DNA of 64,000 nucleotides. Origin: Paracoccaceae bacterium. GTDB lineage: Bacteria > Pseudomonadota > Alphaproteobacteria > Rhodobacterales > Rhodobacteraceae. The stretch is from contig JAHYIZ010000001.1 of NCBI GenBank assembly GCA_019429405.1, positions 44,035 through 108,034 of the forward strand. Direction: 5' to 3'. Position numbers and translations under genes: made by a program. The notes beneath the pieces are model-generated. The model did no database searches. It saw only the letters and a program-made list of their open reading frames with translations, and was not told the origin of the DNA. Positions 1 through 64,000 of the stretch are shown piece after piece (the stretch's first letter is position 1; every line of letters starts with the position of its first letter).

Positions 1-112
1 TCGGCCAGCCGATCATGTGGTTTGTGAGCTTTTTCAAGTTGCCCCATCGTCGTGGCCTCCAATTTTACGGTCAACCTCGACAGGGCAGCCATTCGTGCCT
101 AAGTCTGGTCAC

Positions 113-325
113 ATGAAAGAGCTTTTGCGCACCACCGACCCGGTGAAACTCGCTATCGCCACCGCCCTTCTTGAGGGCGAGGGTATAACGGCGTTTCAGA
201 TGGACGTCCACATGAGCGTGCTTGAAGGCAGCATTGGCATATTGCCGCGCCGACTGATGGTGGCTGATGGCGATCTGGAAACTGCGCAGGTTGTGCTGGC
301 CGATAATGGTCTGGGCGAGGCCTGA
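113..325 (+). CDS. DUF2007-like small protein (putative signal-transducing fold)
   Basis: ORF 17..325. The internal Met at 113 gives about 70 aa (MKELLRTTDPVKLAIATALLEGEGI...), typical of DUF2007 members that precede a COG4123 methyltransferase. Its stop overlaps the next start by 1 nt (TGATG). Confidence 0.6.
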   Translation: MKELLRTTDPVKLAIATALLEGEGITAFQMDVHMSVLEGSIGILPRRLMVADGDLETAQVVLADNGLGEA

Positions 326-1077
326 TGTATGCCGCCGAAGAGCTGAGCGAGGACGCCTTTCTGGGCGGCCGTCTTTCGCTGTTGCAGCCACGCACGGGGT
401 TTCGCGCCGCGATGGATGCGGTGCTGATGGCTGCGGCCTGCCCGGCGCGGGCGGGGCAATCTGTGCTTGAACTGGGGTGTGGTGCAGGGGTTGCAAGTCT
501 GTGCCTTGGGGCGCGTGTGCCCGGTTTGCGGCTTACGGGGCTGGAATTGCAGGCCCGATACGCCGACCTCGCCCGCCGCAACGCAGAGCGATGCGGCTTG
601 CCGCTCGAGGTATTCGAGGGCGATCTTGCAGCACCCCCATCTGCGCTTCGCGCCCGCAGTTTTGACCATGTGCTGGCGAACCCGCCGTTCTTTGCCCATC
701 CCGGCAGCGCCGCCGCCGACCCCGGTCGAGAAGCCGCGCAGCGCGAGGCAACGCCGCTGGCCGCTTGGGTGGCCACCGCGATGCGACGGTTGGCAAGCGG
801 CGGGCATCTGACAATGGTCCTGCGCGCTGACCGTCTGCCCGATGCTTTGGCGGCGTTGGGCCAGGGCGCGGGCAGTGTGACCGTGCGCCCGATTGCCGCG
901 CGTGTCGGGCATTCGGCAGGTCGGGTGCTGATTTTGACCCGCAAGGGCGGGCGCGGGGCGTTCAGGTTACTGGCCCCGTTTGTCATGCACGCGGCCCCGC
1001 ACCATCTGCGCGACGGCGAAGATTTGACGGATGCCGCCCGTGCCATCTTGCGCGCGGGTGCCGCGCTGGAGTGGTAG
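325..1077 (+). CDS. SAM-dependent N6-adenine methyltransferase, TrmN6/YfiC-like
   Basis: 250 aa with the SAM-binding motif VLELGCGAGV and the catalytic NPPF motif (VLANPPFF). Confidence 0.7.
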   Translation: MYAAEELSEDAFLGGRLSLLQPRTGFRAAMDAVLMAAACPARAGQSVLELGCGAGVASLCLGARVPGLRLTGLELQARYADLARRNAERCGLPLEVFEGDLAAPPSALRARSFDHVLANPPFFAHPGSAAADPGREAAQREATPLAAWVATAMRRLASGGHLTMVLRADRLPDALAALGQGAGSVTVRPIAARVGHSAGRVLILTRKGGRGAFRLLAPFVMHAAPHHLRDGEDLTDAARAILRAGAALEW

Positions 1078-1195
1078 CCCCCGGTAGCGCCAAGAGGTCG
1101 CAATGAATTTCGCGCAACCGCACCCTGTGGGGCGTGACACTGTCTGCGGAATGTGGTGCAATCAGTTCGAGAATTATCAGATGAAGGAGACGGCC

Positions 1196-1363
1196 ATGAC
1201 GGTTGATGCGCACATCGAAGAGCTTCGCAAAAAGCATGAAGCGCTTTCCGCAGCGGTCGAAGAAGCCCAGCGCAGCCCCGGCTCCAGCGATGTCGAAATC
1301 GCCGAAATGAAAAAGCAGAAATTGAAGATCAAGGAAGAAATTCACCGGCTGACGAACGAATAA
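1196..1363 (+). CDS. DUF465 (YdcH-like) small coiled-coil protein
   Basis: ORF 1103..1363. AAGGAG at 1184-1189 precedes the ATG at 1196. The 55-aa product MTVDAHIEELRKKHEALSAAVEEAQ...KLKIKEEI follows the DUF465 pattern. Confidence 0.6.
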   Translation: MTVDAHIEELRKKHEALSAAVEEAQRSPGSSDVEIAEMKKQKLKIKEEIHRLTNE

Positions 1364-1366
1364 GCG

Positions 1367-2233
1367 TCAGCGCCGCGCCGCGTGCGCGGCCAGCAGTGCC
1401 CCGCCAGCTATCAGTAATGCCGCCAGCGCCAGCGTGGCACTGGCGGTTGCTTTGTCTGCAAGCACCAGTGCCAGCGTTGATAGCAGGGGCGCTGCATAGG
1501 AGGCGGTGCCGAGCATCTGGATGTCGCCGCGCTTGACGCCGATATCCCAGGTGTAGAACGCCAGTCCCACCGGCCCCAACCCCAGCGCCGCGACCGCGCC
1601 CCAGCCGATGGCGCCCGTGGGCCAAACGGTCACCTCAAGCGCCAGGTGCGCAGGCACCGAGAGCGCGGCCGTCGCCAGACAATAGACCGCAACCGCCGCA
1701 GTGGGCACATTCCCCAAGCGGCGCGAAATCAATGAATAGCCTGTCCAGGTGAGCGCGCAAAGCAGCGCCAACAGGTGCCCGGTCTGAAGGCCGCCACCCG
1801 AACCGCGCCCGCCTGCAACGATCAGCGCAGCACCCGCGAAAGCCATCAGCGCACCCACAATATGCGCCCAACGCAACCGCTCGCCCGGCAAAAGGCCGGA
1901 AACCAGCACGATCAGTAACGGCCAAAGGTACGCGATCAAACCTGCTTCGGCTGGCGGCGCCAAGCGCAGGGCGCTGAAATACAGAAAATGGTATCCGAAT
2001 AGACCCGCAGCACCAAAGGCGTAGACGCCGAGCGGCACCGCCCGCAACTGCGCCAGTCCGCCCGTGCGCACCACCCAGACAAGGCCAATGGCGCCGCCGA
2101 TGGCGAAGGCCAAGGCGTTAAGTTGCAGTGGTGGCACCGGCGCAGTGCCAACGGTGAACAGCGCCAGCAGCGACCAGAGCGCCACCGCCGAAAACCCGAT
2201 CAGCGTGGCGCGCCCGCGCGCGGCCGTTGCCAT
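1367..2233 (-). CDS. EamA/DMT family transporter
   Basis: 288 aa with about 10 hydrophobic helices and two EamA-like halves. Confidence 0.75.
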   Translation of the reverse strand: MATAARGRATLIGFSAVALWSLLALFTVGTAPVPPLQLNALAFAIGGAIGLVWVVRTGGLAQLRAVPLGVYAFGAAGLFGYHFLYFSALRLAPPAEAGLIAYLWPLLIVLVSGLLPGERLRWAHIVGALMAFAGAALIVAGGRGSGGGLQTGHLLALLCALTWTGYSLISRRLGNVPTAAVAVYCLATAALSVPAHLALEVTVWPTGAIGWGAVAALGLGPVGLAFYTWDIGVKRGDIQMLGTASYAAPLLSTLALVLADKATASATLALAALLIAGGALLAAHAARR

Positions 2234-2260
2234 GCGTCAACCTCTCTCTTTGAAGCCCCG

Positions 2261-3445
2261 TTACGGTGAAAATGCCGCGTCGCGTAGCCGCAGGTCATTC
2301 TGGCGCCGTGCCAGATCGGCCTCGGCGGCGGCGAATTGCGCGCGGAATTCGGGGTTCAAGAGACCGCGGTCGGCGCAGAACTGATAGAGCGCGTGGTGCG
2401 GGTCGGTGTTGACCTCGGTCACAACCGGGCCGCGCGTGGTCAGCGCGACATCAAAGCCAAGAATACCGTGGCCGGGAAACATCCGGTGCGCTTCGGTAGT
2501 GATGGCTACCACCTGTGCCCAATCCGGCAATCGCATGCCCGTGATCGGCGCTTCGGGGTTCAGGTGCGAATGCGTAATCTCTCGCCTCCCGCCCGCTTCG
2601 CCCAGCATGACCCGCAAAGCCTCGCCGGTTTGCGGATCGACGTGGACAAGCGCGTTATCGCCGCCCAGCAGGGAATCGACCATCGCGCCGGCTGCGGGCA
2701 ACTTGATGCCGGCGTAGAGCACCTGCGGCCCGCCCGGCACCCAGATCGTACAAACCCGAACGCTCGCGATTACCTCGCCCGCGATGGCGGTGATTTCAGG
2801 TGGCTGGTGCAGCAATTCCTGAAACAGATATCCGCGGTGAAAGTGCTGCGCAATTTCGCCTGCCAGTGCCGCAAGGCTGACGCTGCGACCATCGCCAAGC
2901 AGAATCTCTGCCCCGTCGGGTGAAACCGACAGAAACGATGCCGCGCCAACCGACTGCGAACTGTTCACCGGCTTGCCGAACACCGGCAGGTTTTCCGGGT
3001 TGCGCAGAAACGCTGCGATATCGGCTTCGGTGCGCAGCATTGATAGCGCGCCGTAATTTGCATCAGCCGAAAACACTGCGCGCGTTTGCGCCACTGGAAA
3101 GCCCGCAGCCCGCAGCACGACTTCGGTCAGCACCTTGTCGGTCACAAGCGATGAAAGCAGCTCAAGCGATGGCGGCGACAGCCGCGCATTGACATCGTGC
3201 CCGCCCCTTGGAGAGACAAAGCTCGCCCGCTCTGCCATCGTAAGAGATGGTCGGAAAAGCTCGAATCTCAGGTAGTCGATCGGGCGCAGCCTGCCGCGCC
3301 TGCGCGCCAGTCGCACCATATCCCAGATCATCGACGATGTTGAACGTCCGCTCTCGCGCTGCGCCTTTCGCAACCAAAAGCCAAGGTCGGGGTCGTTCTT
3401 GCGGATCTTGGTCGCAAGGATCGTTTCGGCGCGTGCCACGGCCAT
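2261..3445 (-). CDS. ATP-grasp-like protein (sugar-transfer-associated ATP-grasp type)
   Basis: ORF 2261..3604 trimmed to MAVARAE at 3445, to avoid running into phbB. It has a C-terminal ATP-grasp-like E-x-N motif (VVTEVNTDP). The family assignment is from memory only. Confidence 0.5.
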   Translation of the reverse strand: MAVARAETILATKIRKNDPDLGFWLRKAQRESGRSTSSMIWDMVRLARRRGRLRPIDYLRFELFRPSLTMAERASFVSPRGGHDVNARLSPPSLELLSSLVTDKVLTEVVLRAAGFPVAQTRAVFSADANYGALSMLRTEADIAAFLRNPENLPVFGKPVNSSQSVGAASFLSVSPDGAEILLGDGRSVSLAALAGEIAQHFHRGYLFQELLHQPPEITAIAGEVIASVRVCTIWVPGGPQVLYAGIKLPAAGAMVDSLLGGDNALVHVDPQTGEALRVMLGEAGGRREITHSHLNPEAPITGMRLPDWAQVVAITTEAHRMFPGHGILGFDVALTTRGPVVTEVNTDPHHALYQFCADRGLLNPEFRAQFAAAEADLARRQNDLRLRDAAFSP

Positions 3446-3512
3446 GTTTCGCTCCACCAGCAGGGTGCGGGGGCAACCTAGCGGCCTTCCCCCGCACCCG
3501 CAATGCGGTGCG

Positions 3513-4235
3513 TCAGACGAAGAACTGCGCGCCGTTCGCCGAAATTGTCGAACCGTTGATGAAGCCCGCGTCTTCGGCCGCAAGGAACACCACGCAGCGC
3601 GCAATCTCTTCGGGTTCGCCCAGCCGCCCGGCGGGAATTTGCGCGATGATCGATTCGCGCACCTTCTCGGGCACCGCCATCACCATATCGGTGGCGATGT
3701 AGCCGGGGCAAATCGCGTTGGCGGTAATGTTGAAGCGCGCGCCCTCTTGCGCCAGCGATTTTGTGATGCCCAGATCGCCCGCTTTCGACGCAGCGTAATT
3801 GACCTGCGCGAACTGGCCCTTTTGCCCGTTGATCGAGCTGATCGTGATGATGCGACCAAATTTGCGCTCGCGCATGCCGGGCCAGACGGGGTGGGTCATG
3901 TTGAAGACGCCCGAAAGGTTGGTGTCGATCACTTCGGACCACTGCTGGCGGGTCATCTTGTGAAACGGCGCATCGCGGGTGATGCCAGCGTTGTTCACCA
4001 GCACGTCGATCGGGCCAAGATCGGCCTCGACCTTTGCCACGCCCGCCGCGCAAGCATCATAATCGGCCACCGACCATTTGTAGGTGGGAATGCCGGTTTC
4101 TTCGGTAAACTTGGCTGCCGCCGCATCATTGCCCGCGTAGTTGGCCGCGACCTTGTAGCCCGCCGCTTTCAGCGCGACTGATATGGCCGCGCCGATGCCG
4201 CGCGAACCGCCTGTAACGAGTGCCACTCTCGACAT
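3513..4235 (-). CDS. phbB: acetoacetyl-CoA reductase
   Basis: 240 aa starting MSRVALVTGGSRGIG. SDR motifs NNAG and YxxxK (YAASKAG) are present, and it lies directly downstream of the thiolase gene. Confidence 0.9.
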   Translation of the reverse strand: MSRVALVTGGSRGIGAAISVALKAAGYKVAANYAGNDAAAAKFTEETGIPTYKWSVADYDACAAGVAKVEADLGPIDVLVNNAGITRDAPFHKMTRQQWSEVIDTNLSGVFNMTHPVWPGMRERKFGRIITISSINGQKGQFAQVNYAASKAGDLGITKSLAQEGARFNITANAICPGYIATDMVMAVPEKVRESIIAQIPAGRLGEPEEIARCVVFLAAEDAGFINGSTISANGAQFFV

Positions 4236-4336
4236 GATTCCCTCCCAAAAATCTGCTAACGTTGGAATCCTGTTACCGAAAATAAAGGGGGCGCGCAACA
4301 TTGTTGCGCGCCCCGATCAAGCATTTGGCAATCGTC

Positions 4337-5512
4337 TCAGGCCTTTTCGAGGCACATGGCCACGCCCATGCCACCGCCAATGCAGAGCGTCGCAAGCCCC
4401 TTCTTGGCGCCCGACCGCTTCATTTCAAACAGAAGGGTGTTGAGAATGCGCGCGCCCGAGGCGCCGATCGGGTGGCCGATGGCAATCGCGCCGCCGTTGA
4501 CGTTGACCTTGGCGGTATCCCAGCCCAGGTCGGCGTTGACCGCGCAGGCCTGCGCGGCAAAGGCCTCGTTCGCCTCGATCAGATCGAGGTCCGAGGCTTT
4601 CCAGCCCGCCTTGGCCAGCGCCTTGCGGCTGGCCGGAATCGGGCCGCAGCCCATGATCGAAGGGTCAACCCCGGCGGTGGCATATGAAGCGATGCGCGCG
4701 AGCGGTTTCAGCCCGCGCTTGGCAGCCTCAGCCTCGGACATCAGCAGCACCGCCGCCGCGCCGTCGTTAATGCCCGAAGCGTTGCCAGCGGTGACGGTGC
4801 CATCCTTGGCGAAGGCAGGTCTGAGCTTTTGCAGCGATTCGAGCGTGGCGCCGTGGCGGATGTATTCGTCCGCGTTCACCACAATGTCACCCTTGCGGGT
4901 CTTCACCGTGAAGGCCACGATTTCGTCGGCGAATTTGCCCGCCTTTTGCGCGGCTTCCGCCTTGTTCTGGCTGGCCAGCGCGAAAGCATCCTGCATATCG
5001 CGGCTGATCTGCCACTGCTTGGCAACGTTTTCGGCGGTAATGCCCATGTGATAGCCGTTGAAGATATCCCACAGCCCGTCGCGGATCATCGAATCGATAA
5101 AGCTGATGTCGCCCATCTTCTGCCCGGCGCGCAGGTGCGCAACATGGGGCGCCAGCGACATGCTTTCCTGCCCGCCGGCAATCACGATCTCGGCGTCGCC
5201 CAGCTGCACGTGTTGCGCCGCAAGCGCCACCGCGCGCAGACCCGAGCCGCAGACCTGATTGATGCACCAAGCCGCCGATTCGATTGGCAGTCCGGCCTTG
5301 ATATGCGCCTGACGGGCGGGGTTTTGCCCCTGCCCTGCGGTCAGAACGTGACCGAGAATAGTTTCCGAAACCTCGGCTTTTTCAATGCCCGCGCGCGCCA
5401 CGACCTCAGCCAGAACCGCCGCGCCCAGATCATGCGCGGGCGTGTTGGCAAAAGCGCCGTTGAAGCTGCCAACGGCGGTGCGTGCCGCCGAAACGATTAC
5501 GACATTGGTCAT
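4337..5512 (-). CDS. phbA: acetyl-CoA acetyltransferase (beta-ketothiolase)
   Basis: 391 aa with thiolase signatures ([12 protein letters not shown]; [17 protein letters not shown]; CIGGGMG). Confidence 0.92.
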
Positions 5513-5659
5513 GGATCCCCTCCCAAATGCGGATAAGCAAATTCAGGGCGCAAAGCGCCCCGATGCCGCTGTGCAGCATGCCGAAAGCTGACTGCGGGTC
5601 AAGCCAAATGGTAACAGCTGCCAAGGCACCGCGCAATTAACGTGCGTGGCCGCTTGGCC

Positions 5660-6499
5660 TCAGGCGCGCATTTTTGCGGTCGGGGCCTTCCATGGCGGCA
5701 AAATGGTGGGCGCGCCGAAGTAATAGCCCTGCATGCAGTCGATGCCGAGGCCTTGCAGAAAGGCCGCATCGCGCGCGTTCTCAACCGACTCGGCCACGGT
5801 GAACATGTCGAAGTGCCGCGCGATCGACATCAAGGCCTGCGTCAGCACCTGGTTGTCGGCGCTTTCGGCAATGCCCCGAATGAACTGACCGTCAATCTTG
5901 ATGATGTCGAAGTAGAACTCGCGCAGGTAGCGAAACGAGGTATAGCCCGCGCCGAAATCATCGAGCGCGAAGGAGACGCCGCGCTGCTGCAGATCTTGCA
6001 TGAATACCGACACGAGTTCGGGCATGACCATGGCCGAGCTCTCGGTGATTTCGAGGATCAGCCTTTCGGCTGCGGTGTCATCCTTCGCCAGGCCACGGTT
6101 GAGCGTCTTGAGCCAGTTCGGGTAGCCGATCGAGCGCGCCGACATGTTGATGGCCAGCCGCAGGCCGGGGTCTTCGGCCAGTGCGATCAGGCCCATTTCC
6201 AATGACAGGCAGTCGATCTTGCGGCCAAGCTCGGTGGTTTCGATGGTTTCTATAAAATCCTTGGCGGGGATGATGCGCCCGGTCTCGTCAAGCAACCGGA
6301 TCAAGCCCTCGTAGAATGCAGGCCGATCAGGGCGGGCGCCCTGCACGATCGGCTGAAACGCCAACACGACATCTCGCCGGTCTACCGCGCGGCGCACCAG
6401 CGACATGGTTTCACGGTCACGCTCGGCCACGGCGTAATCAAGCGGGCTAACCAAACCCGGCTCGACCGGCTGGCTTGGCGGACATTCGCGCTGATGCAT
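5660..6499 (-). CDS. EAL-domain cyclic-di-GMP phosphodiesterase (stand-alone EAL)
   Basis: 279 aa with the motifs FQPIV, LEITES, DDFGAGYTSFRYL, IKIDGQFI, AESVE and QGYYFG. Confidence 0.85.
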   Translation of the reverse strand: MHQRECPPSQPVEPGLVSPLDYAVAERDRETMSLVRRAVDRRDVVLAFQPIVQGARPDRPAFYEGLIRLLDETGRIIPAKDFIETIETTELGRKIDCLSLEMGLIALAEDPGLRLAINMSARSIGYPNWLKTLNRGLAKDDTAAERLILEITESSAMVMPELVSVFMQDLQQRGVSFALDDFGAGYTSFRYLREFYFDIIKIDGQFIRGIAESADNQVLTQALMSIARHFDMFTVAESVENARDAAFLQGLGIDCMQGYYFGAPTILPPWKAPTAKMRA

Positions 6500-6688
6500 G
6501 GCCTACTCCTTGGTGCCTTGCCGCAATGTCGCCGCGAAGCAGCTAAGAAGGGGTAAAAGATCGCGTTTGCCTCGAATTGCGGCGATTTCGGTCGGGGCAG
6601 GAAATTGCTCTGCCGCTGGCCAGATGCAACTGCGCGTTAACGCGGGCCTTTTATGTTCGGCGCAAATGTCGGTCACGAGGGGTCAGGG

Positions 6689-7939
6689 ATGTTGGCAGAT
6701 TCGCGCATGGCTGCGCCAAGATTGGCTTTTGACCCGACCGAGGCACCGTTCGGGGTTGAAGAAATCTTCTATTCGCGCACCGACAGGCGCGGCGTGGTTC
6801 AAGCTGGCAACGCAGTCTTTCAGCGCGTTTGCGGCCACGAATGGGCGCGTCTGATCGGCGCGCCGCACCGCATCATCCGCCACCCCGACACGCCGCGTGC
6901 CGTGTTCTGGGTGTTGTGGCAAGCGTTGAAGGCGAACCGGCCGATTGGCGCCTACGTCAAGAATCTTGCGCAGGATGGGCGGCACTATTGGGTCTTTTCG
7001 GTGGTTCTGCCGTTGGCAGACGGCTACCTGTCGGTTCGCATCAAACCCACCAGCGCGCTCTTTGCCGCGATCAAGCCGGAGTATGAGGCGCTGGCCGCGC
7101 GCGAAAAGGCCGAGGCGCTGACGCCCGAGGCAAGTGCGGCTGCGCTGTCTGCGCGGTTGCCGGAGCTGGGCTTCGCAGATTACCCCGCATTCATGGCGCG
7201 CGCTCTGGGTGATGAAATCGCGGCCCGAGATGCGGCACTGGGGCGCGCGGGCGACCCACAGGCGCTCGCGTTGGCGGGCATCGGCGGCCTTCTGGAACAG
7301 GCGATGGCCGAACAAAAGGAGCTTTCTGCAACGTTCGAATCGCTGCAATCCATTCCCACCAACATGCGAATCGTCGCCTCGCGGCTAGAACCCGCTGGCG
7401 GCCCGATCAGCGCAATATCGGACAATTACAAGATTGCCTCGCATGAGATTCTCTTGCGTTTGCGAGCACTTGCGGGGCAACGCGGCAATCTGGGCGACAC
7501 GATGGCCGAAACCGTCGGGCAGGGCCTTTTTTTGCTCGGGTGCGCGCGGGTGCAAGCGGAGTGCGTGCGGCAGTTCCAAAACGAGCCGCAGGGTGCCGCA
7601 CCTACCGACCATGCCGCCGAAATGGCGCATCTGCGCGCGCTCGAACTCGAATGTGCCGCTCAGGCCCGCACCGGGCTGGCCGAAGCGGCGACAGCAGCGG
7701 CGGGGCTGGCGCACGCCAGCCGCGGTATTCGGCGCCTGATGCTGGGGCTCGATTCGATCCGCGTCATGGGGCGGGTTGAAAACGGGCGTTTGCGCGGCAA
7801 CGCGGGCGGTCTCGCCGCGACGCTCGACCAACTCGACCGGTATCATGCCGACATCAAGTCACGGCTGGAGGCCATTGCGGGCTGTTCGGAGCAGATCGAG
7901 CAGATGGCCCAGACGCGGGGTGCGAAGGCGGCGGCGTGA
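6689..7939 (+). CDS. soluble PAS-domain protein with degenerate MCP-like signalling domain
   Basis: ORF 6653..7939. GAGGGG precedes the ATG at 6689. The N-terminus is an Aer-type PAS domain (IFYSRTDRRGVVQAGNAVFQRV...HRIIRHPDTP). The C-terminal helical region has the hairpin-like segment IPTNMRIVASRLEPAGGPISAISDNYKIAS. No TM helices. Confidence 0.65.
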   Translation: MLADSRMAAPRLAFDPTEAPFGVEEIFYSRTDRRGVVQAGNAVFQRVCGHEWARLIGAPHRIIRHPDTPRAVFWVLWQALKANRPIGAYVKNLAQDGRHYWVFSVVLPLADGYLSVRIKPTSALFAAIKPEYEALAAREKAEALTPEASAAALSARLPELGFADYPAFMARALGDEIAARDAALGRAGDPQALALAGIGGLLEQAMAEQKELSATFESLQSIPTNMRIVASRLEPAGGPISAISDNYKIASHEILLRLRALAGQRGNLGDTMAETVGQGLFLLGCARVQAECVRQFQNEPQGAAPTDHAAEMAHLRALELECAAQARTGLAEAATAAAGLAHASRGIRRLMLGLDSIRVMGRVENGRLRGNAGGLAATLDQLDRYHADIKSRLEAIAGCSEQIEQMAQTRGAKAAA

Positions 7940-8033
7940 CGCCCGCAAGCTTTGCGTGCAAGAAATGACGTGGGTCGGCACAAACAGGCCCGGCCAGCAA
8001 GCCCGTGCCCACCACCTCAAACCCGGCGGCGGT

Positions 8034-8639
8034 TCAGTTTACCGGCACAGGTTCGCTTTCGGCCACCAGCGCGGCCAAAAGCGCGACCGCCTCGGCCTCG
8101 TCCCAGGCCGCGTCGCCGATCAACCGCGCCACCTCGCGGCCCTCGCGGTCGAGTATCAACGTCACCGGCAGACCAAGGATGCCCAGATCGCGCGCAAGGC
8201 GCTGGCGTTCATCCCGCAGAATCTGCAATTGCGTCACCCCGGCCTCGGCAAAGAATTTTTCGATCGCGGGCATCGCGTTGCGCCCGGTGGCGACCGTCAG
8301 CACCTGAAAATCGTCGCTGCCCATGGCGCCTTGCAGCCGGTCGAGCGACGGCATTTCTATTCGGCAACTGGCGCACCAGGTGGCCCAGAAATTCACCACG
8401 AGCACCTTGCCGCGCCATTCCGCCAGGCTGCGCTCGGCGCCGGTTTCATCAAGCAGAACGACCTCGGGCATCGGCGCGGGAGCGGTGGCAAAGTTGAGCT
8501 TCTTCATATCGCCCACGCGCAGCGCGGCCAAATCTGTGGCCAGCGCGCCTTGCCCGGCAAGCGCTACGGCGGCGGCAAATGCAATGCGGCGAAGCAGGGT
8601 CATGGCGCTGTCCTCTGGGCGGCGGGTATCGCACCTCAT
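8034..8639 (-). CDS. TlpA-family thiol:disulfide oxidoreductase
   Basis: 201 aa with a signal/anchor sequence and the thioredoxin-fold CxxC motif WATWCASC. Confidence 0.8.
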   Translation of the reverse strand: MRCDTRRPEDSAMTLLRRIAFAAAVALAGQGALATDLAALRVGDMKKLNFATAPAPMPEVVLLDETGAERSLAEWRGKVLVVNFWATWCASCRIEMPSLDRLQGAMGSDDFQVLTVATGRNAMPAIEKFFAEAGVTQLQILRDERQRLARDLGILGLPVTLILDREGREVARLIGDAAWDEAEAVALLAALVAESEPVPVN

Positions 8640-8882
8640 TCACTTAGCGCGTTGCCGGTGCTCGCGAAACCCACCTCACCAACTCGTCATTGCAACCGGG
8701 GCTTGAGGCCGCGCGCGAATTGCGCCAGATTGGGCACGGGTCGGCAGTTCACCCAGGCGTCACCGTGCCGCAATGGCAAGCTAAACCTGCACCACCTGCA
8801 CCGGGTCATCTGTCCCAGCGTGCCGCGTCGAAAGCCGGTGACCATCGACCCTTAATGGCCCCGGCACGACACGAGGACCGAT

Positions 8883-9419
8883 ATGACACGAACGGCTTAT
8901 ACCTTTGAGGTCGCGGATATTTCCGCGCTGGCCAAGGCGCTGGTGCGGCAGTTGGAAGGGGCGGCGCAACCGCCCGGCCATCTCGCCATGCTCAACATGC
9001 TGGCGCGCGGCGCGGGCTGGCGCAACTTTCAACACTTTCGCGCCAGCCGAAGTGCCGAGGTGGCGCTGGCCGAAGCCCCCGCTGCCGAGGTAACAGATTT
9101 CGCGCAGGTCACGCGCGCGCTGCGCCAGTTTGACGCGCAAGGGCGGCTGATCCGCTGGCCGTCGCGGGCAAGCCAGGTCACGCTGTGCCTCTGGCCGCTT
9201 TGGGCGCGAATCCCCGCCGACACCTCGATGACCGAACGCGAGATAAGCGCGCGGCTTGATGCTTGGCACCTCTTTGGCGATGCGGCGCAGTTGCGCCGGT
9301 CGATGGTCGGCGCGCGGATGCTGTCGCGCAGGCCCGATTGCACCGATTACCGCCGGGTGGAACAGCGCCCGCCACCCGAGGCGCTGGCGCTGATCGGCCA
9401 GCTTCAGGCACGCACCTGA
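8883..9419 (+). CDS. DUF2087-like protein
   Basis: 178 aa. The C-terminal segment MTEREISARLDAWHLFGDAAQLRRSMV resembles the DUF2087 core. Assigned from memory. Confidence 0.5.
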   Translation: MTRTAYTFEVADISALAKALVRQLEGAAQPPGHLAMLNMLARGAGWRNFQHFRASRSAEVALAEAPAAEVTDFAQVTRALRQFDAQGRLIRWPSRASQVTLCLWPLWARIPADTSMTEREISARLDAWHLFGDAAQLRRSMVGARMLSRRPDCTDYRRVEQRPPPEALALIGQLQART

Positions 9420-9502
9420 CGCAAGACCGGCGCGGGCATTTGCGCGCAAGGCCCGCGCCGTGTAAGGCTCGGCGCAACTGAGATTGCGCCGGGGCCATAC
9501 CG

Positions 9503-10903
9503 ATGACAGATTCCACCGAAACCCAGTCTAACGCCATGTGGGGCGGGCGTTTCAGCGCCGGGCCAGATGCGATCATGCAGGCCATCAACGCCTCGATCAC
9601 CTTCGACAAACGCCTTTATGCGCAAGATATTCAGGGCAGCCGCGCGCACGCCGCCATGCTTGCCGCGCAAGGCATCATCAGCAAAAGCGATGCCGAGGCG
9701 ATCGGCGCCGGGCTGTTGGCGGTGCTGGCCGAGATCGAGGCGGGGGCGTTTCCGTTTCGGGTGGCGCTGGAAGACATTCACATGAACGTCGAGGCGCGGC
9801 TGAAAGAGCTGATTGGCGAGCCTGCCGGGCGGCTGCACACGGCGCGCTCGCGCAACGATCAGGTCGCAACCGATTTTCGGCTTTGGGTGCGCGATCAGTG
9901 CGATGCCGCGATTTCGGGGCTTGAGGCGCTGATCCGCGCGGCTCTGGCGCAGGCCGAAGCGGGCGCCGAATGGGTGATGCCGGGCTTCACGCATCTGCAA
10001 ACCGCGCAGCCAGTGACATGGGGCCACCACATGCTGGCCTATGTCGAGATGCTGGCGCGCGACCGGGGCCGGTTCACCGATGCCCGCGCGCGCATGAACG
10101 AATGCCCCTTGGGGGCGGCGGCGTTGGCCGGAACCTCGTTCCCGATCGACCGCCACGCAACCGCCGCGGCGCTGGGGTTTGACCGGCCGATGGCCAACAG
10201 CCTCGATGCCGTCTCTGATCGCGATTTCGCGCTGGAGTTTCTGGCGGCGGCATCAATCTGTGCCACCCACCTCAGCCGCCTTGCCGAAGAGCTGGTGATC
10301 TGGTCGTCGGCGCAGTTCCGCTTTGTGGCGCTCAGCGACCGCTGGTCTACCGGCTCTTCGATCATGCCGCAGAAGCGCAACCCCGATGCGGCCGAGCTGA
10401 TTCGCGCCAAGATCGGGCGCATTCTGGGGGCGACTGTGGCGCTTTTTACGGTGATGAAGGGGCTGCCGCTCGCCTATTCCAAGGACATGCAGGAAGACAA
10501 GGAACAGGTCTTTGACGCCGCCGACACGCTGATGCTGGCATTGGCAGCGATGGAGGGCATGCTGCGCGACCTCACGGTGAACCGGGCCAATCTGGAGGGC
10601 GCCGCGGCAAGCGGGTTTTCCACTGCCACCGATCTGGCCGATTGGCTGGTGCGCGAGGCGGGCTTGCCCTTCCGCGAGGCGCACCATGTGACCGGCTCGC
10701 TGGTGGCGGTGGCCGAGGCGCGCGGCTGCGATTTGCCCGAGCTTTCGCTTGCCGACATGCAGGCGGTGCACCCGGCAATCACCGATGGGGTGTTCGCGGT
10801 GCTCGGGGTGCACAACTCGGTTGCCTCGCGGGTCAGCTATGGTGGCACCGCGCCTGCGCAGGTGCGCGCGCAAGTCGCGCGCTGGAAAGAGGTGTTGGGA
10901 TGA
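9503..10903 (+). CDS. argH: argininosuccinate lyase
   Basis: 466 aa with MWGGRFS at the N-terminus and the fumarate-lyase signature [12 protein letters not shown]. Confidence 0.95.
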
Positions 10904-11052
10904 TTCGCGCTGCGGGATTGCTTGCGATCATGCTGGGCGGATGCACTGACCCGGCGCTGAGCGCGTGCATCACGGCCGACGATGCCGGGGTGCGGGTGCA
11001 ACCGGTGCTGACCGGCCAGTTCGGCGGGCTGACGGTGGGGGTGGCGCCATGA
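10900..11052 (+). CDS. small lipoprotein
   Basis: 50 aa. ATGA overlap with the argH stop. Lipobox AIMLGGC. Confidence 0.5.
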
Positions 11053-11177
11053 TCCGGCTTGCGCTGTTGCTTGCTCTTTCTCTGCCGCTTGTCGCCTGCG
11101 GCGTCGCTGGTGCGCCGACGGCGCCTGGTGCCGCGGTGACGCTGCCTGCCGGGGTCGGCCCGGATTTCGGGCGCTGA
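11049..11177 (+). CDS. small lipoprotein (LptM/YifL-like position upstream of lysA)
   Basis: 42 aa. ATGA overlap with the preceding mini-ORF. Lipobox LPLVAC. Confidence 0.5.
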   Translation: MIRLALLLALSLPLVACGVAGAPTAPGAAVTLPAGVGPDFGR

Positions 11178-11254
11178 TCTTTCATGCTGAACGGAGTGCA
11201 CATGCCGCGCCTTGCCCCTTACTGCCCCGTCTTACTTCTGTGCCGGAGAGGGTG

Positions 11255-12520
11255 ATGGACCATTTTCTGTACCACAACGGCGTGCTGCATGCCGAAAGCG
11301 TGCCGATACCTGAAATTGCAGCAGCGGTTGGCACGCCCTTTTACGTTTATTCCACCGCCACTCTGGTGCGCCATTACGGGCTTTTAGCCGAGGCGCTGGC
11401 AAGCATGCCGCATCTGATCTGCTTTGCGGTCAAGGCCAATGGCAACCTGGCGGTGCTGAAGGTGCTGGGCGATCTCGGGGCGGGCATGGATGTGGTGTCG
11501 GGCGGCGAATACCTGCGTGCCCGCGCCGCTGGCGTGCCCAGCAGCCGGATTGTGTTTTCGGGCGTCGGCAAGACGCGCAGTGAATTGCGGCTGGCGCTGG
11601 AAGGCGGCATCCGTCAGTTCAACGTGGAAAGCGAGCCAGAGTTGCGCGCGCTGTCGGAAATTGCGGCGTCCATGGGCCTGCGGGCGCCGGTGGCGCTGCG
11701 GGTCAACCCCGATGTCGATGCCAAGACGCATGAAAAGATTGCCACTGGCAAATCAGAAAACAAGTTCGGCATTCCGATTGCGCGGGCACGCGCGGTTTAT
11801 GCCGAGGCGGCGGCGCTGCCCGGCATCGAGGTGGTTGGGGTCGATGTGCACATCGGCAGCCAGTTGACAGACATTGCGCCGTTCCGGCAAGCTTTTGAAA
11901 AGGTGGCAGAGCTGACCCGCGCCTTGCGCGCCGATGGCCACACCATCAGCCGCCTTGATCTGGGCGGCGGCCTGGGCATTCCCTACGCCCGGTCGAACGA
12001 GGCGCCGCCCTTACCGCATGACTATGGGCAGGTGATCCGCGAATCCGTGGGCAGCCTTGGCTGCGAGATCGAGATTGAGCCGGGGCGGTTCATTGCGGGC
12101 AATGCCGGGGTGCTGGTGGCCTCGGTGATCTGGCTGAAAGAGGGTGAGGGGCGGCGGTTCCTCGTCGTCGATGCCGCGATGAACGACCTTGCGCGACCCT
12201 CGATGTATGGTGCGCACCACGACATCGTGCCGGTGTTTGAGGCGGCACCGGGGCTGGAGCATGGGCTTTATGATGTGGTTGGCCCTGTCTGCGAAACCGG
12301 CGACACTTTTGCCAAGGCCCGCGCCCTGCCTGAAATGGGCGAGGGCGATTTGCTCGCATTCCGGTCGGCGGGCGCCTATGGCGCGGTGATGGCGTCGGAA
12401 TATAATGCTCGGCCCTTGGTGCCAGAGGTGCTGGTGCAGGGGGATCACTTCGCTGTCATCCGGGCGCGGCCGAGCTATGACGAAATGCTTGGCCGCGATA
12501 CTATTCCCGCGTGGCTTTAG
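11255..12520 (+). CDS. lysA: diaminopimelate decarboxylase
   Basis: GGAGAGGG precedes the ATG at 11255. 421 aa with the PLP-fold motifs FAVKAN, GGGLGI and EPGR. Confidence 0.93.
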   Translation: MDHFLYHNGVLHAESVPIPEIAAAVGTPFYVYSTATLVRHYGLLAEALASMPHLICFAVKANGNLAVLKVLGDLGAGMDVVSGGEYLRARAAGVPSSRIVFSGVGKTRSELRLALEGGIRQFNVESEPELRALSEIAASMGLRAPVALRVNPDVDAKTHEKIATGKSENKFGIPIARARAVYAEAAALPGIEVVGVDVHIGSQLTDIAPFRQAFEKVAELTRALRADGHTISRLDLGGGLGIPYARSNEAPPLPHDYGQVIRESVGSLGCEIEIEPGRFIAGNAGVLVASVIWLKEGEGRRFLVVDAAMNDLARPSMYGAHHDIVPVFEAAPGLEHGLYDVVGPVCETGDTFAKARALPEMGEGDLLAFRSAGAYGAVMASEYNARPLVPEVLVQGDHFAVIRARPSYDEMLGRDTIPAWL

Positions 12521-12547
12521 GGCGGGCGCGACCCGCCGGGGAGAAGC

Positions 12548-15100
12548 ATGAAAACGACCCGCGGCCCGGTTGAAACGGCTCTGCGGCGGCTGCGGGTGCC
12601 GCTGGCGCTGACGTGGGCGGGCTTGGCGCTGGAGCGCGCGCTACGGGCGTTTTGGCCACTTCTGTCTTTGATAGCAGTCGTTTACGCGGCGCTTGCATTT
12701 GGCGCAGCGGGCGCGATGGCGGTGGGCGCCGTGCAGGTGGCGGGCGCGCTTGCGCTTGTTGCGGGGCTTGCGGCGCTCGGGTTCGGCATCTGGCGATTCC
12801 GTGCGCCCGCGCGCGCCGAGGCGGCAGCGCGGCTTGACGCCGCGCTGCCGGGGCGCCCGATTGCGGCGCTGCATGACAAGATGGCCCTGGGCGGTGTCGC
12901 GGCAGAGCCACTTTGGGCGGCGCATCGCGCGCGGATGGCGGCGGCGGCAGCGCAGGCGCAGGCCGTGCCGCCGCAACCGGCGCTGGCGCCGCGCGACCCC
13001 TTCGGGCTGCGGCTCGCGGCACTGGTGGCGTTGGGCATGGCGCTGGTATTTGCGCCGCCGCCCCGGCTGGCGGACCTCGCGCCGGCCCTGCCCGGCGGGC
13101 AGGGTGGCGCTGCACTGGCGGCGGTCGGGCCAAGCTGGGAAGGCTGGGCAACCCCGCCGCGCTACACCGGTCGCCCGGCGCTTTACCTCAATGCGCTTGA
13201 AGGTGAGGCACTGGTTCTGCCCGAGGGAACACGCCTGACGCTCCGCCTTTACGGCGCGCCTGACGAGTTGCGGATTGTGCAGGATGTGGGCGATCTGGCC
13301 CCCGTTGCCGTGGCCGAGGCGACGGGCGCCATGCGGGCGGTCGAGTGGGCCGCGACGCGCAGCGGCCAACTGACGATAGAGGGGCAAGGTGGCCGCGCCT
13401 TTGTGCTGACCGTGCAGCCGGACGCGGCGCCATCGGTGGAGCCGCTGGTGGCCGCGACCCGCCGCGCCGACGGCAAGCTGTCGCAGCCCTACCACGCGAG
13501 CGACGATTTTGGCGTGGTGCGCGGGCAGGCGAGGATCGAGCTTGATCTGGCAGAGGTTGACCGGCGCTTTGGTCTGGCGCCCGAGCCCGAGCCGCGACAG
13601 CCGGTGGTGTTTGATCTGCCGCTGCCAATTACCGGCGGCCGCACGGATTTCAACGCCGTTCTGGTTGAGGATGCGGCGCGCCACCCGTTCGCCAACCTGC
13701 CGGTGCGGATGACGCTTTCGGTCGAGGATGCGCGCGGGCAGGTGGGCACGGCGCCGCCTCTGGTGATGGAATTGCCGGGTCGGCGGTTCTTTGACCCGCT
13801 GGCCGCAGCGTTGATCGAAATGCGGCGCGACCTGCTCTGGTCGCGGCAAAACGCGGCGCGGGTGGCGCAGGTGCTCAAGGCTGTCAGCTATGCCCCCGAA
13901 GACGCGGCACCCAACGCCCGCATCTACCTGCCGCTCAGGCTGGTGATCGGGCAGCTTGACGGCGCGTTGGCGCAGGGGTCGCTTGCGACCGAGTTGCGTG
14001 ACGAGTTGGCCGAGGCGTTGTGGCAGATGGCCGAGACGCTTGAGGATGGCGGGCTGGCCGATGCACTGGCCGCCATGCAGCGCGCGCAGGAAAGGCTTTC
14101 CGAAGCGATGCGCAACGGGGCCTCGCCTGACGAGATTGCCCGGCTTATGGCCGAGTTGAAAGACGCGACCGACAGATACATCGCCATGCTGGCCGAGCGC
14201 GGCGCGCAAGATCCGCAAAGTGAGTTCGCGCAGAATAATCAGGGCCAGCAGATTACCGGCGACCAGATTCAGCAGCTGATGGACGAGATCCAGCGGCTGA
14301 TGGAAGAGGGCCGGATGGCCGAGGCGCAGGAGCTGCTCGACCAGCTTTCGCGGCTGATGGAAAACCTGCGGGTCACGCAAGGTCAGGGCGGCGACGGCAT
14401 GACCCCTGGTCAGCAGTCGATGCAGGATCTGAGCGAATCGCTGCGCAATCAGCGGCAGCTTTCCGATGAGCTTTTCGGGCAAATGCAGCAGCCGGGTCGG
14501 CCCGGCCAGGGTCAGCAGGGCGAAGGCGAGCAAGGCAGCGAGCCGGGCCAGCAGCCGGGGCAACCGGGCCAGGGCCAGGGCGCGCCGGGCCGTGGCCCCA
14601 GCGGCGACGGCCTGCCTGATCGCCAACGGGCGCTGCGCCAGCAACTTGAGTATCAACAGCAGATGTTGCCGGGCGACGGCACCGCCGAGGGGGAATCGGT
14701 GCAACAGTTGCTCGATCAGGCCGGGCGCGCGATGGACGAGGCCGAGCGCGCCCTGCGCGAGGGCGACAATCCGCTTGCGCTTGATCGGCAGGCCGAGGCG
14801 ATCGAGGCGCTGCGCGAGGGGATGCGCGCCTTGGGCGACATGCTGGCGCAGGATGGGCAGAACGAACAGCGCCAGCCCGGCCAACGGCCCGGCGACGTGG
14901 CGCGGCTTTTGCCGCGCGATCCGCTAGGGCGCCAGGCGGGCGACGGCGGCCTGGTAGGAACCGATGAAACCATGCTGCGCGGTGAAGATGTGTATCGGCG
15001 CGCGCGCGACCTGCTCGACGAAATTCGCAGGCGTAGCGGCGAGCGGCTGCGCCCGGCGCCCGAGCTCGACTATCTGCAACGGTTGCTGGATCTGTTCTGA
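12548..15100 (+). CDS. TIGR02302/DUF4175-like large membrane-anchored protein
   Basis: 850 aa with N-terminal TM helices, a long helical region and a Q/G/P-rich low-complexity tract. Its position after lysA is typical of alphaproteobacteria. Confidence 0.6.
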   Translation: MKTTRGPVETALRRLRVPLALTWAGLALERALRAFWPLLSLIAVVYAALAFGAAGAMAVGAVQVAGALALVAGLAALGFGIWRFRAPARAEAAARLDAALPGRPIAALHDKMALGGVAAEPLWAAHRARMAAAAAQAQAVPPQPALAPRDPFGLRLAALVALGMALVFAPPPRLADLAPALPGGQGGAALAAVGPSWEGWATPPRYTGRPALYLNALEGEALVLPEGTRLTLRLYGAPDELRIVQDVGDLAPVAVAEATGAMRAVEWAATRSGQLTIEGQGGRAFVLTVQPDAAPSVEPLVAATRRADGKLSQPYHASDDFGVVRGQARIELDLAEVDRRFGLAPEPEPRQPVVFDLPLPITGGRTDFNAVLVEDAARHPFANLPVRMTLSVEDARGQVGTAPPLVMELPGRRFFDPLAAALIEMRRDLLWSRQNAARVAQVLKAVSYAPEDAAPNARIYLPLRLVIGQLDGALAQGSLATELRDELAEALWQMAETLEDGGLADALAAMQRAQERLSEAMRNGASPDEIARLMAELKDATDRYIAMLAERGAQDPQSEFAQNNQGQQITGDQIQQLMDEIQRLMEEGRMAEAQELLDQLSRLMENLRVTQGQGGDGMTPGQQSMQDLSESLRNQRQLSDELFGQMQQPGRPGQGQQGEGEQGSEPGQQPGQPGQGQGAPGRGPSGDGLPDRQRALRQQLEYQQQMLPGDGTAEGESVQQLLDQAGRAMDEAERALREGDNPLALDRQAEAIEALREGMRALGDMLAQDGQNEQRQPGQRPGDVARLLPRDPLGRQAGDGGLVGTDETMLRGEDVYRRARDLLDEIRRRSGERLRPAPELDYLQRLLDLF

Positions 15101-15109
15101 GGCGCGGCC

Positions 15110-15979
15110 TTAGCTGTCGGCCTGCAACCTTTCGGTTACCGCGCGCATCTGCTGGTCGAGCCAGACGCGGCCCGCATCCACCCATGCGACATATTGCGAA
15201 AGCGCCGGCTCCAGCGTGGGCAGGCGCGACGATATCGACGGGGCAAAAGCGTAAAGCGCTACAGCGACCGCCGCGAGAAGAACCACCGACATGAAGCCCA
15301 AGCGGAACCCCGCACGCTTGCGTGCCCGCGATTCGGGTGCGTCGCGTGACGCGGGGGCGCTGCCACGTTCCGAGGTGGCGCGCAGGGTCGAATTGATGAC
15401 CTCGATATCAGGAAGCCGGTCGCGCCGCGCGCCATTGGCGGGTTCGGCATCGGTCGTGTCAGGCCGCAGGCGGGCACTGGTCTCGGTCGCCGGGGCTTCG
15501 GGCGGCGGCGCAACGGCGGCGGCACGGGCTGCAAGTGCGGCGGGTATTTGTTCCAGCCCGAGGTCTGGCTGGGTTTCGAGCCCGCGGCCTTCGGCGCGGC
15601 GCGCCCGTGCCTCGCGCTCGGCTTCCTCGCGCAGGATAGTCAGCAGGTTTTCGTCGAGCATGCGCCGGGTGGCGTCGGATTCGAACGGTTCGCCGTCATC
15701 GTCGGCCAGATCCTCAAGGTTGATCGGCACGGCATCAGATGGCGCATCGGGGGGGTGCCGGTGTGGCTCTGCCGCGACTTGCGGCAGCGCATCACCCCAT
15801 TCCTCTGCGCTGGGAAGGCTGTCCAGTGTTTCGGCCGCAGTGCTTTCGGGCACGAAATCAGCGCCTGGCTGAAACCAGATGTGACCGCAAGAGGAACATT
15901 GAACATCGCGCCCGCCACCCGGAATGACGCTGTCATCCACCTCGTATTGCGCGTCGCAGTTCGGGCAAATCAGCCGCAT
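15110..15979 (-). CDS. MJ0042-type zinc-ribbon protein with C-terminal TM anchor
   Basis: ORF 15110..16111 trimmed to MRLICPNCDAQYEV...CSSCGH (CxxC...CxxC). It has an acidic/Ala-Pro-rich linker and one TM helix near the C-terminus. Confidence 0.7.
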   Translation of the reverse strand: MRLICPNCDAQYEVDDSVIPGGGRDVQCSSCGHIWFQPGADFVPESTAAETLDSLPSAEEWGDALPQVAAEPHRHPPDAPSDAVPINLEDLADDDGEPFESDATRRMLDENLLTILREEAEREARARRAEGRGLETQPDLGLEQIPAALAARAAAVAPPPEAPATETSARLRPDTTDAEPANGARRDRLPDIEVINSTLRATSERGSAPASRDAPESRARKRAGFRLGFMSVVLLAAVAVALYAFAPSISSRLPTLEPALSQYVAWVDAGRVWLDQQMRAVTERLQADS

Positions 15980-16093
15980 TTTACACCACGTCCACCCAAG
16001 CCACTGCCATTCTGGCGTTTGCTTCACACATGTTGTAGCAAGCGCTGAACTGATATCCAAGCCTTTGTGGCACTTTGAGCGTGAGGTGCGGCA

Positions 16094-16798
16094 ATGGGCC
16101 AAGGTCGGCAAGGGCGGGGCGCGCGCGTGATCGAGTTGCAGTCGGTAGCGATGACCTATGGCGGCGGCGAATTATTCGCCGACGTTTCGCTGAAGCTTGC
16201 GCCGGGATCTTTCCAGTTTCTGACCGGGCCTTCGGGGGCGGGCAAGACCACATTACTAAAACTGTGTTATGGTGAATTGGTGCCCACGTCCGGGCAAGTG
16301 CATCTGTTCGGGCAGGAAGTGCGCGACATGCGCCGCAACGATACCGCGCGCATGCGCCGCCGGGTCGGTGTGGTGCACCAGGATTGCAGCTTTCTCGATC
16401 ACCTGCCGCTGGCAGAAAACGTAGCTCTGCCGCTAACGGTGGCCGGGCGCGCCGCTGATGCGTCGGAACTTGCAGAGCTGCTCGCATGGGTGGGCCTTGC
16501 GCCGCATGCGCAGGCGCTGCCGCCGCAGCTTTCGGGGGGCGAAAGGCAGCGCGCAGCACTTGCCCGCGCCGTCATCATGGCGCCCGATGTGATCTTGGCG
16601 GATGAGCCGACGGGCAACGTTGATTGGGAAATGTCGCTGCGGTTGCTGACGCTGTTGGTCGAGTTGAACCGGATGGGCAAGGCGGTGCTGATTGCGACGC
16701 ATGATCTGAACCTGATCCGGGCGGCAAAGTCGCAGGTTTCGGCGCGTGTCCTGCGGTTCCAGAACAAACGTCTGCAGGTTGCGGGGGCCGAGCTGTGA
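16094..16798 (+). CDS. ftsE: cell-division ABC ATP-binding protein FtsE
   Basis: Walker A GPSGAGKTT, signature LSGGERQ, Walker B ILADEPTG. GAGG lies 7 nt before the ATG; an alternative GTG start is at 16127. Confidence 0.85.
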   Translation: MGQGRQGRGARVIELQSVAMTYGGGELFADVSLKLAPGSFQFLTGPSGAGKTTLLKLCYGELVPTSGQVHLFGQEVRDMRRNDTARMRRRVGVVHQDCSFLDHLPLAENVALPLTVAGRAADASELAELLAWVGLAPHAQALPPQLSGGERQRAALARAVIMAPDVILADEPTGNVDWEMSLRLLTLLVELNRMGKAVLIATHDLNLIRAAKSQVSARVLRFQNKRLQVAGAEL

Positions 16799-17691
16799 TC
16801 GCGCGGCGCGACCGCACACGGCAGGCTGTGCCTGCCGCCGCGCGCGTGGTGCCGCCTTCGGGCTTTACCGCGCGTCTGACGCTGTTCAGCGCGGCGGCGA
16901 TGGCGTTTCTGGCGGTATTCGCGCTTGCGCTGTCGATGGCGACAGGGCGAATCGCCGACCGCTGGAGCGATGAACTGGCGCGCACGGCGACGGTGCGCAT
17001 TTCGGCGCCTGCGGTGCAGATGGCCGCGCAGACCGCTGCAGTGTTGGCGGTGCTTGCCGCAACGCCCGGCGTCGCGTCGGCGCGGGCGCTGAGCGCGGAT
17101 GAAATGCAGCTGTTGCTCGGGCCCTGGTTCGGGCCGGATTTGCCGCTTGCCAGTTTGCCGTTGCCGCAACTGGTCGAAGTGGTCGAGGCGCCTGCCGGGA
17201 TTGATGCCGAGGGCCTGCGGCTGCGCCTTGCCGCCGAAGCGCCCGGCGCGGTGCTTGACGATCATGCGCGCTGGCGCCGCCCGCTGGTTGAGGCCGCGGC
17301 GCGGTTGCGGATTCTGGCGATGGTTTCGCTGGCGCTGATCGCGGTGACCACCGCGGCAATGATCGTGTTGGCGGCACAGGCGGCCTTGGCGGCCAACGTT
17401 CAGGTGATCCGCGTGCTGCGACTGGTCGGCGCCCGCGATCAGTTCATCGCGCGCGCTTTCGTGCGCCGCTTCACGCTGCGCGCGCTCGTTGGGGCGGTAG
17501 CCGGGGTCGCCACGGGGCTGGTTGCGCTTGCGTTTTTGCCCGCAGCGAAGGCCGCCGACAATTTGATGGCGGAGTTCGGCTTTTCTGGCGCAGAATGGCT
17601 TGCGCCGTTGGCGATACCGCTGCTGGCCGGACTGGTCGCGTGGGGGGCCACGCGCGCCGCCGCTTTGGCAATGCTCAGGGGAATTCGATGA
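16795..17691 (+). CDS. ftsX: FtsX-like permease
   Basis: 298 aa. GTGA overlap with ftsE. One TM helix, a periplasmic loop, then three C-terminal TM helices. Confidence 0.8.
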   Translation: MIARRDRTRQAVPAAARVVPPSGFTARLTLFSAAAMAFLAVFALALSMATGRIADRWSDELARTATVRISAPAVQMAAQTAAVLAVLAATPGVASARALSADEMQLLLGPWFGPDLPLASLPLPQLVEVVEAPAGIDAEGLRLRLAAEAPGAVLDDHARWRRPLVEAAARLRILAMVSLALIAVTTAAMIVLAAQAALAANVQVIRVLRLVGARDQFIARAFVRRFTLRALVGAVAGVATGLVALAFLPAAKAADNLMAEFGFSGAEWLAPLAIPLLAGLVAWGATRAAALAMLRGIR

Positions 17692-18428
17692 AACACGCGG
17701 TGCAATTGGGCCGTTCGATCTTTTTCGTGTGCCAGATGTATCTGGCCTTGGCACTGGTCGCGACGCTTGGCTTGCCCTACGCCCTGATCGGCGGCCGGCG
17801 GGCGACCTACAAGGTCATCCATTTCTATTGCCGTTGGGTCATGGTCAGCGCCGGTGTGCTGGTCGGGCTGCGCTGCGAAGTGCGCGGCACACCGCCCGAA
17901 GGCGAGGTTCTGATTGCCGCCAAGCACCAGTCGTTCCTCGATATCCTGATGATTGTCAGCGCGCTGCCCAGCTTCAAGTTCATCATGAAGAAAGAGCTGC
18001 GCTTTGTGCCTTTCGTGGGCTGGTATGCCGCGTTGATCGGCTGCGTGCCGGTCGAGCGCGGCAAGCGCGGCCACGCGATCAAGGCGATGGTGGCGGGCGT
18101 GAAGGCGGGGCGCGAAGAGGGCGCGCCGCTGATCATCTTTTCGCAAGGCACACGGGTCGCGGCGGGGGCGCAAAAACCCTACAAGATCGGCACCGGGGTG
18201 CTCTATCAGGAACTGGGGCAGGGCTGCGTGCCGGTGGCGGTCAACGTGGGCGTGTTCTGGCCGCGCCGGTCATGGATGCGCAAACCGGGGCTGGCGGTGG
18301 TCGAGTTCCTGCCGATGATTCCGCCGGGGCTTGAGATCGGCGATTTCATGACGCGGATGGAAGCCGAGGTCGAAGGCGCATCAAACCGGCTAATGGCCGA
18401 AGCGGGGTTCACGGGCCACAGCGCCTGA
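17688..18428 (+). CDS. 1-acyl-sn-glycerol-3-phosphate acyltransferase family protein
   Basis: ATGA overlap with ftsX. Acyltransferase HX4D motif (KHQSFLD) and a FSQGTR block. Confidence 0.8.
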   Translation: MKHAVQLGRSIFFVCQMYLALALVATLGLPYALIGGRRATYKVIHFYCRWVMVSAGVLVGLRCEVRGTPPEGEVLIAAKHQSFLDILMIVSALPSFKFIMKKELRFVPFVGWYAALIGCVPVERGKRGHAIKAMVAGVKAGREEGAPLIIFSQGTRVAAGAQKPYKIGTGVLYQELGQGCVPVAVNVGVFWPRRSWMRKPGLAVVEFLPMIPPGLEIGDFMTRMEAEVEGASNRLMAEAGFTGHSA

Positions 18429-18444
18429 CGTTCACGCCTGAGGT

Positions 18445-18759
18445 TCAGGCGAGCTTCAGCGCCGCGATGCCCGCGATGATCAGCAAGATGCCGGTTACGC
18501 GCAGCGCCGTGACGGGTTCGTTGAACAGATAAACGGCTGCAATCGCTGTGCCGAGCGCGCCGATTCCGGTCCAGACCGCATAGGCGGTGCCGACCGGAAG
18601 CGAGCGCATCGCATTGGACAAGAGCACAAATGAAATTGCCGCAACAACCAGCGTCCAGACGCTAGGCCAAAGCCGCGTGAAGTTGTCGGAATATTTCAGG
18701 CCAAGCGCCCAGCCCACCTCGCAGACGCCCGCCAACATCAGCACGACCCAAGGGCTCAC
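18445..18759 (-). CDS. sugE: SMR-family transporter (SugE/Gdx-like)
   Basis: 104 aa with four TM helices and a conserved membrane Glu (GVCEVGWA). Confidence 0.8.
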
Positions 18760-19712
18760 GCGGCAAGCCCTTTGCCGCCCATGCCGAGGTATTTCTTGCG
18801 CCGGGCCTTTACGAGGTCGGTCTTCGTGCTGCGCAATTCGTCAAGCAGCAGTGCGATTTCGCTGCCCACGGCAGCAATCGCCGCCGCCGGGTCGCGCTGC
18901 GCCCCGCCCAAGGGTTCGGCTACGATGCGGTCGATCACCCCCAGTTTCAGCAAGTCTTGCGCGGTCAGGCGCAGTGCTTCGGCGGCCTCGCGCATTTTCT
19001 CGGCATCCTTCCAGAGGATCGAGGCGCAGCCTTCAGGCGAGATCACCGAATAGATCGAATGTTCCAGCATCGCCACCCGGTCGGCGGTGGCAAAGGCAAC
19101 GGCGCCGCCCGAGCCGCCCTCGCCGATCACCACCGAAATCAGCGGCACCTTAATTTCAAGGCATTTCATCGTGCTGCGGGCGATAGCTTCAGCCTGCCCG
19201 CGTTCTTCCGCGCCCTTGCCGGGGTAGGCACCGGGGGTGTCTATCAGGGTGATGACCGGCAGCCCGAACCGGTCGGCAAGCTCCATCAGCCGGATCGCCT
19301 TGCGGTAGCCCTCGGGGCGGGCCATGCCGAAATTGCGCTCGATGCGGCTTTTGGTGTCGTGCCCTTTTTCATGGCCGATCACGACCACGGGAATGTCGTT
19401 CAGGCGCGCGAGGCCGCCCATTACGGCATGGTCATCGGCAAAATTGCGGTCACCGGCAAGGGGTGTGTATTCTGTAAACAGCGCCTCGATGTAATTCATG
19501 CAATGCGGCCGGTCTGGGTGGCGCGCGACCTGGCATTTGCGCCACGGATCGAGGTTCTTGTAAAGGTCGCGCAGCATGTCAGCGGCTTTCTTGTCAAGCG
19601 CCGCCGCCTCTTTTTCGACATCCATGCCTTCGCTCTTGCGCGCCATCGCGCGCAATTCCTCGGCCTTGCCTTCGATCTCGGCCAAGGGCTTTTCGAACTC
19701 GAGATAGGTCAT
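18756..19712 (-). CDS. accA: acetyl-CoA carboxylase carboxyltransferase alpha subunit
   Basis: Starts [16 protein letters not shown], and contains the IDTPGAYPG motif. Confidence 0.93.
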
Positions 19713-19810
19713 GGTGCACCCCATTGCGAACCCCGACTATATGAAACGCCGGGGCGGCAAATGCAACGGGCCAGCGGCGCGCCAGAGATGCCAGCGCCCC
19801 GCCCCTTGCG

Positions 19811-19870
19811 GGCCGGGGCGCGGTTTCCCTCGTGCAGCGGGGCCTCCCCAGCCCCCGCCGCTCCGGGATA
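19811..19870 (+). repeat. GC-rich dispersed intergenic repeat, copy 1
   Basis: GGCCGGGGCG...CCCCAGCCCCCGCCGCTCCGGGATATCAG. It shares the GGCCGGGG head and the CCCCCG-x-GGGATAT tail with the copies at 44226-44283 and 57353-57410. It abuts the mcl1 stop. Confidence 0.55.
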
Positions 19871-20827
19871 TCAGCGCGCGGTCAGATCGGCCTGCCGCAC
19901 GATGCCTTCGGCCTGTTTGATCGAGGCGATATCGACCAACCGCCCCTTGTAGACGGTAGCACCCTCGCCGCGCGCCTTGGCGGCCTCCATCGCGGCCAGG
20001 ATTTCGCGGGCCTCGGCCACGGCGGCGGCGGAAGGGGTGAAGACTTCGTTGCAGAGCGCCACCTGCTTGGGGTGAATCGCCCATTTGCCAACCATGCCCA
20101 GCGTGGCCGACCGCCGCGCCTGCGCGCGAAAGCCCTCGTCATCGGAAAAATCGCCAAAAGGCCCGTCAACCGGCAGCACCCCGTGCGTGCGGCAGGCGGC
20201 GACGATGGCGGCCTGCGCCCAATGCCACGGGTCGGGCCAGAATTTCGCGCCCTCGCGCAGCATGTAATAGTTTTCCTGGGTGCCGCCGATGCCGGTGGTG
20301 GCCATGCCCATGCTCGCCGCGAAATCGGCGGCACCCAGGCTCATCGCCTGAAGCCGCGGGCTCGCGGCGGCTATTTCTTCGACATGGGCAATGCCCGCCG
20401 CCGATTCGATGATCACCTCAAGGCTGATCCGTTTTTTGCGGCCCTTGGCGGCCTCAATCGCGCTCACCAGCGCGTCAACCGCATAAACATCTGCCGCGCA
20501 GCCAACCTTGGGAATCATGATCTGGTCGATCCGCTCGCAGCCAAGTTCCAGCAGGTCGACCACATCGCGATACCAATACGGCGTATCAAGCCCGTTGATG
20601 CGCACCGAAAGATGCTTGGTGCCCCAGTTCACCTCATGGCTGGCCGCGATGATATTGGCGCGGGCGGTGGCTTTGTCGTCGGGCGCGACCGAATCTTCCA
20701 GATCAAGGTTGATCACATCCGCCGCGCTGGCTGCCATCTTCTCAAACAGCGCGGTGCGCGAACCGGGGCCGAAAAGTTGGCATCGGTTGGGGCGCTGCGG
20801 CGCGGGGGGCTGGATGCGGAAGCTCAT
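19871..20827 (-). CDS. mcl1: L-malyl-CoA/beta-methylmalyl-CoA lyase
   Basis: 318 aa, HpcH/CitE fold. MSFRIQP...NRCQLFGPGSR..FEKMAASAADVINLDLEDSVAPDDK closely matches my recollection of Rhodobacter Mcl1. Confidence 0.85.
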   Translation of the reverse strand: MSFRIQPPAPQRPNRCQLFGPGSRTALFEKMAASAADVINLDLEDSVAPDDKATARANIIAASHEVNWGTKHLSVRINGLDTPYWYRDVVDLLELGCERIDQIMIPKVGCAADVYAVDALVSAIEAAKGRKKRISLEVIIESAAGIAHVEEIAAASPRLQAMSLGAADFAASMGMATTGIGGTQENYYMLREGAKFWPDPWHWAQAAIVAACRTHGVLPVDGPFGDFSDDEGFRAQARRSATLGMVGKWAIHPKQVALCNEVFTPSAAAVAEAREILAAMEAAKARGEGATVYKGRLVDIASIKQAEGIVRQADLTAR

Positions 20828-20997
20828 CTGTGGCCTTTCGCAAGGAAGTTTCAACGCGGGTGCTGTGCGTGATAGATTATTGCGCACCCAGGCGCAAGGC
20901 GCTTTCGCAACTGCAGCGCCCGCATTCCGCGCTGCGGCGGGGCTTGACGCCGCGCCCGGCGCCGCGCCTGATGCGCCCGAACCAGATGGAAAAGCGC

Positions 20998-21963
20998 ATG
21001 CAGATTACCGTCAGACCCGAAAGTTTCCGCCTGCGCGAAGCCTTCACCATCTCGCGCGGAACCCGCACCGAGGCGCAGGTGCTGACCGTGCGCGCGACGG
21101 CGGGCGGCATCACCGGCTGGGGCGAATGTGTGCCCTATGCGCGTTATGGCGAAAGCCTTGCCAGCGTCACCGCGCAGATCGAGGGCCTGCCTGCGGGCAT
21201 TACCCGCGACGCCCTGCAAGGTGCCCTGCCCCCCGGCGCCGCCCGCAACGCCCTCGATTGCGCGCTGTGGGATTTGGCGGCGAAATCGGCCGGGGTGCGG
21301 GTCTGGCAACTGGCGGGCCTGCCCGCGCCGAAACCGCAGACCACCGCCTTTACCCTCTCGCTCGACACTCCCGAAAACATGCGGGCCGCGGCGGCGCGAA
21401 ACGCCGACCGGCCAATTCTGAAAATCAAGCTCGGCACGCCAGACGATATGGCGCGGCTTGAGGCGGTGCGGGCCGGGGCGCCGAACCCCACGATCATCGT
21501 CGATGCCAACGAAGGCTGGAGCGCCGAGGTCTATACCGATCTCGCGCCGCACCTGATCCGGCTCGGTGTGGCGATGGTGGAACAGCCGCTGCCCGCCGGG
21601 GCCGACGCCATGCTGGGCGAGATCGCGCGGCCCTTGCCGGTCTGCGCCGACGAAAGCTGCCATGACCGGAGCACCTTGGCGGCGCTGAAGGGCAAGTACG
21701 ACATGGTCAACATCAAGCTCGACAAGACCGGCGGGCTGACCGAGGCGCTGGCCTTGCGCGATGCGGCGCGGACGGCGGGATTTGGGGTTATGGTCGGCAG
21801 CATGGTCGGAACCAGCCTTGCCATGGCGCCCGCCGTGCTGGTGGCGCAGTGCGCGGCCTACACAGACCTTGACGGACCGCTTCTGTTGGCCGAAGACCGC
21901 GCCAACCCGCTGCACTACGAGGCGGGAATGGTTTACCCGCCCGAGGCGGAGCTATGGGGATGA
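20998..21963 (+). CDS. dipeptide epimerase (L-Ala-D/L-Glu epimerase type, enolase superfamily)
   Basis: Trimmed to MQITVRPE. Enolase-superfamily blocks are present: LKIKLG, VDANEGW, VEQPLP, CADES and NIKLDKTGG. Confidence 0.8.
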   Translation: MQITVRPESFRLREAFTISRGTRTEAQVLTVRATAGGITGWGECVPYARYGESLASVTAQIEGLPAGITRDALQGALPPGAARNALDCALWDLAAKSAGVRVWQLAGLPAPKPQTTAFTLSLDTPENMRAAAARNADRPILKIKLGTPDDMARLEAVRAGAPNPTIIVDANEGWSAEVYTDLAPHLIRLGVAMVEQPLPAGADAMLGEIARPLPVCADESCHDRSTLAALKGKYDMVNIKLDKTGGLTEALALRDAARTAGFGVMVGSMVGTSLAMAPAVLVAQCAAYTDLDGPLLLAEDRANPLHYEAGMVYPPEAELWG

Positions 21964-22832
21964 ATACGATGAGCAGAACCGTCTATGTCAACGGCGCCTA
22001 TGTGCCCGAAGAAGATGCCAAGATCTCGGTCTTTGACCGTGGGTTCCTGATGGCCGACGGGGTCTATGAGGTCACTTCGGTTCTGGGCGGCAAGCTGATC
22101 GACTTCGCCGGTCACGCCGCGCGGCTGAAACGCAGCCTGAGCGAGATGGAAATGACCGCGCCTGTCGATGATGCCGAATTGCTGGCGATTCACCGCGAAC
22201 TGCTGGCGCGCAATGGCATCAGCAATGGCATGGTCTACCTGCAAATCACCCGTGGAAACCCCGGCGACCGCGATTTTACCTGGCCTGACCCGGCCAAGGT
22301 GCCCGCAACGCTGGTGCTCTTCACTCAATCGAAACCGGGCATGGCCGACAGCGAGCAGGCGAAAACCGGAATCAAGGTGATCACGGTTGACGATATCCGC
22401 TGGGGCCGCCGCGACATCAAGACGGTGCAACTGCTCTACCCCTCGATGGGCAAAATGATGGCGAAAAAGGCCGGGGTCGATGACGCCTGGATGGTCGAGA
22501 ATGGGTTCGTGACCGAAGGCACCTCGAACAACGCCTATATCGTCGCCGGGGGCCAGATCATCACCCGCCAGTTAGGCAACGACATCTTGCACGGCATCAC
22601 CCGCGCGGCGGTGCTGCGCTTTGCCCGCGAAGCGCAGATGGAGGTGGTCGAGCGCCCCTTTACAGTGGATGAAGCGCGCACCGCCGACGAGGCGTTCATC
22701 ACCTCGGCCAGTGCCTTCGTGACGCCGGTAGTCGAGATCGACGGCAAGCAGATCGGCACCGGCAAACCCGGCCGCATCGCCACCCGCCTGCGCGAGATCT
22801 ACCTTGAGGAAAGCCGCAAGGCGGCGGTGTGA
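21960..22832 (+). CDS. D-amino-acid aminotransferase (PLP fold type IV)
   Basis: ATGA overlap with the epimerase stop. Contains VFDRGFLMADGVYEV and EGTSNNAYIV; about 290 aa. Confidence 0.8.
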   Translation: MNTMSRTVYVNGAYVPEEDAKISVFDRGFLMADGVYEVTSVLGGKLIDFAGHAARLKRSLSEMEMTAPVDDAELLAIHRELLARNGISNGMVYLQITRGNPGDRDFTWPDPAKVPATLVLFTQSKPGMADSEQAKTGIKVITVDDIRWGRRDIKTVQLLYPSMGKMMAKKAGVDDAWMVENGFVTEGTSNNAYIVAGGQIITRQLGNDILHGITRAAVLRFAREAQMEVVERPFTVDEARTADEAFITSASAFVTPVVEIDGKQIGTGKPGRIATRLREIYLEESRKAAV

Positions 22833-22891
22833 TGCGACCCAATCGATAGCCGGGCGGTATGCCGCCGCCCGGTAGCTGCTGGCACGGCCGG

Positions 22892-24517
22892 TCAGCCTGC
22901 GTGGAACACCGAGATCGCAGCCGGGTCAACCTGCGCGGGGGTAATGCCCGCAAGGATCAGCCGCGTAACACCATCAACCATGATTGCGGTGTCGCTGGCG
23001 CCCATTGCCTGCACCACGAACCCAGGCGTTACCTCCGCCGCGTCAATGAAGATCTCGATGCGATCTTCACCGGGGGTGAAATCAGTCACGGTGCTGACCG
23101 CAGTTTCGCCGGCGTCATAACCCGACCAGAACAGATCGGCGCCAGTGCCGCCGGTCATGGTGCTTCCGGCGTATGCAAACAGGCTGTCATCGCCCGCACC
23201 ACCATCGAGCGTGTCGGGGCTCCCGTCAGGCCAGGTCGCATAGAGGGCGTCGTTGCCGAAGCCACCGAACAGCGCATCAGCGCCGGTGCCCCCATCCAGG
23301 TAGTCGTCGCCATAGTCGCCAAAAATGGTGTCATTGTCAGCGTCCCCGACAAGGAAGTCGGCCCCCGCGCCGCCCCGGATCAGATCATTGCCGTTACCAC
23401 CCGAGGCATAATCCTTGCCCGGGCCTGCAAAAAGATGATCATCGCCAAAACTACCAATAAGGTCATCATCGCCATCACCCCCAAACAGGGTGTCATTTCC
23501 CGCGCGCCCGAGCAGCGCATCGTTGCTGTCGCCGGCAACGATCCTGTCATTGGCATCGCTGCCAAAATAGACGGGCTGCGAGGGGCCAATCCACTCGGTA
23601 TCCCCCGGACCTGCCAATTCCGGCGCGTAGCTTTCATGCCCCACACGGTCAACCAGTCTTATGTTCTCAACAACTTCGCCCTCGGCATGGAATTGCGAAG
23701 CCGTCACGCCCTGCAACACAGCCATCGTTTCGCCGTTCAGCGTAACCGCCATGCCGGCGTTATCCGCGAGGTCGACCAGTTGCAGCAGCGGGTCGTCAGG
23801 AAGGTCGGAGGTGTTGATTTCCAGATACTCGGCTACAGGGTCGAAATCGGTGATCGTCACCGGCGCGTCTCCCGGTTTCCAGACAGTAAAGAAGTAATCC
23901 ACCCCCTCTCCGCCTTCCATCGTGTCGCCGTCATCGCCCAGCAGGTCGTCATCCCCGTTCCAACCTTGCAGAAGGTCGGGTGCATCTGTGCCGTCGCGGT
24001 CGAACGCCCAAAGATCGTCGTCGCCAAAGCCGCCGTTCAGCGTGTTGGCGCCTTCGAGGTCAATGATGAGGTCGTGCCCGGAACTGCCCCGCACCACATC
24101 ATTACCCGCGCCGCCGGTCAAAACATCATCGCCCGGACCGCCGTTGACGTAATCGTTGCCCGCGCCACCATCTGCGCCAAAGCTGGTGTGGCCGGAAACG
24201 AACGCCTGCAAGGCCGGGATGTCACCGCCGAAGATCAGTTCGCCGAGTTCCGCGCTGGTCATCTCGGTGGCCTCTTGCCACGAGCCATCGTCGCCCGCGC
24301 CCGCCCAGAGCGTGTCATTGCCGCCCGCACCGGTGAGCGTGTCCTGCCCGTCAAAGCCGTTCAAAATGTCATTGCCCGCGCCGCCTGCCAGCAGGTCGTC
24401 GCCCTCGGTGCCGTCAAGCACTTCGCCCTCGGGCGCATCGTCGTTATCGCCGAAAGTGGGAAGGATCAGCCCCAGAAACAAAAGCGGGATAATGATCATC
24501 AAAGCAATAGCACCCAT
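22892..24517 (-). CDS. calcium-binding RTX-repeat protein with N-terminal TM segment
   Basis: Trimmed to MGAIALMIIIPLLFLGLILP. It carries many GGxGxDxL nonapeptides (GGAGNDILNG, GGAGNDVVRG, GGDGDDDLIG...). Confidence 0.85.
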   Translation of the reverse strand: MGAIALMIIIPLLFLGLILPTFGDNDDAPEGEVLDGTEGDDLLAGGAGNDILNGFDGQDTLTGAGGNDTLWAGAGDDGSWQEATEMTSAELGELIFGGDIPALQAFVSGHTSFGADGGAGNDYVNGGPGDDVLTGGAGNDVVRGSSGHDLIIDLEGANTLNGGFGDDDLWAFDRDGTDAPDLLQGWNGDDDLLGDDGDTMEGGEGVDYFFTVWKPGDAPVTITDFDPVAEYLEINTSDLPDDPLLQLVDLADNAGMAVTLNGETMAVLQGVTASQFHAEGEVVENIRLVDRVGHESYAPELAGPGDTEWIGPSQPVYFGSDANDRIVAGDSNDALLGRAGNDTLFGGDGDDDLIGSFGDDHLFAGPGKDYASGGNGNDLIRGGAGADFLVGDADNDTIFGDYGDDYLDGGTGADALFGGFGNDALYATWPDGSPDTLDGGAGDDSLFAYAGSTMTGGTGADLFWSGYDAGETAVSTVTDFTPGEDRIEIFIDAAEVTPGFVVQAMGASDTAIMVDGVTRLILAGITPAQVDPAAISVFHAG

Positions 24518-24643
24518 GCGACTCACCTCTGAAAATGATGGCCGGAATAGGGCATGCGCTTGATGAGAGGTCAACTTGCGGCGCTGATTACTGAGGTCTG
24601 CAGAAACAGTAGTTGCGAAACCGGGTGATTGTTTCGTTCGCCG

Positions 24644-25384
24644 CTAAAGCCCGCTTTCGGCCAACACGCTTTGCAGCACCGGGGCGAGGCGGTCGGCCCA
24701 AGCGATCTGGCCGTCTTCATGGGCGATCAGGTCGTTGCGCAGCTCGATCAGCACGTTGGGGCGACCCGGCGCCAGCGCGTGGCGGTCAATCGCGTCACCG
24801 TCGAGGTGGCCGCTGTAGGGTTCGTTGTCGCCCACGTTCAGCCCCTCGGCAGCGAGTGCCGCAATCAGCGGCAGCGCCAGCCGCGTGTCGCGGTGCGAAT
24901 AAAGAATGCCCACCGGCCAGGGCCGGGGCGCGCGGCCGCGCAGGCAGGTGGTAAAGCTGTGCACGGCGCAGATGACCGTATCGGGCCGCCGCGCCGCCAG
25001 CCGGGCATAGGCCGCATGATAGGGCCGATAAAGCGCCGCCATGCGCCGTTCCTGTTCGGCGGCGTCGGCGTGGCGGTTGGCCGGGATGATCGTGCCATCA
25101 TAAAGCCGCATCAAAAGCGTGGGGTCATCTTCGCCCCGGTTCGGGTCGATCACGAGGCGCGAGAAATCGGTGAGGATCGCGGGCGCATCCAGCCGTTCGG
25201 CAAGATGCCGCGTTACCCCCGCCGCGCCCACGTCATAGGCGATGTGGCGGGCCATATCTTCGGGCGCGATGCCAAGGCTGCCTCCGCCTACCCATGCGGG
25301 CACCCGGTTGCTGGCATGGTCGCAGGTTACCAGCCAGCGCCCCGGACGATCGGCACCCAGAATGTGAAACGCCGCGTCCGTCAT
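24644..25384 (-). CDS. N-formylglutamate amidohydrolase family protein
   Basis: 246 aa. The segment CDHASNRVP...VIDPNR is typical of the FGase family. Confidence 0.75.
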   Translation of the reverse strand: MTDAAFHILGADRPGRWLVTCDHASNRVPAWVGGGSLGIAPEDMARHIAYDVGAAGVTRHLAERLDAPAILTDFSRLVIDPNRGEDDPTLLMRLYDGTIIPANRHADAAEQERRMAALYRPYHAAYARLAARRPDTVICAVHSFTTCLRGRAPRPWPVGILYSHRDTRLALPLIAALAAEGLNVGDNEPYSGHLDGDAIDRHALAPGRPNVLIELRNDLIAHEDGQIAWADRLAPVLQSVLAESGL

Positions 25385-25517
25385 CCGCCGTTTGCCTTTC
25401 TGCGATAGACAGCATTATGATAGCGCAAACAGAAGCGCCCGTTGCCCTGCCGCGCGATTTGCGCCATTACCACCGCAAACCCCCAAAGTGAACCCCATAG
25501 CCCAAGGACAGAGGCCC

Positions 25518-26963
25518 ATGAGACGCCTTCGCAATGTGAAAATCGTGGCCACCCTCGGCCCGGCCTCGTCAGATTACACGACTATCCGCGCGCTGTTTGA
25601 GGCGGGCGCCGATGTGTTCCGCCTCAACATGAGCCACGGCACGCAGGCCGACCAGCGCGCCCGGTATGACATCATCCGCCAAGTGGAGGCCGATACCGGC
25701 CGCCCGATCGCCATTCTGGCCGACCTTCAGGGGCCGAAACTGCGCGTCGGCGTATTCGCCAACGGCGCCGCTGATCTGGAAGAGGGCGATACGTTCCGTT
25801 TTGATCTCGACCCCACCGAGGGCGACGGCCACCGCGTGAACCTGCCCCACCCCGAGATTTTCGCCGCCCTGACCCCCGGCGCGCGGCTGCTGGTGAATGA
25901 TGGCAAGATCCGGCTGGTGGTTGATGACTGCGGACCCGATTTTGCGAAATGCACGGTGACCATCGGCGGCACGATTTCCAACCGCAAGGGCGTGAACGTG
26001 CCAGACGTCTTGCTGCCGTTGGCGGCACTTTCTGAAAAAGACCGGTCCGATCTGGAATTCGCCTGCGAGATGGGGGTGGATTGGCTGGCATTGTCATTCG
26101 TGCAGCGCGCGCAAGACGTGACCGAGGCGCGCGGGTTGGCGCGTGGCCGTGCCGCGATCCTTTCCAAGATCGAAAAGCCCGCCGCTGTGGAAGCCTTTGC
26201 CGAGATTCTCGCCGTATCAGATGGCATCATGGTGGCACGCGGTGACCTGGGGGTGGAATGCCCGGTGCATTCGGTGCCGCCGATCCAGAAGCGGCTGGTG
26301 CGCGCCGCCCGCGCCGCCGCAAAGCCGGTGATCGTGGCCACCCAGATGCTCGAATCGATGATCGAAAGCCCGATGCCCACCCGCGCCGAGGTCTCTGACG
26401 TTGCAACCGCGATTTATGAGGGCGCCGACGCGGTGATGCTTTCGGCTGAAAGCGCTGCCGGGCGCTACCCGGTCGAGGCCGTTGCCACGATGGATGCCGT
26501 TGCCATGTCGGTGGAAAGTGACCCCACCTATCGCGAGGTGATCGAGGCAAGCCGCAAGGCCAAGCGCACCAGCGTGGCCGACGCCATTGTTGCCGCCGCC
26601 CGCGAGATTGCCGAAACCACCGATATCAAGGCGATCTGCTGCTACACGCAAACTGGCGGCACCGTCAGCCTGGTGGCGCGCGAACGTCCGCGCGTGCCGA
26701 TCATCGCGCTTTCGCCGGTTTCGCTGACACTGCACAAACTGTGCCTGACCTGGGGCGTGCATACCGTGCGCTGCGAAGAGGTAGAGCGTTTCAAGATGGC
26801 GGTGGTCAATGCCGCGCGCGCAGCGCGCGAATTCGGCTTTGCCGACGAAGACGGCAAGATCGTGGTCACGGCTGGCGTGCCGTTCAACGTGCAGGGAACG
26901 ACCAACATTCTGCGGGTGGCGCCCTGTGACGAGCGATTGATTCTTAGCACCGATCCGGAGTAG
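25518..26963 (+). CDS. pyk: pyruvate kinase
   Basis: Trimmed to MRRLRNVKIVATLGPAS. Contains FRLNMSHG, MVARGDLGVE and ATQMLESM. Confidence 0.93.
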   Translation: MRRLRNVKIVATLGPASSDYTTIRALFEAGADVFRLNMSHGTQADQRARYDIIRQVEADTGRPIAILADLQGPKLRVGVFANGAADLEEGDTFRFDLDPTEGDGHRVNLPHPEIFAALTPGARLLVNDGKIRLVVDDCGPDFAKCTVTIGGTISNRKGVNVPDVLLPLAALSEKDRSDLEFACEMGVDWLALSFVQRAQDVTEARGLARGRAAILSKIEKPAAVEAFAEILAVSDGIMVARGDLGVECPVHSVPPIQKRLVRAARAAAKPVIVATQMLESMIESPMPTRAEVSDVATAIYEGADAVMLSAESAAGRYPVEAVATMDAVAMSVESDPTYREVIEASRKAKRTSVADAIVAAAREIAETTDIKAICCYTQTGGTVSLVARERPRVPIIALSPVSLTLHKLCLTWGVHTVRCEEVERFKMAVVNAARAAREFGFADEDGKIVVTAGVPFNVQGTTNILRVAPCDERLILSTDPE

Positions 26964-26994
26964 ACAGGAGGCACTGGGTGCAAGGGTGTCCCGC

Positions 26995-27219
26995 ATGGAT
27001 AGCGATCTCTTTCTGGTGATCGGCTTGCTAATCGGTGCCTTTTCGATCCCGTCGATCATATCGGCGTTTTCCGACAGCCGGGCGCCACGCGCCGCCGCCG
27101 CGGGGCTGGTGCTGGCCGGGGTTCTGGTGCTGGTGGCATTCATGACCAAGCCGGGCGGCTATGCTCCTTCGCAAATTCCCAACGTGTTTGCGCAGGTTTT
27201 CGCGCGGGCTCTTAACTAG
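26995..27219 (+). CDS. small two-TM membrane protein (unknown)
   Basis: About 74 aa with two hydrophobic helices. The start is uncertain (GTG 26986 or ATG 26995). Confidence 0.4.
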   Translation: MDSDLFLVIGLLIGAFSIPSIISAFSDSRAPRAAAAGLVLAGVLVLVAFMTKPGGYAPSQIPNVFAQVFARALN

Positions 27220-27330
27220 CCCCCCTTGCCAAGCCCGCGGCGCCCGCATATAGGCACCTCTCCAAATCCGCGCGTCCGGCCAAGTGGCATGCCGAGTCGC
27301 GCGTTCACACACTCGCAAGAGGAGATGAAA

Positions 27331-27531
27331 ATGCCCAAGATGAAGACCAAGTCTGCGGCCAAGAAGCGGTTTACCTTTACCGCATCGGGGCGCGCAAAAT
27401 CGGGTGTCGCCGGCAAGCGTCACGGCATGATCAAACGCTCGACAGACTTCATCCGCAATGCCACCGGCACCATGCTGCTGTCGGCTGCGGATACGAAGAT
27501 CGTCAAGAAATACATGCCCTACGACCGCTGA
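27331..27531 (+). CDS. rpmI: 50S ribosomal protein L35
   Basis: [14 protein letters not shown]..., 66 aa. GAGGAG lies upstream of the ATG. Confidence 0.95.
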
Positions 27532-27543
27532 GGAGAAACACCC

Positions 27544-27909
27544 ATGTCTCGCGTCAAATCCGGCGTCGTAACGCACGCCCGTCACAAGAAGATCATCAAG
27601 GCCGCTGCGGGCTACTATTCCGCCCGTTCACGCAATTTCAAAACCGCTACGCAGGCGGTTGACAAGGCCAACCAATACGCCACCCGCGACCGCAAGGCCC
27701 GTAAGCGCAACTTCCGCGCGCTGTGGATTCAGCGGATCAACGCAGGGGTGCGCGCGTTCGACGCTGAAATGACCTACTCGCGCTTCATCAACGCGCTGGA
27801 ACTGGCGGGCATCGCGGTTGACCGCAAGGTGCTGGCCGATCTGGCCGTGCACGAACCCGAAGCGTTTGGCGCCATCGTCACCAAGGCGAAGGCAGCGCTG
27901 GCCGCGTAA
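27544..27909 (+). CDS. rplT: 50S ribosomal protein L20
   Basis: [17 protein letters not shown]..., 121 aa. Confidence 0.95.
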
Positions 27910-27932
27910 TTCCCCCCAACGGGGCGAAACCG

Positions 27933-27975
27933 AAACCCCGCGCTGGCCTTTGGGCCATGCGCGGGGTTTTCTTTT
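27933..27975 (+). terminator. rho-independent terminator after rplT
   Basis: AAACCCCGCGC (27933-27943) pairs with GCGCGGGGTTT (27959-27969). There is an inner TGGCC/GGCCA stem and a trailing TTTTCTTTT run. Confidence 0.75.
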
Positions 27976-28041
27976 GGGGCGGGCGGCTTGCAATCGGGGC
28001 AGGGTCTGGCTAGCACGAAGGCAAGAAAACTGGGGGTAGTG

Positions 28042-29124
28042 ATGGCGGGTCTTGAAGCGCTCAAGGGCAAGTATCTGGCGGGCATCGCGGCAGCAGCCGA
28101 TGAGGCCGCGCTGGAAGAGATCAGGCTGGCTGCCCTTGGCAAGAAGGGCGAGATCAGCCTGATGATGCGCGAGCTTGGCGGCATGGCGCCCGAGGCGCGG
28201 CAGGCGGCGGGGGCGCGGCTCAATGCCCTGAAGGATGAGATCGACGCGGCACTGCGCGCGCGCAAGGCGGGGCTGGCCGATGCGGCGCTTGATGCGCGGC
28301 TGGCGGCGGAATGGCTCGATGTGACCTTGCCGGGGCGGCCGCGCCGCGTTGGCACCATCCACCCGGTCAGCCAAGTGATGGACGAGGTCACCGCGATTTT
28401 CGCCGACATGGGCTTTGCCGTGGCCGAGGGGCCGCAGGTGGAAAGCGACTTCTTCAACTTCGACGCGCTGAACATCGCCCCCGAGCACCCGGCGCGGCAG
28501 GAACACGACACCTTTTTCATGGCCCGGGCCGAGGGCGACACCCGCCCGCCGCATGTGCTGCGCACCCACACCAGCCCCGTGCAGATCAGGGCGATGCAGG
28601 CCCAAGGCGCGCCGATCCGCGTGATCGCGCCGGGGCGGGTGTACCGGATGGACATGGACCAGACCCACGCGCCGATGTTCCATCAGGTCGAGGGCCTCGC
28701 CATTGGCCGCGACATTTCGATGGCCAACCTCAAATGGACGCTGGAAGAATTCTGCCGGGCGTTCTTCGAGGTGGACAACGTCGAACTGCGCTTTCGCGCC
28801 AGCCACTTTCCCTTCACCGAGCCTTCGGCCGAGGTCGATATCCGCTGTTCATGGGCGGGCGGGCAGTTGAAGATTGGCGAGGGCGAAAGCTGGCTGGAAA
28901 TTCTCGGTTCCGGCATGGTGCACCCCAAGGTGCTGGCGGCGGCGGGGGTGGACCCGACCCAGTGGCAGGGCTTTGCCTTTGGCATGGGCATCGACCGGCT
29001 GGCGATGCTGAAATACGGCATCCCCGACCTGCGCGCCTTCTTCGAAAGCGACCTGCGGTGGCTGAGGCATTACGGCTTTGCGCCGGGTGATGTGCCGACG
29101 GTGCATGGGGGGTTGAGCAGGTGA
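28042..29124 (+). CDS. pheS: phenylalanine--tRNA ligase alpha subunit
   Basis: 360 aa. Contains [22 protein letters not shown] and FHQVEGL. Confidence 0.95.
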
Positions 29125-29125
29125 A

Positions 29126-29575
29126 ATGAGTCTACTCGATAAATTCAAAAACTGGGCCGATCTTCGTTTGCGCAAGTCGCAAATCAAAATACTTTATCAA
29201 AATCAATGTGCTGTTGAATTCTTAATGGGAGTTCACCAGACATTTCTGGAAGCAAAAATGACAAATGATGCAACCGCGCTCTCCGAGCTTGTTGCGTTAA
29301 AGGGGTTCGTAAACGACGCAATTATCTCACTTACCTACAAGACTTGCTTGGAAGACCCGGCTTCCGCTCAACTATTACAAATCAACAATATTTTGAAATT
29401 AAACTACGCTGCCATCAATGAAGGACAGAGATTATCCCGCGCTCAATTTGGTATGCCAAGCGGCGACCTTGTCGATTTTGCCAAGCGATTTGCACCCGCC
29501 GCCGGATGGGAGCTTCTCTCTGACAATGAGTGGGATGGAATGGTCCATCGTGCTTTGGAAAGCCTTAAAACATGA
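29126..29575 (+). CDS. AT-rich orphan gene inserted between pheS and pheT (unknown function)
   Basis: 149 aa and the only long ORF here. It starts 1 nt after the pheS stop, and its stop overlaps the pheT ATG (ATGA). I counted 33% and 43% GC in the two interior lines, against 63% in the flank. Confidence 0.6.
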   Translation: MSLLDKFKNWADLRLRKSQIKILYQNQCAVEFLMGVHQTFLEAKMTNDATALSELVALKGFVNDAIISLTYKTCLEDPASAQLLQINNILKLNYAAINEGQRLSRAQFGMPSGDLVDFAKRFAPAAGWELLSDNEWDGMVHRALESLKT

Positions 29576-31980
29576 AACTCACCCTCTCCTGGCTGCGCGA
29601 CCATCTGGAAACCTCGGCCAGCGTCACCGAAATCGCCGACGCCCTCACCGACCTCGGGCTTGAGGTCGAGGAGATCACCAACCCCGCCGCCCGACTTGCC
29701 CCTTTCACGCTGGCCCGCGTGCAATCGGCCGCCCAGCACCCCGACGCCGACAAGCTGCGGGTGTGCATGGTGGAAACCGACGAGGGGGTAAAGCAGATCG
29801 TCTGCGGCGCGCCCAATGCGCGGGCGGGCATTACCGTGGTGCTGTGCAAGCCCGGCGACTATGTGCCGGGCATTGATGTGACCCTTGGCATCGGCAAGAT
29901 CAGGGGCGTCGAAAGCCACGGCATGATGGCCTCGGAACGCGAGCTTGAGCTTTCGGATGAACACAACGGCATCATCGAGCTGCCCTCGGGCGAGGTCGGG
30001 CAGAAGTTCACCGACTGGCTGGCCGAAAACCGCCCCGAAACCATCGACCCTGTGATCGAGATCAAGATCACCCCCAACCGCCCCGATGCGCTTGGCATTC
30101 GCGGCGTCGCGCGTGACCTTGCGGCACGCGGGCTTGGCCGCCTGAAGCCGCTTGAAATTGAGCCGGTGCCGGGTGGCTTCGCCAGCCCGATCAGCGTCAC
30201 CATCGACCCTGCGCTAAAGGGCAAGGGCTGCCCGCTGTTTGCGGGTCGCCTGATCCGGGGCGTCACCAACGGCCCCAGCCCGGCCTGGCTGCAACAGCGG
30301 CTTCTGGCGATCGGCCTGCGGCCCATCTCGGCGCTGGTCGATATCACCAACTTCTTCACCTATGACCTGAACCGCCCCTTGCACGTCTTCGACGCCGCCA
30401 AGGTCAAAGGCGGGTTGCGCATTCACCCGGCCAAAGGCGGAGAAGAATTGCTGGCGCTTGATGGCAAGGCCTACACGCTGCGCCCCGGCATGATGCTGAT
30501 ATCCGACGAGGAAGGCCCCGAGAGCCTTGCCGGCATCATGGGCGGCGAGCATTCGGGCTGCACCGAAGCCACAACGGATGTGTTCCTTGAAAGCGCCTAT
30601 TGGGACCCGATCACCATCGCCGCAACTGGCCGCGCCCTGAAGATCAGCTCGGATGCGCGCTACCGGTTTGAACGCGGCGTAGACCCCGCATTCACCCTGC
30701 CGGGGCTGGAACTCGCCACCGCGATGGTGCTGGAACTTTGCGGCGGCGAGGCGAGCGACGTGGTGCTCGATGGCGCCGTGCCCGATACCGCCCGCGCCTA
30801 CAAGCTTGACCCCGCGCGGGTGCAAAGCCTCGTGGGGATGGAAATTCCCGAGGCCACGCAACGCGCCACGCTTGAGGCGCTGGGGTTCACCATCAGCGGC
30901 GACATGGTTACGCCGCCGACATGGCGCCCCGATGTGCTGGGTGAGGCCGATCTTGTTGAAGAGGTGGCGCGAATCGCCTCGCTCACCAAGCTGCAGGGCC
31001 GCCCGTTGGCACGTGAGACCACCGGCGTGCCAAAACCGATCCTGACGCCGATGCAGATGCGCGAAAAGGCGGCGCGGCGGATGCTGGCGGCTTTGGGCTA
31101 CAACGAATGCGTCAGCTACAGCTTTATCGATGCCGCCTCGGCCACCCTGTTTGGTGGTGGGCAAGATGCCACGCGCATTGAAAACCCGATCAGCAGCGAA
31201 ATGTCCCATCTGCGCCCAGACCTGCTGCCGGGCCTGTTGCAGGCGGCCGCGCGCAATCAGGCGCGGGGCTACGCCGACCTCGCGCTGTTTGAGGTCGGCC
31301 CCGCTTTTACCGGCGGCGAACCGGGTGAACAGGTCTTGCAGGCCACCGGCCTGTTGGTGGGCGCCACGGCGCCGCGCGATGCCTTCGGTTCGCGCCGGAG
31401 CCCTGATCTTTACGATGCCAAGGCTGATGCCGAGGCGACTTTAGCCGCAATAGGCGCCCCAGCCAAGGTGCAGATCACCCGCAAAGTGCCGGGCTGGTGG
31501 CACCCTGGCCGGTCGGGGGCAATGGCGCTGGGGCCGAATGTGATGTGCACCTTTGGCGAAGTGCACCCGCGCGTGCTGCGCGATATGGGGGTCAAGGGGC
31601 CCGCAGTTGCCTTTACGCTGCACCTCGATGCAGTGCCGTTCCCGAAACTGAAATCACGCACCCGCCCGGCACTGATGCTTTCTGACCTTCAGGCGGTCGA
31701 ACGCGACTTTGCCTTTGTGGTCGATGCGCGCGTTGAGGCGCTGACGCTGGTCAACGCCGCTGCCGGGGTCGACAAGGCCTTGATCGAATCGGTGCGGGTG
31801 TTTGACCAGTTTATCGGCGAAAAGGCCGAGGCGCAGATGGGCGCGGGCAAAAAATCAATCGCGCTCTCGGTGCGGTTGCAGCCCAAAGACAAGACGCTGA
31901 CCGAAGCCGAGATTGAGTCGGTCTCGTCGAAGATCGTCGAAAAGGTCACAAAAGCCACAGGTGGCGTGCTGCGCAGCTAG
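29572..31980 (+). CDS. pheT: phenylalanine--tRNA ligase beta subunit
   Basis: 802 aa. MKLTLSWLRDHL N-terminus, with tRNA-binding, B3/4, B5 and FDX-ACB-like regions. Confidence 0.95.
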   Translation: MKLTLSWLRDHLETSASVTEIADALTDLGLEVEEITNPAARLAPFTLARVQSAAQHPDADKLRVCMVETDEGVKQIVCGAPNARAGITVVLCKPGDYVPGIDVTLGIGKIRGVESHGMMASERELELSDEHNGIIELPSGEVGQKFTDWLAENRPETIDPVIEIKITPNRPDALGIRGVARDLAARGLGRLKPLEIEPVPGGFASPISVTIDPALKGKGCPLFAGRLIRGVTNGPSPAWLQQRLLAIGLRPISALVDITNFFTYDLNRPLHVFDAAKVKGGLRIHPAKGGEELLALDGKAYTLRPGMMLISDEEGPESLAGIMGGEHSGCTEATTDVFLESAYWDPITIAATGRALKISSDARYRFERGVDPAFTLPGLELATAMVLELCGGEASDVVLDGAVPDTARAYKLDPARVQSLVGMEIPEATQRATLEALGFTISGDMVTPPTWRPDVLGEADLVEEVARIASLTKLQGRPLARETTGVPKPILTPMQMREKAARRMLAALGYNECVSYSFIDAASATLFGGGQDATRIENPISSEMSHLRPDLLPGLLQAAARNQARGYADLALFEVGPAFTGGEPGEQVLQATGLLVGATAPRDAFGSRRSPDLYDAKADAEATLAAIGAPAKVQITRKVPGWWHPGRSGAMALGPNVMCTFGEVHPRVLRDMGVKGPAVAFTLHLDAVPFPKLKSRTRPALMLSDLQAVERDFAFVVDARVEALTLVNAAAGVDKALIESVRVFDQFIGEKAEAQMGAGKKSIALSVRLQPKDKTLTEAEIESVSSKIVEKVTKATGGVLRS

Positions 31981-32048
31981 TCTGGTGCGCTGCCGCTTGC
32001 CTTGAAGCGATGAAAGCGTGACGCTCCGCCCATCCTGGGAGGGGTTTC

Positions 32049-33659
32049 TTGGTTTACGATTACGTCATCGTTGGCGGTGGTTCGGCGGGCTCGGTGCTGG
32101 CCGCCCGGCTCACGCAAGACCCGGCAGTTTCGGTCTGCCTGATCGAGGCGGGCGCGAGCGGGCGCGATATCTTTGTGCGTGCCCCGGCACTGGTTGCGGC
32201 GATGGTTGCGGGGCGGCCCGCGATTCACAACTGGGCCTTTCACACCACCCGGCAGGCCGGGCTGAACGAGCGGCGCGGGTTTCAGCCGCGCGGCAAGGCA
32301 CTGGGCGGCTCCTCCGCGATCAACGCCATGCTCTATACGCGCGGCCACCCGGCAGATTATGACGAATGGGCCGAACTGGGTGCCGAGGGGTGGGATTGGG
32401 CGTCATGCCTGCCCTATTTCCGCCGCGCTGAGGGCAACGCATGGGGTGCCGACGCGCTGCACAGTTGCGATGGGCCGCTGCAAGTGGCCGACCAGAGCGC
32501 CCCGCGCCGCATTTCGCGCGCCTTTGTCGATGCCTGTGAGGCCTCGCACATTCCGCGCAACGAAGACTTCAACGGCGCGCGGCAGGAAGGTGCCGGGCTT
32601 TATCAGGTGACGCAGTTTCACCATGGACAGCGCAAGGGTGAACGGTGCTCGGCGGCCGCCGCCTATTTGCACCCGGCGATGGCGCGTCCGAACCTGACCG
32701 TGCTGACCCATGCGCTGGTTGAGCGGGTGCTGCTGGAAGATGGTCGCGCGACCGGGGTGCAGCTGCGCCGCAGGATGCGGCGACAGCACATCACCGCGCG
32801 ATGCGAGGTAATTCTGGCGGCAGGCGCCTTTGGCTCGCCGCAGCTATTGCTGCTATCCGGCATCGGCCCCGAGGATGAATTGCGCGCGCATCAGCTGCCC
32901 GTGGCGCACGCGCTGCCCGGCGTCGGCGCCAACCTGCAGGACCATCTTGATTACACGATCTCGCACCGCTCGCTGCGCCCCGATGTTGTGGGGCTGAACC
33001 CCGCTGGGCTTGCGCGGCTGGCAAAAGCCGCCTGGAAATGGCGTGGGTCGGGCAGCGGACTCTTTGCCTCGCCAATGGCCGAAGGTGGGGCGTTTCTGTG
33101 CTCCGAGCCGGGCCTCGCGCGGCCCGATCTGCAAATTCACTTCGTCATCGGCATTGTTGACCAGCACATGCGCCGCCTGCATCTGGCCGATGGCTATTCA
33201 GCGCACATTTGCGCCCTGCGCCCGCACAGCCGTGGCACGGTCGGGCTAATGTCGGCCAACCCAGCACGCGCGCCCCGCATCGACCCCGGCTATCTCAGCG
33301 ACCCGCGCGACATGGCGCTGATGCTGCGTGCCGCGCGCAAGCTGGAGCAAATTCTCGAAGCCTCGCCGCTGGCGCCGTGGCGCGGGCCCAGGCTTTATCC
33401 GCATGACGGCAGCGACGCCGCACTTGAGGCCGATATTCGCGCACGTTCAGATACCATCTACCACCCCGTCGGCACCTGCCGCATGGGCAACGACGAGATG
33501 GCGGTGGTAGACCCCGCACTGCGGGTGCGCGGCGTGGCGGGTTTGCGTGTGATCGACGCATCGGTGATGCCACGGGTTCCAGGTGGCAACACCAACGCGC
33601 CGACCATCATGATCGCAGAAAAAGCGGCAGAAATGCTGCGCAGCGAAGCGCGGCATTAA
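32049..33659 (+). CDS. GMC-family FAD oxidoreductase (choline/alcohol dehydrogenase-like)
   Basis: TTG start. [16 protein letters not shown] Rossmann motif and the C-terminal GMC signature HPVGTCRMG. Confidence 0.85.
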
Positions 33660-33679
33660 CGCAGCATTAGCGCTGCATT

Positions 33680-34375
33680 TCATGGCCGCGGTGGCTGCGC
33701 CAACCCGCGTTGCACCGCAGGGCGGGCCAGAAAGCGATCAAGATAGGCGGGCACGTTCTTCAGGTTCTCCCAGCCGACAATTTCGTTTGCCTTGTAAACC
33801 TCGCGCAGCGCACGCAGCCACGGCGCAATGGCGATATCGGCAATCGAATACTCGCCCGCAATCCACTCACGCCCCGCAAGCGCGGCATCGAGCACCTTCA
33901 ACAGCCGCTCAGCCTCGGCGCGGTACCGCTCTTTCGGGCGCGGGTCTTCAATTTCCTTGCCGGCGAAGTGGTGGAAATACCCCAGTTGCCCGAACATCGG
34001 CCCGATGCCGCCCATCTGGAACATCAGCCATTGCAGCACCTCGTAGCGCCGCGCCGCGGGCAGAAGCTGGCCGGATTTCTCCGCCAGATAGATCAGAATC
34101 GCGCCGCTTTCAAACAGCGGCAGCGGCTGGCCACCCGGCCCCTCGGGGTCAATGATTGCCGGGATCTTGTTGTTGGGGTTCAGCGATAGGAACTCGGGGC
34201 TCATCTGATCGTTGGTGGCAAAATTGACCAGATGCGCATCGTAGGGCAGGCCCATTTCCTCAAGCGCGATCGAAACCTTGACCCCGTTCGGGGTCGGCAG
34301 CGAATAAAGCTGGATGGCACCGGGGGTGCGCGGCGGCCAGCGTTTGGTGATGGGAAATACAGAAAGGTCGGTCAT
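33680..34375 (-). CDS. Nu-class glutathione S-transferase (YfcG/YghU-like)
   Basis: Trimmed to MTDLSVF. Contains LYSLPTPNGVKVSIALEE...NPNNKIPAIID...LFESGAILIYLAEK. Confidence 0.8.
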   Translation of the reverse strand: MTDLSVFPITKRWPPRTPGAIQLYSLPTPNGVKVSIALEEMGLPYDAHLVNFATNDQMSPEFLSLNPNNKIPAIIDPEGPGGQPLPLFESGAILIYLAEKSGQLLPAARRYEVLQWLMFQMGGIGPMFGQLGYFHHFAGKEIEDPRPKERYRAEAERLLKVLDAALAGREWIAGEYSIADIAIAPWLRALREVYKANEIVGWENLKNVPAYLDRFLARPAVQRGLAQPPRP

Positions 34376-34509
34376 GGTGTGCTCCTCTTGGCTCAGGGGG
34401 CAAGGTAGGCACGAATTCCCCGTTTCGAAAGGCTGGAAATCGCACATGGCTGTGGTAGCGTTAGCACAGCGCGCCTGCGTGGCGCGTGCAACTTTTGCGG
34501 GGGCAGAAA

Positions 34510-34932
34510 ATGATTAAAGAGTTCAGAGACTTCATCGCCAAGGGCAATGTCATGGACATGGCCGTGGGCATCATCATCGGTGCGGCGTTCACGGCAATCG
34601 TCAGCTCGCTCGTGGCCGATCTCATCAACCCGATGATCGGGTTGGTAACCGGCGGCATGGATTTTTCCAACCTGTTCGTGAACCTTGGCGATGGCACGTT
34701 TGCAAGCCTCGCCGCCGCACGCGAAGCGGGCGCCCCGGTCTTTGCCTATGGCGCCTTCATCACCGCAGTGATCAACTTTCTGATCATCGCCTTCGTGGTG
34801 TTCCTGCTGGTGAAAATGGTCAACCGGGTAAAAGATGCGGCGGTCAAGAAAGAGGCCGCGGCCGCAGCCGCGCCAAGCGGACCGAGCGAACTGGACGTGC
34901 TAATGGAGATCCGCGACGCGCTGAAGAAGTGA
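34510..34932 (+). CDS. mscL: large-conductance mechanosensitive channel
   Basis: [27 protein letters not shown]..., 140 aa. Confidence 0.93.
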
Positions 34933-34952
34933 TCCGACAGACGGAAATGAAA

Positions 34953-34977
34953 AGGCCCGGTCCTTGCGACCGGGCCT
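34953..34977. terminator. bidirectional hairpin between mscL and ald
   Basis: AGGCCCGGTC / GACCGGGCCT form a 10-bp stem with a 5-nt loop, between convergent genes. Confidence 0.6.
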
Positions 34978-34983
34978 GTGGCC

Positions 34984-36102
34984 TTACATCGCCAACGCGG
35001 CCTGCGGCGTGATGCTGGGCAGCCCCAAAGCCTCGCCCACCGCAGCATAGGTCAGCTGCCCCGCGTGCACGTTCAGCCCCGCAAGCAGATGCGCATCATC
35101 GGCGCAGGCCTGCTTCCAGCCCTTGTCGGCAAGCGCCAGCATGAAGGGCAGCGTCGCGTTGCCAAGCGCCAGCGTCGAGGTGCGCGCCACCGCGCCCGGC
35201 ATATTGGCCACGCAATAATGGAGCACGCCGTCAACCTCATAGATCGGGTCCTGGTGGGTGGTGGCATGACTGGTCTCGAAACAGCCGCCCTGGTCGATTG
35301 CCACATCCACCAATGCCGCCCCCGGTTTCATGGTCTTCAGCTGCGCGCGGCTGATCAGTTTGGGCGCAGCCGCCCCCGGCACCAACACCGCGCCAATCAC
35401 CAAGTCGGCCTCGGTGATCAGTTCGGCGATGTTGCCGGCACTCGCATAGGCGGTCTTGAAATCGCGCCCGAACACATCATCGAGATAGCGCAGTCGCGGC
35501 AGCGAACGGTCGAGCACGGTCACATCCGCACCCATGCCTGCCGCAACCCGCGCCGCATGCGTGCCCACCACACCACCGCCAATGACCAGAACCCTCGCGG
35601 GCGCAACGCCCGGCACTCCACCCAGCAACACGCCGCGCCCGCCATTGGCCTTTTGCAGCGTCCACGCACCCACTTGCGGCGCCAATCGCCCCGCCACTTC
35701 GGACATCGGCGCCAGCAAGGGCAAGCCGCCGCTGCGGTCGGTCACGGTTTCATAGGCGATGCAGGTGGCGCCCGATTTCAAAAGGTCGGCGGTCTGTTCC
35801 GGGTCTGGTGCAAGGTGCAGATAGGTGAACAACACCTGCCCCTTGCGCAACCGCGCGCGTTCTACCGGCTGCGGCTCCTTGACCTTCACAATCATCTCTG
35901 CGGCGGCAAATACGCTTTCGGCGTCAGGCAGTATCACCGCCCCGGCGGCGACATAATCGGCATCAGCAAAGCCCGACCCCAGACCGGCGCCGGTCTCGAT
36001 CAACACCTCGTGGCCATGCAGCACCGCTTCGCGCGCAGCGTTCGGTGTGATGCCGACGCGAAACTCCTGCGGCTTGATTTCTTTTGGGCAGCCGATCTTC
36101 AT
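34984..36102 (-). CDS. ald: alanine dehydrogenase
   Basis: Trimmed to MKIGCPKEIKPQEFRVGITP; 372 aa with the NAD motif VIGGGVVG. Confidence 0.92.
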   Translation of the reverse strand: MKIGCPKEIKPQEFRVGITPNAAREAVLHGHEVLIETGAGLGSGFADADYVAAGAVILPDAESVFAAAEMIVKVKEPQPVERARLRKGQVLFTYLHLAPDPEQTADLLKSGATCIAYETVTDRSGGLPLLAPMSEVAGRLAPQVGAWTLQKANGGRGVLLGGVPGVAPARVLVIGGGVVGTHAARVAAGMGADVTVLDRSLPRLRYLDDVFGRDFKTAYASAGNIAELITEADLVIGAVLVPGAAAPKLISRAQLKTMKPGAALVDVAIDQGGCFETSHATTHQDPIYEVDGVLHYCVANMPGAVARTSTLALGNATLPFMLALADKGWKQACADDAHLLAGLNVHAGQLTYAAVGEALGLPSITPQAALAM

Positions 36103-36241
36103 CTGGGAATCCTCATGTGACCTGACGAATAGTGTGGCGCAGCATCGGCGCAATTGCTTTGCAAAGATCGGTGGTGCAAGCGCAGCAATTGAATGATATC
36201 TTCTGTTGATAGCCCACAAACTCGCAGAAACGTGCAAGCAA

Positions 36242-36700
36242 ATGGCAATTGACGCAACAGACCGCCGAATCCTTGCTGCCCTGCAAAAGCAAGGTCGGAT
36301 GACCAATGCCGAGCTGTCAGAGCAGGTGAACCTTTCGGCCTCCGCATGCTACCGCCGTGTGCAGCGATTGGAAACTGACGGCTATATCCGCGACTATGTC
36401 GCGCTCTTGGATGCGCGCCGCCTTGGCCGCCCAACCACAGTTTTTGTGGAGATCACGCTTTCGGGGCAGGCCGACGAAGTGCTGGATGCGTTCGAGCGCG
36501 AAGTGCGCAAAATTCCTGATGTGCTCGAGTGTCACCTGATGGCGGGCAGCGCCGACTATCTGCTGAAGGTGGTGGCCGAGGATACCGAAGATTTCGCGCG
36601 AATCCATCGCGCCTATCTTGCGCGGCTTCCGGGCGTCGCGCAGATGCAAAGCTCGTTCGCGCTGCGCACGGTGTTCAAGACCACCGCCCTGCCGATCTGA
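36242..36700 (+). CDS. Lrp/AsnC-family transcriptional regulator
   Basis: 152 aa, DRRILAALQKQGRMTNAELSEQVNLSASACYRRV. Divergent from ald, the usual regulator arrangement. Confidence 0.88.
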   Translation: MAIDATDRRILAALQKQGRMTNAELSEQVNLSASACYRRVQRLETDGYIRDYVALLDARRLGRPTTVFVEITLSGQADEVLDAFEREVRKIPDVLECHLMAGSADYLLKVVAEDTEDFARIHRAYLARLPGVAQMQSSFALRTVFKTTALPI

Positions 36701-36714
36701 AGCTGGCCTCCGGC

Positions 36715-36763
36715 GGGGATATTTCCACCAAGGCAATTGGCTTGCCTTGGTGGAAATATCCCC
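36715..36763. repeat. perfect 22-bp-stem palindrome (inverted pair of the dispersed repeat tail)
   Basis: GGGGATATTTCCACCAAGGCAA-TTGGC-TTGCCTTGGTGGAAATATCCCC. It lies 15 nt after the lrp stop, between the convergent lrp and rpsU genes. Confidence 0.85.
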
Positions 36764-36853
36764 CGCGGAGCGTCTTTGCGGCGCATGAAAAACCCCCGGC
36801 CTTGCGGACGGGGGCTGATCGACGCGGGTTGCCCCGCCAGCTATTCCAGGCGC

Positions 36854-37060
36854 TTAGAGACCGCCTTCACGCTGGGCCTTTTTACGCGCCAGTTTGCGCG
36901 CACGCCGAATCGCTTCGGCTTGCTCGCGGGCACGCTTGACCGAGGGTTTCTCGAAATGCTGCTTGAGCTTCATTTCACGAAAGACCCCCTCGCGCTGAAG
37001 TTTCTTCTTCAGAGCACGAAGCGCCTGTTCGACGTTGTTGTCGCGAACGCTGACCTGCAT
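36854..37060 (-). CDS. rpsU: 30S ribosomal protein S21
   Basis: [31 protein letters not shown]..., 68 aa. Confidence 0.95.
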
Positions 37061-37166
37061 GTGGTTGTCACCACCTTCCTAGGTTTGAGTTGCATGCATT
37101 TGCAGGAAGCGGCCATATAGCAGTGGGCGGGCGGCTTGTCTACCGCCGGACGCGCGGGGGAATGGC

Positions 37167-37814
37167 ATGAAGAACTCTGGCCTCGATGTGGCTGCGACAA
37201 AAGCCGAGCTGCTGGCTGCCATCATCCCGCAGGTGCCGTTCGATGGCTGGTCGCATGTCGCGTTCAATGCAGCGGTGGCCGAGGTTGGGCTTGACCCCGC
37301 TCTGGCACGGGTCATCTGCCCTCGCGGTGCTGTTGACCTTGCCGTCGCTTATCACCGCGCGGGCGATGCCGCGATGCTGGCGCGGCTGGCCGAGGCTGAT
37401 CTTGCCGCCCTGCGCTACCGTGACCGGGTTGCGCTGGCGTTGCGGTTGCGGCTGGAGGTGGCCGACCCCGAGTTGGTGCGGCGCGGCGCTGCGGTCTTTG
37501 CCTTGCCGCAAAATACCGCAACGGGAGCCGCGCTGATCTGGAGCACGACCGATGCCATCTGGCGGGCGCTCGGCGATACCAGCGATGATTTCAACTGGTA
37601 TTCCAAGCGTATAACGCTTTCTGCCGTGTATTCCGCTTGTGTGCTTTTCTGGATGGGTGACACCTCGGAGGGCCAGCGCGAGACCGCCGCGTTTATTGAC
37701 CGCCGGATCGAAGGCATTTTGCAATTCGAGAAGGTCAAGGGCCGCGTTTTGGGTGTGCCGGGGCTGAAAGACTTGCTAGCCGGCATCCACGCGCCGGGTG
37801 GCATGCGGCCATGA
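37167..37814 (+). CDS. COQ9-family protein (rpsU-divergently transcribed protein)
   Basis: 215 aa, divergent from rpsU as in the TIGR02396 family. The family call rests mainly on this arrangement. Confidence 0.7.
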   Translation: MKNSGLDVAATKAELLAAIIPQVPFDGWSHVAFNAAVAEVGLDPALARVICPRGAVDLAVAYHRAGDAAMLARLAEADLAALRYRDRVALALRLRLEVADPELVRRGAAVFALPQNTATGAALIWSTTDAIWRALGDTSDDFNWYSKRITLSAVYSACVLFWMGDTSEGQRETAAFIDRRIEGILQFEKVKGRVLGVPGLKDLLAGIHAPGGMRP

Positions 37815-38782
37815 TGCGCGCGGTCGAAATTACCAGCCCCGGCGGGCCCGAGGTGCTGCGGCTTTGCCAACGCCCCGTACCGGTGCCGGGTTACGGCGAG
37901 ATTGTGATTAAACTTGCATTCGCGGGGGTCAATCGCCCCGACGCCCTGCAACGCGCCGGGGCCTATGCACCGCCACCGGGCGCGTCACCGCTACCGGGGT
38001 TGGAAGGCGCAGGGCATGCGGCCGAGGTGGGGCCGGGTGTTGCCGACTGGGCTGCGGGCGATGCTGTCTGCGCGCTGCTGCCGGGCGGCGGCTATGCCGA
38101 ATACGCCGTGTGCCCTGCGGCGCATGTGCTGCCGGTTCCCGCAGGCATGTCGCTGCGCGATGCCGCCTGCCTTCCCGAAACCGCCTTTACTGTCTGGTCA
38201 AACGTGGTGATGCGTGGCGGCTTGCGCGCGGGCGAGCGGTTCCTCGTGCATGGTGGCACCTCGGGCATTGGCACCATGGCCATCCAGATTACGCGTGCGC
38301 TTGGGGCGCGGGTATTCGCCACTGCCGGGTCGGCAGAAAAATGCGCGGTTTGCGTGGGCTTGGGCGCCACCGCAATCAACCACCGCGAAGCCGATTTCGT
38401 GGCGGTGCTGCGCGGCGAAGGTGGTGCCGACCTCATTCTCGACATGGTCGGAGGCAGCTACATTGACCGCAACATCAAGGCTTTGGCTGACGACGGGCGG
38501 CTGCTGAGCATCGCCTTTCTGCAAGGCCCGAAAGCCGAGATCAATTTTGCGCATATGATGACGCGGCGCCTGACGCTGACCGGGTCGACCCTGCGCCCGC
38601 AAAGCGACTCTGCCAAAGCCGAGATCGCCCGCGCGCTGCGCACCCATCTATGGCCGCTGATCGAGGCGGGAGCGGTGGCGGTGGTGCACGATTCGGAGTT
38701 TGCTCTGGCCGATGCCGCGCTTGCGCACGCCCGCATGGAAAGCGGCGCGCATATCGGCAAGATCGTGCTCAAGGTCGCCTGA
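37811..38782 (+). CDS. NAD(P)H:quinone oxidoreductase (MDR superfamily, PIG3-type)
   Basis: ATGA overlap with the COQ9 gene. Contains GVNRPD, VHGGTSGIGT and the C-terminal HIGKIVL. Confidence 0.85.
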   Translation: MMRAVEITSPGGPEVLRLCQRPVPVPGYGEIVIKLAFAGVNRPDALQRAGAYAPPPGASPLPGLEGAGHAAEVGPGVADWAAGDAVCALLPGGGYAEYAVCPAAHVLPVPAGMSLRDAACLPETAFTVWSNVVMRGGLRAGERFLVHGGTSGIGTMAIQITRALGARVFATAGSAEKCAVCVGLGATAINHREADFVAVLRGEGGADLILDMVGGSYIDRNIKALADDGRLLSIAFLQGPKAEINFAHMMTRRLTLTGSTLRPQSDSAKAEIARALRTHLWPLIEAGAVAVVHDSEFALADAALAHARMESGAHIGKIVLKVA

Positions 38783-38784
38783 GC

Positions 38785-39420
38785 CTACCTGATCGCCCCC
38801 ATCAGCGCGTTCGGCATCCGGCAATCTCGCTGGGTATCGGCGCCACAAGGGCGCGGCGCCAGACCCTTTGTCAGGCATATCCGAGCCTCCTGAATCATGC
38901 CGCGGTCACAGGTGATGGTGATCATGTTGCGCTGCAGCCCCGGATTGGCCTCCAAAAAGGCATCCTCGACCACCGATGCCGGCAGCCGCACATCGCGGTT
39001 CAGATTGCGGAAAACTTCGGGTATGGAAATGCTTTCATAAGCTTGCCGCGACGCCGCATAAAATTGCTGCGCAGAAAGTCCGGTGCAGCGCCCGTGCTTT
39101 TGCCACTGATACCACGCCAGCCCCGCGCCCCCCATGATGTCGGCCATCGCTGCGGTTTCGCTGCGTGTCGGGTCGCGCGCAATAGTTCGGCACCAGCTTG
39201 GCCAGCCGCTTTCATACTGCGGCCAGAGCCCGTGCAAGGTGAAGCTGAAGTCGTGCCGCGCGTCGCATTGATCATCGCGTTGCGCATCGCCGGTAAGCGC
39301 GCACCAGTTTGGCGACCATGAAAGCGACATCACAAAATAGTCGAAGTCCCCTGCCTTTTCGCCTTCAGCGAAGGCAGGCGGGGCGGCCAACGCGGCCAGC
39401 AGGGCAATCACAACACGCAT
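38785..39420 (-). CDS. secreted ribonuclease T2-family protein
   Basis: Trimmed to MRVVIALLAALAAPPAFA (signal peptide). CAS I motif FTLHGLWPQ and CAS II motif WQKHGRC. Confidence 0.85.
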   Translation of the reverse strand: MRVVIALLAALAAPPAFAEGEKAGDFDYFVMSLSWSPNWCALTGDAQRDDQCDARHDFSFTLHGLWPQYESGWPSWCRTIARDPTRSETAAMADIMGGAGLAWYQWQKHGRCTGLSAQQFYAASRQAYESISIPEVFRNLNRDVRLPASVVEDAFLEANPGLQRNMITITCDRGMIQEARICLTKGLAPRPCGADTQRDCRMPNALMGAIR

Positions 39421-39542
39421 TTTCGCTTTTCTCGCGCCTCGATCAGAGGTATAGCGACCCCAATTCCCCCCGAAGAATGGAATGGCGGCCAAGACCGCAG
39501 CCGTTTTCCCGGCACGGGAGAGATTTGTAAAGGAGAGATCCG

Positions 39543-40301
39543 ATGACCCGCCCGCTGATGAGCAAGGCCACCGCCGTATGGCTGGTGGAAAACACCACCC
39601 TGACCTTCAAACAGATCGCAGATTTCTGCGGCATGCATGAGCTTGAGGTTCAGGGCATTGCCGACGGCGACGTGGCAACGGGTGTCAAGGGCGCCGACCC
39701 GGTGGCATCTAACCAGCTTGACGCAGCCGAGATTGCCAAGGGCGAGGCGGACCCGGCCTATTCGCTGCGGCTCAAGTTCAACGCCGCTGCGGTGGGCGAG
39801 GAAAAGCGCCGTGGCCCGCGTTACACGCCACTGTCCAAGCGGCAAGACCGCCCGGCGGCAATCTACTGGCTGGTGAAGTTCCACCCCGAGTTGGCCGATG
39901 CGCAGATCGCCCGGCTTGTCGGCACCACCAAGCCCACAATCGCGTCCATCCGCGACCGCTCGCACTGGAACATCGGCAACATCACCCCGATCGACCCGGT
40001 TGCGCTTGGCCTGTGTCGGCAAACTGAGCTGGATGCCGAAGTGCAGAAGGCCGCCAAGAAGAAAGCCGCCGAGGGCGGCCTGATGTCCGATGATGAGCGG
40101 CGCAAGCTGGTTTCCACCGAGACCTCGCTTGCAATGGGCACCAGTGCGCGCATCGCAGGGATCGAGGCCGTCACCCGCGTGGTCGAAGATGAATATGCCG
40201 CCCCGCGCGACTTTTCCAACGCAGACAGCTTCTTCAACCTGCCTGATGCCGAAGATGACGACGAGGAAGACGGCGGCAAGAAGGGCGGCAAGAATCGCTG
40301 A
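39543..40301 (+). CDS. DUF1013 protein (TrcR-like cell-cycle regulator family)
   Basis: MTRPLMSKATAVWLVENTTLTFKQIADFCGMHELEVQGIADG..., with an acidic C-terminal tail. Confidence 0.7.
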   Translation: MTRPLMSKATAVWLVENTTLTFKQIADFCGMHELEVQGIADGDVATGVKGADPVASNQLDAAEIAKGEADPAYSLRLKFNAAAVGEEKRRGPRYTPLSKRQDRPAAIYWLVKFHPELADAQIARLVGTTKPTIASIRDRSHWNIGNITPIDPVALGLCRQTELDAEVQKAAKKKAAEGGLMSDDERRKLVSTETSLAMGTSARIAGIEAVTRVVEDEYAAPRDFSNADSFFNLPDAEDDDEEDGGKKGGKNR

Positions 40302-40321
40302 GGCCCGCCCTGATGAACGCG

Positions 40322-40349
40322 CAACGGCCCGGAGCGATCCGGGCCGTTG
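40322..40349. terminator. bidirectional hairpin
   Basis: CAACGGCCCGGA-GCGA-TCCGGGCCGTTG, a 12-bp stem between convergent genes. No U-run on either side. Confidence 0.55.
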
Positions 40350-40353
40350 GCAT

Positions 40354-40812
40354 TCATACGATCCGGCGCTCCAATTCGCCGGGGTCCGCCACGTCAACGT
40401 GCCAGAAGGCCATTGCGCCCTCGGGCAGACTTGTCAGCACCCGGTCGAGCGCCGCCTGATCGACCGCGCGCCGCAGCGCCCATGCTACCGCTTCAATCGC
40501 GTGTGGCGGTGTGTGGTTGTGGTGGGGCCGCAGCGCCATCGCTTCGCGCGCCATGTCTTCTCGCGGGGCAAAAGGCGGCGGCGGCACCTCGGGGTGCCAA
40601 TCGGCCACGAAGATTGCGCGCAGCACGGCGGGCAGCACCTGCGCAAAAGCGATCCCCTCGGCATTGCTGAGCCTGCGGCGAAAGGTGCGAAACACGCCAT
40701 CCACGGCCGTATAGGCGGCGTTGTCCTAAACGAGCCCCAGCCTTTCCTTCGCGTCGTCCAGAAAAGCCGCCCAGTCTTTGCTGGCGTGGCGGTAGGCCCA
40801 AGGCATGGGCAT
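40354..40812 (-). pseudogene. DUF2267-like gene interrupted by an in-frame TAG
   Basis: On the minus strand, MPMPWAYRHASKDWAAFLDDAKERLGLV-TAG(40726-40728)-DNAAYTAVDGVFRTFRRRLSNAEGIAFAQVLPAVLR... reads in one frame. The downstream part is ORF 40354..40704. Confidence 0.6.
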
Positions 40813-40823
40813 GGCTGACCCCG

Positions 40824-42302
40824 TCAGATGCTGAGGCAGATATACTTCATTTCAAGGTAATCTTCCATGCCGTGCCGGCTGCCCTCGCGCCCGAGCCCCG
40901 ATTGCTTGACGCCGCCAAAAGGCGCCACCTCGGTGGAAATGATGCCGGTGTTGACCCCGACGATGCCGTATTCCAACGCCTCTTGAACGCGCGTCACGCG
41001 GCCGATGTCACGGGCATAAAAGTAGCTGGCGAGGCCGAAAATTGTGGCGTTGGCCTTGGCGATCACCTCGTCTTCTGTGTCGAACTTGAACAGCGGCGCC
41101 AGCGGGCCAAAGGTTTCTTCGTTCGTCACCATCATTGCATCAGTCACGCCGGTCAGAATCGTGGGTTCGAAGAAATTTCCACCCAAAGCATGACGATGTC
41201 CGCCAAGCTCGACCTGCGCGCCCTTGGCCTGTGCGTCAGCGATGTGCTCTTCAACCTTTTCCACAGCAGCCATGTTGACCAGCGGGCCAAAATCAACCGC
41301 CTCGCTTAGCCCGTCGCCCACACGGGTATTCGCCACCGCCGCACGCAGCTTGGCGGCGAAAGCATCATAGACCCCGGCCTGCACATAGATGCGGTTGGCG
41401 CAAACACAGGTCTGGCCGTTGTTGCGAAACTTTGAGGCCATGGCGCCCAGAACGGCTGCATCAAGATCGGCGTCGTCAAACACGATGAAGGGCGCGTTGC
41501 CGCCCAGTTCCATGCTGCATTTCATCACCTGATCGGCCGCTTGGCGCAGCAATATGCGCCCCACCTCGGTTGATCCGGTGAAGGTCAGTTTGCGCACAAG
41601 GGGGTTCTCGCAAAACTCCTTGCCAATGTCGGAAGACCGCTTCGAGGTGATCACCGCGAAGATGCCCTTTGGCAGGCCCGCGCGTTCCCCCAGCACCGCC
41701 AAAGCCAGCGCCGAAAGCGGCGTTTCCGCTGCGGGCCGCGCGACAAAGCCGCAGCCCACCGCCAGCGCCGGGCCGCATTTGCGGGTGATCATCGCATTCG
41801 GAAAGTTCCAGGGCGTGATTGAGCCGACCACCCCGATCGGCTGCTTGATCACGGTAATGCGTTTGTCGCGCAGATGGCCGGGAATGGTCTCGCCGTAAAC
41901 GCGCTTGGCCTCTTCGCCGAACCATTCGATGAAGCTGGCACCATAGGCAACCTCGCCCTTGGCCTCGGCCAGCGGCTTGCCCATTTCGGCGGTCAGGATC
42001 AGGCCGAGGTCATGCTGGTTTTCCATCATCAGTTCGAACCATTTGCGCAAGACCCCGGCACGCTCTTTGCCGGTGCGCGCCGCCCAGTCTTTCATTGCGG
42101 CGTTGGCGGCGGCAATGGCGCGGGCGGTTTCGGCGCGACCAAGGTTGGGCACATGGCAGATCACATCGCCCCGCGCCGGGTTGGTAACAGGAAACGTGCT
42201 GCCATCATCGGCTTCGATCCACTCGCCAGCGACAAAGGCGCGGGTGGCAAGCAGGCTGGGGTCCTGCAACAGGCTCTTGAGGTCCGTGGCGGTGTCGAGC
42301 AT
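40824..42302 (-). CDS. gabD: NAD(P)-dependent succinate-semialdehyde dehydrogenase
   Basis: Trimmed to MLDTATDLKS. ALDH motifs FTGST, ELGGNAP and VCANR, with a GabD-like block GEVAYGASFIEWFGEEAKRVYGETIPGH. Confidence 0.85.
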   Translation of the reverse strand: MLDTATDLKSLLQDPSLLATRAFVAGEWIEADDGSTFPVTNPARGDVICHVPNLGRAETARAIAAANAAMKDWAARTGKERAGVLRKWFELMMENQHDLGLILTAEMGKPLAEAKGEVAYGASFIEWFGEEAKRVYGETIPGHLRDKRITVIKQPIGVVGSITPWNFPNAMITRKCGPALAVGCGFVARPAAETPLSALALAVLGERAGLPKGIFAVITSKRSSDIGKEFCENPLVRKLTFTGSTEVGRILLRQAADQVMKCSMELGGNAPFIVFDDADLDAAVLGAMASKFRNNGQTCVCANRIYVQAGVYDAFAAKLRAAVANTRVGDGLSEAVDFGPLVNMAAVEKVEEHIADAQAKGAQVELGGHRHALGGNFFEPTILTGVTDAMMVTNEETFGPLAPLFKFDTEDEVIAKANATIFGLASYFYARDIGRVTRVQEALEYGIVGVNTGIISTEVAPFGGVKQSGLGREGSRHGMEDYLEMKYICLSI

Positions 42303-42394
42303 GGTTTCCTCCTGGTGTCGGTTCAGACCGAGCAAAAGCATGGGGCGACGCGCTTGTCCAGCAAACGGGCGACCGGACGGGGGGAGAAAACGGC

Positions 42395-43168
42395 ATGAAC
42401 ATGGACACCGCCTATCAGAATGCCGCCTTCATACCGGGCGGCGAGGGCTATGCGGCGCGCTGGGCGGCCGAGGCCGCGTCGTTCCGCGCGGCGCATGTGC
42501 CCGAGCGGCTGACCTACGGGCCTCGCACGCGAAACTGGGTTGATCTTTTCCGGCCAGAGGGCGCGGTGCGGGGCCTCGTGGTCATCCTGCACGGCGGATA
42601 TTGGCTGCGCTTTGGCCCGGAGGATTTCTCACACCTTGCCGCTGGGGCGCTCGCGGAGGGCTTCGCCGTGGCGCTGCCCGCCTACACACTCGCCCCCGCA
42701 GCACGGATTGCAGCGATCACTGCCGAGGCGGCGCAGGCAATTACCATGCTTGCAGGGTGCTTGGCCGGGCCAATTCACATTACCGGTCATTCGGCGGGTG
42801 GGCACCTCGCGGCGCGCATGGCCTGTGAGGGGGTGCTGCCCGCGGCGCTGGCCGCGCGCATCGCACGCGTGGTTCCGATCTCGCCCGTCTCTGACCTCGC
42901 ACCCTTGATGCTGACCGCGATGCAATCAGCCCTGAGGCTGGATGCAAACGAGGTGGCCGCCGAAAGCCCTGTCTACCTGCCGCGCAGCGCGGCGTTGGAT
43001 GTGCGGGTCTGGGTCGGCGGCGCCGAGCGCTCGGCCTTTCTGGCACAGGCGGGCGCGCTCTCCACCGCCTGGGGTGCGCCGCTGACGGTGGAACCCGCGC
43101 GCCACCACTTCGATGTGATCGAAGGGCTGCAACGGCCTTCGCCGCTGCTGACGGCGCTGGTCGGCTGA
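42395..43168 (+). CDS. alpha/beta hydrolase (esterase/arylformamidase-like)
   Basis: HGGYW oxyanion motif and GHSAGGH nucleophile elbow. Confidence 0.7.
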   Translation: MNMDTAYQNAAFIPGGEGYAARWAAEAASFRAAHVPERLTYGPRTRNWVDLFRPEGAVRGLVVILHGGYWLRFGPEDFSHLAAGALAEGFAVALPAYTLAPAARIAAITAEAAQAITMLAGCLAGPIHITGHSAGGHLAARMACEGVLPAALAARIARVVPISPVSDLAPLMLTAMQSALRLDANEVAAESPVYLPRSAALDVRVWVGGAERSAFLAQAGALSTAWGAPLTVEPARHHFDVIEGLQRPSPLLTALVG

Positions 43169-43170
43169 AA

Positions 43171-43215
43171 CACGGGGGGGGCCAGCCCCCCGCGCGCCCC
43201 GGGGTATTTGGGCGT
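43171..43215 (+). repeat. GC-rich dispersed intergenic repeat, copy 3
   Basis: GGGGGGGGCCAGCCCCCCGCGCGCCCCGGGGTATTTGGGCG, between convergent genes. The tail CCCCGGGGTATTTGG resembles the copy at 57385-57404. Confidence 0.5.
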
Positions 43216-43222
43216 TAAAAAC

Positions 43223-44224
43223 TTAGCGCGCGAAGCGCGTGCGCCACGCGGGTTGCAGGTCGCCCGGCATCGGGCGCGCCTCGAACACGGCGCGCGCGAT
43301 GGCACGGGCAAGGCAGGCGGCAGCGGCGTGGCCAAGCACGAAAGGCTGCACCAGCGGATCGGTCACGGGCCGTGCGCCGGTGGCGACCGCAAACACCAGA
43401 TCGCCGTCGTAAGGCGTGTGGCTGGGCACGATGGCGCGCGCCATGCCGTCATGTGCGGCGGTGGCCACGCGCTGCGCCTGCGCTTGAGTCAGCGCGGCGT
43501 CGGTGGCGACAATCGCTATGGTGGTAGCCTCACCCATGCGCTTGAGGGGGCTGGGCTCGGCCTCCGGGTCGTGGCCTTGCGCCACCCCCAACCCACCGAA
43601 CTCGGCCCCCATCTCCCAAGGCGCCGCCCAGAATTCGGGCCCATCGCCCACAGTCACCGAACCTAACGCGTTCACCGCCACCAACGCGCCCACGGTGATA
43701 CCGCAGTCGAGTACCAGCGAGGCAGAGCCGAGGCCACCCTTCCATGTGCCGGTCATCGCGCCAAACCCTGCCCCCGCCGACCCGAGCGCGAAGTCGACGC
43801 CAGCCGCCGCCAGAGCCTCGTGCCCGAGCCGCTTGTAGGGGTTTTCGCGCCATTCCTTGTCGCCGCCATTGAGCAGATCAAACAGGATTGCCCCCGGCAC
43901 GATCGGCACCCGCATGTCGCCGACCGCAAACCCACGCCCCGCCGCGCGCAGCCCATCGGCCACACCAGAAGCCGCATCGAGCCCAAAGGCCGAGCCGCCC
44001 GAAAGCACCAGCGCGTCGACCTCCTGCACCAGCTTGTCGGGCGCCAGCAGGTCGGTTTCGCGGGTGCCGGGTGCGCCGCCCATCACATGCACCGCCGCCA
44101 CGAAAGGTCGCGCCCCCAACAGCACTGTGGCGCCGGTTCGCACGCCCGCATCCTCGGCATTGCCAACCAACAATCCCGCGACATCGGTGATCAGGTTGCG
44201 CTTGCCCGGTTTCATGCGACCCAC
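43223..44224 (-). CDS. P1-family (S58, DmpA/BapA-like) aminopeptidase
   Basis: 333 aa. NLITDVAGLLVGN N-terminus and the Ntn-type block TTIAIVATDAAL. Confidence 0.8.
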   Translation of the reverse strand: MGRMKPGKRNLITDVAGLLVGNAEDAGVRTGATVLLGARPFVAAVHVMGGAPGTRETDLLAPDKLVQEVDALVLSGGSAFGLDAASGVADGLRAAGRGFAVGDMRVPIVPGAILFDLLNGGDKEWRENPYKRLGHEALAAAGVDFALGSAGAGFGAMTGTWKGGLGSASLVLDCGITVGALVAVNALGSVTVGDGPEFWAAPWEMGAEFGGLGVAQGHDPEAEPSPLKRMGEATTIAIVATDAALTQAQAQRVATAAHDGMARAIVPSHTPYDGDLVFAVATGARPVTDPLVQPFVLGHAAAACLARAIARAVFEARPMPGDLQPAWRTRFAR

Positions 44225-44225
44225 T

Positions 44226-44283
44226 CCTTGCGTTGGCGAAAATATCCCGCGGGGGTCCGGGGGCGCGAGGCCCCCGGCCTGCG
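44226..44283 (-). repeat. GC-rich dispersed intergenic repeat, copy 4
   Basis: The reverse complement reads GGCCGGGGGCCTCGCGCCCCCGGACCCCCGCGGGATATTTTCGCCAACGCAAGGAG, ending at the SD of the peptidase gene. Confidence 0.6.
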
Positions 44284-45024
44284 TCAGATGCAGCGCCCGC
44301 CATCCACTTCCATCGCCACGCCCGTCACCATTCCCGCTTCGTCGGAACAGAGAAACAGCGCCGCGGCCGCCATGTCTTCGGGCGTCGAAAACCGCCCCAA
44401 CGGGATGGTTGCCAGAAATTTGGCGCGCATTTCAGGGGTGTCTTCGCCCATGAAACTCTTGAGCAAGGGCGTTTCGCCCGCCACCGGGTTGATCGCGTTC
44501 ACGCGCACAGCGAAGGGTGCAAGCTCCACCGCCATTGCCTTGGTCGCGGTAATCATCCAGCCCTTCGAGGCGTTGTACCACGCAAGCCGGGGCCGCGGCG
44601 AAACCCCCGCCGTCGAGGCAACATTCAAGATCGCGCCGGTCCGCGCCGCCTTCATCAGCGGCACGATGTGGCGCGCGGTCAGGTAAACCGATTTCGCGTT
44701 CACCGCGAAAATCCGGTCGAACTCGGCCTCGCCCACCTCTTCCATCGGTTGCGGCAGGTGCGTGATGCCGGCGTTGTTCACCAGAATGTCGATCTGGCCC
44801 CATGCTGCAATTGCCGCCGCCGCCATTTCCGCCACGCTGGCGTCATTGCTGACATCGACCGTTTGCGCCATGCCGCCACATTCCGACGCCACCGCCTCTG
44901 CGGCCTCAAGGTTGATGTCGGCCAACATCACCCGCGCCCCTTCGGCCGCGAACCGCCGCGCGATACCCGCACCAAAGCCGGACCCCGCCCCGGTCACGAT
45001 CGCCGTCTTGCCCTGAAGTCGCAT
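44284..45024 (-). CDS. SDR-family oxidoreductase
   Basis: Trimmed to MRLQGKTAIVTGAGSGFG. Contains NNAG and YNASKG. Confidence 0.85.
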   Translation of the reverse strand: MRLQGKTAIVTGAGSGFGAGIARRFAAEGARVMLADINLEAAEAVASECGGMAQTVDVSNDASVAEMAAAAIAAWGQIDILVNNAGITHLPQPMEEVGEAEFDRIFAVNAKSVYLTARHIVPLMKAARTGAILNVASTAGVSPRPRLAWYNASKGWMITATKAMAVELAPFAVRVNAINPVAGETPLLKSFMGEDTPEMRAKFLATIPLGRFSTPEDMAAAALFLCSDEAGMVTGVAMEVDGGRCI

Positions 45025-45146
45025 GATGCCTCCGATTTTTAGGTCAGCACCCAGCCTGCCCACTGGCGCGGCAAACGCAAGGGCGATGTTGCACCCACCC
45101 GCGCACGCTGTCATTTTGCGCGCAGTAATTGCAGCAGGAGGCGACG

Positions 45147-45845
45147 ATGGGCAAGGTAGCACTGATCACGGCGGGCGGCAGCGGCATGGGGGCGGCGGCG
45201 GCGCGCAGGTTGGCAGCCGATGGCTTTAAGGTTGCCATCCTCTCGTCATCGGGCAAGGGCGAGGCTTTGGCGAAAACTCTGGGTGGCATCGGCGTGACCG
45301 GCTCGAACCTTGTTGCGGATGATGTGGCGCGCACGGTCGATGCCGCGATGGAAAAATGGGGTCGCATCGACGTGCTGGTGAATTCTGCTGGCCACGGTCC
45401 CAAGGGGCCGCTGCTTGATCTGACCGATGACGACTGGCACCGGGGTATCGAGGTCTATTTCCTGTCCGCCGTGCGCCCGATACGGCTGGTTACGCCGATC
45501 ATGCAGGCGCAGGGCGGTGGCGCCATCATCAACATCTCGACCTTCGCGGCGTTTGAACCCGACCCGGCCTTTCCCACCTCAGGCGTAGCGCGGGCGGGGC
45601 TTGCGGCTTTTGCCAAGCTTTTCGCTGATCGCTATGCAGCCGAAAACATCCGCATGAACAATGTGTTGCCCGGCTACATCGACAGCCTGCCCGAAAAGGC
45701 GGAACGGCGCGCGCAGATTCCGATGGGCCGCTATGGCACCACCGAAGAAATTGCGGGCGTCGTCAGCTTTCTGGCATCCGACGCGGCAGGTTACATGACC
45801 GGGCAGAACCTGAGGGTGGATGGCGGCATCACGCGGTCGGTCTGA
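45147..45845 (+). CDS. SDR-family oxidoreductase
   Basis: AGGAGG precedes the ATG. Starts MGKVALITAGGSGMG; 232 aa. Confidence 0.8.
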   Translation: MGKVALITAGGSGMGAAAARRLAADGFKVAILSSSGKGEALAKTLGGIGVTGSNLVADDVARTVDAAMEKWGRIDVLVNSAGHGPKGPLLDLTDDDWHRGIEVYFLSAVRPIRLVTPIMQAQGGGAIINISTFAAFEPDPAFPTSGVARAGLAAFAKLFADRYAAENIRMNNVLPGYIDSLPEKAERRAQIPMGRYGTTEEIAGVVSFLASDAAGYMTGQNLRVDGGITRSV

Positions 45846-45862
45846 ACGGCGTGGCGGCGAGG

Positions 45863-47311
45863 CTACCCGTGGCTCGCCGACACCGTCTTCAGGACCGAAA
45901 ACCCGTACAACGCCTCGAACCCCTTTTCGCGGCCATGGCCTGATTTGCCGACCCCGCCGAAGGGCAGTTCAACCCCGCCCCCGGCGCCGTAGTTGTTCAA
46001 AAACACCTGCCCGGCACGCAAGCCTCGCGCCAGCCGCATCTGCCGCGCGCCATTCTCGCTCCAGACACTCGCGACAAGACCGTAGGCGGTGCCATTGGCA
46101 ATCGCCAGCGCTTCGGCCTCGTCGTCAAAGGGGATCACCACCTGCGCGGGGCCAAAGATTTCCTCTTGCGCCAGCCGGTGCCCAGCGCGCACATCGGCCA
46201 GCAGGCGCGGCGCAACATAATGCCCGCCCTTGGGCGCATCGGCCACGATCTGCCCCTCGGCAGCCACTGTCAGGTCTGACCCGAGCGCCAGATAGCCTTC
46301 GACGACCGCCTTTTGCGTTGCTGAAATCAGCGGGCCAAGATCGTGGTCGCCCAAGGCCGGGCCGACCCGCAACCCGCGATACCGCGCCGCCATCGCCTGC
46401 ACCACTTCGTCGTAGCGCGACCGCTGCACCAGAATGCGCGAGGCGGCGGAACAGGTCTGCCCCGCGTTCTGGATGCCTGCGTTCACAAGAAATGGCAGCG
46501 CCTTGCCCAGATCGGCATCGGCAAACACCAGTTGCGGCGATTTGCCACCCAACTCCAGCGTCACGGGTACGATATTGCGCGCCGCCGCCGCCTGCACCAG
46601 CGACCCGACGGCTACTGAACCTGTAAACGACAGATGCCGCACGCGCGGGTGCGCGGTCAGCGCCGCCCCGGCCTCTTCGCCTAATCCCGGCACGACGTTG
46701 AGCGCCCCGGCAGGCAGCCCCGCCTCCATTGCGATGCGCGCGAAAGCCAGTGCGGTCAGGCTGGCCTCTTCCGCCGGTTTCAGCACCGCCGCATTGCCCA
46801 TCGCCAAGGCCGCCCCGACCGAGCGCCCGATGATCTGCATCGGGTAGTTCCACGGTACGATATGCCCGGTTACCCCGTGCGGCTCGCGCAGCGTGTAGAC
46901 GGTGTAGCCGGGCAGATAGGGGATGGTCTCGCCCATCACCTTATCAGCGGCGCCCGCGTAAAACTCCATGTAGCGCGCCAGCGCCAGCGCATCGGCGCGC
47001 GCCTGCGCAAGGGGTTTGCCCACATCCTGCGCCTCGATCTGCGCCAGATCGTCGGCCCGCGCCGCCACCGCCTGCCCGATCCGCGCCAGCACGCGGCCCC
47101 GTTCTGTGGCGCTCATCCGGCCCCAGTCGCCCGCCAGCGCGGCCTCGGCCGCCGCCACCGCCGCGTCGATCTCGGCCTCGCCACCGCGCGCGATCTCGGC
47201 CACCACCTCGCCGGTCGAGGGGTTCTCGACGGGCAGCGTGGCAGAGGGTTTCAACCAGCGGCCCCCGATCAGCATTTCGGTGGGCGTAAACCAGAGCGCG
47301 GTTACAGTCAT
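45863..47311 (-). CDS. aldehyde dehydrogenase family protein
   Basis: 482 aa. Contains FTGS, ELGGKSP, the catalytic Cys block GQTCSA and EEIFGP. Confidence 0.88.
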   Translation of the reverse strand: MTVTALWFTPTEMLIGGRWLKPSATLPVENPSTGEVVAEIARGGEAEIDAAVAAAEAALAGDWGRMSATERGRVLARIGQAVAARADDLAQIEAQDVGKPLAQARADALALARYMEFYAGAADKVMGETIPYLPGYTVYTLREPHGVTGHIVPWNYPMQIIGRSVGAALAMGNAAVLKPAEEASLTALAFARIAMEAGLPAGALNVVPGLGEEAGAALTAHPRVRHLSFTGSVAVGSLVQAAAARNIVPVTLELGGKSPQLVFADADLGKALPFLVNAGIQNAGQTCSAASRILVQRSRYDEVVQAMAARYRGLRVGPALGDHDLGPLISATQKAVVEGYLALGSDLTVAAEGQIVADAPKGGHYVAPRLLADVRAGHRLAQEEIFGPAQVVIPFDDEAEALAIANGTAYGLVASVWSENGARQMRLARGLRAGQVFLNNYGAGGGVELPFGGVGKSGHGREKGFEALYGFSVLKTVSASHG

Positions 47312-48897
47312 CGGGCAGTCTCCATCCAGTCGATCGGAATTTGCGGCGTCGCGGCCACGAGGCGGCGGGTGACCTCATGGCGCGGCGCCTCGAACAGCGC
47401 CTCGGTCGGGCCTTCCTCCACAATCTGGCCCGCCTCCATCACCAGCACCCGGTCAGTAATGGCACGCACCACGCTCAGGTCGTGGCTAATGAAGAGGTAG
47501 GCAAGGCCATGGCTTTTGCGCAATGCCGCCAGCAGGTCGAGCACCTGGGCACGGATACGCACATCAAGCGCGCTGACCGCCTCATCCAGCACGATCAGCG
47601 CGGGGCGGGTAATCAGCGCGCGCGCAATGGCAATGCGCTGGCGCTGGCCGCCGGAAAACTCGTGAATGTATTTGCGGCGGTCGTCGGGGTGCAGCCCAAC
47701 CTCGACCAGCGCCTCCGCCACCCGCTCGCGCCAGTCGGGCGGCGGCACCGGCATCAGGTGAAACGGCTCGGCCACCAACCGGTCAACGCGCCAGCGCGGA
47801 TTGAAACTGCCGTATGGGTCTTGAAACACCACCTGCACATCGGCGCGCATCGCATTTGGCATGGCGGGGCTAACCCGTTTGCCGAGCAGCCGTATCTCGC
47901 CGCCTTGCAGCGCATCGAGCCCCAATATCGCCCGCGTCAGAGTCGATTTTCCGCACCCGGATGACCCCACCAGCCCAAGGCTTTCGCCCTGATGCAGCGT
48001 GAAGGAAACGCCATCGACGGCGTGTAGCACCGGGCGCCGCGCGAAGGCCGAGGGGCGCGCCAGCGCATAGGCGCGGGTAGCGTGATCGACCACCAGCAGC
48101 GGTTCCGGCGTGCCAATGGCAACCCGCGCGGGCTGATGCGCCGAGGCTGCGAAAAGCGCGGCAGTGTAAGGGTGGGCGCGGGCGCGAAAGAGCTGTTCCG
48201 TCAGCCCCTCTTCCACGATCTGCCCGGTTTGCATCACGGCGGTATGGGTCGCCAGCCCTGCCACAACGGCAAGGTCATGGGTGATCAGCATCAGCCCCAT
48301 GCCCTCATCTTCAACCAGATCGCGCAGAAGATCGAGGATCTGTGCTTGCGTTGTCACATCAAGCGCGGTGGTCGGCTCATCGGCGATCAGCAGCGCGGGT
48401 TTCAATGCGATGGCCAGCGCAATCGCCACCCTTTGGCGCTGCCCGCCCGAAAGCTCGTGCGGGTAAAGCCGCAGCGGAAAGCGCGGCTCGGGCAGGCCCA
48501 CGCGGTCGAGCTTTTCGCGCGCCACCGCCAGTGCCTGCGCGCGCGGCATGGCGCGGTGTACCATCAGCGTTTCGGCTACCTGATCGCCAATGGTCATCAA
48601 CGGGTTCAGCGCCGTCATCGGTTCCTGAAAGATCATGCCGATGCGGTTGCCGCGCAACGCGCAGAGCGCCTTTTCGGATTGGTTGAGCAGGTCCAGCCCT
48701 TCCAGCTCGGCATGCCCGGTGGTTATCGCGCCGTCGGGCAACAGCCCCATCAGGGCCAGCGCGGTCAGCGATTTGCCCGACCCGCTTTCGCCCACCAGCC
48801 CGAATATCTCGCCCGGTTGCACGGCAAACGAAACCCGATCCAACAGCGGCGTGCCGTGGATCGAAACCGTGATGTCGGTGACCGAAAGCAGGCTCAT
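47308..48897 (-). CDS. ABC transporter, fused double ATP-binding protein (Dpp/Opp D+F type)
   Basis: 529 aa with two Walker A motifs ([16 protein letters not shown]) and two LSGGQRQR signatures. Confidence 0.9.
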
Positions 48898-49703
48898 CTC
48901 TCGCGCCTCAGCCTTGGGTCGAGCGCGTCTCGCAACCCGTCGCCCAGCAGGTTCAGCCCCAGCACCGTGGCCACGATGGCAAGGCCGGGAAAGATCGCCA
49001 CATGCGGCGCCAGCGTGACCATGGTCTGTGCCTCGGCCAGCATCCGGCCCCAGCTTGGCAGCGGCGGCTGTGCGCCAAGGCCAACGTAGCTCAGCCCCGC
49101 CTCGGCCAGAATACCCAATGAAAACTGGATCGTTCCCTGCACGATCAAGAGGTTGGCGATGTTGGGCACAATATGCTCGACCGAAATTCTCGCCCGCCCC
49201 TTGCCCGCCACCTGCGCCGCCCGGATGTAATCGAGCGTCCAGAGGCTCAGCGCCCCGGCGCGGGTGACGCGGGCAAAGACCGGGATGTTGAAAATGCCAA
49301 TGGCGATGATGGCATTGATTGCGGAAGGGCCGAACACGGCGGTGATGAGAATGGCAATCACCAGCGAGGGGAAGGCAAAGATCAGGTCGTTTCCGCGCAT
49401 CGTCAGCTCATCTGCCCAGCCGGGTCGCGCCGCCGCCAGCAGGCCCAGCGGCACGCCCAGCCCCATGCCGATGCCCACCGCCACCAGCGCCACCGCCAGC
49501 GAGGTGCGCGCGCCCACCATCAGCATGGCGCCGATGTCGCGGCCGAAATGGTCGGTGCCAAACCAATGCACGGCCGAGGGCGTTTGCAGCTTTTGCGAAA
49601 TCGCCAAAGCGGTCACGTCATAAGGGGTCCAGACCAACGAGACCAGCGCCGCAATCAGCGCGACACCCGCCAGCAAAGCCCCGATGGCAAGCCCCGGCTT
49701 CAT
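48894..49703 (-). CDS. ABC transporter permease (DppC/OppC-like)
   Basis: 269 aa, polytopic, with 4-nt overlaps to both neighbours. Confidence 0.88.
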   Translation of the reverse strand: MKPGLAIGALLAGVALIAALVSLVWTPYDVTALAISQKLQTPSAVHWFGTDHFGRDIGAMLMVGARTSLAVALVAVGIGMGLGVPLGLLAAARPGWADELTMRGNDLIFAFPSLVIAILITAVFGPSAINAIIAIGIFNIPVFARVTRAGALSLWTLDYIRAAQVAGKGRARISVEHIVPNIANLLIVQGTIQFSLGILAEAGLSYVGLGAQPPLPSWGRMLAEAQTMVTLAPHVAIFPGLAIVATVLGLNLLGDGLRDALDPRLRRER

Positions 49704-50644
49704 CCGCGCGTCCTAAGGCGCGGGTCAACGGCGGCATAGGCGAGGTCGGTCAGGAATGTCACCAGAATGACCGCGAAAACGAGAATCATCACTACCGATT
49801 CCACCACGATCAGGTCGCGCTGGGTGATCGCCTGAAAGATCAGCCGCCCGAGGCCCGGAATGTAGAACACGTTTTCAATGATGATCGCGCCCGCCAGCAA
49901 AAACGAAAACTGCATGCCCAGAATTGTCAGCACCGGAATCATCGCATTGCGCAGCGCGTGGCGCACCAGCGCCTGCGAGCCGGTCAGCCCCTTGGCGCGC
50001 GCGGTTCGGATATAGTCTTGCCCCAAGGTCTCGATCAGTGCCGAGCGCAGCACCCGCGCCAAAATCGCCGCTTGCGGCAGGGCCAGCGCCACGGATGGTA
50101 ATACCAGCGCGCGAACCGCCATCAGCGGGTCACTCCAACCGGGAAAGCCCCCCGCCGGGAGAATCCGCCAATTGAGCGCGAAGGCCAGCACCAGAAGCAT
50201 CGCGAACCAGAAGTTCGGCACCGCGATGCCCAGTTGCGTGCCCCCCATTACCGCGTAATCCGGCCAGCGCCCGCGCCGCGATGCTGCCAGCAACCCCACT
50301 GGCACCGCGATCAGCGTTGACAGCAGCAGCGCCAGCCCCGCCAGCGGCAGCGAAATCAGAAGCCGGGCCTGCACGAGGTCGGCCACTGGCACCTTGTAGG
50401 TGTAGGAAATGCCAAAATCGCCGGTCACCATTCCGGCCAACCAGTTCGCATAGCGGACAGGCAGAGACACGTTCAGCCCAAGGCTCTCGCGCAGCGCCGC
50501 CACCGTGTCGGGTGCTGCGTTCATGCCCAGCATATAGGCTGCAGGGTCGCCGGGGATCACCTCGATCACCGCGAAAATCACCAGTGACGCCGCCAGCAGG
50601 CTCGCCACGAGTGAAAGCAACCGCTTGATGATGTATCGCGTCAT
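49700..50644 (-). CDS. ABC transporter permease (DppB/OppB-like)
   Basis: Trimmed to MTRYIIKRLLSLV, the canonical N-terminus of this family. Confidence 0.88.
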   Translation of the reverse strand: MTRYIIKRLLSLVASLLAASLVIFAVIEVIPGDPAAYMLGMNAAPDTVAALRESLGLNVSLPVRYANWLAGMVTGDFGISYTYKVPVADLVQARLLISLPLAGLALLLSTLIAVPVGLLAASRRGRWPDYAVMGGTQLGIAVPNFWFAMLLVLAFALNWRILPAGGFPGWSDPLMAVRALVLPSVALALPQAAILARVLRSALIETLGQDYIRTARAKGLTGSQALVRHALRNAMIPVLTILGMQFSFLLAGAIIIENVFYIPGLGRLIFQAITQRDLIVVESVVMILVFAVILVTFLTDLAYAAVDPRLRTRG

Positions 50645-50866
50645 CTGACCCCCGTTTCGCGGCAGGCTAGACGCGATGCGCGGCCAGGTCCAGTGCCGCC
50701 GGTGGCGGCGCCTGTTGCGAAACCGCACGGGTTGCGCGCTAAAACGGGTAGCTTTTGCCGCGCCGCAACTGCGAGGGCTTGACGGCGGCCACCGCAGCGG
50801 GCCCAGATGCTGAGGGCCTCGGCTAGAGGCGGATTTATACGATTTTTCGCTTCTGCAGGAGCCGTA

Positions 50867-51688
50867 GTGTCCAAATCAACCCATTTTCCGTTGCGCGCGG
50901 CAGTTGCGCTTTGTCTTGGTTTCAGCCTCGCGGCATGTGGCGATCAGGGTCCTGAGGTCACGCGCGGGCTGCCGCTGGAATATTCGGCCCGGCAAGACGG
51001 CGAAACGGTCATTCCGGCGGTTAGCCCCGCTTACCTCAATGAACGTAACCGCCGCCAATGGGTCGAATACTCCGGGCCGGAACCCGTCGGGTCGCTGGTG
51101 GTGGACCCCTATGCGCGTTTTCTCTACCACATCTATGAGCCGGGCCGCGCCATGCGTTTCGGTATTGCGGTGGGGCGCGAAGGGCGCGGCTTTCGTGGCA
51201 CCGCAACGGTGCTGCGGCGCGAAGAATACCCCTACTGGACCCCGACGGCCAACATGGTCCGGCAAGAACCCGAAATCTATGCGGCACTTGCGGCCGGGCT
51301 TCCCGGCGGGCTTGACAACCCGCTCGGTGCCCGCGCGCTCTACCTCTACCGGGATGGCGTCGATACCATGTACCGCATCCACGGCACCATGGACCCGTCG
51401 TCAATCGGCAAGGCCACGTCTGCTGGCTGTATCCGGCTGTTCAACCAGGACATCGTCGACCTGTTCGACGAATCGGGGCTTGGCATGAAGGTAAAGGTCA
51501 GAAGCCCCGAGGAAAGTCTGGCGATGGAGGGGCCGGTGGTTGAGCTTTCCACAGGCTATCTCGTGTCAGCCTCTGATACCGCGGCCATTGAGGCCGACAA
51601 AAAGGCGGCCGCTGCGGCCGCCGAAGCCGCTGCCCGCGCCGCAGCGGCTGCAGTTGCAGGGTCCGCCACGATCGCGACCGCAGGCTGA
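50867..51688 (+). CDS. L,D-transpeptidase (YkuD domain) lipoprotein
   Basis: AGGAG at 50856-50860, then a GTG at 50867. Lipobox FSLAACG, catalytic block YRIHGT...SAGCIRL and an Ala-rich C-terminal tail. Confidence 0.82.
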   Translation: MSKSTHFPLRAAVALCLGFSLAACGDQGPEVTRGLPLEYSARQDGETVIPAVSPAYLNERNRRQWVEYSGPEPVGSLVVDPYARFLYHIYEPGRAMRFGIAVGREGRGFRGTATVLRREEYPYWTPTANMVRQEPEIYAALAAGLPGGLDNPLGARALYLYRDGVDTMYRIHGTMDPSSIGKATSAGCIRLFNQDIVDLFDESGLGMKVKVRSPEESLAMEGPVVELSTGYLVSASDTAAIEADKKAAAAAAEAAARAAAAAVAGSATIATAG

Positions 51689-51775
51689 GCCATCGGGCGC
51701 CGCGCCCGCAGGCCCTGCCCCAAACGAAATCCCCGCCGGGTGCGGTGGCACCCGGCGGGGATGTTTCAGGCCCGA

Positions 51776-53584
51776 TCAGTGCGCCTCAAGATCGTGCAGG
51801 TACCGCAGATAGGCCGCGACCAGATCGACATCTTCCTTGGGCACGCCAAGATCGATCATCTCGGCAATGCTCGACAGCGCGTTCAAAATCAGCACCGGGT
51901 CCTTGCCGCGGATATCGGGGCCGAGTTCACCCTGCGCATCGATGCCGTGGCAGGCAGCACAGCCGATGCCGCCCGCTGTTTCCTCAAAGATCACCTTGCC
52001 AGCCTCGGCTTCGGGAGAAAGGCTCGGGTCAAGCCGTGGCGCAGGTTCCGCCGCAGCGGGGGCCGCAGGTTCCGCGGCCGGGGCACTGGCGGGTTGCGCC
52101 GCATCGGCGGGGGCCGGGCCCCAGCGCACGGCTGTCAGATCGTTGGCCTGTGTGGGCGAGTTTTCCCACAGACCGCTCAGCTCGGCATTGGCAACGCCGG
52201 TCTTGGCAAGCTGGAACAGGTAGCCGTTCACATAGTCCTTTGCGATCATCTCTTGCGCCTGACGCAAGAGTTCTGACCGCGCGGCGGCGTCGGTTGTAAC
52301 CTTGAGCCGGTCCAGCAGTGCTACAAAATCGGGCCGCGCATACTGGAAGTAGTAGTCGGGCCGGGCGTAGATATCGATATCCATCGGCTCGGTATGGCTG
52401 ACGATAGTCAGGTCAAAATCCTTGCCGCGGAACACCTGCTCCAGCCACTGAGCCCATTCCATGTTGGTGATCTCGGTCTCGATCCCAACCGCCCGCAGTT
52501 CGGCCGCGATAATCTCGCCGCCGCGCCGCGCATAGGTTGGCGGCGGCAGCGCAAGGCGCAGCTTGATGCCGCTCAAGCCCGCATCGGCGAGGATCTTCTT
52601 CGACAGATCAGGATCGTAGTTGGAGAGTCCGGTCAGATCGACATAGTCCGGGTTGTGCGGTGCAAAATGGGTTCCGATCGGTGTGCCATAGCCGAACATG
52701 GCGCCGTCGATAATGTCCTGACGGTTGATCGCATGGGCGATCGCCTCGCGCAGCTTGATGTTGTCGAGCGGCGCAAGTTTGTTGTTCATCGCCAGAATCG
52801 TCTCGCCCTCGGTCGAGCCGACAATGACATTAAAGCGCGGATCAGCGGCCAGCTGCGGCAGCGTTTCGGGCGCCGGGAAGTTCGGGAAGGCATCGACATC
52901 ACCCGACATCATCGCGGCAAAGGCCGCAGTCGGGTCGGAAATGAAGCGGAAGGTGGCTTTTTCCAGCGCCGGTTTGCCGCCCCAATAGTTAGCGTTGGCG
53001 TTCAGCGTTACATGGTCGCCCTGCACCCACTCTGCAAACACGAACGGCCCGGTGCCAACCGGATTGGTGGCCAGGTTCGCCGCTGATTCCGGGGCTACGA
53101 TCACCGCGTCACCCCAGGCCATCTTCCAGTCAAAGGCACCATCGGCGGCCGACAGTCTGACCACTACCTGCTGCGGACTGGCGGCCTCGACCGACTCGAT
53201 CCCCTCAAACAGCGCCTTTTGCGCGTTGGTGCTCGCCGGGTCGCGGGCGCGGTCGAGGCTGAACTTCACGTCTTGGGCGTCAAAACTGGTGCCGTCATGA
53301 AAGGTCACCCCCGAGCGCAGGTTGAAGGTCCAGACCTTGCCATCAGAGGAAACGCTCCAGCTTTCGGCAAGCCCAGGGCGCACCGCGCCATCGGGGCCAA
53401 AGCGGGTCAACCCTTCGAAGACGTTGGCATAAACCACCTCGTCGATGGCTGCGGCAGCGCCCGCGGTCGGGTCAAGGTTCGGCGGCTCCAGAACCATGCC
53501 CACGGTGATGACATCGGGTGCGGCCCATGCCATGCCGGTGCTCAGCAGCAGCGCGGCAAGCGCGGGGTTGAACAGTTTCCTCAT
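51776..53584 (-). CDS. family-5 (peptide/nickel type) ABC substrate-binding protein fused to a C-terminal cytochrome c domain
   Basis: Trimmed to MRKLFNPALAALLLSTGMAWA (signal peptide). About 500 aa of SBP_bac_5-like sequence, an Ala/Pro linker, then a roughly 75-aa module GKVIFEETAGGIGCAACHGIDAQGELGPDIRGK...AEM. Confidence 0.8.
   Translation of the reverse strand: MRKLFNPALAALLLSTGMAWAAPDVITVGMVLEPPNLDPTAGAAAAIDEVVYANVFEGLTRFGPDGAVRPGLAESWSVSSDGKVWTFNLRSGVTFHDGTSFDAQDVKFSLDRARDPASTNAQKALFEGIESVEAASPQQVVVRLSAADGAFDWKMAWGDAVIVAPESAANLATNPVGTGPFVFAEWVQGDHVTLNANANYWGGKPALEKATFRFISDPTAAFAAMMSGDVDAFPNFPAPETLPQLAADPRFNVIVGSTEGETILAMNNKLAPLDNIKLREAIAHAINRQDIIDGAMFGYGTPIGTHFAPHNPDYVDLTGLSNYDPDLSKKILADAGLSGIKLRLALPPPTYARRGGEIIAAELRAVGIETEITNMEWAQWLEQVFRGKDFDLTIVSHTEPMDIDIYARPDYYFQYARPDFVALLDRLKVTTDAAARSELLRQAQEMIAKDYVNGYLFQLAKTGVANAELSGLWENSPTQANDLTAVRWGPAPADAAQPASAPAAEPAAPAAAEPAPRLDPSLSPEAEAGKVIFEETAGGIGCAACHGIDAQGELGPDIRGKDPVLILNALSSIAEMIDLGVPKEDVDLVAAYLRYLHDLEAH
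51947..51961 (-). other. CxxCH haem c attachment motif (CAACH)
   Basis: The reverse complement of 51947-51961 is TGT GCT GCC TGC CAC, in frame with the SBP gene. Confidence 0.8.
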
Positions 53585-53728
53585 TTTCCATCTCCCTGAT
53601 TGGCCCAAAGCTTGTTCGCCTCTCGTCGAGCGCATGATTGCCGCGATGCACCCGACGATCAAGCCCATTGCACGTCTTCACTAATTCGTCAGCGCTTATA
53701 CCCCCCGGCGAAGCGGGACTTGCGGCAT

Positions 53729-55015
53729 TCACCCTGCCAGCAATTCCGCCAGCACCAGCGCCATCACGCGGGCGCTGTCGGCCATGTCATCGACGCCCAC
53801 CCATTCGTCGGGCTGGTGCGCAAGGTCGAGCACGCCGGGCCCGTAGGCGATGCAGTTCTTCAGCCGCCCGATGCGGTCGATGTGCTTCTGGTCATAGGTG
53901 CCGGGCGAAACCACATAGCGCGCCTCGCGCCCCAGCACCCGCTCGATTGCCGCAGCGGTGGTGCGCACGATGGGAGCCTCGCGGTCGGTCATGCTCGGCT
54001 GCACCTCGAACATGTCGCGCACTTCGTAGCTGAAGGTCGGGCGCTCGGCCTTCACGCGCTCCAAAAGCGCGCTCACTTCTCGCTTCACCTCGGCCAGATC
54101 TTCCTCGATCAGAAAGCGGCGGTCGATGATGATGCGGCAACGGTCTGCCACGCAGGCCGCCGGCATCCCGGTATAGCCCTCGGGCAACTCGTCCTGCCCG
54201 CCATGGATCGAGTTGATGTTCAGCGTCGATTGCCGCGCCCCTTCGGGGATCACTGGCATCGCCGTGGTTTTGCCCGCCAGCAGCGGGTAAAGTGTCGCCT
54301 CGATTTCCGCCAGCACCGCCCCCATGTGGCGGATTGCCGAATCGCCCAGAAACGGCATCGAGCCATGCGCGATGCGGCCCTTGGTCTCGATCTCGGCCCA
54401 CCATACGCCACGATGGCCAAGGCAGATACGGTCCTTGTGCAAGGGTTCGGGGATGATGACGTGCTGCACCCGCTCGGGCGCGAACCAGCCCTTTTCCGCC
54501 AGATAGGCCACCCCGCCGAAGCCGCCCGATTCTTCATCCGCAGTGGCCGAAATCTCGATGGCGCCGCGCCAGTCAGGGCAGGCAGCGACGAAGGCCTCAC
54601 AGGCGATGATGCTGGCCGCCAGCCCGCCCTTCATGTCGCATGATCCGCGCCCATAGATGCGCCCGTCGGCCAGTTCGCCGCCAAAGGGGTCGCGCGTCCA
54701 GCCGTGGCCGACCTCGACCACATCGTGATGGCTGTTGAAATGCACACAGTCGCCGGGCGCTGCACCTTCGCGCCGCGCAATCAGGTTCCAGCGCGGAAAT
54801 TGCTCGCTGTCGCCGGGGGCACCGTGGGCGCGCACCATGTGAATGGCAAAGCCCTGCGGTTCCAGCCTCGCAGCCAGATAGTCGCAAATGTCACGATAGT
54901 GCAGCCCCGGCGGGTTCAGCGTGGGAATGCGGATCAGATCTTGTGTCAGCGCGATCAACTGCGCGCGGCGAGCGGCGATTTCGGCGTAAATGTGGGGTGC
55001 GTTGTCCATCGTCAA
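53729..55015 (-). CDS. M20-family metallopeptidase (ArgE/DapE/ACY1-like)
   Basis: 428 aa. Contains NSHHDVV, GRGSCDMKGG and ATADEESGG. Confidence 0.85.
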   Translation of the reverse strand: MTMDNAPHIYAEIAARRAQLIALTQDLIRIPTLNPPGLHYRDICDYLAARLEPQGFAIHMVRAHGAPGDSEQFPRWNLIARREGAAPGDCVHFNSHHDVVEVGHGWTRDPFGGELADGRIYGRGSCDMKGGLAASIIACEAFVAACPDWRGAIEISATADEESGGFGGVAYLAEKGWFAPERVQHVIIPEPLHKDRICLGHRGVWWAEIETKGRIAHGSMPFLGDSAIRHMGAVLAEIEATLYPLLAGKTTAMPVIPEGARQSTLNINSIHGGQDELPEGYTGMPAACVADRCRIIIDRRFLIEEDLAEVKREVSALLERVKAERPTFSYEVRDMFEVQPSMTDREAPIVRTTAAAIERVLGREARYVVSPGTYDQKHIDRIGRLKNCIAYGPGVLDLAHQPDEWVGVDDMADSARVMALVLAELLAG

Positions 55016-55155
55016 AGGCTAGCGCCGCCGCCCGCCCCCCGCAACCGAAAGCGGTGGCGCGAGAACGCGGATTTCGGTAGCTTTTCGAGCGACGGCTCTG
55101 GAAACACGCGGTTGCGCACACCAGATTGTGAAGGTCTTTAACATTGGAGGCAGGG

Positions 55156-56232
55156 ATGCCGAGTTTTGAGGCGCAGATCGAGGAAAGCCAGAAGCAGGTG
55201 GCCGAAACCCAGGCCCGCATGGCCGCGCTGACGTCGCGGATCGAGTCGGCGCGGGTGAAAGCCGAGGCCGGGCAGGACATTACTCTGGATATCGAAAACG
55301 CGACGCTGGCCGATGTGCAGGCGCATGCCGACCTGATGAACGCCAACATCGCCGAGCTGATCATGGGGCTAGACGATGTGACCGCGGGCTTTTCGCGCGA
55401 TTTCGACCAGATGCGCTCCAAGACCGGCTGGGAAAGCTTTGTTGGTGTGTTCGCGCGCGGCAAATCCGAAGCGATGCGGCAGGAACGCCTGCGCAGCGCC
55501 AGTATTGACGCCAAGCTGCAAGACCTGATCGGCAAGTCAGACGTGATCGTGCGGCTGCTGGAAGGCCAACTTGCCGAGTTGAACACGCAAAAGGCGCGCG
55601 TCGAAAGCAACCTGACCGATACGCTGGCTGACCGCGAGGCGACTGTGGCCGCGCTCGAAGGTGTGCGCGCCGAGATCGCGGCGCTTGACCCCAAGATCAT
55701 TGAGCTTGAAAACCGCATCGCGGTCGAACAAGACGCGGCAGCCCGCACCCGGCTGGAAACGGAACTGGCCGATTTGAACGTGCGTCACAACGCGTTGGTG
55801 CAGGACGAACAGGTGAAACTGGCCAAAAGCCAGACGCTGGAACGCTACATCGAAAAGGGCAAGACCTGGGTGGACAGTCTGCAAAATCAGGCCGCCACGC
55901 AGATGGTGCTGATCAACAAGCTGCAGACCGACACCAAGCAGCGGGTCGTGCTTTACGACGCGCTGACCAAAAGCTTGAAGACCGCGCAGCAGCAGGACGT
56001 GGCGCACCGCATCAACGAAATCGGCGTGCAGACCGATCAAGAGGCGCAGACCGCAATGGCGGGCATTGGTGCGGCCACCAACCAGCGCATGGCCGAAATG
56101 CTGGAAGCCCACGAGGGGCATATGGTTTTCGCCCGCAAGGTGCTGGAACAAAAGGCCAAGGCCGACGAACGCTTTGCCCGTCGCTTTGCCGCGATTGTCG
56201 AGAAACACGACAAGAACCTCTATGGCGGCTGA
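55156..56232 (+). CDS. coiled-coil protein, possibly TelA/YaaN-like (system gene A)
   Basis: GGAGG at 55146-55150, then the ATG at 55156. 358 aa, all-helical with heptad-rich sequence and no TM helix. The TelA-like call is low-confidence and from memory. Confidence 0.7.
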   Translation: MPSFEAQIEESQKQVAETQARMAALTSRIESARVKAEAGQDITLDIENATLADVQAHADLMNANIAELIMGLDDVTAGFSRDFDQMRSKTGWESFVGVFARGKSEAMRQERLRSASIDAKLQDLIGKSDVIVRLLEGQLAELNTQKARVESNLTDTLADREATVAALEGVRAEIAALDPKIIELENRIAVEQDAAARTRLETELADLNVRHNALVQDEQVKLAKSQTLERYIEKGKTWVDSLQNQAATQMVLINKLQTDTKQRVVLYDALTKSLKTAQQQDVAHRINEIGVQTDQEAQTAMAGIGAATNQRMAEMLEAHEGHMVFARKVLEQKAKADERFARRFAAIVEKHDKNLYGG

Positions 56233-57352
56233 ACTGGACCTGACCCGCGACCACAAGCGGCTGGAGGATGACCTTGCCGCGCGGCGCTATTTTGCCAAGT
56301 TTGACCGCATCACCCGACTACTGGTCGCTGTCGCGGGCGCGATGGAGGCCGACCGCACGCTGAGCCGCCTCGATACCGGCGTGCTTTCGGGCTATGTGAA
56401 CGCGATTGCCGCCAGCTTTCGCGCGCTGTCGCTCAAATACCTGATTTCGGGCCGGATCGGCGGGTTGCTGGCAAAGCATCTGACCATTGATCTGCATGAA
56501 AGCGGCTTTCCGATCTATCAGGAGCTGGCGACCATGGCCAACGATGCCGCGCAGGCCACGCAGCATCTGCGCGGCATGGCCGAGGCCGAGGCGCTGAAAG
56601 ACGAGATGCTGCGCGAGATCCTCGGCCAGCGCGCGCTGCCGACCAAACTGCAATATGCCCTGAGTCAACGGCTCTATTACGAGGCTTTGGGCAAAGGCGG
56701 CCTGTTCTGGCCGCAGATGCACCCTTCGGCGCAATGGCTGGCCGACCTTCCCAAGGGGCGGCGCAGCTATTTGCTGCACTGGGCGGTTTATGACAGCCAG
56801 TTGAACGTGCCTGTGGTCTATTTGCTGGAGGCCGAAGACAGCGGCCGCAAGGCGCTGCCGCTTGATCAGGGGCGCTGGCCGCAGGTGCAGGCGCATCTGC
56901 TGGCACAATCGGTGGGCGGGTTGAAGCTGGTCACGATTGCCAAGGGGCTGGATGCCGATTTCGACAACCTGCACCCCAAACGGCTGCGCCGCATCCACCT
57001 CGGCCCGATGTATTCGAGCGCCTACACATTGCAAACCGGACCGATCCGCGAAGTGCTGGAAGACGCCCGCGCCCCCGAGGGTGAGGATTGGGCCTTGGCC
57101 TGGGCGCTGGAGGAGCTGGAAAGCGAGCGCGTCGAGGTGGATAAGGGCTGGTTTTTGGAGAGTGAGCGGCAGGTGTTCCGGCTCGACCCCTTTGGCGGGC
57201 GCGGGGTCGATCTGGGGGCAACCCGGCTTGCGCGCTCGATCATCCTGCCACAGCGCCCGTTTCAGGTGTTGGCCGAAAAAGACCCCGAGGGATTTCGTGA
57301 TGTGCGCAAATTCGTGGTCGGGCGCGAGGGGCGGGTGCTGGTTTACGGTTAG
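56222..57352 (+). CDS. hypothetical protein (system gene B)
   Basis: Its ATG lies inside the last codons of gene A (ATGGCGGCTGA, 11-nt overlap). 376 aa with sensible composition and no motif recognised. Confidence 0.65.
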   Translation: MAAELDLTRDHKRLEDDLAARRYFAKFDRITRLLVAVAGAMEADRTLSRLDTGVLSGYVNAIAASFRALSLKYLISGRIGGLLAKHLTIDLHESGFPIYQELATMANDAAQATQHLRGMAEAEALKDEMLREILGQRALPTKLQYALSQRLYYEALGKGGLFWPQMHPSAQWLADLPKGRRSYLLHWAVYDSQLNVPVVYLLEAEDSGRKALPLDQGRWPQVQAHLLAQSVGGLKLVTIAKGLDADFDNLHPKRLRRIHLGPMYSSAYTLQTGPIREVLEDARAPEGEDWALAWALEELESERVEVDKGWFLESERQVFRLDPFGGRGVDLGATRLARSIILPQRPFQVLAEKDPEGFRDVRKFVVGREGRVLVYG

Positions 57353-57410
57353 GCCGGGGCAAAGCCGGGGGTTTTCCACCCCCGGACCCCCGGAGGGTAT
57401 TTGGACAAAG
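57353..57410 (+). repeat. GC-rich dispersed intergenic repeat, copy 5 (inside the operon)
   Basis: GGCCGGGGCAAAGCCGGGGGTTTTCCACCCCCGGACCCCCGGAGGGTATTTGGAC. It contains a CCGGGGG/CCCCCGG hairpin at 57365-57385. Confidence 0.6.
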
Positions 57411-57427
57411 AAGAAGCAGAGGTTTTC

Positions 57428-59362
57428 ATGAGCCTTCCGCGCGACGAGATGGAATTGAAGGAAGAGGCGATCCGGGCGCATTACGCCGCCGCCGGCGCCT
57501 TGCTGGCGGGGTTCGACCATGCCCCGAGGCTGGCGCGCGCGGTGGCGGTAGAAACGGTGGCAGAACGCTCGCCCGGCATCGGTGCGCGGCCAAGGTTTCG
57601 GTCAACCACGCCGGGGCTGGTGACCCGCTCGGTGGCGCGCCCCGAAGGGGTGCGGTTGGCCGCGCGGGTGCTGGCGGTGGGGGGCGACGATCTGCCGGGA
57701 CCCTTGCGCGCATCGGTGGTGCAGGCCTTGCGCCGGGCGCTGGCGATCGCGCTGGCGGTAGGCGAGGAATTTGCCACCGCGACCGGTCTTGCCGAGTTGA
57801 AGAAAGCCAATTTGGAAGCGCGGCTGCCGGGGCAGCGAGCGGCCGAGTTTGGCGAGTTGCTGGCCGCCGAGGCGCTGGCGGTGCTGTCTGTCTTTGCCAA
57901 TGCCACAGCGTTTCTTCTGGCACCGCAGGCGGGCGAGGTGACGGTCGAGGTAGGGGCGGTTGAGGAAGTGCTGACCGACAATGCCCCCCTCGCGTTGCAT
58001 GGCGTGTTGTGGGAGTTGGATCAGGATATCGCCGCATTCGCCAGTGACGAGGCGCGGCTGGTGGCCGCTGTTCTGGCCTATGCCGAGCAGTTGATGGAGA
58101 AGGTGCGGCTGCGCGCCGAGGCGGCGCCGCGGCTGGGGGCCTTTACCGGCGCCAACTGGCGGGTGGCTGCGGACGATTTTCCGATTGCGGGCTTTGCCCC
58201 GGCGCGCAAGGCCAAAGGCACCGTGCTGACCATGGCGTTCAAGAAGCCCAATGAGGTGGTCGGCAACCACATCGCCAAATATCAGGCGATGCGGTTGGCG
58301 AAGATGCTGATGGCTTATGATTTTGAACGCCGGATGAACCCGTTTGCCGAGATGGGCGGCTTCATCTTCACCTTCATGGGGGATGGCAAGCCCGGTACCG
58401 GCAAGACCACGCTCATTCAGATGATGGCGGGGCTGCTGAATGAGTATTGCACGGTCGCGGGCTACCCGTTCCGCTACCAGAACCTTTCCATCGACAATGT
58501 CGACAGCTATCAGGGCAAGTCGGGGCAAAACGCCAAGGCTTTCATCACATCCGTCATGGACCCTGCGGTGATCGGCTTCGGCACCGTGGATGACATCGAC
58601 CAGGTTGCGGGTAAGCGTGGCGACCGCCAGTCAAGCACCGGGCAGCAGGAAATTACCGCGGTGCTGATGGAGGCTTTTGCCGGGGCAAACACCGTGGTGC
58701 GCGGCAACTGCACCTTTGGCATGTTCTCGAACTACCCCGAGAACGTCGATGACGCGCTGCGCCAGCGCGCAGGGGCGCGGTTTCTGGTCGACGGGCCGCA
58801 GAGCCGCGAGGATTACATTGATATTCTGGCGCTGCTGTTGGGGCGCAACCACACGATCCCGCTGGGCGATCACGACCTTTACGCCGCGCAGGAAATCCGC
58901 CGCGCGGTGGCCGAAAGCTTTGAGCGCCACGGGCGGCCGCAAGAGGCGGGCTTGGTGGCGGTCTGGCAGGCGGTGGAAGGGCGGCTGGGGCGGCTTGATA
59001 CGCTGGCCAAGCTCGGGGCGTATCTGAAGGCCATTCAGGAGGCCGACCCGAGATTCACCGGCCGCGCGATCAAGAACATCACCGATGCCGTCAAGGTACG
59101 GGCGATGGATTTTGAACTGCCCGATGAATGGATGGAAAGCCCCGAGTTGTTCCTGTTCCGCGACTATGACGCCAAGCGCGCGATGATCGCCGACCTGCGC
59201 CGCCCGATCACGGTCGAGATGGTGGTGCAGGAGATCAACCGCTACGCCGACAGCGAGTTCCGCTATGCCGACAAGTCGGACGAGGCGGCGATTGAGGGTG
59301 CGGTGCGGGATATGCGGCGGATGGAAGAGGCGAAGAAAAGGTATCTGGAGGGGCGGGGGTGA
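57428..59362 (+). CDS. AAA+ ATPase (classical clade) with about 290-aa unique N-terminal domain (system gene C)
   Basis: AGAGG lies 5 nt before the ATG. Walker A GKPGTGKT (58385-58408), Walker B GFGTVDD (about 58574-58594), and a sensor-1/second region of homology MFSNYPENVDDALRQRAGARF. Confidence 0.85.
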   Translation: MSLPRDEMELKEEAIRAHYAAAGALLAGFDHAPRLARAVAVETVAERSPGIGARPRFRSTTPGLVTRSVARPEGVRLAARVLAVGGDDLPGPLRASVVQALRRALAIALAVGEEFATATGLAELKKANLEARLPGQRAAEFGELLAAEALAVLSVFANATAFLLAPQAGEVTVEVGAVEEVLTDNAPLALHGVLWELDQDIAAFASDEARLVAAVLAYAEQLMEKVRLRAEAAPRLGAFTGANWRVAADDFPIAGFAPARKAKGTVLTMAFKKPNEVVGNHIAKYQAMRLAKMLMAYDFERRMNPFAEMGGFIFTFMGDGKPGTGKTTLIQMMAGLLNEYCTVAGYPFRYQNLSIDNVDSYQGKSGQNAKAFITSVMDPAVIGFGTVDDIDQVAGKRGDRQSSTGQQEITAVLMEAFAGANTVVRGNCTFGMFSNYPENVDDALRQRAGARFLVDGPQSREDYIDILALLLGRNHTIPLGDHDLYAAQEIRRAVAESFERHGRPQEAGLVAVWQAVEGRLGRLDTLAKLGAYLKAIQEADPRFTGRAIKNITDAVKVRAMDFELPDEWMESPELFLFRDYDAKRAMIADLRRPITVEMVVQEINRYADSEFRYADKSDEAAIEGAVRDMRRMEEAKKRYLEGRG

Positions 59363-59380
59363 TGGGTCGTGTCGATTTCT

Positions 59381-59431
59381 TGCCCGGCGGCACGCCGGGC
59401 AGCGCCCGCCCCGCCCCCCAGGGCGGGCGCT
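59381..59431 (+). other. two tandem GC hairpins between genes C and D
   Basis: TGCCCGGCG-GCA-CGCCGGGCA (59381-59401) and AGCGCCCGCCC-9 nt-GGGCGGGCGCT (59401-59431). No U-run follows. Confidence 0.6.
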
Positions 59432-59492
59432 TCACGCCCACCCTCGGGCCGGGCGCTGCCCTCATTGCATTGCGGCGACGAGCGGGGAAACC

Positions 59493-60848
59493 ATGAAGCG
59501 GCTGATCGAAAAGGGCCTGATGTATGGCAACCTGATCCGCGTCGACGCCCCGGCGCTGGTGGAACGCTACAACCGCGCGCTAAAGCAGCTTGCCGGGCGC
59601 CAGACCACCCTCACCGAATTCCACATCGACCTTGCGGGGTTCAGCCCCGAGGTGGCGGATGAGCTAGGCGACGCGCTCTACCTCAACCCCAAGGGCTGCA
59701 ACCGGCAGTTCATTCTGCTGACCACCGAGCAGAAGGAAGCGCCGCTGCTGAACGCGCAGTTTTCCAACTGGCGCAGCATCCTGACCCGCTTCATCGAGGC
59801 GAACGAGGCGCAACTGTTCAGCCTGACCGCGCGCGATGCGGTGGCGGGTGAGCTGGAGGATTCCGTCTACGAGGTCGATACCCCCGCCCGGCTTTTCGAT
59901 TTCAACCGCATCACAGTGATCGCCGATACCACCGGCGCGCATGTGGCCGAGGCGGCCAAGCTTGCCACCCTGATTGAGCGGTTCCGGCGTGAGCCCGATG
60001 CCTGGTGGGATGATGTGCTCATCGCGCAAATGATCGGCCTCGCCAAGAAAACCGGCGATGTTACGCGCCAGCCGGTGGTGCTGGGGTCTACCAGTTTCGA
60101 GACGCCCGATTTCTGGACCGCGCATTTCGGCGGGGTTTACCTCTTTCGCTCGGTCGAGCACCCGGCGGCAATCTCGGTCGGGCCGCGCGAGGGCTTGGGT
60201 ACGCTGCCCATTCGCCACGTCTTCGACCTGAGCCAGTGCAACGAGGTGGCGAAGTTTCTCGAAATCAATGGGCTGGCCGAACCCATCGTGCGGGCGCGCG
60301 GCACCGATGCTGGCGCGATCTTGCGGCAGAAGATGGATTTCATTCTGGTCGAGGCGGCGACGCAGTTGGGCCTGACCACCGGCGAGGGCACCACGCGGGC
60401 CGCCTTGCGCGCGGTGGCGCAGACCCTGGGCGCGCGGTTGCCGCAAGAGTTTCAGGGCCTTGCGGCGCTGTTGCGCTGGGTCGAGGCGGGCGGGCCGTGG
60501 CCCAAGCTCGACAGCCGCCATCCGGCCTACTTCTACAGCCTGCGCGCCACGCAGGGGCAAAACCGCGACCTTGTGAACATGCTGCTGGCCGAGCTTGCGC
60601 CGCTTGACGTGCGCCAGCTCTTCATCTGCCACAAAGAGCTTTACTATCGCCTCTACGCCACATGGCCCGAGGCCAAGCGCGCCTATGTGGCCGATTTTCT
60701 CGCCCGCGAATATCAGATAGACAAGGCAGGGGCGCGGGCGCAGCTTTTCGGCCCCGAGCCGGGCATGGCAGATGCGGCGCCCAAACCCGCGCTCGATGTG
60801 GTGGCGCTGGCTGGGCCTTGGGGCGCCGTGGGCAGGAGGCGCAAATGA
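59493..60848 (+). CDS. hypothetical protein (system gene D)
   Basis: ORF 59265..60848 trimmed to MKRLIEKGLMYGN, which avoids a 98-nt overlap with gene C. 451 aa with no motif recognised and no TM helix. Confidence 0.65.
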   Translation: MKRLIEKGLMYGNLIRVDAPALVERYNRALKQLAGRQTTLTEFHIDLAGFSPEVADELGDALYLNPKGCNRQFILLTTEQKEAPLLNAQFSNWRSILTRFIEANEAQLFSLTARDAVAGELEDSVYEVDTPARLFDFNRITVIADTTGAHVAEAAKLATLIERFRREPDAWWDDVLIAQMIGLAKKTGDVTRQPVVLGSTSFETPDFWTAHFGGVYLFRSVEHPAAISVGPREGLGTLPIRHVFDLSQCNEVAKFLEINGLAEPIVRARGTDAGAILRQKMDFILVEAATQLGLTTGEGTTRAALRAVAQTLGARLPQEFQGLAALLRWVEAGGPWPKLDSRHPAYFYSLRATQGQNRDLVNMLLAELAPLDVRQLFICHKELYYRLYATWPEAKRAYVADFLAREYQIDKAGARAQLFGPEPGMADAAPKPALDVVALAGPWGAVGRRRK

Positions 60849-61117
60849 TGGGACTGATCCGGGTTTTCCTTTTTGCAGCGCTCGGCCTGACCGTGGTTTA
60901 CTGGCTGCTGGCCATCTATTCCCGCTCGACCGAGCGCGAGCGGCTGGAAAAGAAATGGGATGCCGGCCCGCCCGAGGGCGCGCCCGACCGTGATGCCTTT
61001 ATCGAGGCGGGCATGGCAAAATACGAACGCAGCCTTCGGCGCAAGCTGATCTGGCTGGTCTACATCGTTCCGCTGACGGTGGTGGCGATCATCATCTACT
61101 TCGTGAACGTGCAATAG
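60845..61117 (+). CDS. two-TM miniprotein (system gene E)
   Basis: ATGA overlap with gene D. 90 aa with hydrophobic helices at about residues 4-25 and 67-86, flanking a charged loop. Confidence 0.6.
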   Translation: MMGLIRVFLFAALGLTVVYWLLAIYSRSTERERLEKKWDAGPPEGAPDRDAFIEAGMAKYERSLRRKLIWLVYIVPLTVVAIIIYFVNVQ

Positions 61118-61126
61118 GAGGTGCCG

Positions 61127-61804
61127 ATGTGGCGCTACATCAAATGGGGATTTCGCATCACCGTAGTGCTCGCGGTGTTTCTGTTCCTGCATTATACGCT
61201 GCCGCAGCACTCGATCGTGCGGGTTACCGGAACCTTCAACCGGTTGACCACCGTCGGCGCCAACTCCATGTTCTACGCCTCGCCTGACGCCGGCACCGCC
61301 GAGGGCACGCTGACCCGAGACATCCGCTTTATCGAAACCGTGCGCGCGAATGACAAGGTGATCGTCTTTCGCAACGAGGATACCGGGCTGATCTGGCCGC
61401 CCTACTTCAAATACGACAGCTCGAACCTGCAAGCCGAGGCGGGCAACCTGCGGTCGGACAAGGCCAACCCGCAGTGGGTCTCGGTCACGCATTACGGCTG
61501 GCGGGTGCCGTTTCTTTCGATCTACCCGAACGCGGTGGCGGTGAAGGCGGTGGCAGGGCCGGATGTGCGGATCATCCCTTGGGTCAATATCGTGGTGCTG
61601 ACCTTCCTTGCGATAGCGGCGCTGATGGTGCGGCGGATGTGGCTGCAATTTCGGGAACGGATGCTCGACCCGGTGGCGCAAGACGTGGCCGAGGCCTGGG
61701 ACGAGGTCGAGGACCGGGGCGAGGCGGTGGCGGGCAGGGCGCGCGGCATTTGGGGGCGGTTCATAGACTGGCTGGGCACCTTCCGGGGCAAGCCGAGGCG
61801 CTAG
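61127..61804 (+). CDS. DUF1523-like bitopic membrane protein (system gene F)
   Basis: AGGAGG (61116-61121) overlaps the gene E stop; the ATG is at 61127. An N-terminal TM helix (ITVVLAVFLFL), a roughly 130-aa beta-rich domain, a second TM helix (IVVLTFLAIAALMV) and a charged tail. Confidence 0.7.
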   Translation: MWRYIKWGFRITVVLAVFLFLHYTLPQHSIVRVTGTFNRLTTVGANSMFYASPDAGTAEGTLTRDIRFIETVRANDKVIVFRNEDTGLIWPPYFKYDSSNLQAEAGNLRSDKANPQWVSVTHYGWRVPFLSIYPNAVAVKAVAGPDVRIIPWVNIVVLTFLAIAALMVRRMWLQFRERMLDPVAQDVAEAWDEVEDRGEAVAGRARGIWGRFIDWLGTFRGKPRR

Positions 61805-61972
61805 GGGCGGCAGCATAACACGCGTATTATGACGGCTAACTCATGGTTTATGCTTGATAATCTGTTGGACGTTAAGGGTTTGTCAAGAACTTCGGAGGGC
61901 TGAGTGGTCGCGCGACCTCGGGGGGTAAGGCAAGCGTGGCGGCGTGTGGCACAACCCCGGAAAGGACGCGCA

Positions 61973-62452
61973 ATGGCGAGCGCAAAGAACTCGATCTGCA
62001 TCTGGTATGACACCGAGGCCGAAGCCGCCGCGCGCTTTTACGCCGCGACCTTTCCCGACAGCGCGGTGACAGCGGTCCGCCGCGCGCCAAGCGACTTCCC
62101 GTCGGGCAAGGCTGGCGATGTGCTGACGGTCGAATTCACGGTTGCGGGCATTCCTTGCATCGGGCTGAACGGCGGGCCCGGGTTCGCGCAAAGCGAGGCC
62201 TTTTCGTTCCAGATCGCCACCGATGACCAGCACGAAACCGACCGCTACTGGAATGCCATCGTCGGCAACGGCGGAAGGGAAAGCGCCTGCGGCTGGTGCA
62301 AAGACAGGTGGGGCATCTCATGGCAGATCACCCCACGCGCGCTGACCGAGGCCATGGCTGCCGGTGGCGATGAGGCCCGACGCGCGTTCGAGGCGATGAT
62401 GAAGATGGGAAAGATCGACGTCGCCAAGATTGAGGCGGCGCGAAGGGGATGA
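61973..62452 (+). CDS. VOC-superfamily protein (PhnB / 3-demethylubiquinone-9 methyltransferase-like domain)
   Basis: Trimmed to MASAKNSICIWYD. Contains FYAATFPDS...GLNGGP...FSFQI and CGWCKDRWGISWQI. Confidence 0.75.
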   Translation: MASAKNSICIWYDTEAEAAARFYAATFPDSAVTAVRRAPSDFPSGKAGDVLTVEFTVAGIPCIGLNGGPGFAQSEAFSFQIATDDQHETDRYWNAIVGNGGRESACGWCKDRWGISWQITPRALTEAMAAGGDEARRAFEAMMKMGKIDVAKIEAARRG

Positions 62453-62481
62453 TGTGGGGCGGGGAGGAAGGCCAAACATTC

Positions 62482-63438
62482 ATGCCCGTCTACCTGGACC
62501 AGAATGTGCTTAGTCGGTTGCAGCCAAAATCCCTTGGGCGCGACTCCCTCTTGGACTCCCTTCGTGAAATGGCCAAGAGCGGCGCGGTCTACGTCTATTC
62601 CTTTGTGCATGTCGCGGAAAGTCGGGCTTCGGGGCGGGCGGAAGTTTTCGCGGCAATCTTGGACGAAATCGATGCCTGCTTTCTTGAGCCCAAAAGCATG
62701 AATGACGCCGAGGTGACTCTTTCCCGATGCCGTGCGCGAGAAATGCTGCTTGCGGAGCATGGGTTCCTTGATGATGCAGTGCGAGGGATGGAAGTAATGC
62801 TCAAGCTGATCCAGTTTGCGCTTGGTTGGCTGGGGGAGTTGGAAGAACGGGTGCTGCTGGACGAGTTGCAGGCCGAAATCAACTCTGTTTGGGCGTCTTT
62901 GGGACGTGAACTGCCGGAGTCATGGAGGGCGAAGTTGGAGCCAGCTTGGCACGAGATGTCAGATACCATTCAAGGTCTCCCACTTCATCAACTTCGCGCC
63001 GAAGGCCGGGCTGAGCAGCGTTCGCTTCGAGGATTGCTGCCAAATAACTACGCACAGCTTGACGAAAAACCCTCTGAAACGGCGGCGTCCTTCATTTTCG
63101 CGCGATTGGACGAGAACGAGCGGAGGAAGATCCAGGAGGTCTTTCCGCTCGGGTTCTGGTCAGAAATCGAAAAGCGCGAGGATGGGCTTCTGGCCGGATT
63201 CTCCTTTATGCTCTTCATCCACGGGCTTGTCAGGGACAGGCGGACGAGAGCGAAAGGGCGTGATCGCCGCGAGAAGCATTTTCTTGGACAGTTTCGTGAT
63301 TGCCAGCACATAGAAGCTGCGACCTGCTGCAGAGCTTTTGTGACTTTTGATAGCGGGGCGGCGAGATTGGCAAAGGCAGCGTATGCCTACGCCGGAGCAA
63401 CCACCGAGGTCATTCATCTGACAAGTCAAAATCCATGA
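62482..63438 (+). CDS. orphan protein with PIN-like terminal signatures
   Basis: GGAGGAAGG lies upstream of the ATG at 62482. 318 aa with N-terminal VYLDQNVLS and C-terminal H..AA.C.AFVTFD (63337-63351). The lines I counted are 55-58% GC. Confidence 0.5.
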   Translation: MPVYLDQNVLSRLQPKSLGRDSLLDSLREMAKSGAVYVYSFVHVAESRASGRAEVFAAILDEIDACFLEPKSMNDAEVTLSRCRAREMLLAEHGFLDDAVRGMEVMLKLIQFALGWLGELEERVLLDELQAEINSVWASLGRELPESWRAKLEPAWHEMSDTIQGLPLHQLRAEGRAEQRSLRGLLPNNYAQLDEKPSETAASFIFARLDENERRKIQEVFPLGFWSEIEKREDGLLAGFSFMLFIHGLVRDRRTRAKGRDRREKHFLGQFRDCQHIEAATCCRAFVTFDSGAARLAKAAYAYAGATTEVIHLTSQNP

Positions 63439-63598
63439 CAACAATATGGATTTCGGGCAGGACCGGGTTATGAGATTTGCGGCTGAATGCACGGGCGGGC
63501 GGAAAACCAAAAGCCAGTATCTTAATGCAAACCCCTGCGCCAGCCGCGGCCCGACTGTCGAACGGCGGGCAAGGGCGGCCGTGCGGCATGCACCCGCC

Positions 63599-64000
63599 TC
63601 ACCCCCGCCTTGCCGCCCGCGCCACTTTCCGCGCCCGCGCCAGCGTGTATAGCCCGCTGGCGATGATGATGGCGGAACCGATCAGCATCGGGGTGTCGGG
63701 GCGTTCACCGAACACCAGCACGCCAAGGCCAAGCGCGAAGATCAGGCGGGTGTAGCGGAATGGCGTGATGACCGAGACCTCGCCCATCCGCATTGCCGCC
63801 GTGAGGCCGTAGTAGGCGGCGACCCCGAACAGCGTGGCAAGCGCGAGGCCCAGCAGTTCGGGCGGGGCTGGCAGGGCGCCACCACCGGTGAAGGCCAGCA
63901 TCGCGGCGCCGGTGGGGATCAGCATGACAAAGCCGTAGATGCCGAGCTGCACGTTGCTGAGCACCGGGGCGGCGGCGCGGGTGGCAAGGTCGCGCCCGGC
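63599..64000 (-). CDS. EamA/DMT family transporter (C-terminal part; gene runs off the window)
   Basis: A hydrophobic, EamA-like C-terminal half. The reading frame is still open at the window edge. Confidence 0.65.
   Translation of the reverse strand, partial: AGRDLATRAAAPVLSNVQLGIYGFVMLIPTGAAMLAFTGGGALPAPPELLGLALATLFGVAAYYGLTAAMRMGEVSVITPFRYTRLIFALGLGVLVFGERPDTPMLIGSAIIIASGLYTLARARKVARAARRG

Follow-up and report, generated by a model that had tools for sequence, protein, structure and literature searches.

Between pheS and pheT, which encode the alpha and beta subunits of the essential aminoacyl-tRNA synthetase PheRS, the DNA under study holds an additional GC-poor gene, here called X. This raises the questions of where X came from, how it is kept within an undeletable operon, and whether it serves PheRS or another purpose. 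In our reading, X is probably a functional accessory cassette, placed in a hypervariable slot of the minimal mobile element (MME) type that is located between the essential genes pheS and pheT of Rhodobacteraceae.

Anatomy of the pheS-X-pheT junctions

The window, i.e. the whole 64-kb stretch of DNA that was analysed, contains X as an intact ORF of the length and position claimed in the first-pass annotation, confirmed on the ORF list and the sequence (Table 1). The sequence also bore out the claimed start 1 nt past the pheS stop and the claimed overlap of the X stop with the pheT start: the pheS stop codon TGA (29122-29124) is followed by a single A (29125) and the ATG of X (29126-29128), while the TGA of X (29573-29575) shares two nucleotides with the ATG of pheT (29572-29574). 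An SD-like AGG is present within the 3' end of pheS just before the stop codon. A 5' junction of this type, with a spacing of 0-1 nt or an overlap, was also observed in the loci L005, L010, L012, L013, L014, L015 and L019, and the ATGA overlap with pheT recurs in L024, there with a cassette carrying a DUF2513 gene.

Table 1. Features of the operon around X; positions refer to the window.
Feature	Position	Strand	Basis and remarks
rpmI (ribosomal protein L35), first gene of the operon	27331..27531	+	ORF translation; syntenic with the Ribosomal_L35p genes of relatives
rplT (ribosomal protein L20)	27544..27909	+	ORF; Ribosomal_L20 at the same position in relatives
pheS (PheRS alpha subunit, 360 aa), conserved left flank	28042..29124	+	PheS identity to L022/L024/L027 of 98 %/96 %/92 %
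5' junction AGG-TGA-A-ATG	29119..29128	+	direct sequence reading; termination-reinitiation arrangement
X (cassette gene)	29126..29575	+	ORF, 149 aa, GC 44 %; soluble all-alpha orphan, pI 6.1 (slightly acidic)
3' junction ATGA, overlap of X stop and pheT start	29572..29575	+	direct sequence reading
pheT (PheRS beta subunit, 802 aa), conserved right flank	29572..31980	+	ORF; homology to L022 and L024 resumes at its ATG

The composition of X deviates strongly from its surroundings. X has a GC content of 44.2 % (GC3 44.7 %); the values are 66.9 % (GC3 84.5 %) for pheS and 64.9 % for pheT. No other 450-nt stretch of the 64-kb window has so low a GC content (z = -5.6 for X; window mean 0.645, sd 0.036). 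The earlier counts of 33 %, 43 % and 63 % were recomputed as 33.3 % for 29161-29220, 43.3 % for 29221-29280 and 63.3 % for 29041-29100.

A scan of the region revealed neither promoter-like nor terminator-like sites on the + strand of X, and an Rfam scan of the same region gave no match. The claimed lack of a transposase and of inverted repeats was reproduced: the flanks of X showed no transposase and, apart from the 4-nt ATGA shared at the edges, no terminal repeats in direct or inverted orientation, and the ORFs of the window within about 3 kb of X comprise housekeeping genes only, with no recombinase or integrase among them. Since X brings along neither promoter and terminator nor transposase and repeats, its expression must be tied to that of pheS and pheT, in agreement with the obligatory co-expression with PheRS proposed before. 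Likewise, the junction anatomy supports the view that X was accommodated without loss of translational coupling. Judged from this anatomy, X would be transcribed on an rpmI-rplT-pheS-X-pheT mRNA; ribosomes ending at the UGA of pheS would reinitiate at the AUG of X 1 nt downstream, and ribosomes ending at the UGA of X would reinitiate at the overlapping AUG of pheT. From reinitiation at both junctions it would follow that X is made constitutively together with PheRS and that translation of pheT depends on translation of X. A gene set into this junction would thus gain constitutive transcription and coupled translation free of cost, and would be hard to lose without harm to pheT expression.

A variable slot in Rhodobacteraceae

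The pheS-pheT junction is a hypervariable cassette slot in Rhodobacteraceae, bounded exactly by the pheS stop codon and the pheT start codon, and X is one occupant among many unrelated small genes. The comparison of this junction among close relatives, as suggested by the first-pass annotation, revealed unrelated genes in place of X. The slot holds a 231-aa orphan unrelated to X in L022 and L023 (PheS 98 % identical) and DUF2513 genes in L024 and L025 (96 %) as well as in L027 (92 %). The flanking synteny of these five loci is the same as in the window, with the gene order FGase-pyk-rpmI-rplT-pheS ... pheT-GMC oxidoreductase common to the window, L022 and L024. Nucleotide homology to the close relatives (blastn) ends at window positions 29124-29126 and resumes at 29569-29572, and three close relatives have cassettes with codon-exact boundaries. 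The absence of X from the closest relatives and the presence of other genes at the same position support the classification of X as a foreign or accessory gene.

Further unrelated occupants were found in C. sphaeroides, R. capsulatus, L037, L041, L042, L016 and L021. In L037 and L042, the slot flanks are 93-95 % identical on the nucleotide level, and 95-99 % identical immediately next to the slot, but the contents differ, a 164-aa orphan versus an unrelated insert of 381 nt. The slot hosts no fewer than seven gene families, and its occupants show no relationship to each other; comparisons of X with the other occupants by hhalign revealed no remote homology. The flank pair of pheS and pheT is present in the window, L012, L013, L015, L018, L022-L025 and L028-L042. 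The slot size ranged from 0.3 to 1.1 kb. No empty pheS-pheT junction was present among the approximately 17 related lineages sampled, a small set and a biased one, as X itself was the query by which the X loci were recovered, and the shortest slot measured 381 nt (A. sediminis). The in-silico removal of 29126-29571 yielded GGTGAA joined directly to ATGAAACTC, as predicted before; the compact junction that this deletion was thought to recreate was, however, seen in none of these lineages. Similarly, a one-off insertion into a compact junction was not borne out, as the slot is occupied in every Rhodobacteraceae lineage sampled.

Low GC content is widespread among the occupants. In eight lineages, X has 44-54 % GC versus 60-68 % for pheS, with L016 as an exception (X 52 %, pheS 57 %), and the other slot cassettes have 41-54 % versus 57-68 % for pheS. 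Exceptions of normal GC content are the 238-aa gene of C. sphaeroides, DUF4304-like genes and u136, a paralog of X with 63 % GC. The junction architecture varies by cassette, including overlaps and spacers of 1 nt or 9 nt; the cassettes of Rhodobacter and Cereibacter have spacers of 33-62 nt with an SD of their own. Relatives of DUF2513 turned up in 40 phage records, for one phage in a moron-like position, and in 103 plasmid records. A literature search on DUF2513 and DUF4304 retrieved no functional information.

The protein encoded by X

X is a genuine, rare protein-coding gene without an assigned function. The motifs of the family are conserved across 22-23 homologs with 21-72 % identity to X, and the residues R16, Q25, N26, A29, N87, L90, Y94, F118, G127 and W128 are invariant in the alignment. 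For L001-L005, the pair with measurable dS, an omega of 0.088 indicates purifying selection on X; in most pairs dS is saturated, i.e. the divergence is deep and old. The reading frame is intact in all copies. That the ORF is nonfunctional, as an AT-rich spacer, the remnant of a decaying gene or a chimeric assembly, has a practically negligible probability. The exact sequence is present in one assembly only, on a single 381-kb contig, but independent assemblies of ENA, JGI, Logan and NCBI samples yielded homologs with this pheS-X junction, and the invariant residues, the low omega, the intact frame and a structural model of pLDDT 95 all speak against this explanation.

Family searches and a structure prediction, both proposed in the first-pass annotation, gave a confident helical model and no family or fold match. 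The AlphaFold model, based on an alignment of 22 sequences, presents a soluble helical bundle (pLDDT 95.2, pTM 0.88) with helices at residues 3-42, 50-71, 77-107, 118-121 and 133-145. It is all-helical and the protein has no TM-like segment, as had been expected from the sequence. In the model, the conserved polar residues R16, Q19, Q25, N26, N87 and Y94 are located on helices 1 and 3 and are adjoined by an invariant C-terminal loop, F..RF.PA.GW; no catalytic motif was found in X. Comparisons of X with Pfam, NCBIfam, PADLOC and PHROGs had no match, nor had searches of the PDB by sequence and by profile. Foldseek of the model against PDB and BFVD retrieved generic helical bundles only (best E 0.4-1.0, TM <0.5), so that a confident model stands without a fold neighbour in the PDB or the viral structure library. 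Pfam searches with the 22 family members one by one yielded scattered sub-threshold matches of single members only, among them Imm2 and Imm58 with one stray match each.

The homologs of X are few. About 25-30 were found among approximately 15 billion proteins, and the named ones are all affiliated to Rhodobacterales or other Alphaproteobacteria. At E<=0.001, 22 representative clusters among 1.84 billion were obtained, with 1-3 members each, and when 5.8 billion proteins were searched with the profile, no more than four short, unnamed proteins were gained. The only cultured carrier of X is Frigidibacter albus SP32 (WP_161342879.1). Viral contigs, phage records and plasmid records held no homolog of X. 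Nearly all homologs sit directly 3' of pheS.

This linkage might suggest that X is a PheRS-associated factor, i.e. an accessory subunit, regulator or protector of PheRS or tRNA-Phe that is kept beside pheS through joint work, an option raised in the first-pass annotation. X follows pheS directly in most of the approximately 17 loci, even in L005 and L010 where pheT is no longer adjacent, and it is translationally coupled to pheS. A dedicated partner is expected to co-occur with PheRS, but X is absent from the closest relatives, which with a PheS identity of 92-98 % carry unrelated genes in the slot. Moreover, the at least seven unrelated families in the same slot, the rarity of X, the presence of another gene between X and pheS in L001, L016 and L021 and the position of X in L020, which is not downstream of pheS, all disfavour such a factor. 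A simpler cause of the linkage is that a promoterless gene with a 1-nt spacer is inseparable from its upstream gene. A PheRS-specific role of X is unlikely, and we regard retention through joint work with PheRS as extremely improbable. Among the other roles offered before, those of a selfish orphan or of a defence gene carried along by an operon that cannot be deleted would be the best fit by analogy, with no known defence family matching X.

Returning to X as an accessory cassette, we infer from the analogies a protective, strain-specific role. X would most likely act by binding a partner molecule and thereby confer a strain-specific, frequency-dependent benefit rather than modulate PheRS; this is the weakest step of the proposed explanation. 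Such a benefit could consist in toxin immunity or in interference directed at a phage or another invading element. An assignment to toxin-antitoxin or immunity systems was not obtained, with no adjacent toxin gene and no known antitoxin or immunity family in Pfam and NCBIfam. X may still be an orphan immunity gene of a new family. Neither did X present itself as a free-standing homing endonuclease, with no nuclease domain in Pfam and no PDB neighbour of the model.

Proposed exchange of cassettes and related systems

The carriers of X are scattered on the PheS tree, deep branches included, and one pair of loci documents a transfer. Between L013 and L015, X has a dS of 0.067 (about 96 % nucleotide identity), the adjacent pheS a dS of 0.75 (about 85 %). 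A synonymous divergence of X at about one tenth of that of pheS requires a recent transfer. The breakpoints are at the cassette edges, 5' within 4 nt of the X start codon and 3' just past a small hairpin. A simple RecA-mediated exchange of the flanks does not predict a tract that starts within 4 nt of the X start.

The recent transfer bears on an alternative origin, in which X is an old, vertically inherited gene of Rhodobacteraceae with a selected low GC content, e.g. for an unstructured mRNA aiding the coupling, and in which the non-carriers have lost or replaced it. X is spread over numerous branches of the PheS tree, deep ones too, it is GC-poor in nearly every lineage and not in recent arrivals alone, and dS is saturated between most pairs. 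The L013/L015 pair, however, requires a recent transfer of X. The unrelated slot-mates are GC-poor too, therefore low GC is a property of the slot cargo and not of X specifically, and the normal GC content of u136 demonstrates that the X protein family needs no AT-rich coding. Strictly vertical descent is thus very improbable. X is GC-poor in all high-GC hosts despite its deep divergence, for which plain amelioration offers no explanation.

Remnants of the flanking genes were present within several slots. A pheS 3' remnant is located between u136 and X in L001-L004, and pheT 5' remnants were found before X in L016 and L021 and after the DUF2513 gene in L027; the shortest remnants measure about 12 nt and the longest about 110 nt. 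A decayed pheS end was also considered for the stretch preceding X in L016 and L021, but on translation it proved to be a pheT 5' fragment. With regard to recombination in the flanks, the evidence is divided: displaced pheS 3' and pheT 5' fragments lie between stacked cassettes and X has moved recently between L013 and L015, but the L013/L015 breakpoint is at the cassette edge and not inside pheS. Identity profiles of the window with L022 and L024 and of L037 with L042 showed no mosaic or divergent tract beside the slot.

We propose that cassettes are exchanged between genomes by recombination that would be anchored at or in the conserved ends of pheS and pheT, with occasional illegitimate joins that may leave fragments of pheS 3' or pheT 5' ends between stacked cassettes. 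The delivery could plausibly be achieved by gene transfer agents, whose fragments of about 4.5 kb would comprise a cassette together with homology on both sides; RcGTA transfers fragments of about 4.5 kb, leads to allelic replacement and is conserved in Rhodobacterales (PMC9690577, PMC9836097). A dedicated site-specific mechanism that moves cassettes at the pheS stop and pheT start, be it integron-like, of the homing type or by a recombinase acting in trans, instead of passive homologous recombination, would account for the codon-exact boundaries in the three close relatives, for X as a discrete unit shared by L013 and L015 and for the missing import of a divergent tract into the slot flanks. 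We hold it to be decidedly unlikely: a recombinase, a nuclease motif, an attC-like site and terminal repeats are all absent in or near the cassette of the window, the differing junction architectures argue against one recognised core site, the flank remnants of variable length resemble illegitimate or homology-facilitated joins, and selection to keep pheT coupled could also give codon-exact boundaries.

The slot matches the concept of minimal mobile elements. This concept and MMEpheST are reportedly traced to Saunders and Snyder in 2002 and to Snyder et al. in 2007. MMEs are defined by conserved flanking genes with differing whole-gene cassettes between them that are incorporated by homologous recombination (PMC3082526, PMC3787668), and MMEpheST of N. 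meningitidis is described as carrying strain-specific R-M systems (PMC1797815). The Rhodobacteraceae slot likewise has a conserved flank pair, differing whole-gene cassettes, a deviant composition and, in the window, no cassette-borne transposase, integrase or repeats. As far as these sources describe it, MMEpheST of N. meningitidis and N. gonorrhoeae shares with the slot the pheS and pheT flanks, differing whole-gene cassettes in close relatives, a cargo GC content below that of the genome, the absence of a transposase or integrase and a cargo often of unknown function. The hosts differ: Rhodobacteraceae instead of naturally transformable Neisseria, so that delivery by gene transfer agents, conjugation or phages would have to be assumed. 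The usual cargo also differs, being one small promoterless ORF, codon-exact and coupled to both flanks, as opposed to the R-M systems described for Neisseria. Flank mosaicism, in Neisseria the hallmark of import by homologous recombination, was not detected here, and neither a known R-M gene nor another known defence gene was found in the slot.

In P. aeruginosa, the genes rplT-pheS-pheT flank the core defence hotspot 1 (cDHS1), whose GC content is lowered (Johnson et al. 2023, PMC10250203). In common with the slot, cDHS1 is a variable region at rplT-pheS-pheT with core flanks in every isolate, a GC content of 58.9 % vs 65.3 %, no tie to one type of mobile element and mostly uncharacterised genes (PMC10250203). 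In contrast to the slot, it is situated downstream of pheT-ihfA-merR-tRNA-Pro and not between pheS and pheT, spans 1-224 kb with multi-gene systems, and contains a recognised defence system in 84 % of the loci (PMC10250203). The slot, too, is a variable region between conserved core genes; PADLOC had no match for X or for nine other slot proteins.

Integron cassettes are promoterless single ORFs of diverse, mostly unknown function that are expressed from an external promoter and stacked at one chromosomal site. The slot resembles them in all these traits, but differs in its bounds by essential genes, in the translational coupling, and in the absence of an attC site and of an IntI integrase or attI nearby; there is no room for attC because the X stop overlaps the pheT start. 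Orphan toxin/immunity modules 3' of cdiA or rhs form stacked cassettes that are split by displaced fragments of the upstream gene. The corresponding displaced fragments in the slot, pheS 3' in L001 and pheT 5' in L016, L021 and L027, are a signature of recombinational cassette replacement; pheS and pheT, however, are housekeeping genes and not toxins, and neither a toxin domain nor a known immunity family was found. Phage morons and free-standing genes are small, AT-rich and of unknown function, inserted between conserved phage genes and often involved in host-phage conflict. Similarly, the slot takes up small AT-rich genes between conserved genes that stay undisturbed, and its DUF2513 occupants have a moron-like relative in a phage, yet the location is a chromosomal housekeeping operon and X has no phage homolog.

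With the slot, a variable region at or beside pheS-pheT has now been observed in three proteobacterial classes, as MMEpheST in Neisseria, cDHS1 in Pseudomonas and the cassettes in Rhodobacteraceae. The recurrence suggests a general property of the locus, in which the two neighbours, being long, essential, strongly expressed and highly conserved, serve as recombination anchors. An essential aminoacyl-tRNA synthetase operon acts as a landing pad for genes, and the slot, compact and easy to survey, gives access to uncharacterised small proteins including X. Rhodobacterales are ecologically important, a slot gene is present in each of the tractable species R. capsulatus and C. sphaeroides, and RcGTA could serve as a direct transfer assay.

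A more far-reaching reading, which we rate as rather doubtful, would regard the junction as an expression-coupled cassette site of an unrecognised kind: promoterless single genes would be swapped as codon-exact units by an active or microhomology-guided mechanism, after the pattern of the L013/L015 transfer with its breakpoints at the start codon and just past the 3' hairpin and no import of flank DNA, the cargo would consist of uncharacterised defence, immunity or anti-invader genes, with X as founder of a new helical fold family, and the genes would be held at low frequency by balancing selection and be entrenched by the dependence of pheT.

In the Paracoccus slot, a weak Y1-transposase-like ORF is accompanied by REP-like palindromes, an exception to the absence of a transposase and repeats noted for the window.

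The pheS-pheT slot and its occupants

The AT-rich gene X, located between the genes of the PheRS alpha and beta subunits, lies exactly where the first-pass annotation had placed it, one nucleotide behind the pheS stop and with its own stop overlapping the pheT start. Its GC counts for three sequence lines, 33.3 % and 43.3 % in X and 63.3 % in pheS, were reproduced on recount. X had a GC content of 44.2 % (GC3 45 %) in comparison to 66.9 % for pheS (GC3 85 %) and 64.9 % for pheT, and presents the lowest-GC 450-nt stretch within the 64-kb window (z = -5.6). As reported before, inverted repeats were lacking; ATGA at both junctions was the only flanking repeat. A scan of the plus strand of X yielded no promoter-like or terminator-like site, and the Rfam search of the X region gave no match. 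The antisense sigma-70-like match inside X may have arisen by chance or may be a spurious promoter, as is often the case for foreign DNA that is AT-rich.

The loci of relatives were located with PheS as probe. The close relatives lacked X and had other genes in the interval from the pheS stop to the pheT start, hereafter the slot, with its occupants termed cassettes. The gene order of the window is common to L022 and L024. In blastn comparisons of the window with either locus, homology extended through pheS to the stop (29124-29126) and was regained from the pheT start (29569-29572) onwards; the sequence between these points could not be aligned. The cassettes of L022 and L024 are also GC-poor (50-53 %) and coupled: a GTG start overlaps the pheS TGA, and the 3' end is TGA-A-ATG or an ATGA overlap. 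In C. sphaeroides 2.4.1, ~390 nt and an ORF of 73 aa on the minus strand follow the slot gene. Its 238-aa protein is unrelated to that of R. capsulatus, and a comparison of occupants found them mutually unrelated. The DUF4304-like copies of L010 and L013 share 46 % identity, their Pfam hits being sub-threshold (E 3e-4 to 3.5e-3). The flanks of the Albidovulum sediminis insert are 95 % and 93 % identical to those of L037 overall and 95-99 % directly beside the slot. REP-like palindromes within the slots have the form GTAGGG...CCCTAC or GTAGGGYGCGCTTCAGCGC. PADLOC models matched neither X nor nine other slot proteins, and no empty pheS-pheT junction was present among the ~17 related lineages sampled. 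The insertion in the window is thus not unique; the key result is that the pheS-pheT junction is a hypervariable slot.

Features of the window and of related loci (L001-L042, loci from other genomes)
Locus	Position	Strand	Feature	Remarks
Window	28042-29124	+	pheS	3' end AGG-TGA, then single A, then X ATG
Window	29119-29121	+	SD-like AGG	inside pheS end, before TGA-A-ATG
Window	29126-29575	+	X	ORF, 149 aa
Window	29431-29459	-	sigma-70-like promoter match	TTGGCA-17-GATAAT, 10/12, antisense inside X
Window	29572	+	pheT start ATG	overlapped by X TGA as ATGA
Window	35950-36550		mild GC dip	minimum 54.7 %, divergent intergenic region
Window	62449-63438	+	329-aa ORF	second-lowest GC region, 450-nt minimum 53.6 %
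L022/L023			231-aa orphan in slot	N-terminal TM segment; PheS 98 % identical to window
L024/L025			120-aa DUF2513 protein in slot	E 1e-20; PheS 96 % identical to window
L027 (Phaeovulum sp.)			112-aa DUF2513-like protein in slot	PheS 92 % identical to window; stack: pheS, DUF2513, pheT' remnant
L027	3463-3915		GNAT acetyltransferase	rplT-pheS gap
L028 (C. sphaeroides 2.4.1, CP000143.2)	4117-4833		238-aa multi-TM protein in slot	normal GC
L034 (R. capsulatus)	4125-4841		238-aa TM protein in slot	GC 44 %, own SD and spacers
L037			164-aa orphan in slot	
L041 (Paracoccus MAG)	4084-4720	-	slot holding weak Y1-transposase-like (RAYT-like) ORF	ORF flanked by REP-like palindromes
L042 (Albidovulum sediminis)	4084-4464		381-nt insert in slot	minus-strand mini-ORF and REP-like hairpin
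L001-L004			stack	pheS, u136, pheS 3' remnant (~110 nt, frameshifted), X
L001/L002	1127-2035 (L001)		GT2 glycosyltransferase	rplT-pheS gap
L005/L006	4008-4901 (L005)		GT2 glycosyltransferase	rplT-pheS gap
L010	6503-6943		DUF4304-like gene after X	normal GC
L013	6463-7188		DUF4304-like gene after X	normal GC
L013	about 6470-6500		small REP-like hairpin	
L016			stack	pheS, TM197 (membrane-protein gene), pheT 5' remnant (~30 codons), X; slot protein Cys-rich, 3-TM, zinc-ribbon-like by eye
L018			alpha/beta-hydrolase after X	
L019			ORF after X, similar to that of L018	reaches contig end
L020	940-1768		X region	contig stops inside X
L021			stack	pheS, DUF2513, pheT' remnant, X

The X protein family

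X is a genuine gene, and the orphan family to which it belongs is extremely rare. Family searches gave no match in Pfam, NCBIfam, PADLOC, PHROGs or among PDB sequences. Of 5.8 billion protein clusters, an indexed search returned 4, X itself included, and an exhaustive search of 1.84 billion representatives yielded 22 at E<=0.001; the clusters examined had 1-3 members each. The NCBI entry of X is hypothetical protein K0B00_00370 of a Rhodobacteraceae MAG, and the sole cultured host is Frigidibacter albus (WP_161342879.1). The family alignment contains the motifs LRxSQIKILYQN, NxxLKxxY and FxxRFxPAxGW..SDxEWD with ten invariant residues, and omega was 0.088 for the L001-L005 pair, where synonymous divergence was measurable. 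An AlphaFold2 model from the 22-sequence alignment was confident (pLDDT 95.2, pTM 0.88): long helices 3-42, 50-71 and 77-107 are followed by a small C-terminal subdomain, in agreement with the helical, TM-free protein expected earlier. The protein is soluble and slightly acidic, without a TM-like segment or catalytic motif. Foldseek against PDB and BFVD gave nothing better than E 0.4 or TM 0.5, and a PDB profile search no match. The gene u136, immediately behind pheS in L001-L004, encodes a distant X paralog (25 % identity, pairwise E 7e-10) with normal GC.

Cassette movement and the persistent low GC of X

In the PheS tree, X carriers are scattered and other cassettes occur in the window's own clade. 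X of L013 and L015 has ~96 % nucleotide identity (dS 0.067) versus ~85 % for the adjacent pheS (dS 0.75) and ~85 % for pheT; the downstream DUF4304-like interval, at 60-80 % identity, is less conserved than pheT. The high-identity tract starts no more than 4 nt away from the X ATG and ends ~40 nt past the X stop, just beyond a small REP-like hairpin. X thus passed between the two lineages in a recent transfer, and did so as a discrete unit. The flank-gene remnants in the stacks are the scars expected if incoming DNA recombines via one conserved flank while its other end is joined illegitimately. When identity was profiled along the flanks (window/L022/L024; L037/L042), no tract next to the slot was imported or divergent, so flank-mediated homologous exchange of cassettes is only plausible. 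In L005, L010, L016, L021 and L027, pheS is no longer followed by pheT; L016, L021 and L027 keep just a short 5' fragment, e.g., MKFTLNRLKTHLDTEASL...DLGLE. The essential operon is thus split in these lineages, and pheT is presumably located at another place in the genome.

X directly follows pheS with a spacing of -1 to +1 nt in L005-L009, L010-L015, L017-L019 and the window, even without pheT downstream (L005, L010). In L020, the only X copy without a preceding pheS is oriented divergently to rpmI-rplT, at a distance of ~500 nt. The palindrome GGTGACGT...ACGTCAC, located ~20 nt before the ATG of this copy, might be an operator. In eight lineages, X has 44-54 % GC and pheS 60-68 %, the exception being L016 (52 % and 57 %). 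At all X loci, GC3 was 0.42-0.65 for X versus 0.70-0.90 for pheS of the same hosts. The copies are saturated at synonymous sites yet GC-poor, hence simple amelioration after a single ancient transfer does not explain the low GC. Either selection favours AT-richness, or X is re-imported repeatedly from Rhodobacterales of lower GC.

Expression, function and known systems

The earlier view of X as a foreign, seamlessly placed and co-expressed gene agrees with its absence from close relatives, the coupled junctions and the lack of own signals. Lacking these signals, X would be transcribed along with rpmI-rplT-pheS-pheT, as judged from the anatomy. Termination-reinitiation after pheS, at the SD-like AGG and UGA-A-AUG, would permit its translation, and ribosomes may pass on to pheT via the AUGA overlap. 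Production of X would be constitutive and pheT translation dependent on it, a dependence that would entrench any slot occupant. Cassette replacement probably uses the conserved ends of the two genes as anchors. Particles of the RcGTA type, described as conserved in Rhodobacterales, move ~4.5-kb fragments by allelic replacement (PMC9690577, PMC9836097); pheS, X and pheT comprise 3.9 kb, so one particle could hold a cassette together with homologous DNA to either side of it.

A PheRS-associated factor, one role suggested at first, is unlikely, since unrelated genes occupy the same slot. Tentatively, X may have a strain-variable conflict function, acting by partner binding, because it is rare, GC-poor and rapidly diverging, and because its slot-mates include membrane proteins and mobile-element-associated ones, with precedents in minimal mobile elements (MMEs) and the core defence hotspot 1 (cDHS1). 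DUF2513 is present in 40 records of phages and 103 of plasmids, and in one phage its position is moron-like.

The closest known system is the MME. MMEpheST is described as a named Neisseria site with strain-unique restriction-modification genes (PMC1797815, PMC3082526). cDHS1 of P. aeruginosa is anchored on rplT-pheS-pheT, downstream of pheT, and has a lowered GC (PMC10250203). The slot shares four of five MME features; on the fifth, the recombination mechanism, the observations pointed both ways, with flank-gene scars for and the lack of imported tracts against flank recombination. It is a new member of the MME class, and the same gene pair is a recognised MME site in another phylogenetic class. 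Differences concern the host clade, the cargo of single promoterless ORFs, which are coupled translationally and joined codon-exactly, and the lack of recognisable defence genes. The orphan protein family encoded in it is new; neither a Rhodobacteraceae pheS-pheT slot nor the X family was described in the literature searched. The interest is moderate and lies in the locus-level pattern rather than the single gene: a convergent pheS-pheT hotspot, codon-exact coupled cassettes and tractable model organisms, with the C. sphaeroides and R. capsulatus slot genes as a route to testing slot biology.

The rplT-pheS gap, just ~130 nt in the window, L022 and L024, holds glycosyltransferase or acetyltransferase genes in other loci; the operon may thus vary at a second position. 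The 329-aa ORF of the window, without match in a Pfam search, may be another accessory gene. The mild GC dip looks like an ordinary promoter region, flanked by two ORFs: the one on the minus strand resembles, by eye, alanine dehydrogenase, and the one on the plus strand an Lrp/AsnC-type regulator.

Follow-up and report, generated by a model that had tools for sequence, protein, structure and literature searches.

A six-gene cluster (genes A to F) on the plus strand of a 64-kb stretch of DNA, the whole of which is called the window here, is best explained, at a probability that we put at roughly 40%, as an uncharacterised, vertically inherited alphaproteobacterial AAA+ machine that would be membrane-associated, with the ATPase C remodelling the helical protein A and with B and D acting as adaptors. 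The proteins A, B, C and D, which have no transmembrane (TM) segments and are predicted to be cytoplasmic, travel together in Rhodobacterales, Rhizobiaceae and giant Vibrio plasmids, and E and F are predicted inner-membrane proteins. A first-pass annotation had proposed that this gene set matches no characterised system, and this view held: Pfam, NCBIfam and PADLOC yielded nothing beyond AAA, DUF6638 and DUF1523, and a literature search found no paper on the six-gene cluster.

Gene order and junctions in the cluster

All six plus-strand open reading frames (ORFs) called in that annotation are present exactly where it had placed them (Table 1). For every gene, protein-level relatives in this order were seen in 80 genome and 80 metagenome loci, and all six are real, conserved genes, well beyond chance ORFs. 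D, E and F are adjacent in 80 of 80 genome loci, 54 of which hold the full six in order; the complete set is present in 41 metagenome loci, the remainder being nearly all cut by contig ends, and E was undetected in four metagenome loci. The synteny check across Rhodobacterales thus showed that gene order is retained in relatives, with A-B-C-D-E-F kept in more than 95 Rhodobacterales-type loci. This retention, together with a GC content similar to that of the flanks, supports the earlier view of a lineage-conserved cluster with no recent acquisition. The flanks are themselves syntenic: Rhodobacterales have an M20 peptidase gene there, and Rhizobiaceae have tdk and fhs.

Table 1 Features of the cluster in the window
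Feature	Position	Strand	Basis
Degenerate palindrome copy, TGTGAAGGTCTTTAACA	55127-55143	+	Relaxed-pattern match
Gene A	55156-56232	+	ORF, 358 aa
Gene B	56222-57352	+	ORF, 376 aa
Gene C	57428-59362	+	ORF, 644 aa
AAA domain of C (residues 320-453)	58385-58786	+	Pfam envelope; motif columns in alignments
C-D intergenic region, 130 nt	59363-59492	.	Read from sequence
Gene D	59493-60848	+	ORF, 451 aa
Gene E	60845-61117	+	ORF, 90 aa
Gene F	61127-61804	+	ORF, 225 aa

A GGAGG at 55146-55150 precedes the start of A (55156), A and B overlap by 11 nt (ATGGCGGCTGA), D and E share an ATGA overlap, and the E stop is overlapped by AGGAGG, 9 nt 5' of the F start. B and C are 75 nt apart and C and D 130 nt apart, which limits coupling to A/B, D/E and E/F; the description of the region as a six-gene translationally coupled operon therefore stands at these three junctions and fails at the other two. 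Both spacers contain GC-rich hairpins without T-runs, whose folding is no better than that of shuffled sequence. The single operon was also overstated in that in relatives a variable gap divides the genes into two blocks, A-B-C and D-E-F. Over 80 genome loci, the median gap is 62 nt from A to B, 69 nt from B to C, 11.5 nt from E to F and -4 nt from D to E, the last being at most 30 nt in 80 of 80; the gap from C to D has a median of about 700 nt and reaches 300 nt or more in 56 of 64 loci. E and F are translationally coupled to D in all Rhodobacterales loci examined.

The short C-D gap of the window reads as the compact form of a variable-insertion site seen in most relatives, where 18 loci encode a small multi-TM protein and 14 a DUF559-type endonuclease, with other genes also occurring; in Sinorhizobium meliloti, the site contains a DUF559-type endonuclease gene and an IS element. 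The genes in this gap are variable passengers, absent from the window.

Upstream of A, a palindrome with the consensus TGT[AT]A-N7-T[AT]ACA is conserved in Rhodobacterales. Of 107 loci, 57 have a loose form of it 5' of A, against none of the shuffled sequences, and in 1.94 Mb of related loci it was matched 58 times, always within 150 nt upstream of A. The relaxed pattern is matched only once in the 64-kb window, at the copy listed in Table 1. The palindrome is probably the operator of a putative regulator, which in Rhodobacterales would govern expression from the A promoter through this dedicated site.

Gene C, a predicted AAA+ ATPase

Judged by its motifs, C is a divergent ATPase of the classical AAA+ type, without a TM segment and predicted to be cytoplasmic, in which a poorly conserved N-terminal region of ~300 aa is followed by one AAA domain (Pfam PF00004, E 6e-12) and a C-terminal domain that is highly conserved. 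Distant lineages share an invariant Walker A (G318-T328, including K326) and invariant N435, R445, R447 and R546, and also keep the aromatic-Q-G motif of the pore loop ([Y/F]361 Q362 G363); sensor 1, the Arg fingers and sensor 2 are invariant though the lineages are only 40-50% identical. Walker B is DD (D388 D389) instead of DE in all members, so that C may turn over ATP slowly or in a regulatory manner. Among solved structures, the nearest relatives are the ATPase domains of Yme1, fidgetin-like 1, Vps4 and katanin (E 5e-6 to 1e-2), which are substrate-threading classical AAA proteins, and C is plausibly a threading ATPase as well.

Against PADLOC, C gave only a weak match to TRIP13 (E 3e-5), a single-ring AAA+ protein that, as proposed here for C, remodels a partner protein. 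The match spans only the generic ATPase core and, unlike the TRIP13/Pch2-HORMA module of CBASS, the cluster lacks CD-NTase, HORMA and effector genes and is inherited vertically on chromosomes. These observations bear on the possibility that the genes serve in ATPase-driven defence against phages or in inter-replicon conflict, having been borne by giant plasmids before they became fixed in some chromosomes. For this one may also cite the occurrence of the core on ~0.9-Mb Vibrio plasmids and on several ORFan-rich, low-GC metagenomic contigs, and the DUF559 endonuclease and other variable genes inside the cluster. We consider this anti-phage idea, already raised in the first-pass annotation, quite unlikely: apart from TRIP13, no PADLOC model matched any of the six proteins significantly, no nuclease, protease, TIR or pore effector domain was recognisable in them, and no relative of C was found among 2.9 million viral contigs. 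The inserted genes are passengers, none of which occurs in the window, and the genomic position of the cluster is fixed, with divergence following taxonomy in two large alphaproteobacterial groups.

Gene A, a predicted helical-hairpin protein

A is predicted to be cytoplasmic and all-helical with a long central hairpin, and represents a new family without a Pfam model, NCBIfam and PADLOC likewise yielding no match. With 290 representatives among 1.84 billion (E<=1e-3), this is a narrow family, and A is 75-97% identical from one Rhodobacterales genus to another. Its AlphaFold2 (AF2) model is of medium confidence overall (mean pLDDT 68), with helices of ~75-90 residues in the hairpin (H117-190/H194-284) modelled at pLDDT 83-97; ~115 residues of helices precede the hairpin, which is thus central and not N-terminal. 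Neither a TM segment, by hydropathy, nor an amphipathic or hydrophobic membrane-binding element was detected in A.

The best Foldseek matches of the A model are proteins of the ClyA family (SmhB, AhlB/C, MakA, NheA and XaxB), which are likewise elongated bundles of ~330-350 residues around long antiparallel helices. These are weak matches (E about 1e-3, TM 0.25-0.5, rmsd above 10 Å), as expected of any long helical hairpin, and, unlike these proteins, A has no hydrophobic head, beta-tongue or TM segment and is encoded beside a cytoplasmic ATPase.

Another parallel in architecture is offered by ESCRT-III/Vps4, including archaeal CdvB/CdvC, with which the cluster shares a helical-hairpin protein alongside a single-domain classical-clade AAA+ ATPase with an aromatic pore loop, a genomic tie of this A/C pair to membrane proteins and, as proposed here, the logic of an ATPase threading and recycling a membrane-associated helical scaffold. 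PspA/Vipp1 envelope-stress systems, which include documented bacterial PspA-AAA+ associations and band-7/flotillin neighbourhoods (PMC11237479), similarly combine a cytoplasmic helical effector with small membrane partners and sometimes an AAA+ protein; a Band_7 gene lies ~1 kb upstream of the cluster in one locus, L083. This likeness, the known PspA-AAA+ associations and the presence of Vps4 among the weak PDB sequence matches of C could suggest that the system truly belongs, though highly diverged, to the PspA/Vipp1/ESCRT-III and Vps4 superfamily, or to the TelA type, a reading that we disfavour as very improbable. The first-pass annotation had likened the architecture to that of such systems; homology of A to these proteins was not borne out, as 44 members of the A family gave no PspA_IM30, Snf7 or TelA match even at E<=1. 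A hhalign comparison of the A profile with E. coli PspA, whose sequence had been checked against 4WHE and Vipp1 entries, returned a probability of 1%, and PspA-, ESCRT-III- and TelA-type structures are absent from the best 50 Foldseek matches of A. Moreover, the hairpin of A is central, C has a DD Walker B and no MIT or Vps4_C domain detected by Pfam, and the obligatory-looking B and D are without counterpart in ESCRT-III/Vps4. PspA_IM30, PspB/C, Toastrack and LiaI/F are all absent here, the membrane partners being DUF1523, DUF2333 and an unnamed 2-TM protein. Two marginal matches of B homologues to TelA (E about 0.09) were not reproduced.

A also has a weak PHROG match to an SbcC-like coiled coil, and one source labels a homologue 'chromosome segregation ATPase'. 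Together with the presence of the core on very large plasmids and with neighbouring genes (mfd directly 3' of D in four loci, an RNase H family gene upstream, tdk nearby in Rhizobiaceae, and PIF1 and RuvA nearby elsewhere), these labels could point to maintenance of the nucleoid or of large replicons by segregation, condensation or repair-coupled remodelling, with A as an SMC-like coiled coil and C as its motor. We give this idea little credence, since the labels mirror the composition of coiled coils in general, searches for DNA-binding domains in A-D found none, the mfd-linked loci form a single lineage and were counted once, and the most recurrent partners of the core are membrane proteins.

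Genes B and D

B is predicted to be cytoplasmic, without a TM segment, and belongs to a new family: no match was found in Pfam, NCBIfam, PADLOC or PHROG, no PDB relative in a profile search and no homology to D. It lies directly 5' of C wherever the contig covers that stretch (L081-L084, L086, L088-L091, L096 and L097), the exception being L097, in which one opposite-strand ORF separates the two. D, for which the first-pass annotation could name no motif, belongs over its full length to the named family DUF6638 (Pfam E 1e-214); the family is itself uncharacterised and went unmentioned in the literature searched, where the few papers that name DUF1523 or DUF2333 are silent on function. D is predicted to be cytoplasmic, without a TM segment, with a mixed alpha/beta N-terminal half and a helical C-terminal half. 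It has no sequence relative in the PDB, and its AF2 model (pLDDT 72, pTM 0.66) has no structural neighbour (best Foldseek E 0.23 in the PDB and 0.09 in BFVD), so that 'adaptor', as used for B and D, is a placeholder.

Membrane proteins beside the core

E, without a family match, has TM helices at residues 7-25 and 69-87 by hydropathy and a Lys/Arg-rich loop of ~43 aa between them that is predicted to be cytoplasmic. F belongs to DUF1523 (Pfam E 1e-65) and consists, by hydropathy, of a basic N-terminus, TM1 (7-25), a domain of ~120 aa, TM2 (149-167) and a charged tail of ~58 aa; the domain is predicted to be periplasmic and the tail cytoplasmic, and variants of F with an extra N-terminal TM and basic loop are consistent with an N-in topology. 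The first-pass annotation had thus correctly recognised C as AAA, F as DUF1523, E as two hydrophobic helices and A as all-helical.

The cluster occurs throughout Rhodobacterales, and the A-B-C(-D) core also in Rhizobiaceae, including S. meliloti, and on the ~0.9-Mb Vibrio plasmids, where mfd directly follows D and a membrane partner is not adjacent. The neighbour of the core is nearly always a membrane protein, be it E and F, DUF2333, which has TM segments like E and F by hydropathy, or another multi-TM protein; a dynamin-like GTPase was seen twice. The arrangements include A-B-C-D-DUF2333 (S. meliloti and L086), A-B-C-D-dynamin-E-F (L083), A-B-C-E-F-dynamin (L096), A-B-C-2TM-F (L088) and A-B-C-D-3TM protein (L097), and A keeps such neighbours even without B, C and D, as in A-2TM-E-F (L085) and A-DUF2333 (L087 and L095). 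E homologues adjoin F in L083, L085, L088, L096 and Paracoccus. The membrane theme of the first-pass annotation is thereby strengthened, distant lineages placing the core by E and F, DUF2333 or a dynamin-like GTPase.

The dynamin genes by E-F, from two very different genomes, encode Dynamin_N and a hydrophobic hairpin and are 60% identical, which points to membrane remodelling of the kind performed by bacterial dynamin-like systems (BDLP, DynA and LeoA type). Unlike in those systems, the gene is accessory and not core, the window and nearly all other loci lacking it.

The same distribution bears on an unlikely reading in which the region holds two unrelated neighbouring units, a soluble A-B-C(-D) AAA+ chaperone or remodeller with a cytoplasmic client and an independent envelope pair, E-F. 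Paracoccus has E-F by itself next to the same M20 peptidase gene (M20-E-F), F is found in other, unrelated surroundings in Pasteurella and on megaplasmids of Pseudomonas, Vibrio-type loci have A-D without E-F, the C-D gap is large and variable, and A-B-C is split from D-E-F in L031 and L166. Against this separation, D goes with A-B-C in distant lineages yet shares the ATGA overlap with E in 80 of 80 Rhodobacterales loci, and E-F-type or DUF2333 genes recur by A or A-B-C in at least six architectures and in backgrounds of 25%-61% GC, the membrane partner of A persisting without B, C and D.

Proposed model

In the membrane-associated machine that we favour, A would operate as scaffold or client on the cytoplasmic side of the inner membrane, docked there on E (at its cytoplasmic loop) and on F (at its tail), or on DUF2333 in other lineages; that A polymerises is a guess. 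C would assemble into a ring and, by means of its conserved aromatic pore loop, thread A or A assemblies, which would thereby be disassembled, recycled or reshaped, and B, the near-constant neighbour of C, would act with D as adaptors or regulators linking C both with A and with the membrane module. Such a machine would serve to maintain or remodel the inner membrane or envelope.

A six-gene cluster conserved as two blocks in Rhodobacterales

All six plus-strand ORFs of the cluster are present exactly where the first-pass annotation had called them; they encode a helical-hairpin protein (A), a protein of no family (B), an AAA+ protein (C), a DUF6638 protein (D), a protein with two transmembrane (TM) helices (E) and a DUF1523 protein (F). 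That annotation proposed a single translationally coupled operon with tight junctions. Reading the junctions from the sequence bore this out for A/B, which overlap by 11 nt in the window, for D/E, which overlap by ATGA, and for E/F, where an AGGAGG lying 9 nt 5' of F spans the E stop; B/C and C/D are separated by 75 and 130 nt. The GGAGG upstream of A was also confirmed. Both gaps contain GC-rich hairpins, which were rejected as intrinsic terminators because they lack T-runs and shuffled sequence folds just as well. The GC content of the cluster (0.61-0.67) is similar to that of its flanks.

Coordinates of the cluster and of features in related loci (window positions unless another locus is named)
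Feature	Locus	Position	Strand	Description
A	window	55156-56232	+	helical-hairpin protein
B	window	56222-57352	+	no family
C	window	57428-59362	+	AAA+ protein
D	window	59493-60848	+	DUF6638
E	window	60845-61117	+	2-TM protein
F	window	61127-61804	+	DUF1523
Palindrome	window	55127-55143		degenerate copy upstream of A
C-D gap	window	59363-59492		short form
159-aa ORF	window	61973-62452		downstream flank
329-aa ORF	window	62449-63438	+	downstream flank
C-D gap insertion	L018	7447-8004		insertion-hotspot example
C-D gap insertion	L037	7498-8004		insertion-hotspot example
C-D gap insertion	L058	3215-3817		insertion-hotspot example
C-D gap insertion	L166	10426-10965		insertion-hotspot example
C-D gap insertion	L091	6060-6464		insertion-hotspot example
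Dynamin-like GTPase	L083	15647-17023		adjoins E-F
Dynamin-like GTPase	L096	15345-16025		adjoins E-F
M20 peptidase-E-F	L092	7297-9621		Paracoccus ferrooxidans pFER4
DUF1523 and TerD/vWA-TerF-like genes	L093	5965-7602		Pseudomonas megaplasmid pNY11382-IMP

A has its closest relatives in Phaeovulum and other Paracoccaceae (80-97% identity), and relatives of B reach 70-92%. Scanning one genome per species with D as query gave 80 Rhodobacterales loci, which were then searched by tblastn with all six proteins. D-E-F were adjacent in 80/80, with A-B-C in unchanged order upstream on every contig long enough to show it, L031 being the single exception. Typical identities across these loci were ~78% for A, ~74% for C, ~65% for D, ~58% for B, ~55% for F and ~50% for E. 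The median gap was -4 nt for D to E (at most 30 nt in all 80), 11.5 nt for E to F, 62 nt for A to B and 69 nt for B to C; that between C and D was ~700 nt, and at least 300 nt in 56 of 64 loci. A metagenome scan with C as query added 80 loci, mostly from Rhodobacterales. The complete A-B-C-D-E-F order was found in 41, and four carried A-B-C-D-F with E undetected; one (L160) had A-B-C-D with no E-F within 6.7 kb of downstream sequence, in another (L166) D-E-F were absent from ~8 kb downstream of A-B-C, and the rest were interrupted by contig ends. The two blocks are thus non-adjacent in at least two genomes, L031, with D-E-F and no A-B-C upstream, and L166, where A-B-C is followed by a DUF559 gene, cydDC-like ABC genes and cydA.

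From the C-D gap sizes and the locus survey, the compact arrangement in the window is therefore a shortened version of a two-block layout, A-B-C plus D-E-F. The proposed six-gene unit survives in that gene order is kept across Rhodobacterales, and gives way to two blocks with a variable gap between them. The cluster is real, conserved and vertically inherited. The genes might instead be two unrelated neighbouring units, an A-B-C(-D) set and an E-F pair; the variable gap is compatible with this, the overlap that ties E to D, itself a companion of A-B-C in distant lineages, speaks against it, and we consider it unlikely.

The gap between C and D takes up variable insertions: a multi-TM protein of ~120-155 aa occupies it in 18 loci, a DUF559 endonuclease in 14, and other genes elsewhere. 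At least 14 Rhodobacterales loci have the DUF559 (Vsr-like) gene directly 3' of C, as do L166 and Sinorhizobium meliloti; in the latter, ISRm16 (IS4-family) adjoins it. Just 3' of the cluster, the window carries a 329-aa ORF in a lower-GC stretch (~0.56), for which tblastn found no counterpart in the related loci checked, and a 159-aa ORF common, among those loci, only to the window and L006.

A dedicated palindrome upstream of A

Of 107 Rhodobacterales-type loci, 57 have the palindrome TGT[AT]A-N7-T[AT]ACA upstream of A, as against 0 in shuffles. All 58 matches in 1.94 Mb of such loci lie upstream of A and none upstream of D. Its typical form is GATGTAA-N7-TTACATC, followed by a CCTATAT-like element, and the window holds a degenerate copy. 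Distant lineages have near-consensus TTGACA/TATAAT promoters upstream of A instead. Consensus sites for EcfG, RpoH, CtrA, LexA, FnrL and sigma-70 were each found upstream of A in 0-3 of the 107 loci, and a first impression of a sigma-32-type promoter there was superseded by the palindrome.

C carries motifs of a putative threading ATPase

C matches the Pfam AAA family (PF00004; E 6e-12, 46.6 bits against a cut-off of 21.2, residues 320-453). By sequence its nearest solved relatives are the ATPase domains of Yme1, fidgetin-like 1, Vps4 and katanin (E 5e-6 to 1e-2), and its family profile found no PDB match at E<=1e-3. A classical AAA domain has a Walker A GxxGxGKT, a Walker B hhhhDE, an aromatic pore loop 1, a sensor 1 Asn and second-region-of-homology arginines. 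In an alignment of 19 C sequences representing lineages with 40-50% mutual identity, the Walker A segment G318-T328 including K326, the pore-loop aromatic [Y/F]361 followed by Q-G, and N435, R445, R447 and R546 are invariant; Walker B is D388-D389 in 19/19, that is DD and never DE. The C-terminal ~180 residues are strongly conserved and the N-terminal ~300 poorly. Judged by sequence, these motifs mark out C, a divergent AAA+ protein, as a putative substrate-threading ring of the classical AAA+ type whose catalytic acid is unusual.

A is a helical-hairpin protein, probably outside the ESCRT-III superfamily

An AlphaFold2 (AF2) model of A, built from a diverse 44-sequence alignment, is all-helical with medium confidence (mean pLDDT 68). 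A central hairpin formed by helices 117-190 and 194-284 (pLDDT 83-97) is preceded by ~115 residues of helices, and a highly conserved segment (283-330) is modelled with low confidence. As modelled, A is an elongated helical hairpin. A profile search of the PDB with A found no relative, and neither A nor B matched Pfam, NCBIfam or PADLOC. PHROGs returned a coiled-coil SbcC-like match for A and otherwise only generic ATPase matches. Foldseek of the model against the PDB gave weak matches only, to ClyA-family helical bundles (E ~1e-3, TM 0.25-0.5). Taking a shared fold at TM>0.5 together with a membrane-inserting hydrophobic head or beta-tongue as the mark of a ClyA-type toxin, we rejected this assignment: the best TM was 0.43-0.50 at an rmsd of ~12 A, A has no hydrophobic segment, and the similarity is that of a generic helical bundle.

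The first-pass annotation likened the cluster to PspA/Vipp1-ESCRT-III/Vps4 or TelA systems, and direct tests of A as a PspA/ESCRT-III protein spoke against membership. No PspA_IM30 or Snf7 match appeared in A or 44 family members at E<=1, and hhalign of the A profile with a validated E. coli PspA sequence gave a probability of 1.1%. In Foldseek, no PspA, Vipp1, Snf7 or CHMP was among the top 50 PDB hits of the medium-confidence model. Whereas the ESCRT-III fold begins with an N-terminal alpha1-alpha2 hairpin followed by shorter helices, the hairpin of A is placed at 117-284, after ~115 helical residues, in the same medium-confidence model. On the ATPase side, neither an N-terminal MIT domain nor a C-terminal Vps4_C was detected in C, AAA being its sole Pfam match. 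In outline the cluster may work much as ESCRT-III/Vps4 or PspA-AAA+ pairings do, but given these search results true PspA/ESCRT-III membership is very improbable, and the cluster differs further in having two extra unrelated core proteins. The comparison with TelA (PF05816) was dropped too, as it found no match in A or its family; for B, two of 24 homologues matched at E ~0.09, which was not reproduced in 10 further homologues.

Cytoplasmic partners and membrane proteins

D is a DUF6638 protein (PF20343; E 1e-214, 713 bits, residues 10-448 on model positions 1-439) and F a DUF1523 protein (PF07509; E 1e-65, 221 bits, residues 4-176 on 3-176); E had no significant match in Pfam, NCBIfam or PADLOC, and NCBIfam added nothing to the Pfam assignments of the six proteins. 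Profile searches of the PDB with B and D found no relatives. The D model (pLDDT 72, pTM 0.66) has a mixed alpha/beta N-terminal half and a helical C-terminal half, and Foldseek found it no structural neighbour in the PDB (best E 0.23) or BFVD. A likeness by eye between IDLxxSGFP and HIDLAGFSPE in B and D was rejected as a sign of paralogy (hhalign probability 0.1%).

By hydropathy, A-D contain no TM segment. E has two TM helices flanking a loop that is predicted to be cytoplasmic because it is rich in Lys/Arg. In F, a basic N-terminus leads into TM1; a domain of ~120 residues, predicted to lie in the periplasm, separates TM1 from TM2, and after TM2 comes a charged cytoplasmic tail of ~58 residues. 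Some F variants carry one more N-terminal TM helix and a basic loop, which is consistent with this predicted topology. An apparent E-F fusion in locus L045 was rejected, a stop codon separating the two genes. DUF2333 proteins, which occur beside the cluster in other lineages, have one or two N-terminal TM helices. The literature search found DUF6638 unmentioned and few papers mentioning DUF1523 or DUF2333, none of them on function.

A cytoplasmic core with interchangeable membrane partners

The A family is narrow, since an exhaustive HMMER search of 1.84 billion proteins found only 290 cluster representatives. The genomic contexts of distant A-family members (25-48% identity), together with annotated records, revealed further architectures.

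Gene orders around distant A-family members
Gene order	Where found
u1-A-B-C-D-mfd	~0.88-Mb Vibrio parahaemolyticus plasmid and similar low-GC contigs
tdk-A-B-C-[DUF559+IS]-D-DUF2333-fhs	Sinorhizobium meliloti
A-B-C-D-DUF2333	L086
A-DUF2333, no B/C/D	L087, L095
A-B-C-D-dynamin-E-F	L083
A-B-C-E-F-dynamin	L096
A-B-C-2TM-F	L088
A-2TM-E-F	L085
A-B-(one opposite-strand ORF)-C-D-3TM	L097

A distant-D profile search recovered mainly Rhizobiaceae (Ensifer/Sinorhizobium, Shinella, Pararhizobium, Rhizobium) and V. parahaemolyticus. The window proteins A, B, C and D are 43, 31, 53 and 32% identical to their S. meliloti counterparts, and 37, 31, 41 and 25% identical to those of the Vibrio plasmid. Together, these loci reveal a cytoplasmic A-B-C(-D) core with recurrent, interchangeable membrane partners. 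The dynamin-like GTPases (Dynamin_N, E 6.5e-13; with a hydrophobic hairpin) that adjoin E-F in two loci are 60% identical to each other, and the GC contents of these loci are very different (0.25 and 0.60).

The membrane genes also occur apart from the core. In Paracoccus, E-F stand alone, without A-D, next to the M20 peptidase gene whose counterpart precedes A in the window; on P. ferrooxidans pFER4, E and F directly follow that gene. The cytoplasmic module seems to have been cleanly lost from this site or relocated. F is found in unrelated contexts as well, in Pasteurella and on Pseudomonas megaplasmids. On ~0.5-Mb megaplasmids of the latter, a DUF1523 gene lies beside a TerD/vWA-TerF-like gene, which hints at a role for DUF1523 proteins in other stress-type modules; a 361-aa protein encoded upstream of DUF1523 there is not an A homologue.

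One Vibrio replicon carrying A-B-C-D is the 882-kb V. parahaemolyticus plasmid pVP-19-VB00998 (NZ_CP062152.1; L090). The four genes recur on ~0.9-Mb 'non-mobilizable' Vibrio plasmids, and likewise on similar low-GC, ORFan-rich metagenomic contigs, flanked by a large RNase H family gene, the gene for a conserved ~280-300-aa protein (u1) and their own mfd; L081, L082 and L084 belong with L090 in this set. Our literature search on Vibrio megaplasmids found nothing functional. A role in replicon maintenance would suit the presence of the genes on very large plasmids; no DNA-binding domain was detected in A-D, and we regard this role as improbable. A defence or conflict system, the anti-phage alternative raised at first, earns similarly little credence: in PADLOC-DB v2, A, B, D, E and F had no match, and C had only weak ATPase-core matches to TRIP13 (3e-5) and IetA (2e-3); no C relatives were found in IMG/VR viral contigs.

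Proposed role and significance

In the reading we favour, at a probability of roughly 0.4, the inner membrane is where C remodels A; B and D would serve as adaptors, E/F or DUF2333 would provide the anchors, and the output would be membrane or envelope maintenance. More tentatively, and rather doubtfully as a whole, A-D may represent a novel type of machinery, driven by ATP, that remodels or repairs membranes and is unrelated by descent to ESCRT-III/Vps4. In such a machine, A would assemble on the inner membrane via interchangeable anchors (E plus DUF1523, DUF2333 or dynamin-like partners) and be recycled by the DD-Walker-B ring C with novel-fold adaptors B and D; the common ancestor of two major alphaproteobacterial orders would already have had the machinery, and giant plasmids would have carried it to Vibrio.

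Rhodobacterales are abundant marine and freshwater bacteria, and S. meliloti is a genetic model. The cluster is core-like in Rhodobacterales and in Rhizobiaceae including S. meliloti, yet for three of its four cytoplasmic proteins the family has neither a known relative or fold match nor a publication. Orthologues in tractable model bacteria make the cluster worth pursuing; the AAA+ motifs of C point to trap mutants, and the dedicated palindrome could be used to find the regulator and, through it, the inducing signal. The ~0.9-Mb Vibrio plasmids that carry the cluster prompt the question of how very large replicons benefit from it. If the favoured mechanism holds, the cluster would represent a second, independently evolved form of ATP-driven remodelling of a membrane-associated helical scaffold, and would provide functions for DUF6638, DUF1523 and DUF2333.

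Follow-up and report, generated by a model that had tools for sequence, protein, structure and literature searches.

Described AAA proteins closest to gene C

It is the choice of substrate by the N-domain that defines an AAA unfoldase. The following systems come closest to gene C of the present window (the whole 64,000-nucleotide stretch of DNA that was analysed): FtsH/Yme1 proteins (i-AAA, PDB 5ubv), the meiotic clade of polymer-disassembling enzymes (Vps4, katanin, spastin, and FIGL1), the bacterial single-module proteins CbbX, SpoVK, and EccA, of which EccA also has a helical N-domain of about 280 aa, and TRIP13/Pch2 of CBASS (PADLOC PDLC00915).

The start of gene C is ATG 57428 (MSLPRD...), which is common to all homologues and has an AGAGG Shine-Dalgarno sequence 7 nt upstream, while the frame itself is open from TTG 57401. 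Since more than 4000 relatives are found in databases and identity reaches 68-94% across one bacterial family, the gene is real, far beyond chance; it is present as a single copy in its own genome. Gene C encodes an AAA protein of the classical type with a single module, to which an N-domain and a C-terminal domain, both its own, are added. It is a member of an unnamed, DUF6638-linked AAA family of about 640 aa, recognized by an N-domain, an AAA module with a DDID Walker B, and a C-terminal PRFTGR...LPDEW block, and by a gene position between A-like and B-like genes on the 5' side and a DUF6638 gene immediately on the 3' side. We predict that C is most likely a hexamer that remodels its operon partners at the membrane. 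Coordinates of all features are listed in Table 1.

Table 1. Features of gene C and of its neighbouring genes, in positions of the window
Feature	Position	Strand	Evidence or remark
Operator-like dyad TTGTGAAGGTCTTTAACAT	55126..55144	.	Lies 30 nt before gene A; consensus ATGTWA-N7-TWACAT
Gene A, soluble coiled-coil protein of 358 aa, opens the cluster	55156..56232	+	
Gene B, 376-aa soluble protein, unknown family	56222..57352	+	Kept in every locus
Gene C, 644-aa AAA ATPase	57428..59362 (stop included)	+	PF00004 E=6e-12
N-domain of C, residues 1-270	57428..58237	+	AF2 model, phmmer
Basic Ser/Thr-rich motif RPRFRSTTPGLVTRS, residues 54-68	57587..57631	+	In predicted disordered loop 41-70
Walker A / P-loop GDGKPGTGKTT, residues 318-328	58379..58411	+	Located in translation
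Pore-loop-1 equivalent S-Y-Q-G-K-S-G, residues 360-366	58505..58525	+	Yme1 alignment
Walker B IGFGTVDD, residues 382-389	58571..58594	+	Aligns to Yme1 ivfiDElD
Sensor-1 Asn435 and second region of homology (SRH; Arg447, Arg451), FSNYPENVDDALRQRAGARFLVDGP, residues 433-457	58724..58798	+	
Family-specific helical C-terminal domain of C, residues 521-644	58988..59359	+	Conservation, full-length AF2
Gene D, 451-aa DUF6638 protein	59493..60848	+	PF20343 E=1e-214
Gene E, 90 aa, two predicted TM helices	60845..61117	+	Hydropathy; type-I loci keep it after D
Gene F, 227-aa DUF1523 protein, two predicted TM helices	61121..61804	+	PF07509 E=1e-65, hydropathy

PF00004 was the sole Pfam family above cut-off in C (residues 320-453, model positions 5-128 of 131, 46.6-47.9 bits versus a cut-off of 21.2, E=6e-12 to 2e-12), and the only sequence relatives in PDB, all weak, were Yme1/i-AAA, FIGL1, Vps4, and katanin, which are solely classical-clade enzymes. 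The first-pass annotation had assigned C to the classical AAA type and not to ABC, RecA, or STAND ATPases, and these matches bear out both statements. By family-model scores, the AAA core falls inside neither the CbbX nor the FtsH group: CbbX and SpoVK (TIGR02880 and TIGR02881) gave 14.9 bits versus a cut-off of 459.25 and 12.4 versus 422.95, PAN gave 11.6 bits versus 500, and no FtsH family model registered.

FtsH/Yme1 gave the best AAA match of C (E=5e-6 with the single sequence and 8e-4 with the family profile), and Walker A, the pore loop, sensor-1, and the R..G.RF-like SRH all align; however, C has no N-terminal or other TM helices and no match to the protease domain Peptidase_M41, and its Walker B is DD. 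When C was compared with the genome's own AAA+ genes, presumably including FtsH, tblastn matches were found only at E>=0.18. The meiotic clade comes next among the PDB matches (E=7e-4 to 1e-2); it shares with C one AAA module, a helical N-domain, and a C-terminal extension, and the operon partner A is a long coiled coil, the substrate type that such enzymes remodel. The differences are that the N-domain of C is a 270-residue unit unique to its own family and that partner A has no detectable ESCRT-III/PspA or TelA signal. Like CbbX, SpoVK, and EccA, C is a bacterial single-module AAA protein, but it lies far below the CbbX and SpoVK cut-offs, and its N-domain had no significant Foldseek match to solved structures. 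TRIP13 of CBASS matches the AAA core of C weakly (E=3e-5), whereas no HORMA or CD-NTase gene is adjacent to C, its neighbours have no PADLOC match, and its distribution and conservation are unlike those of defence islands.

Walker A fits GxxGxGK[TS] as GKPGTGKTT (residues 320-328), with G323, G325, K326, and T327 invariant. The motif had been recognized correctly in the first-pass annotation, but its coordinates (58382-58414) were one codon off and read DGKPGTGKTTL; the Walker B, the sensor-1 Asn, and the SRH-like block named there were all located. N435 is invariant and R447 nearly so, R451 is invariant in alignment A4, and the SRH aligns to FIGL1 and Yme1. In the pore loop, Y361-Q362-G363 aligns with Y-V-G of Yme1; the aromatic position varies (Y/F/M/L) among distant members, and Q362 and G363 are invariant even at 24-27% overall identity. 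The residues for nucleotide binding and subunit contact (the Walker A Lys, the sensor-1 Asn, and the two SRH Arg) are all retained in C, and Y-Q-G is retained as a putative pore loop. Since catalytic and pore residues are invariant down to 24% identity, the sequences argue for an active motor, not a decayed domain.

In Walker B, both acidic residues are Asp (D388 and D389), invariant in 28 sequences, and the Yme1 alignment puts Asp389 at the position of the catalytic Glu; the pattern hhhhDE with a catalytic Glu is not matched by C (GFGTVDD). This Asp-Asp in place of Asp-Glu had been overlooked earlier and bears on the working of the enzyme: C might hydrolyze little or no ATP. The NSF D2 ring binds ATP without useful hydrolysis, and C could similarly be a nucleotide-bound switch or scaffold that organizes A, B, and D, as the presence of D389 in every close member would suggest. 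We regard this as quite improbable, since the sensor-1 Asn, the two arginines of the SRH, and Q-G of the pore loop are invariant here, whereas pure scaffolds usually lose such residues. Moreover, Asp can act as a general base, and the acidic pair of Walker B varies in other classical-type AAA proteins.

N-domain and C-terminal domain of gene C

The N-terminal half had been described in the first-pass annotation as about 290 aa, helical, Ala-rich, and like no known adaptor domain. The helical and Ala-rich character is supported by AF2 modelling and composition (Ala 23%, Leu 12.6%, Val 8.9%, Arg 8.5%, and Glu 8.5%), but the domain ends near residue 270, because the AAA module begins at an invariant FKKP..VVGNHIAK block (271-284). 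In the AF2 model (29-sequence alignment, pLDDT 82, pTM 0.80), a short N-terminal helix and a disordered loop are followed by a four-helix bundle (92-119, 135-167, 186-204, and 208-230) and a small beta-hairpin (243-254). The basic RPRFRSTTPGLVTRS motif of the loop is conserved, and neither F57 nor T60 varies in either operon type despite a pLDDT <50.

The N-domain had no Pfam match and zero PDB matches in a profile search, both at E<=10, and no match by sequence search of PDB, and Foldseek of the confident model gave a best E of 1.6 in PDB and 0.45 in BFVD with TM<0.25, so that the absence of a known adaptor domain holds in all these searches. The MIT three-helix bundle was rejected on the same Pfam and Foldseek results. 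By exhaustive phmmer, the domain is confined to proteins of 604-656 aa with the same architecture as C. The predicted fold is a confident one with no relative among solved structures.

Across loci, identity is 73-93% in the AAA large subdomain and 26-73% in the N-domain. The N-domain changes as fast as B and D do (p-distances of 0.43-0.45), versus 0.17 for the AAA part. Mirror-tree correlations were equal (0.57-0.58) whether the N-domain was compared with A, B, or D, and singled out no partner.

The stretch after the lid, which had been estimated at about 120 residues, counts 124. It contains the invariant blocks PRFTGRAIKNITDAVKVRAMDFELPDEW (59048-59131) and QEINRYADSEFRY (59228-59266), and its helices are taken from the full-length AF2 model, where pLDDT is 55-88 in that part; this domain had no match in Pfam and none in PDB by profile search. 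The full-length model has a mean pLDDT of 65.6 and only 27-60 in the AAA part, its alignment of 28 sequences being probably too shallow and too similar, and Foldseek with this model gave non-significant matches only, which did not place the AAA core and the C-terminal domain. By hydropathy, the product of gene C has no TM helix beyond one borderline buried helix.

The A-B-C-D cluster and its distribution

Gene C is always the third gene of A-B-C-D, and the order is fixed in all of the more than 30 loci available with flanks. Such loci were found in Rhodobacterales, Stappia, Labrys, Caulobacterales, Rhizobium/Mesorhizobium/Sinorhizobium, and Vibrio; about 45% of Rhodobacterales genera are among the hosts, as are Rhizobiaceae (Sinorhizobium meliloti being one), Caulobacterales, and Vibrio. 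The cluster occurs from 26% to 65% GC, and metagenomic contigs of 26-57% GC keep A-B-C-D though their C is only 24-48% identical. DUF6638 and C were found in 138 and 134 of 301 genomes, respectively, and these are the same genomes apart from fragmentary assemblies.

Every complete locus has gene A ahead of C (40-80% identity), and the start of gene B overlaps the end of gene A by 11 nt. Neither A nor B has a Pfam match, and profile searches of A, B, and D against PDB gave none. The idea that gene A encodes a TelA was dropped for want of a detectable signal at the sequence level: the TelA model recognizes a genuine TelA at another site of the genome (C16) but not gene A, and hhalign of the gene A family gave a probability of 4% against that TelA and 2.7% against a 5-sequence TelA alignment, the sole aligned piece being a G-W-E-x-F-I-G motif. 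Searches against PHROGs and PADLOC returned generic AAA or coiled-coil noise only. In the literature searched, DUF6638 is mentioned by no paper, and mentions of DUF1523 and DUF2333 were incidental. DUF6638 is also absent from all 14 model genomes examined; together these may be why the system is unstudied.

The distribution also bears on whether the cluster is an anti-phage or other conflict system, in which C would be the sensor or activator of an unrecognized effector (B or D) in the style of CBASS-TRIP13 or IetAS. It is patchy even within genera (present in 134 of 301 genera, with g354 and g554 split), and its occurrence in a distant class and on Vibrio replicons of about 0.9 Mb suggests horizontal transfer. 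In other genomes, the C-D spacer holds a DUF559 endonuclease, PIN, MazF/HicB-like genes, and an IS element, and PADLOC gave weak matches of C to TRIP13 (3e-5) and IetA (1.7e-3). These matches, however, span the generic AAA core only, while A, B, D, E, and F have none; neither phage homologues nor domains of the nuclease, protease, HORMA, NTase, or toxin kind were found. The cluster is always single copy, and conservation across the whole family is very high (68-94% identity for C and 68-80% for A), equalled by that of the neighbouring housekeeping M20 peptidase, whose synteny with the cluster is kept in several genera. A conflict system is considered slightly less probable than a scaffold, and a remodeller of the operon partners is preferred to both.

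By hydropathy, A, B, C, and D have no TM segment. In almost all variants, D is followed by genes for TM proteins, usually small ones: E with DUF1523, DUF2333, or other 2-TM proteins. In the present locus, the start of gene E overlaps the stop of gene D, and gene F is conserved in type-I loci. A Dynamin_N GTPase with a hydrophobic hairpin lies between D and E in one lineage only, and in Vibrio-type clusters the gene next to D is not a membrane gene. That C is an assembly or translocation chaperone for these membrane proteins (E/F, DUF2333, etc.), in the manner of Bcs1, Msp1, or EccA-type AAA proteins and with A, B, and D as cofactors, is the least probable of the alternatives: membrane-protein genes do follow D in most variants with frames overlapping or nearly touching, but they are non-homologous between variants and missing beside Vibrio-type clusters, CbbX/EccA-type models do not match C, and A-B-C-D is invariant while the membrane genes change, so that the constant clients are more likely A, B, or D.

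Predicted role of the module and signals around it

For the preferred reading of C as a remodeller, chances appear about even that it is, as predicted, the ATPase of a conserved, uncharacterized four-gene module A-B-C-D and remodels its partner or partners at the membrane. C would assemble into a ring, as other classical AAA proteins do and as the single-ring unfoldase or remodeller named in the first-pass annotation would. Its ATP cycle, which is probably slow, would use the pore loop to pull on a protein partner or to remodel it. This partner may dock to the fast-evolving N-domain, which, by analogy with other AAA families, would be the specificity element proposed in the first-pass annotation. 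The partner is most probably a co-inherited protein, the coiled-coil A first of all. The putative site of work is the inner membrane, on its cytoplasmic side, and the membrane proteins encoded downstream may anchor or receive the complex there. The cycle could resemble disassembly of the Vps4/ESCRT-III or NSF/SNARE kind, by analogy only, as no homology was found between the A-B-C-D partners and these systems.

A bolder and fairly unlikely extension is that A-B-C-D is an unrecognized bacterial machine for membrane remodelling or membrane repair. In such a machine, A would assemble on the inner membrane together with B and D, and C would recycle this assembly via the novel N-domain; the whole would correspond in function to ESCRT-III/Vps4 or PspA-type systems but consist of unrelated parts, to which a dynamin-like GTPase may have been recruited in one lineage.

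C is linked strictly to three other orphan families in thousands of genomes, including Sinorhizobium meliloti, marine Rhodobacterales, and Vibrio replicons. Working out A-B-C-D would give function to at least four conserved families and could bring to light an ATP-driven process not yet described at the inner membrane of bacteria.

Hairpins in the B-C and C-D intergenic regions fold no better than shuffled sequences (z of -1.4 and -1.8), and no CtrA, LexA, EcfG, RpoH, RpoN, or sigma-70 motif was found upstream of gene A. The operator-like dyad found there departs from the CenR motif, TGA-N8-TGA (PMC9275681), and CenR was rejected as its regulator. This dyad is present at -30 to -74 in 15 of the 17 Rhodobacterales loci with 0-2 mismatches, and shuffled sequences almost never match so well.

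AAA module of gene C

The window has a GC content of about 64%, and the frame of gene C is open from the TTG at 57401 through the stop at 59362. Because every homologue starts at the position of ATG 57428, with AGAGG 7 nt upstream, the coordinates of the first-pass annotation are right and the product has 644 aa. The Walker A, Walker B and sensor-1/SRH-like motifs listed there were all found, while the coordinates quoted for Walker A were one codon off (see table).

The proposed classical-clade identity was also borne out. PF00004 (AAA), the sole Pfam family in gene C, matches residues 320-453 well over the cut-off (E=6e-12), and the sequence relatives among solved structures are all classical-clade enzymes, Yme1 i-AAA (E=5e-6), FIGL1 (E=7e-4), Vps4 (E=1e-3) and katanin (E=2e-3), with no others; the family profile retrieves Yme1 only (E=8e-4). 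In alignments to these relatives, the P-loop Lys and Thr correspond to K326 and T327, Y361-Q362-G363 aligns on the pore loop Y-V-G and D388-D389 on the Walker B Asp-Glu, sensor 1 is N435, and R447 and R451 match the SRH arginines. Apart from Y361, whose position is Y, F, M or L in distant members, these residues are invariant or nearly so, even at 24-27% overall identity, and aspartate therefore replaces the Walker B glutamate throughout the family.

Among curated bacterial family models, CbbX (14.9 bits, cut-off 459), SpoVK (12.4 bits, cut-off 423) and PAN (11.6 bits, cut-off 500) remain far below their cut-offs and no FtsH model registers on gene C; AAA+ genes elsewhere in its own genome are no closer than E=0.18 (tblastn). 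Judged from these comparisons, the core is a divergent classical-type AAA module outside any characterised family, the CbbX and FtsH groups included. The full-length AF2 model is poor across the AAA region, and Foldseek with that model gave no usable placement.

N- and C-terminal domains

The N-domain (residues 1-270) was modelled with AF2 from an alignment of 29 sequences (26-73% identity), and the model is confident (mean pLDDT 82, pTM 0.80). It is predicted to start with a short N-terminal strand and helices, followed by a disordered loop (41-70), four long helices (92-119, 135-167, 186-204, 208-230) and a beta-hairpin (243-254), and a full-length run reproduces this secondary structure with high confidence. 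Despite its predicted disorder, the loop has a conserved basic Ser/Thr-rich motif, RRFRSTTPGLVTRS, in which F57 and T60 are invariant. The earlier view that this domain is like no known adaptor agrees with searches of Pfam (no match at E<=10), of PDB sequences with a profile (zero matches at E<=10), and of PDB (best E=1.6, TM<0.25) and BFVD (best E=0.45) with the model in Foldseek. An exhaustive phmmer search of 1.8 billion representatives gave 180 proteins with the N-domain; since all full-length matches have 604-656 aa and the same architecture as gene C, the domain is specific to the gene C family.

The C-terminal domain (residues 521-644) is helical in the full-length AF2 model, with a last helix of about 48 residues, and contains the nearly invariant blocks PRFTGRAIKNITDAVKVRAMDFELPDEW and QEINRYADSEFRY; it has no match in PDB or Pfam. 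Identity to the window protein across 27 loci is 73-93% for the AAA large subdomain, 53-89% for the C-terminal domain and 26-73% for the N-domain. Mean p-distances within the Rhodobacterales-type set are 0.17 for the AAA part, 0.19 for the C-terminal domain, 0.25 for gene A, 0.43 for both B and D, and 0.45 for the N-domain, which evolves at about the pace of B and D. When the N-domain was tested for correlation with the partner genes, no single partner stood out.

Gene cluster, distribution and possible function

The order A-B-C-D is kept in all loci with enough flank, and was seen in Rhodobacterales, Stappia, Labrys, Caulobacterales, Rhizobium, Mesorhizobium, Sinorhizobium meliloti and the Vibrio replicons described below, as well as in metagenomic contigs (26-57% GC) with a C protein of only 24-48% identity. 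Genes 3' of D vary, yet nearly always encode a membrane protein, such as E plus DUF1523, DUF2333 or other 2-TM proteins. A DUF2333 membrane protein of about 370 aa directly after D replaces the E/F pair in Rhizobiaceae, Mesorhizobium and Sinorhizobium, and in the Vibrio-type cluster, whose gene C has 45% identity across the C-terminal 70%, mfd follows D instead. The latter four-gene cluster, with DUF3592 genes on its flanks, is carried by replicons of about 0.9 Mb in V. parahaemolyticus and V. vulnificus (L085, accession CP099927.1, plus three further Vibrio records; also locus L079). In a distant version of the cluster (L075, ENA ERZ23498707 scaffold_511, 26% GC), the DUF6638 gene and an E-like/DUF1523 pair are separated by a gene for a Dynamin_N GTPase (458 aa, E=6.5e-13) that has a single strongly hydrophobic segment (hydrophobic hairpin), and 3 kb upstream there is a Band_7/SPFH gene.

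Table. Features of the cluster and of related loci (plain numbers, window positions; C and L prefixes, own-genome contigs and comparison loci)
Feature	Position	Strand	Description
Inverted repeat	55126-55144		ATGTWA-N7-TWACAT
A	55156-56232	+	coiled coil, no TM
B	56222-57352	+	unknown product; 11-nt overlap with A
B-C spacer	57353-57400
C	57428-59362	+	AAA ATPase
Walker A	58379-58411	+	GDGKPGTGKTT, residues 318-328
Walker B			IGFGTVDD, residues 382-389
Sensor-1/SRH-like block			FSNYPENVDDALRQRAGARFLVDGP, residues 433-457
C-D spacer	59363-59492
D	59493-60848	+	DUF6638, E=1e-214
E	60845-61117	+	two TM helices; overlaps D
F	61121-61804	+	DUF1523, two TM helices
DUF2333 gene after D	L037:11181-12290, L039:11526-12650, L053:9436-10572, L084:11220-12443
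Dynamin_N gene	L075:11366-12742
Second dyad copy	C50:114954-114972
TelA gene	C16:28214-29200 (L070:1447-2631, minus strand)		PF05816, E=1e-106

Gene C was found in 134 of 301 genera of the window's family, in single copy and at 68-94% identity, and DUF6638 in 138 genomes of this 301-genome set, mismatches between the two being limited to fragmentary assemblies. An even sample of the class gave one further positive family and no more, and a phylum sample gave 23 positives among 401 genomes, one of them from another class. DUF6638 was found in none of 14 model control genomes, and no phage homologue was found. The databases offer no names beyond "AAA family ATPase", "DUF6638 family protein" and "hypothetical protein", and our literature search gave no paper mentioning DUF6638.

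Gene C represents an AAA family of its own, under strong constraint and with N- and C-domains peculiar to it. It is tightly linked, genetically, to three further orphan families and, as a rule, to membrane proteins as well. Judging by how classical AAA proteins work, by the conservation of its putative pore loop, its sensor and its arginine fingers, and by its coiled-coil partner, the product may be a ring-forming motor that would act at the membrane to remodel one of its partners. With its Asp-Asp Walker B, the cycle may be slow or regulated; the same feature would suit a nucleotide-dependent scaffold rather than a motor, a reading that we consider unlikely. A defence role for the cluster is a serious rival, with patchy distribution, horizontal spread and mobile inserts within the C-D spacer in its favor, but it is quite improbable, since no effector-like domain was found, PADLOC support is limited to the generic AAA core, and conservation and synteny are housekeeping-like.

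Spacers, upstream dyad and other loci

The C-D spacer varies among genomes from an overlap up to 1.6 kb (variants from L022, L024-L026, L034, L038, L040, L041, L043, L045, L052 and L084), and unrelated small genes accumulate in it, encoding DUF559-type endonuclease, PIN-like, MazF/HicB-like and membrane proteins, while S. meliloti Ak57 has ISRm16 there. The cluster thus seems to include a site at which insertions are tolerated. The B-C and C-D spacers contain GC-rich hairpins that lack a T-tract and fold no better than shuffled sequences (z -1.4 and -1.8).

The inverted repeat upstream of gene A occurs 30-74 nt upstream of this gene in 15 of 17 Rhodobacterales loci (among L023-L052), and is absent there in loci outside Rhodobacterales. 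The CenR motif (TGA-N8-TGA) does not fit and was rejected as its identity, and no CtrA, LexA, EcfG or RpoH pattern was found upstream of gene A. Within the window's own genome a single further perfect copy exists, immediately upstream of the gene for a DUF2852 membrane protein. A true TelA gene is present elsewhere in this genome, and its only piece aligning with gene A is RGFS..WWEKLIG, against AGFS..GWESFVG in gene A.

The S. meliloti cluster adjoins choVWX and tdk (L084, CP090106.1, strain Ak57; record labelled pSymB despite a length of 3.72 Mb). A ChvI-bound fragment has been described inside S. meliloti SMc02733 (PMC3687685), which, solely by counting genes from choV, could be the AAA gene of S. 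meliloti 1021.
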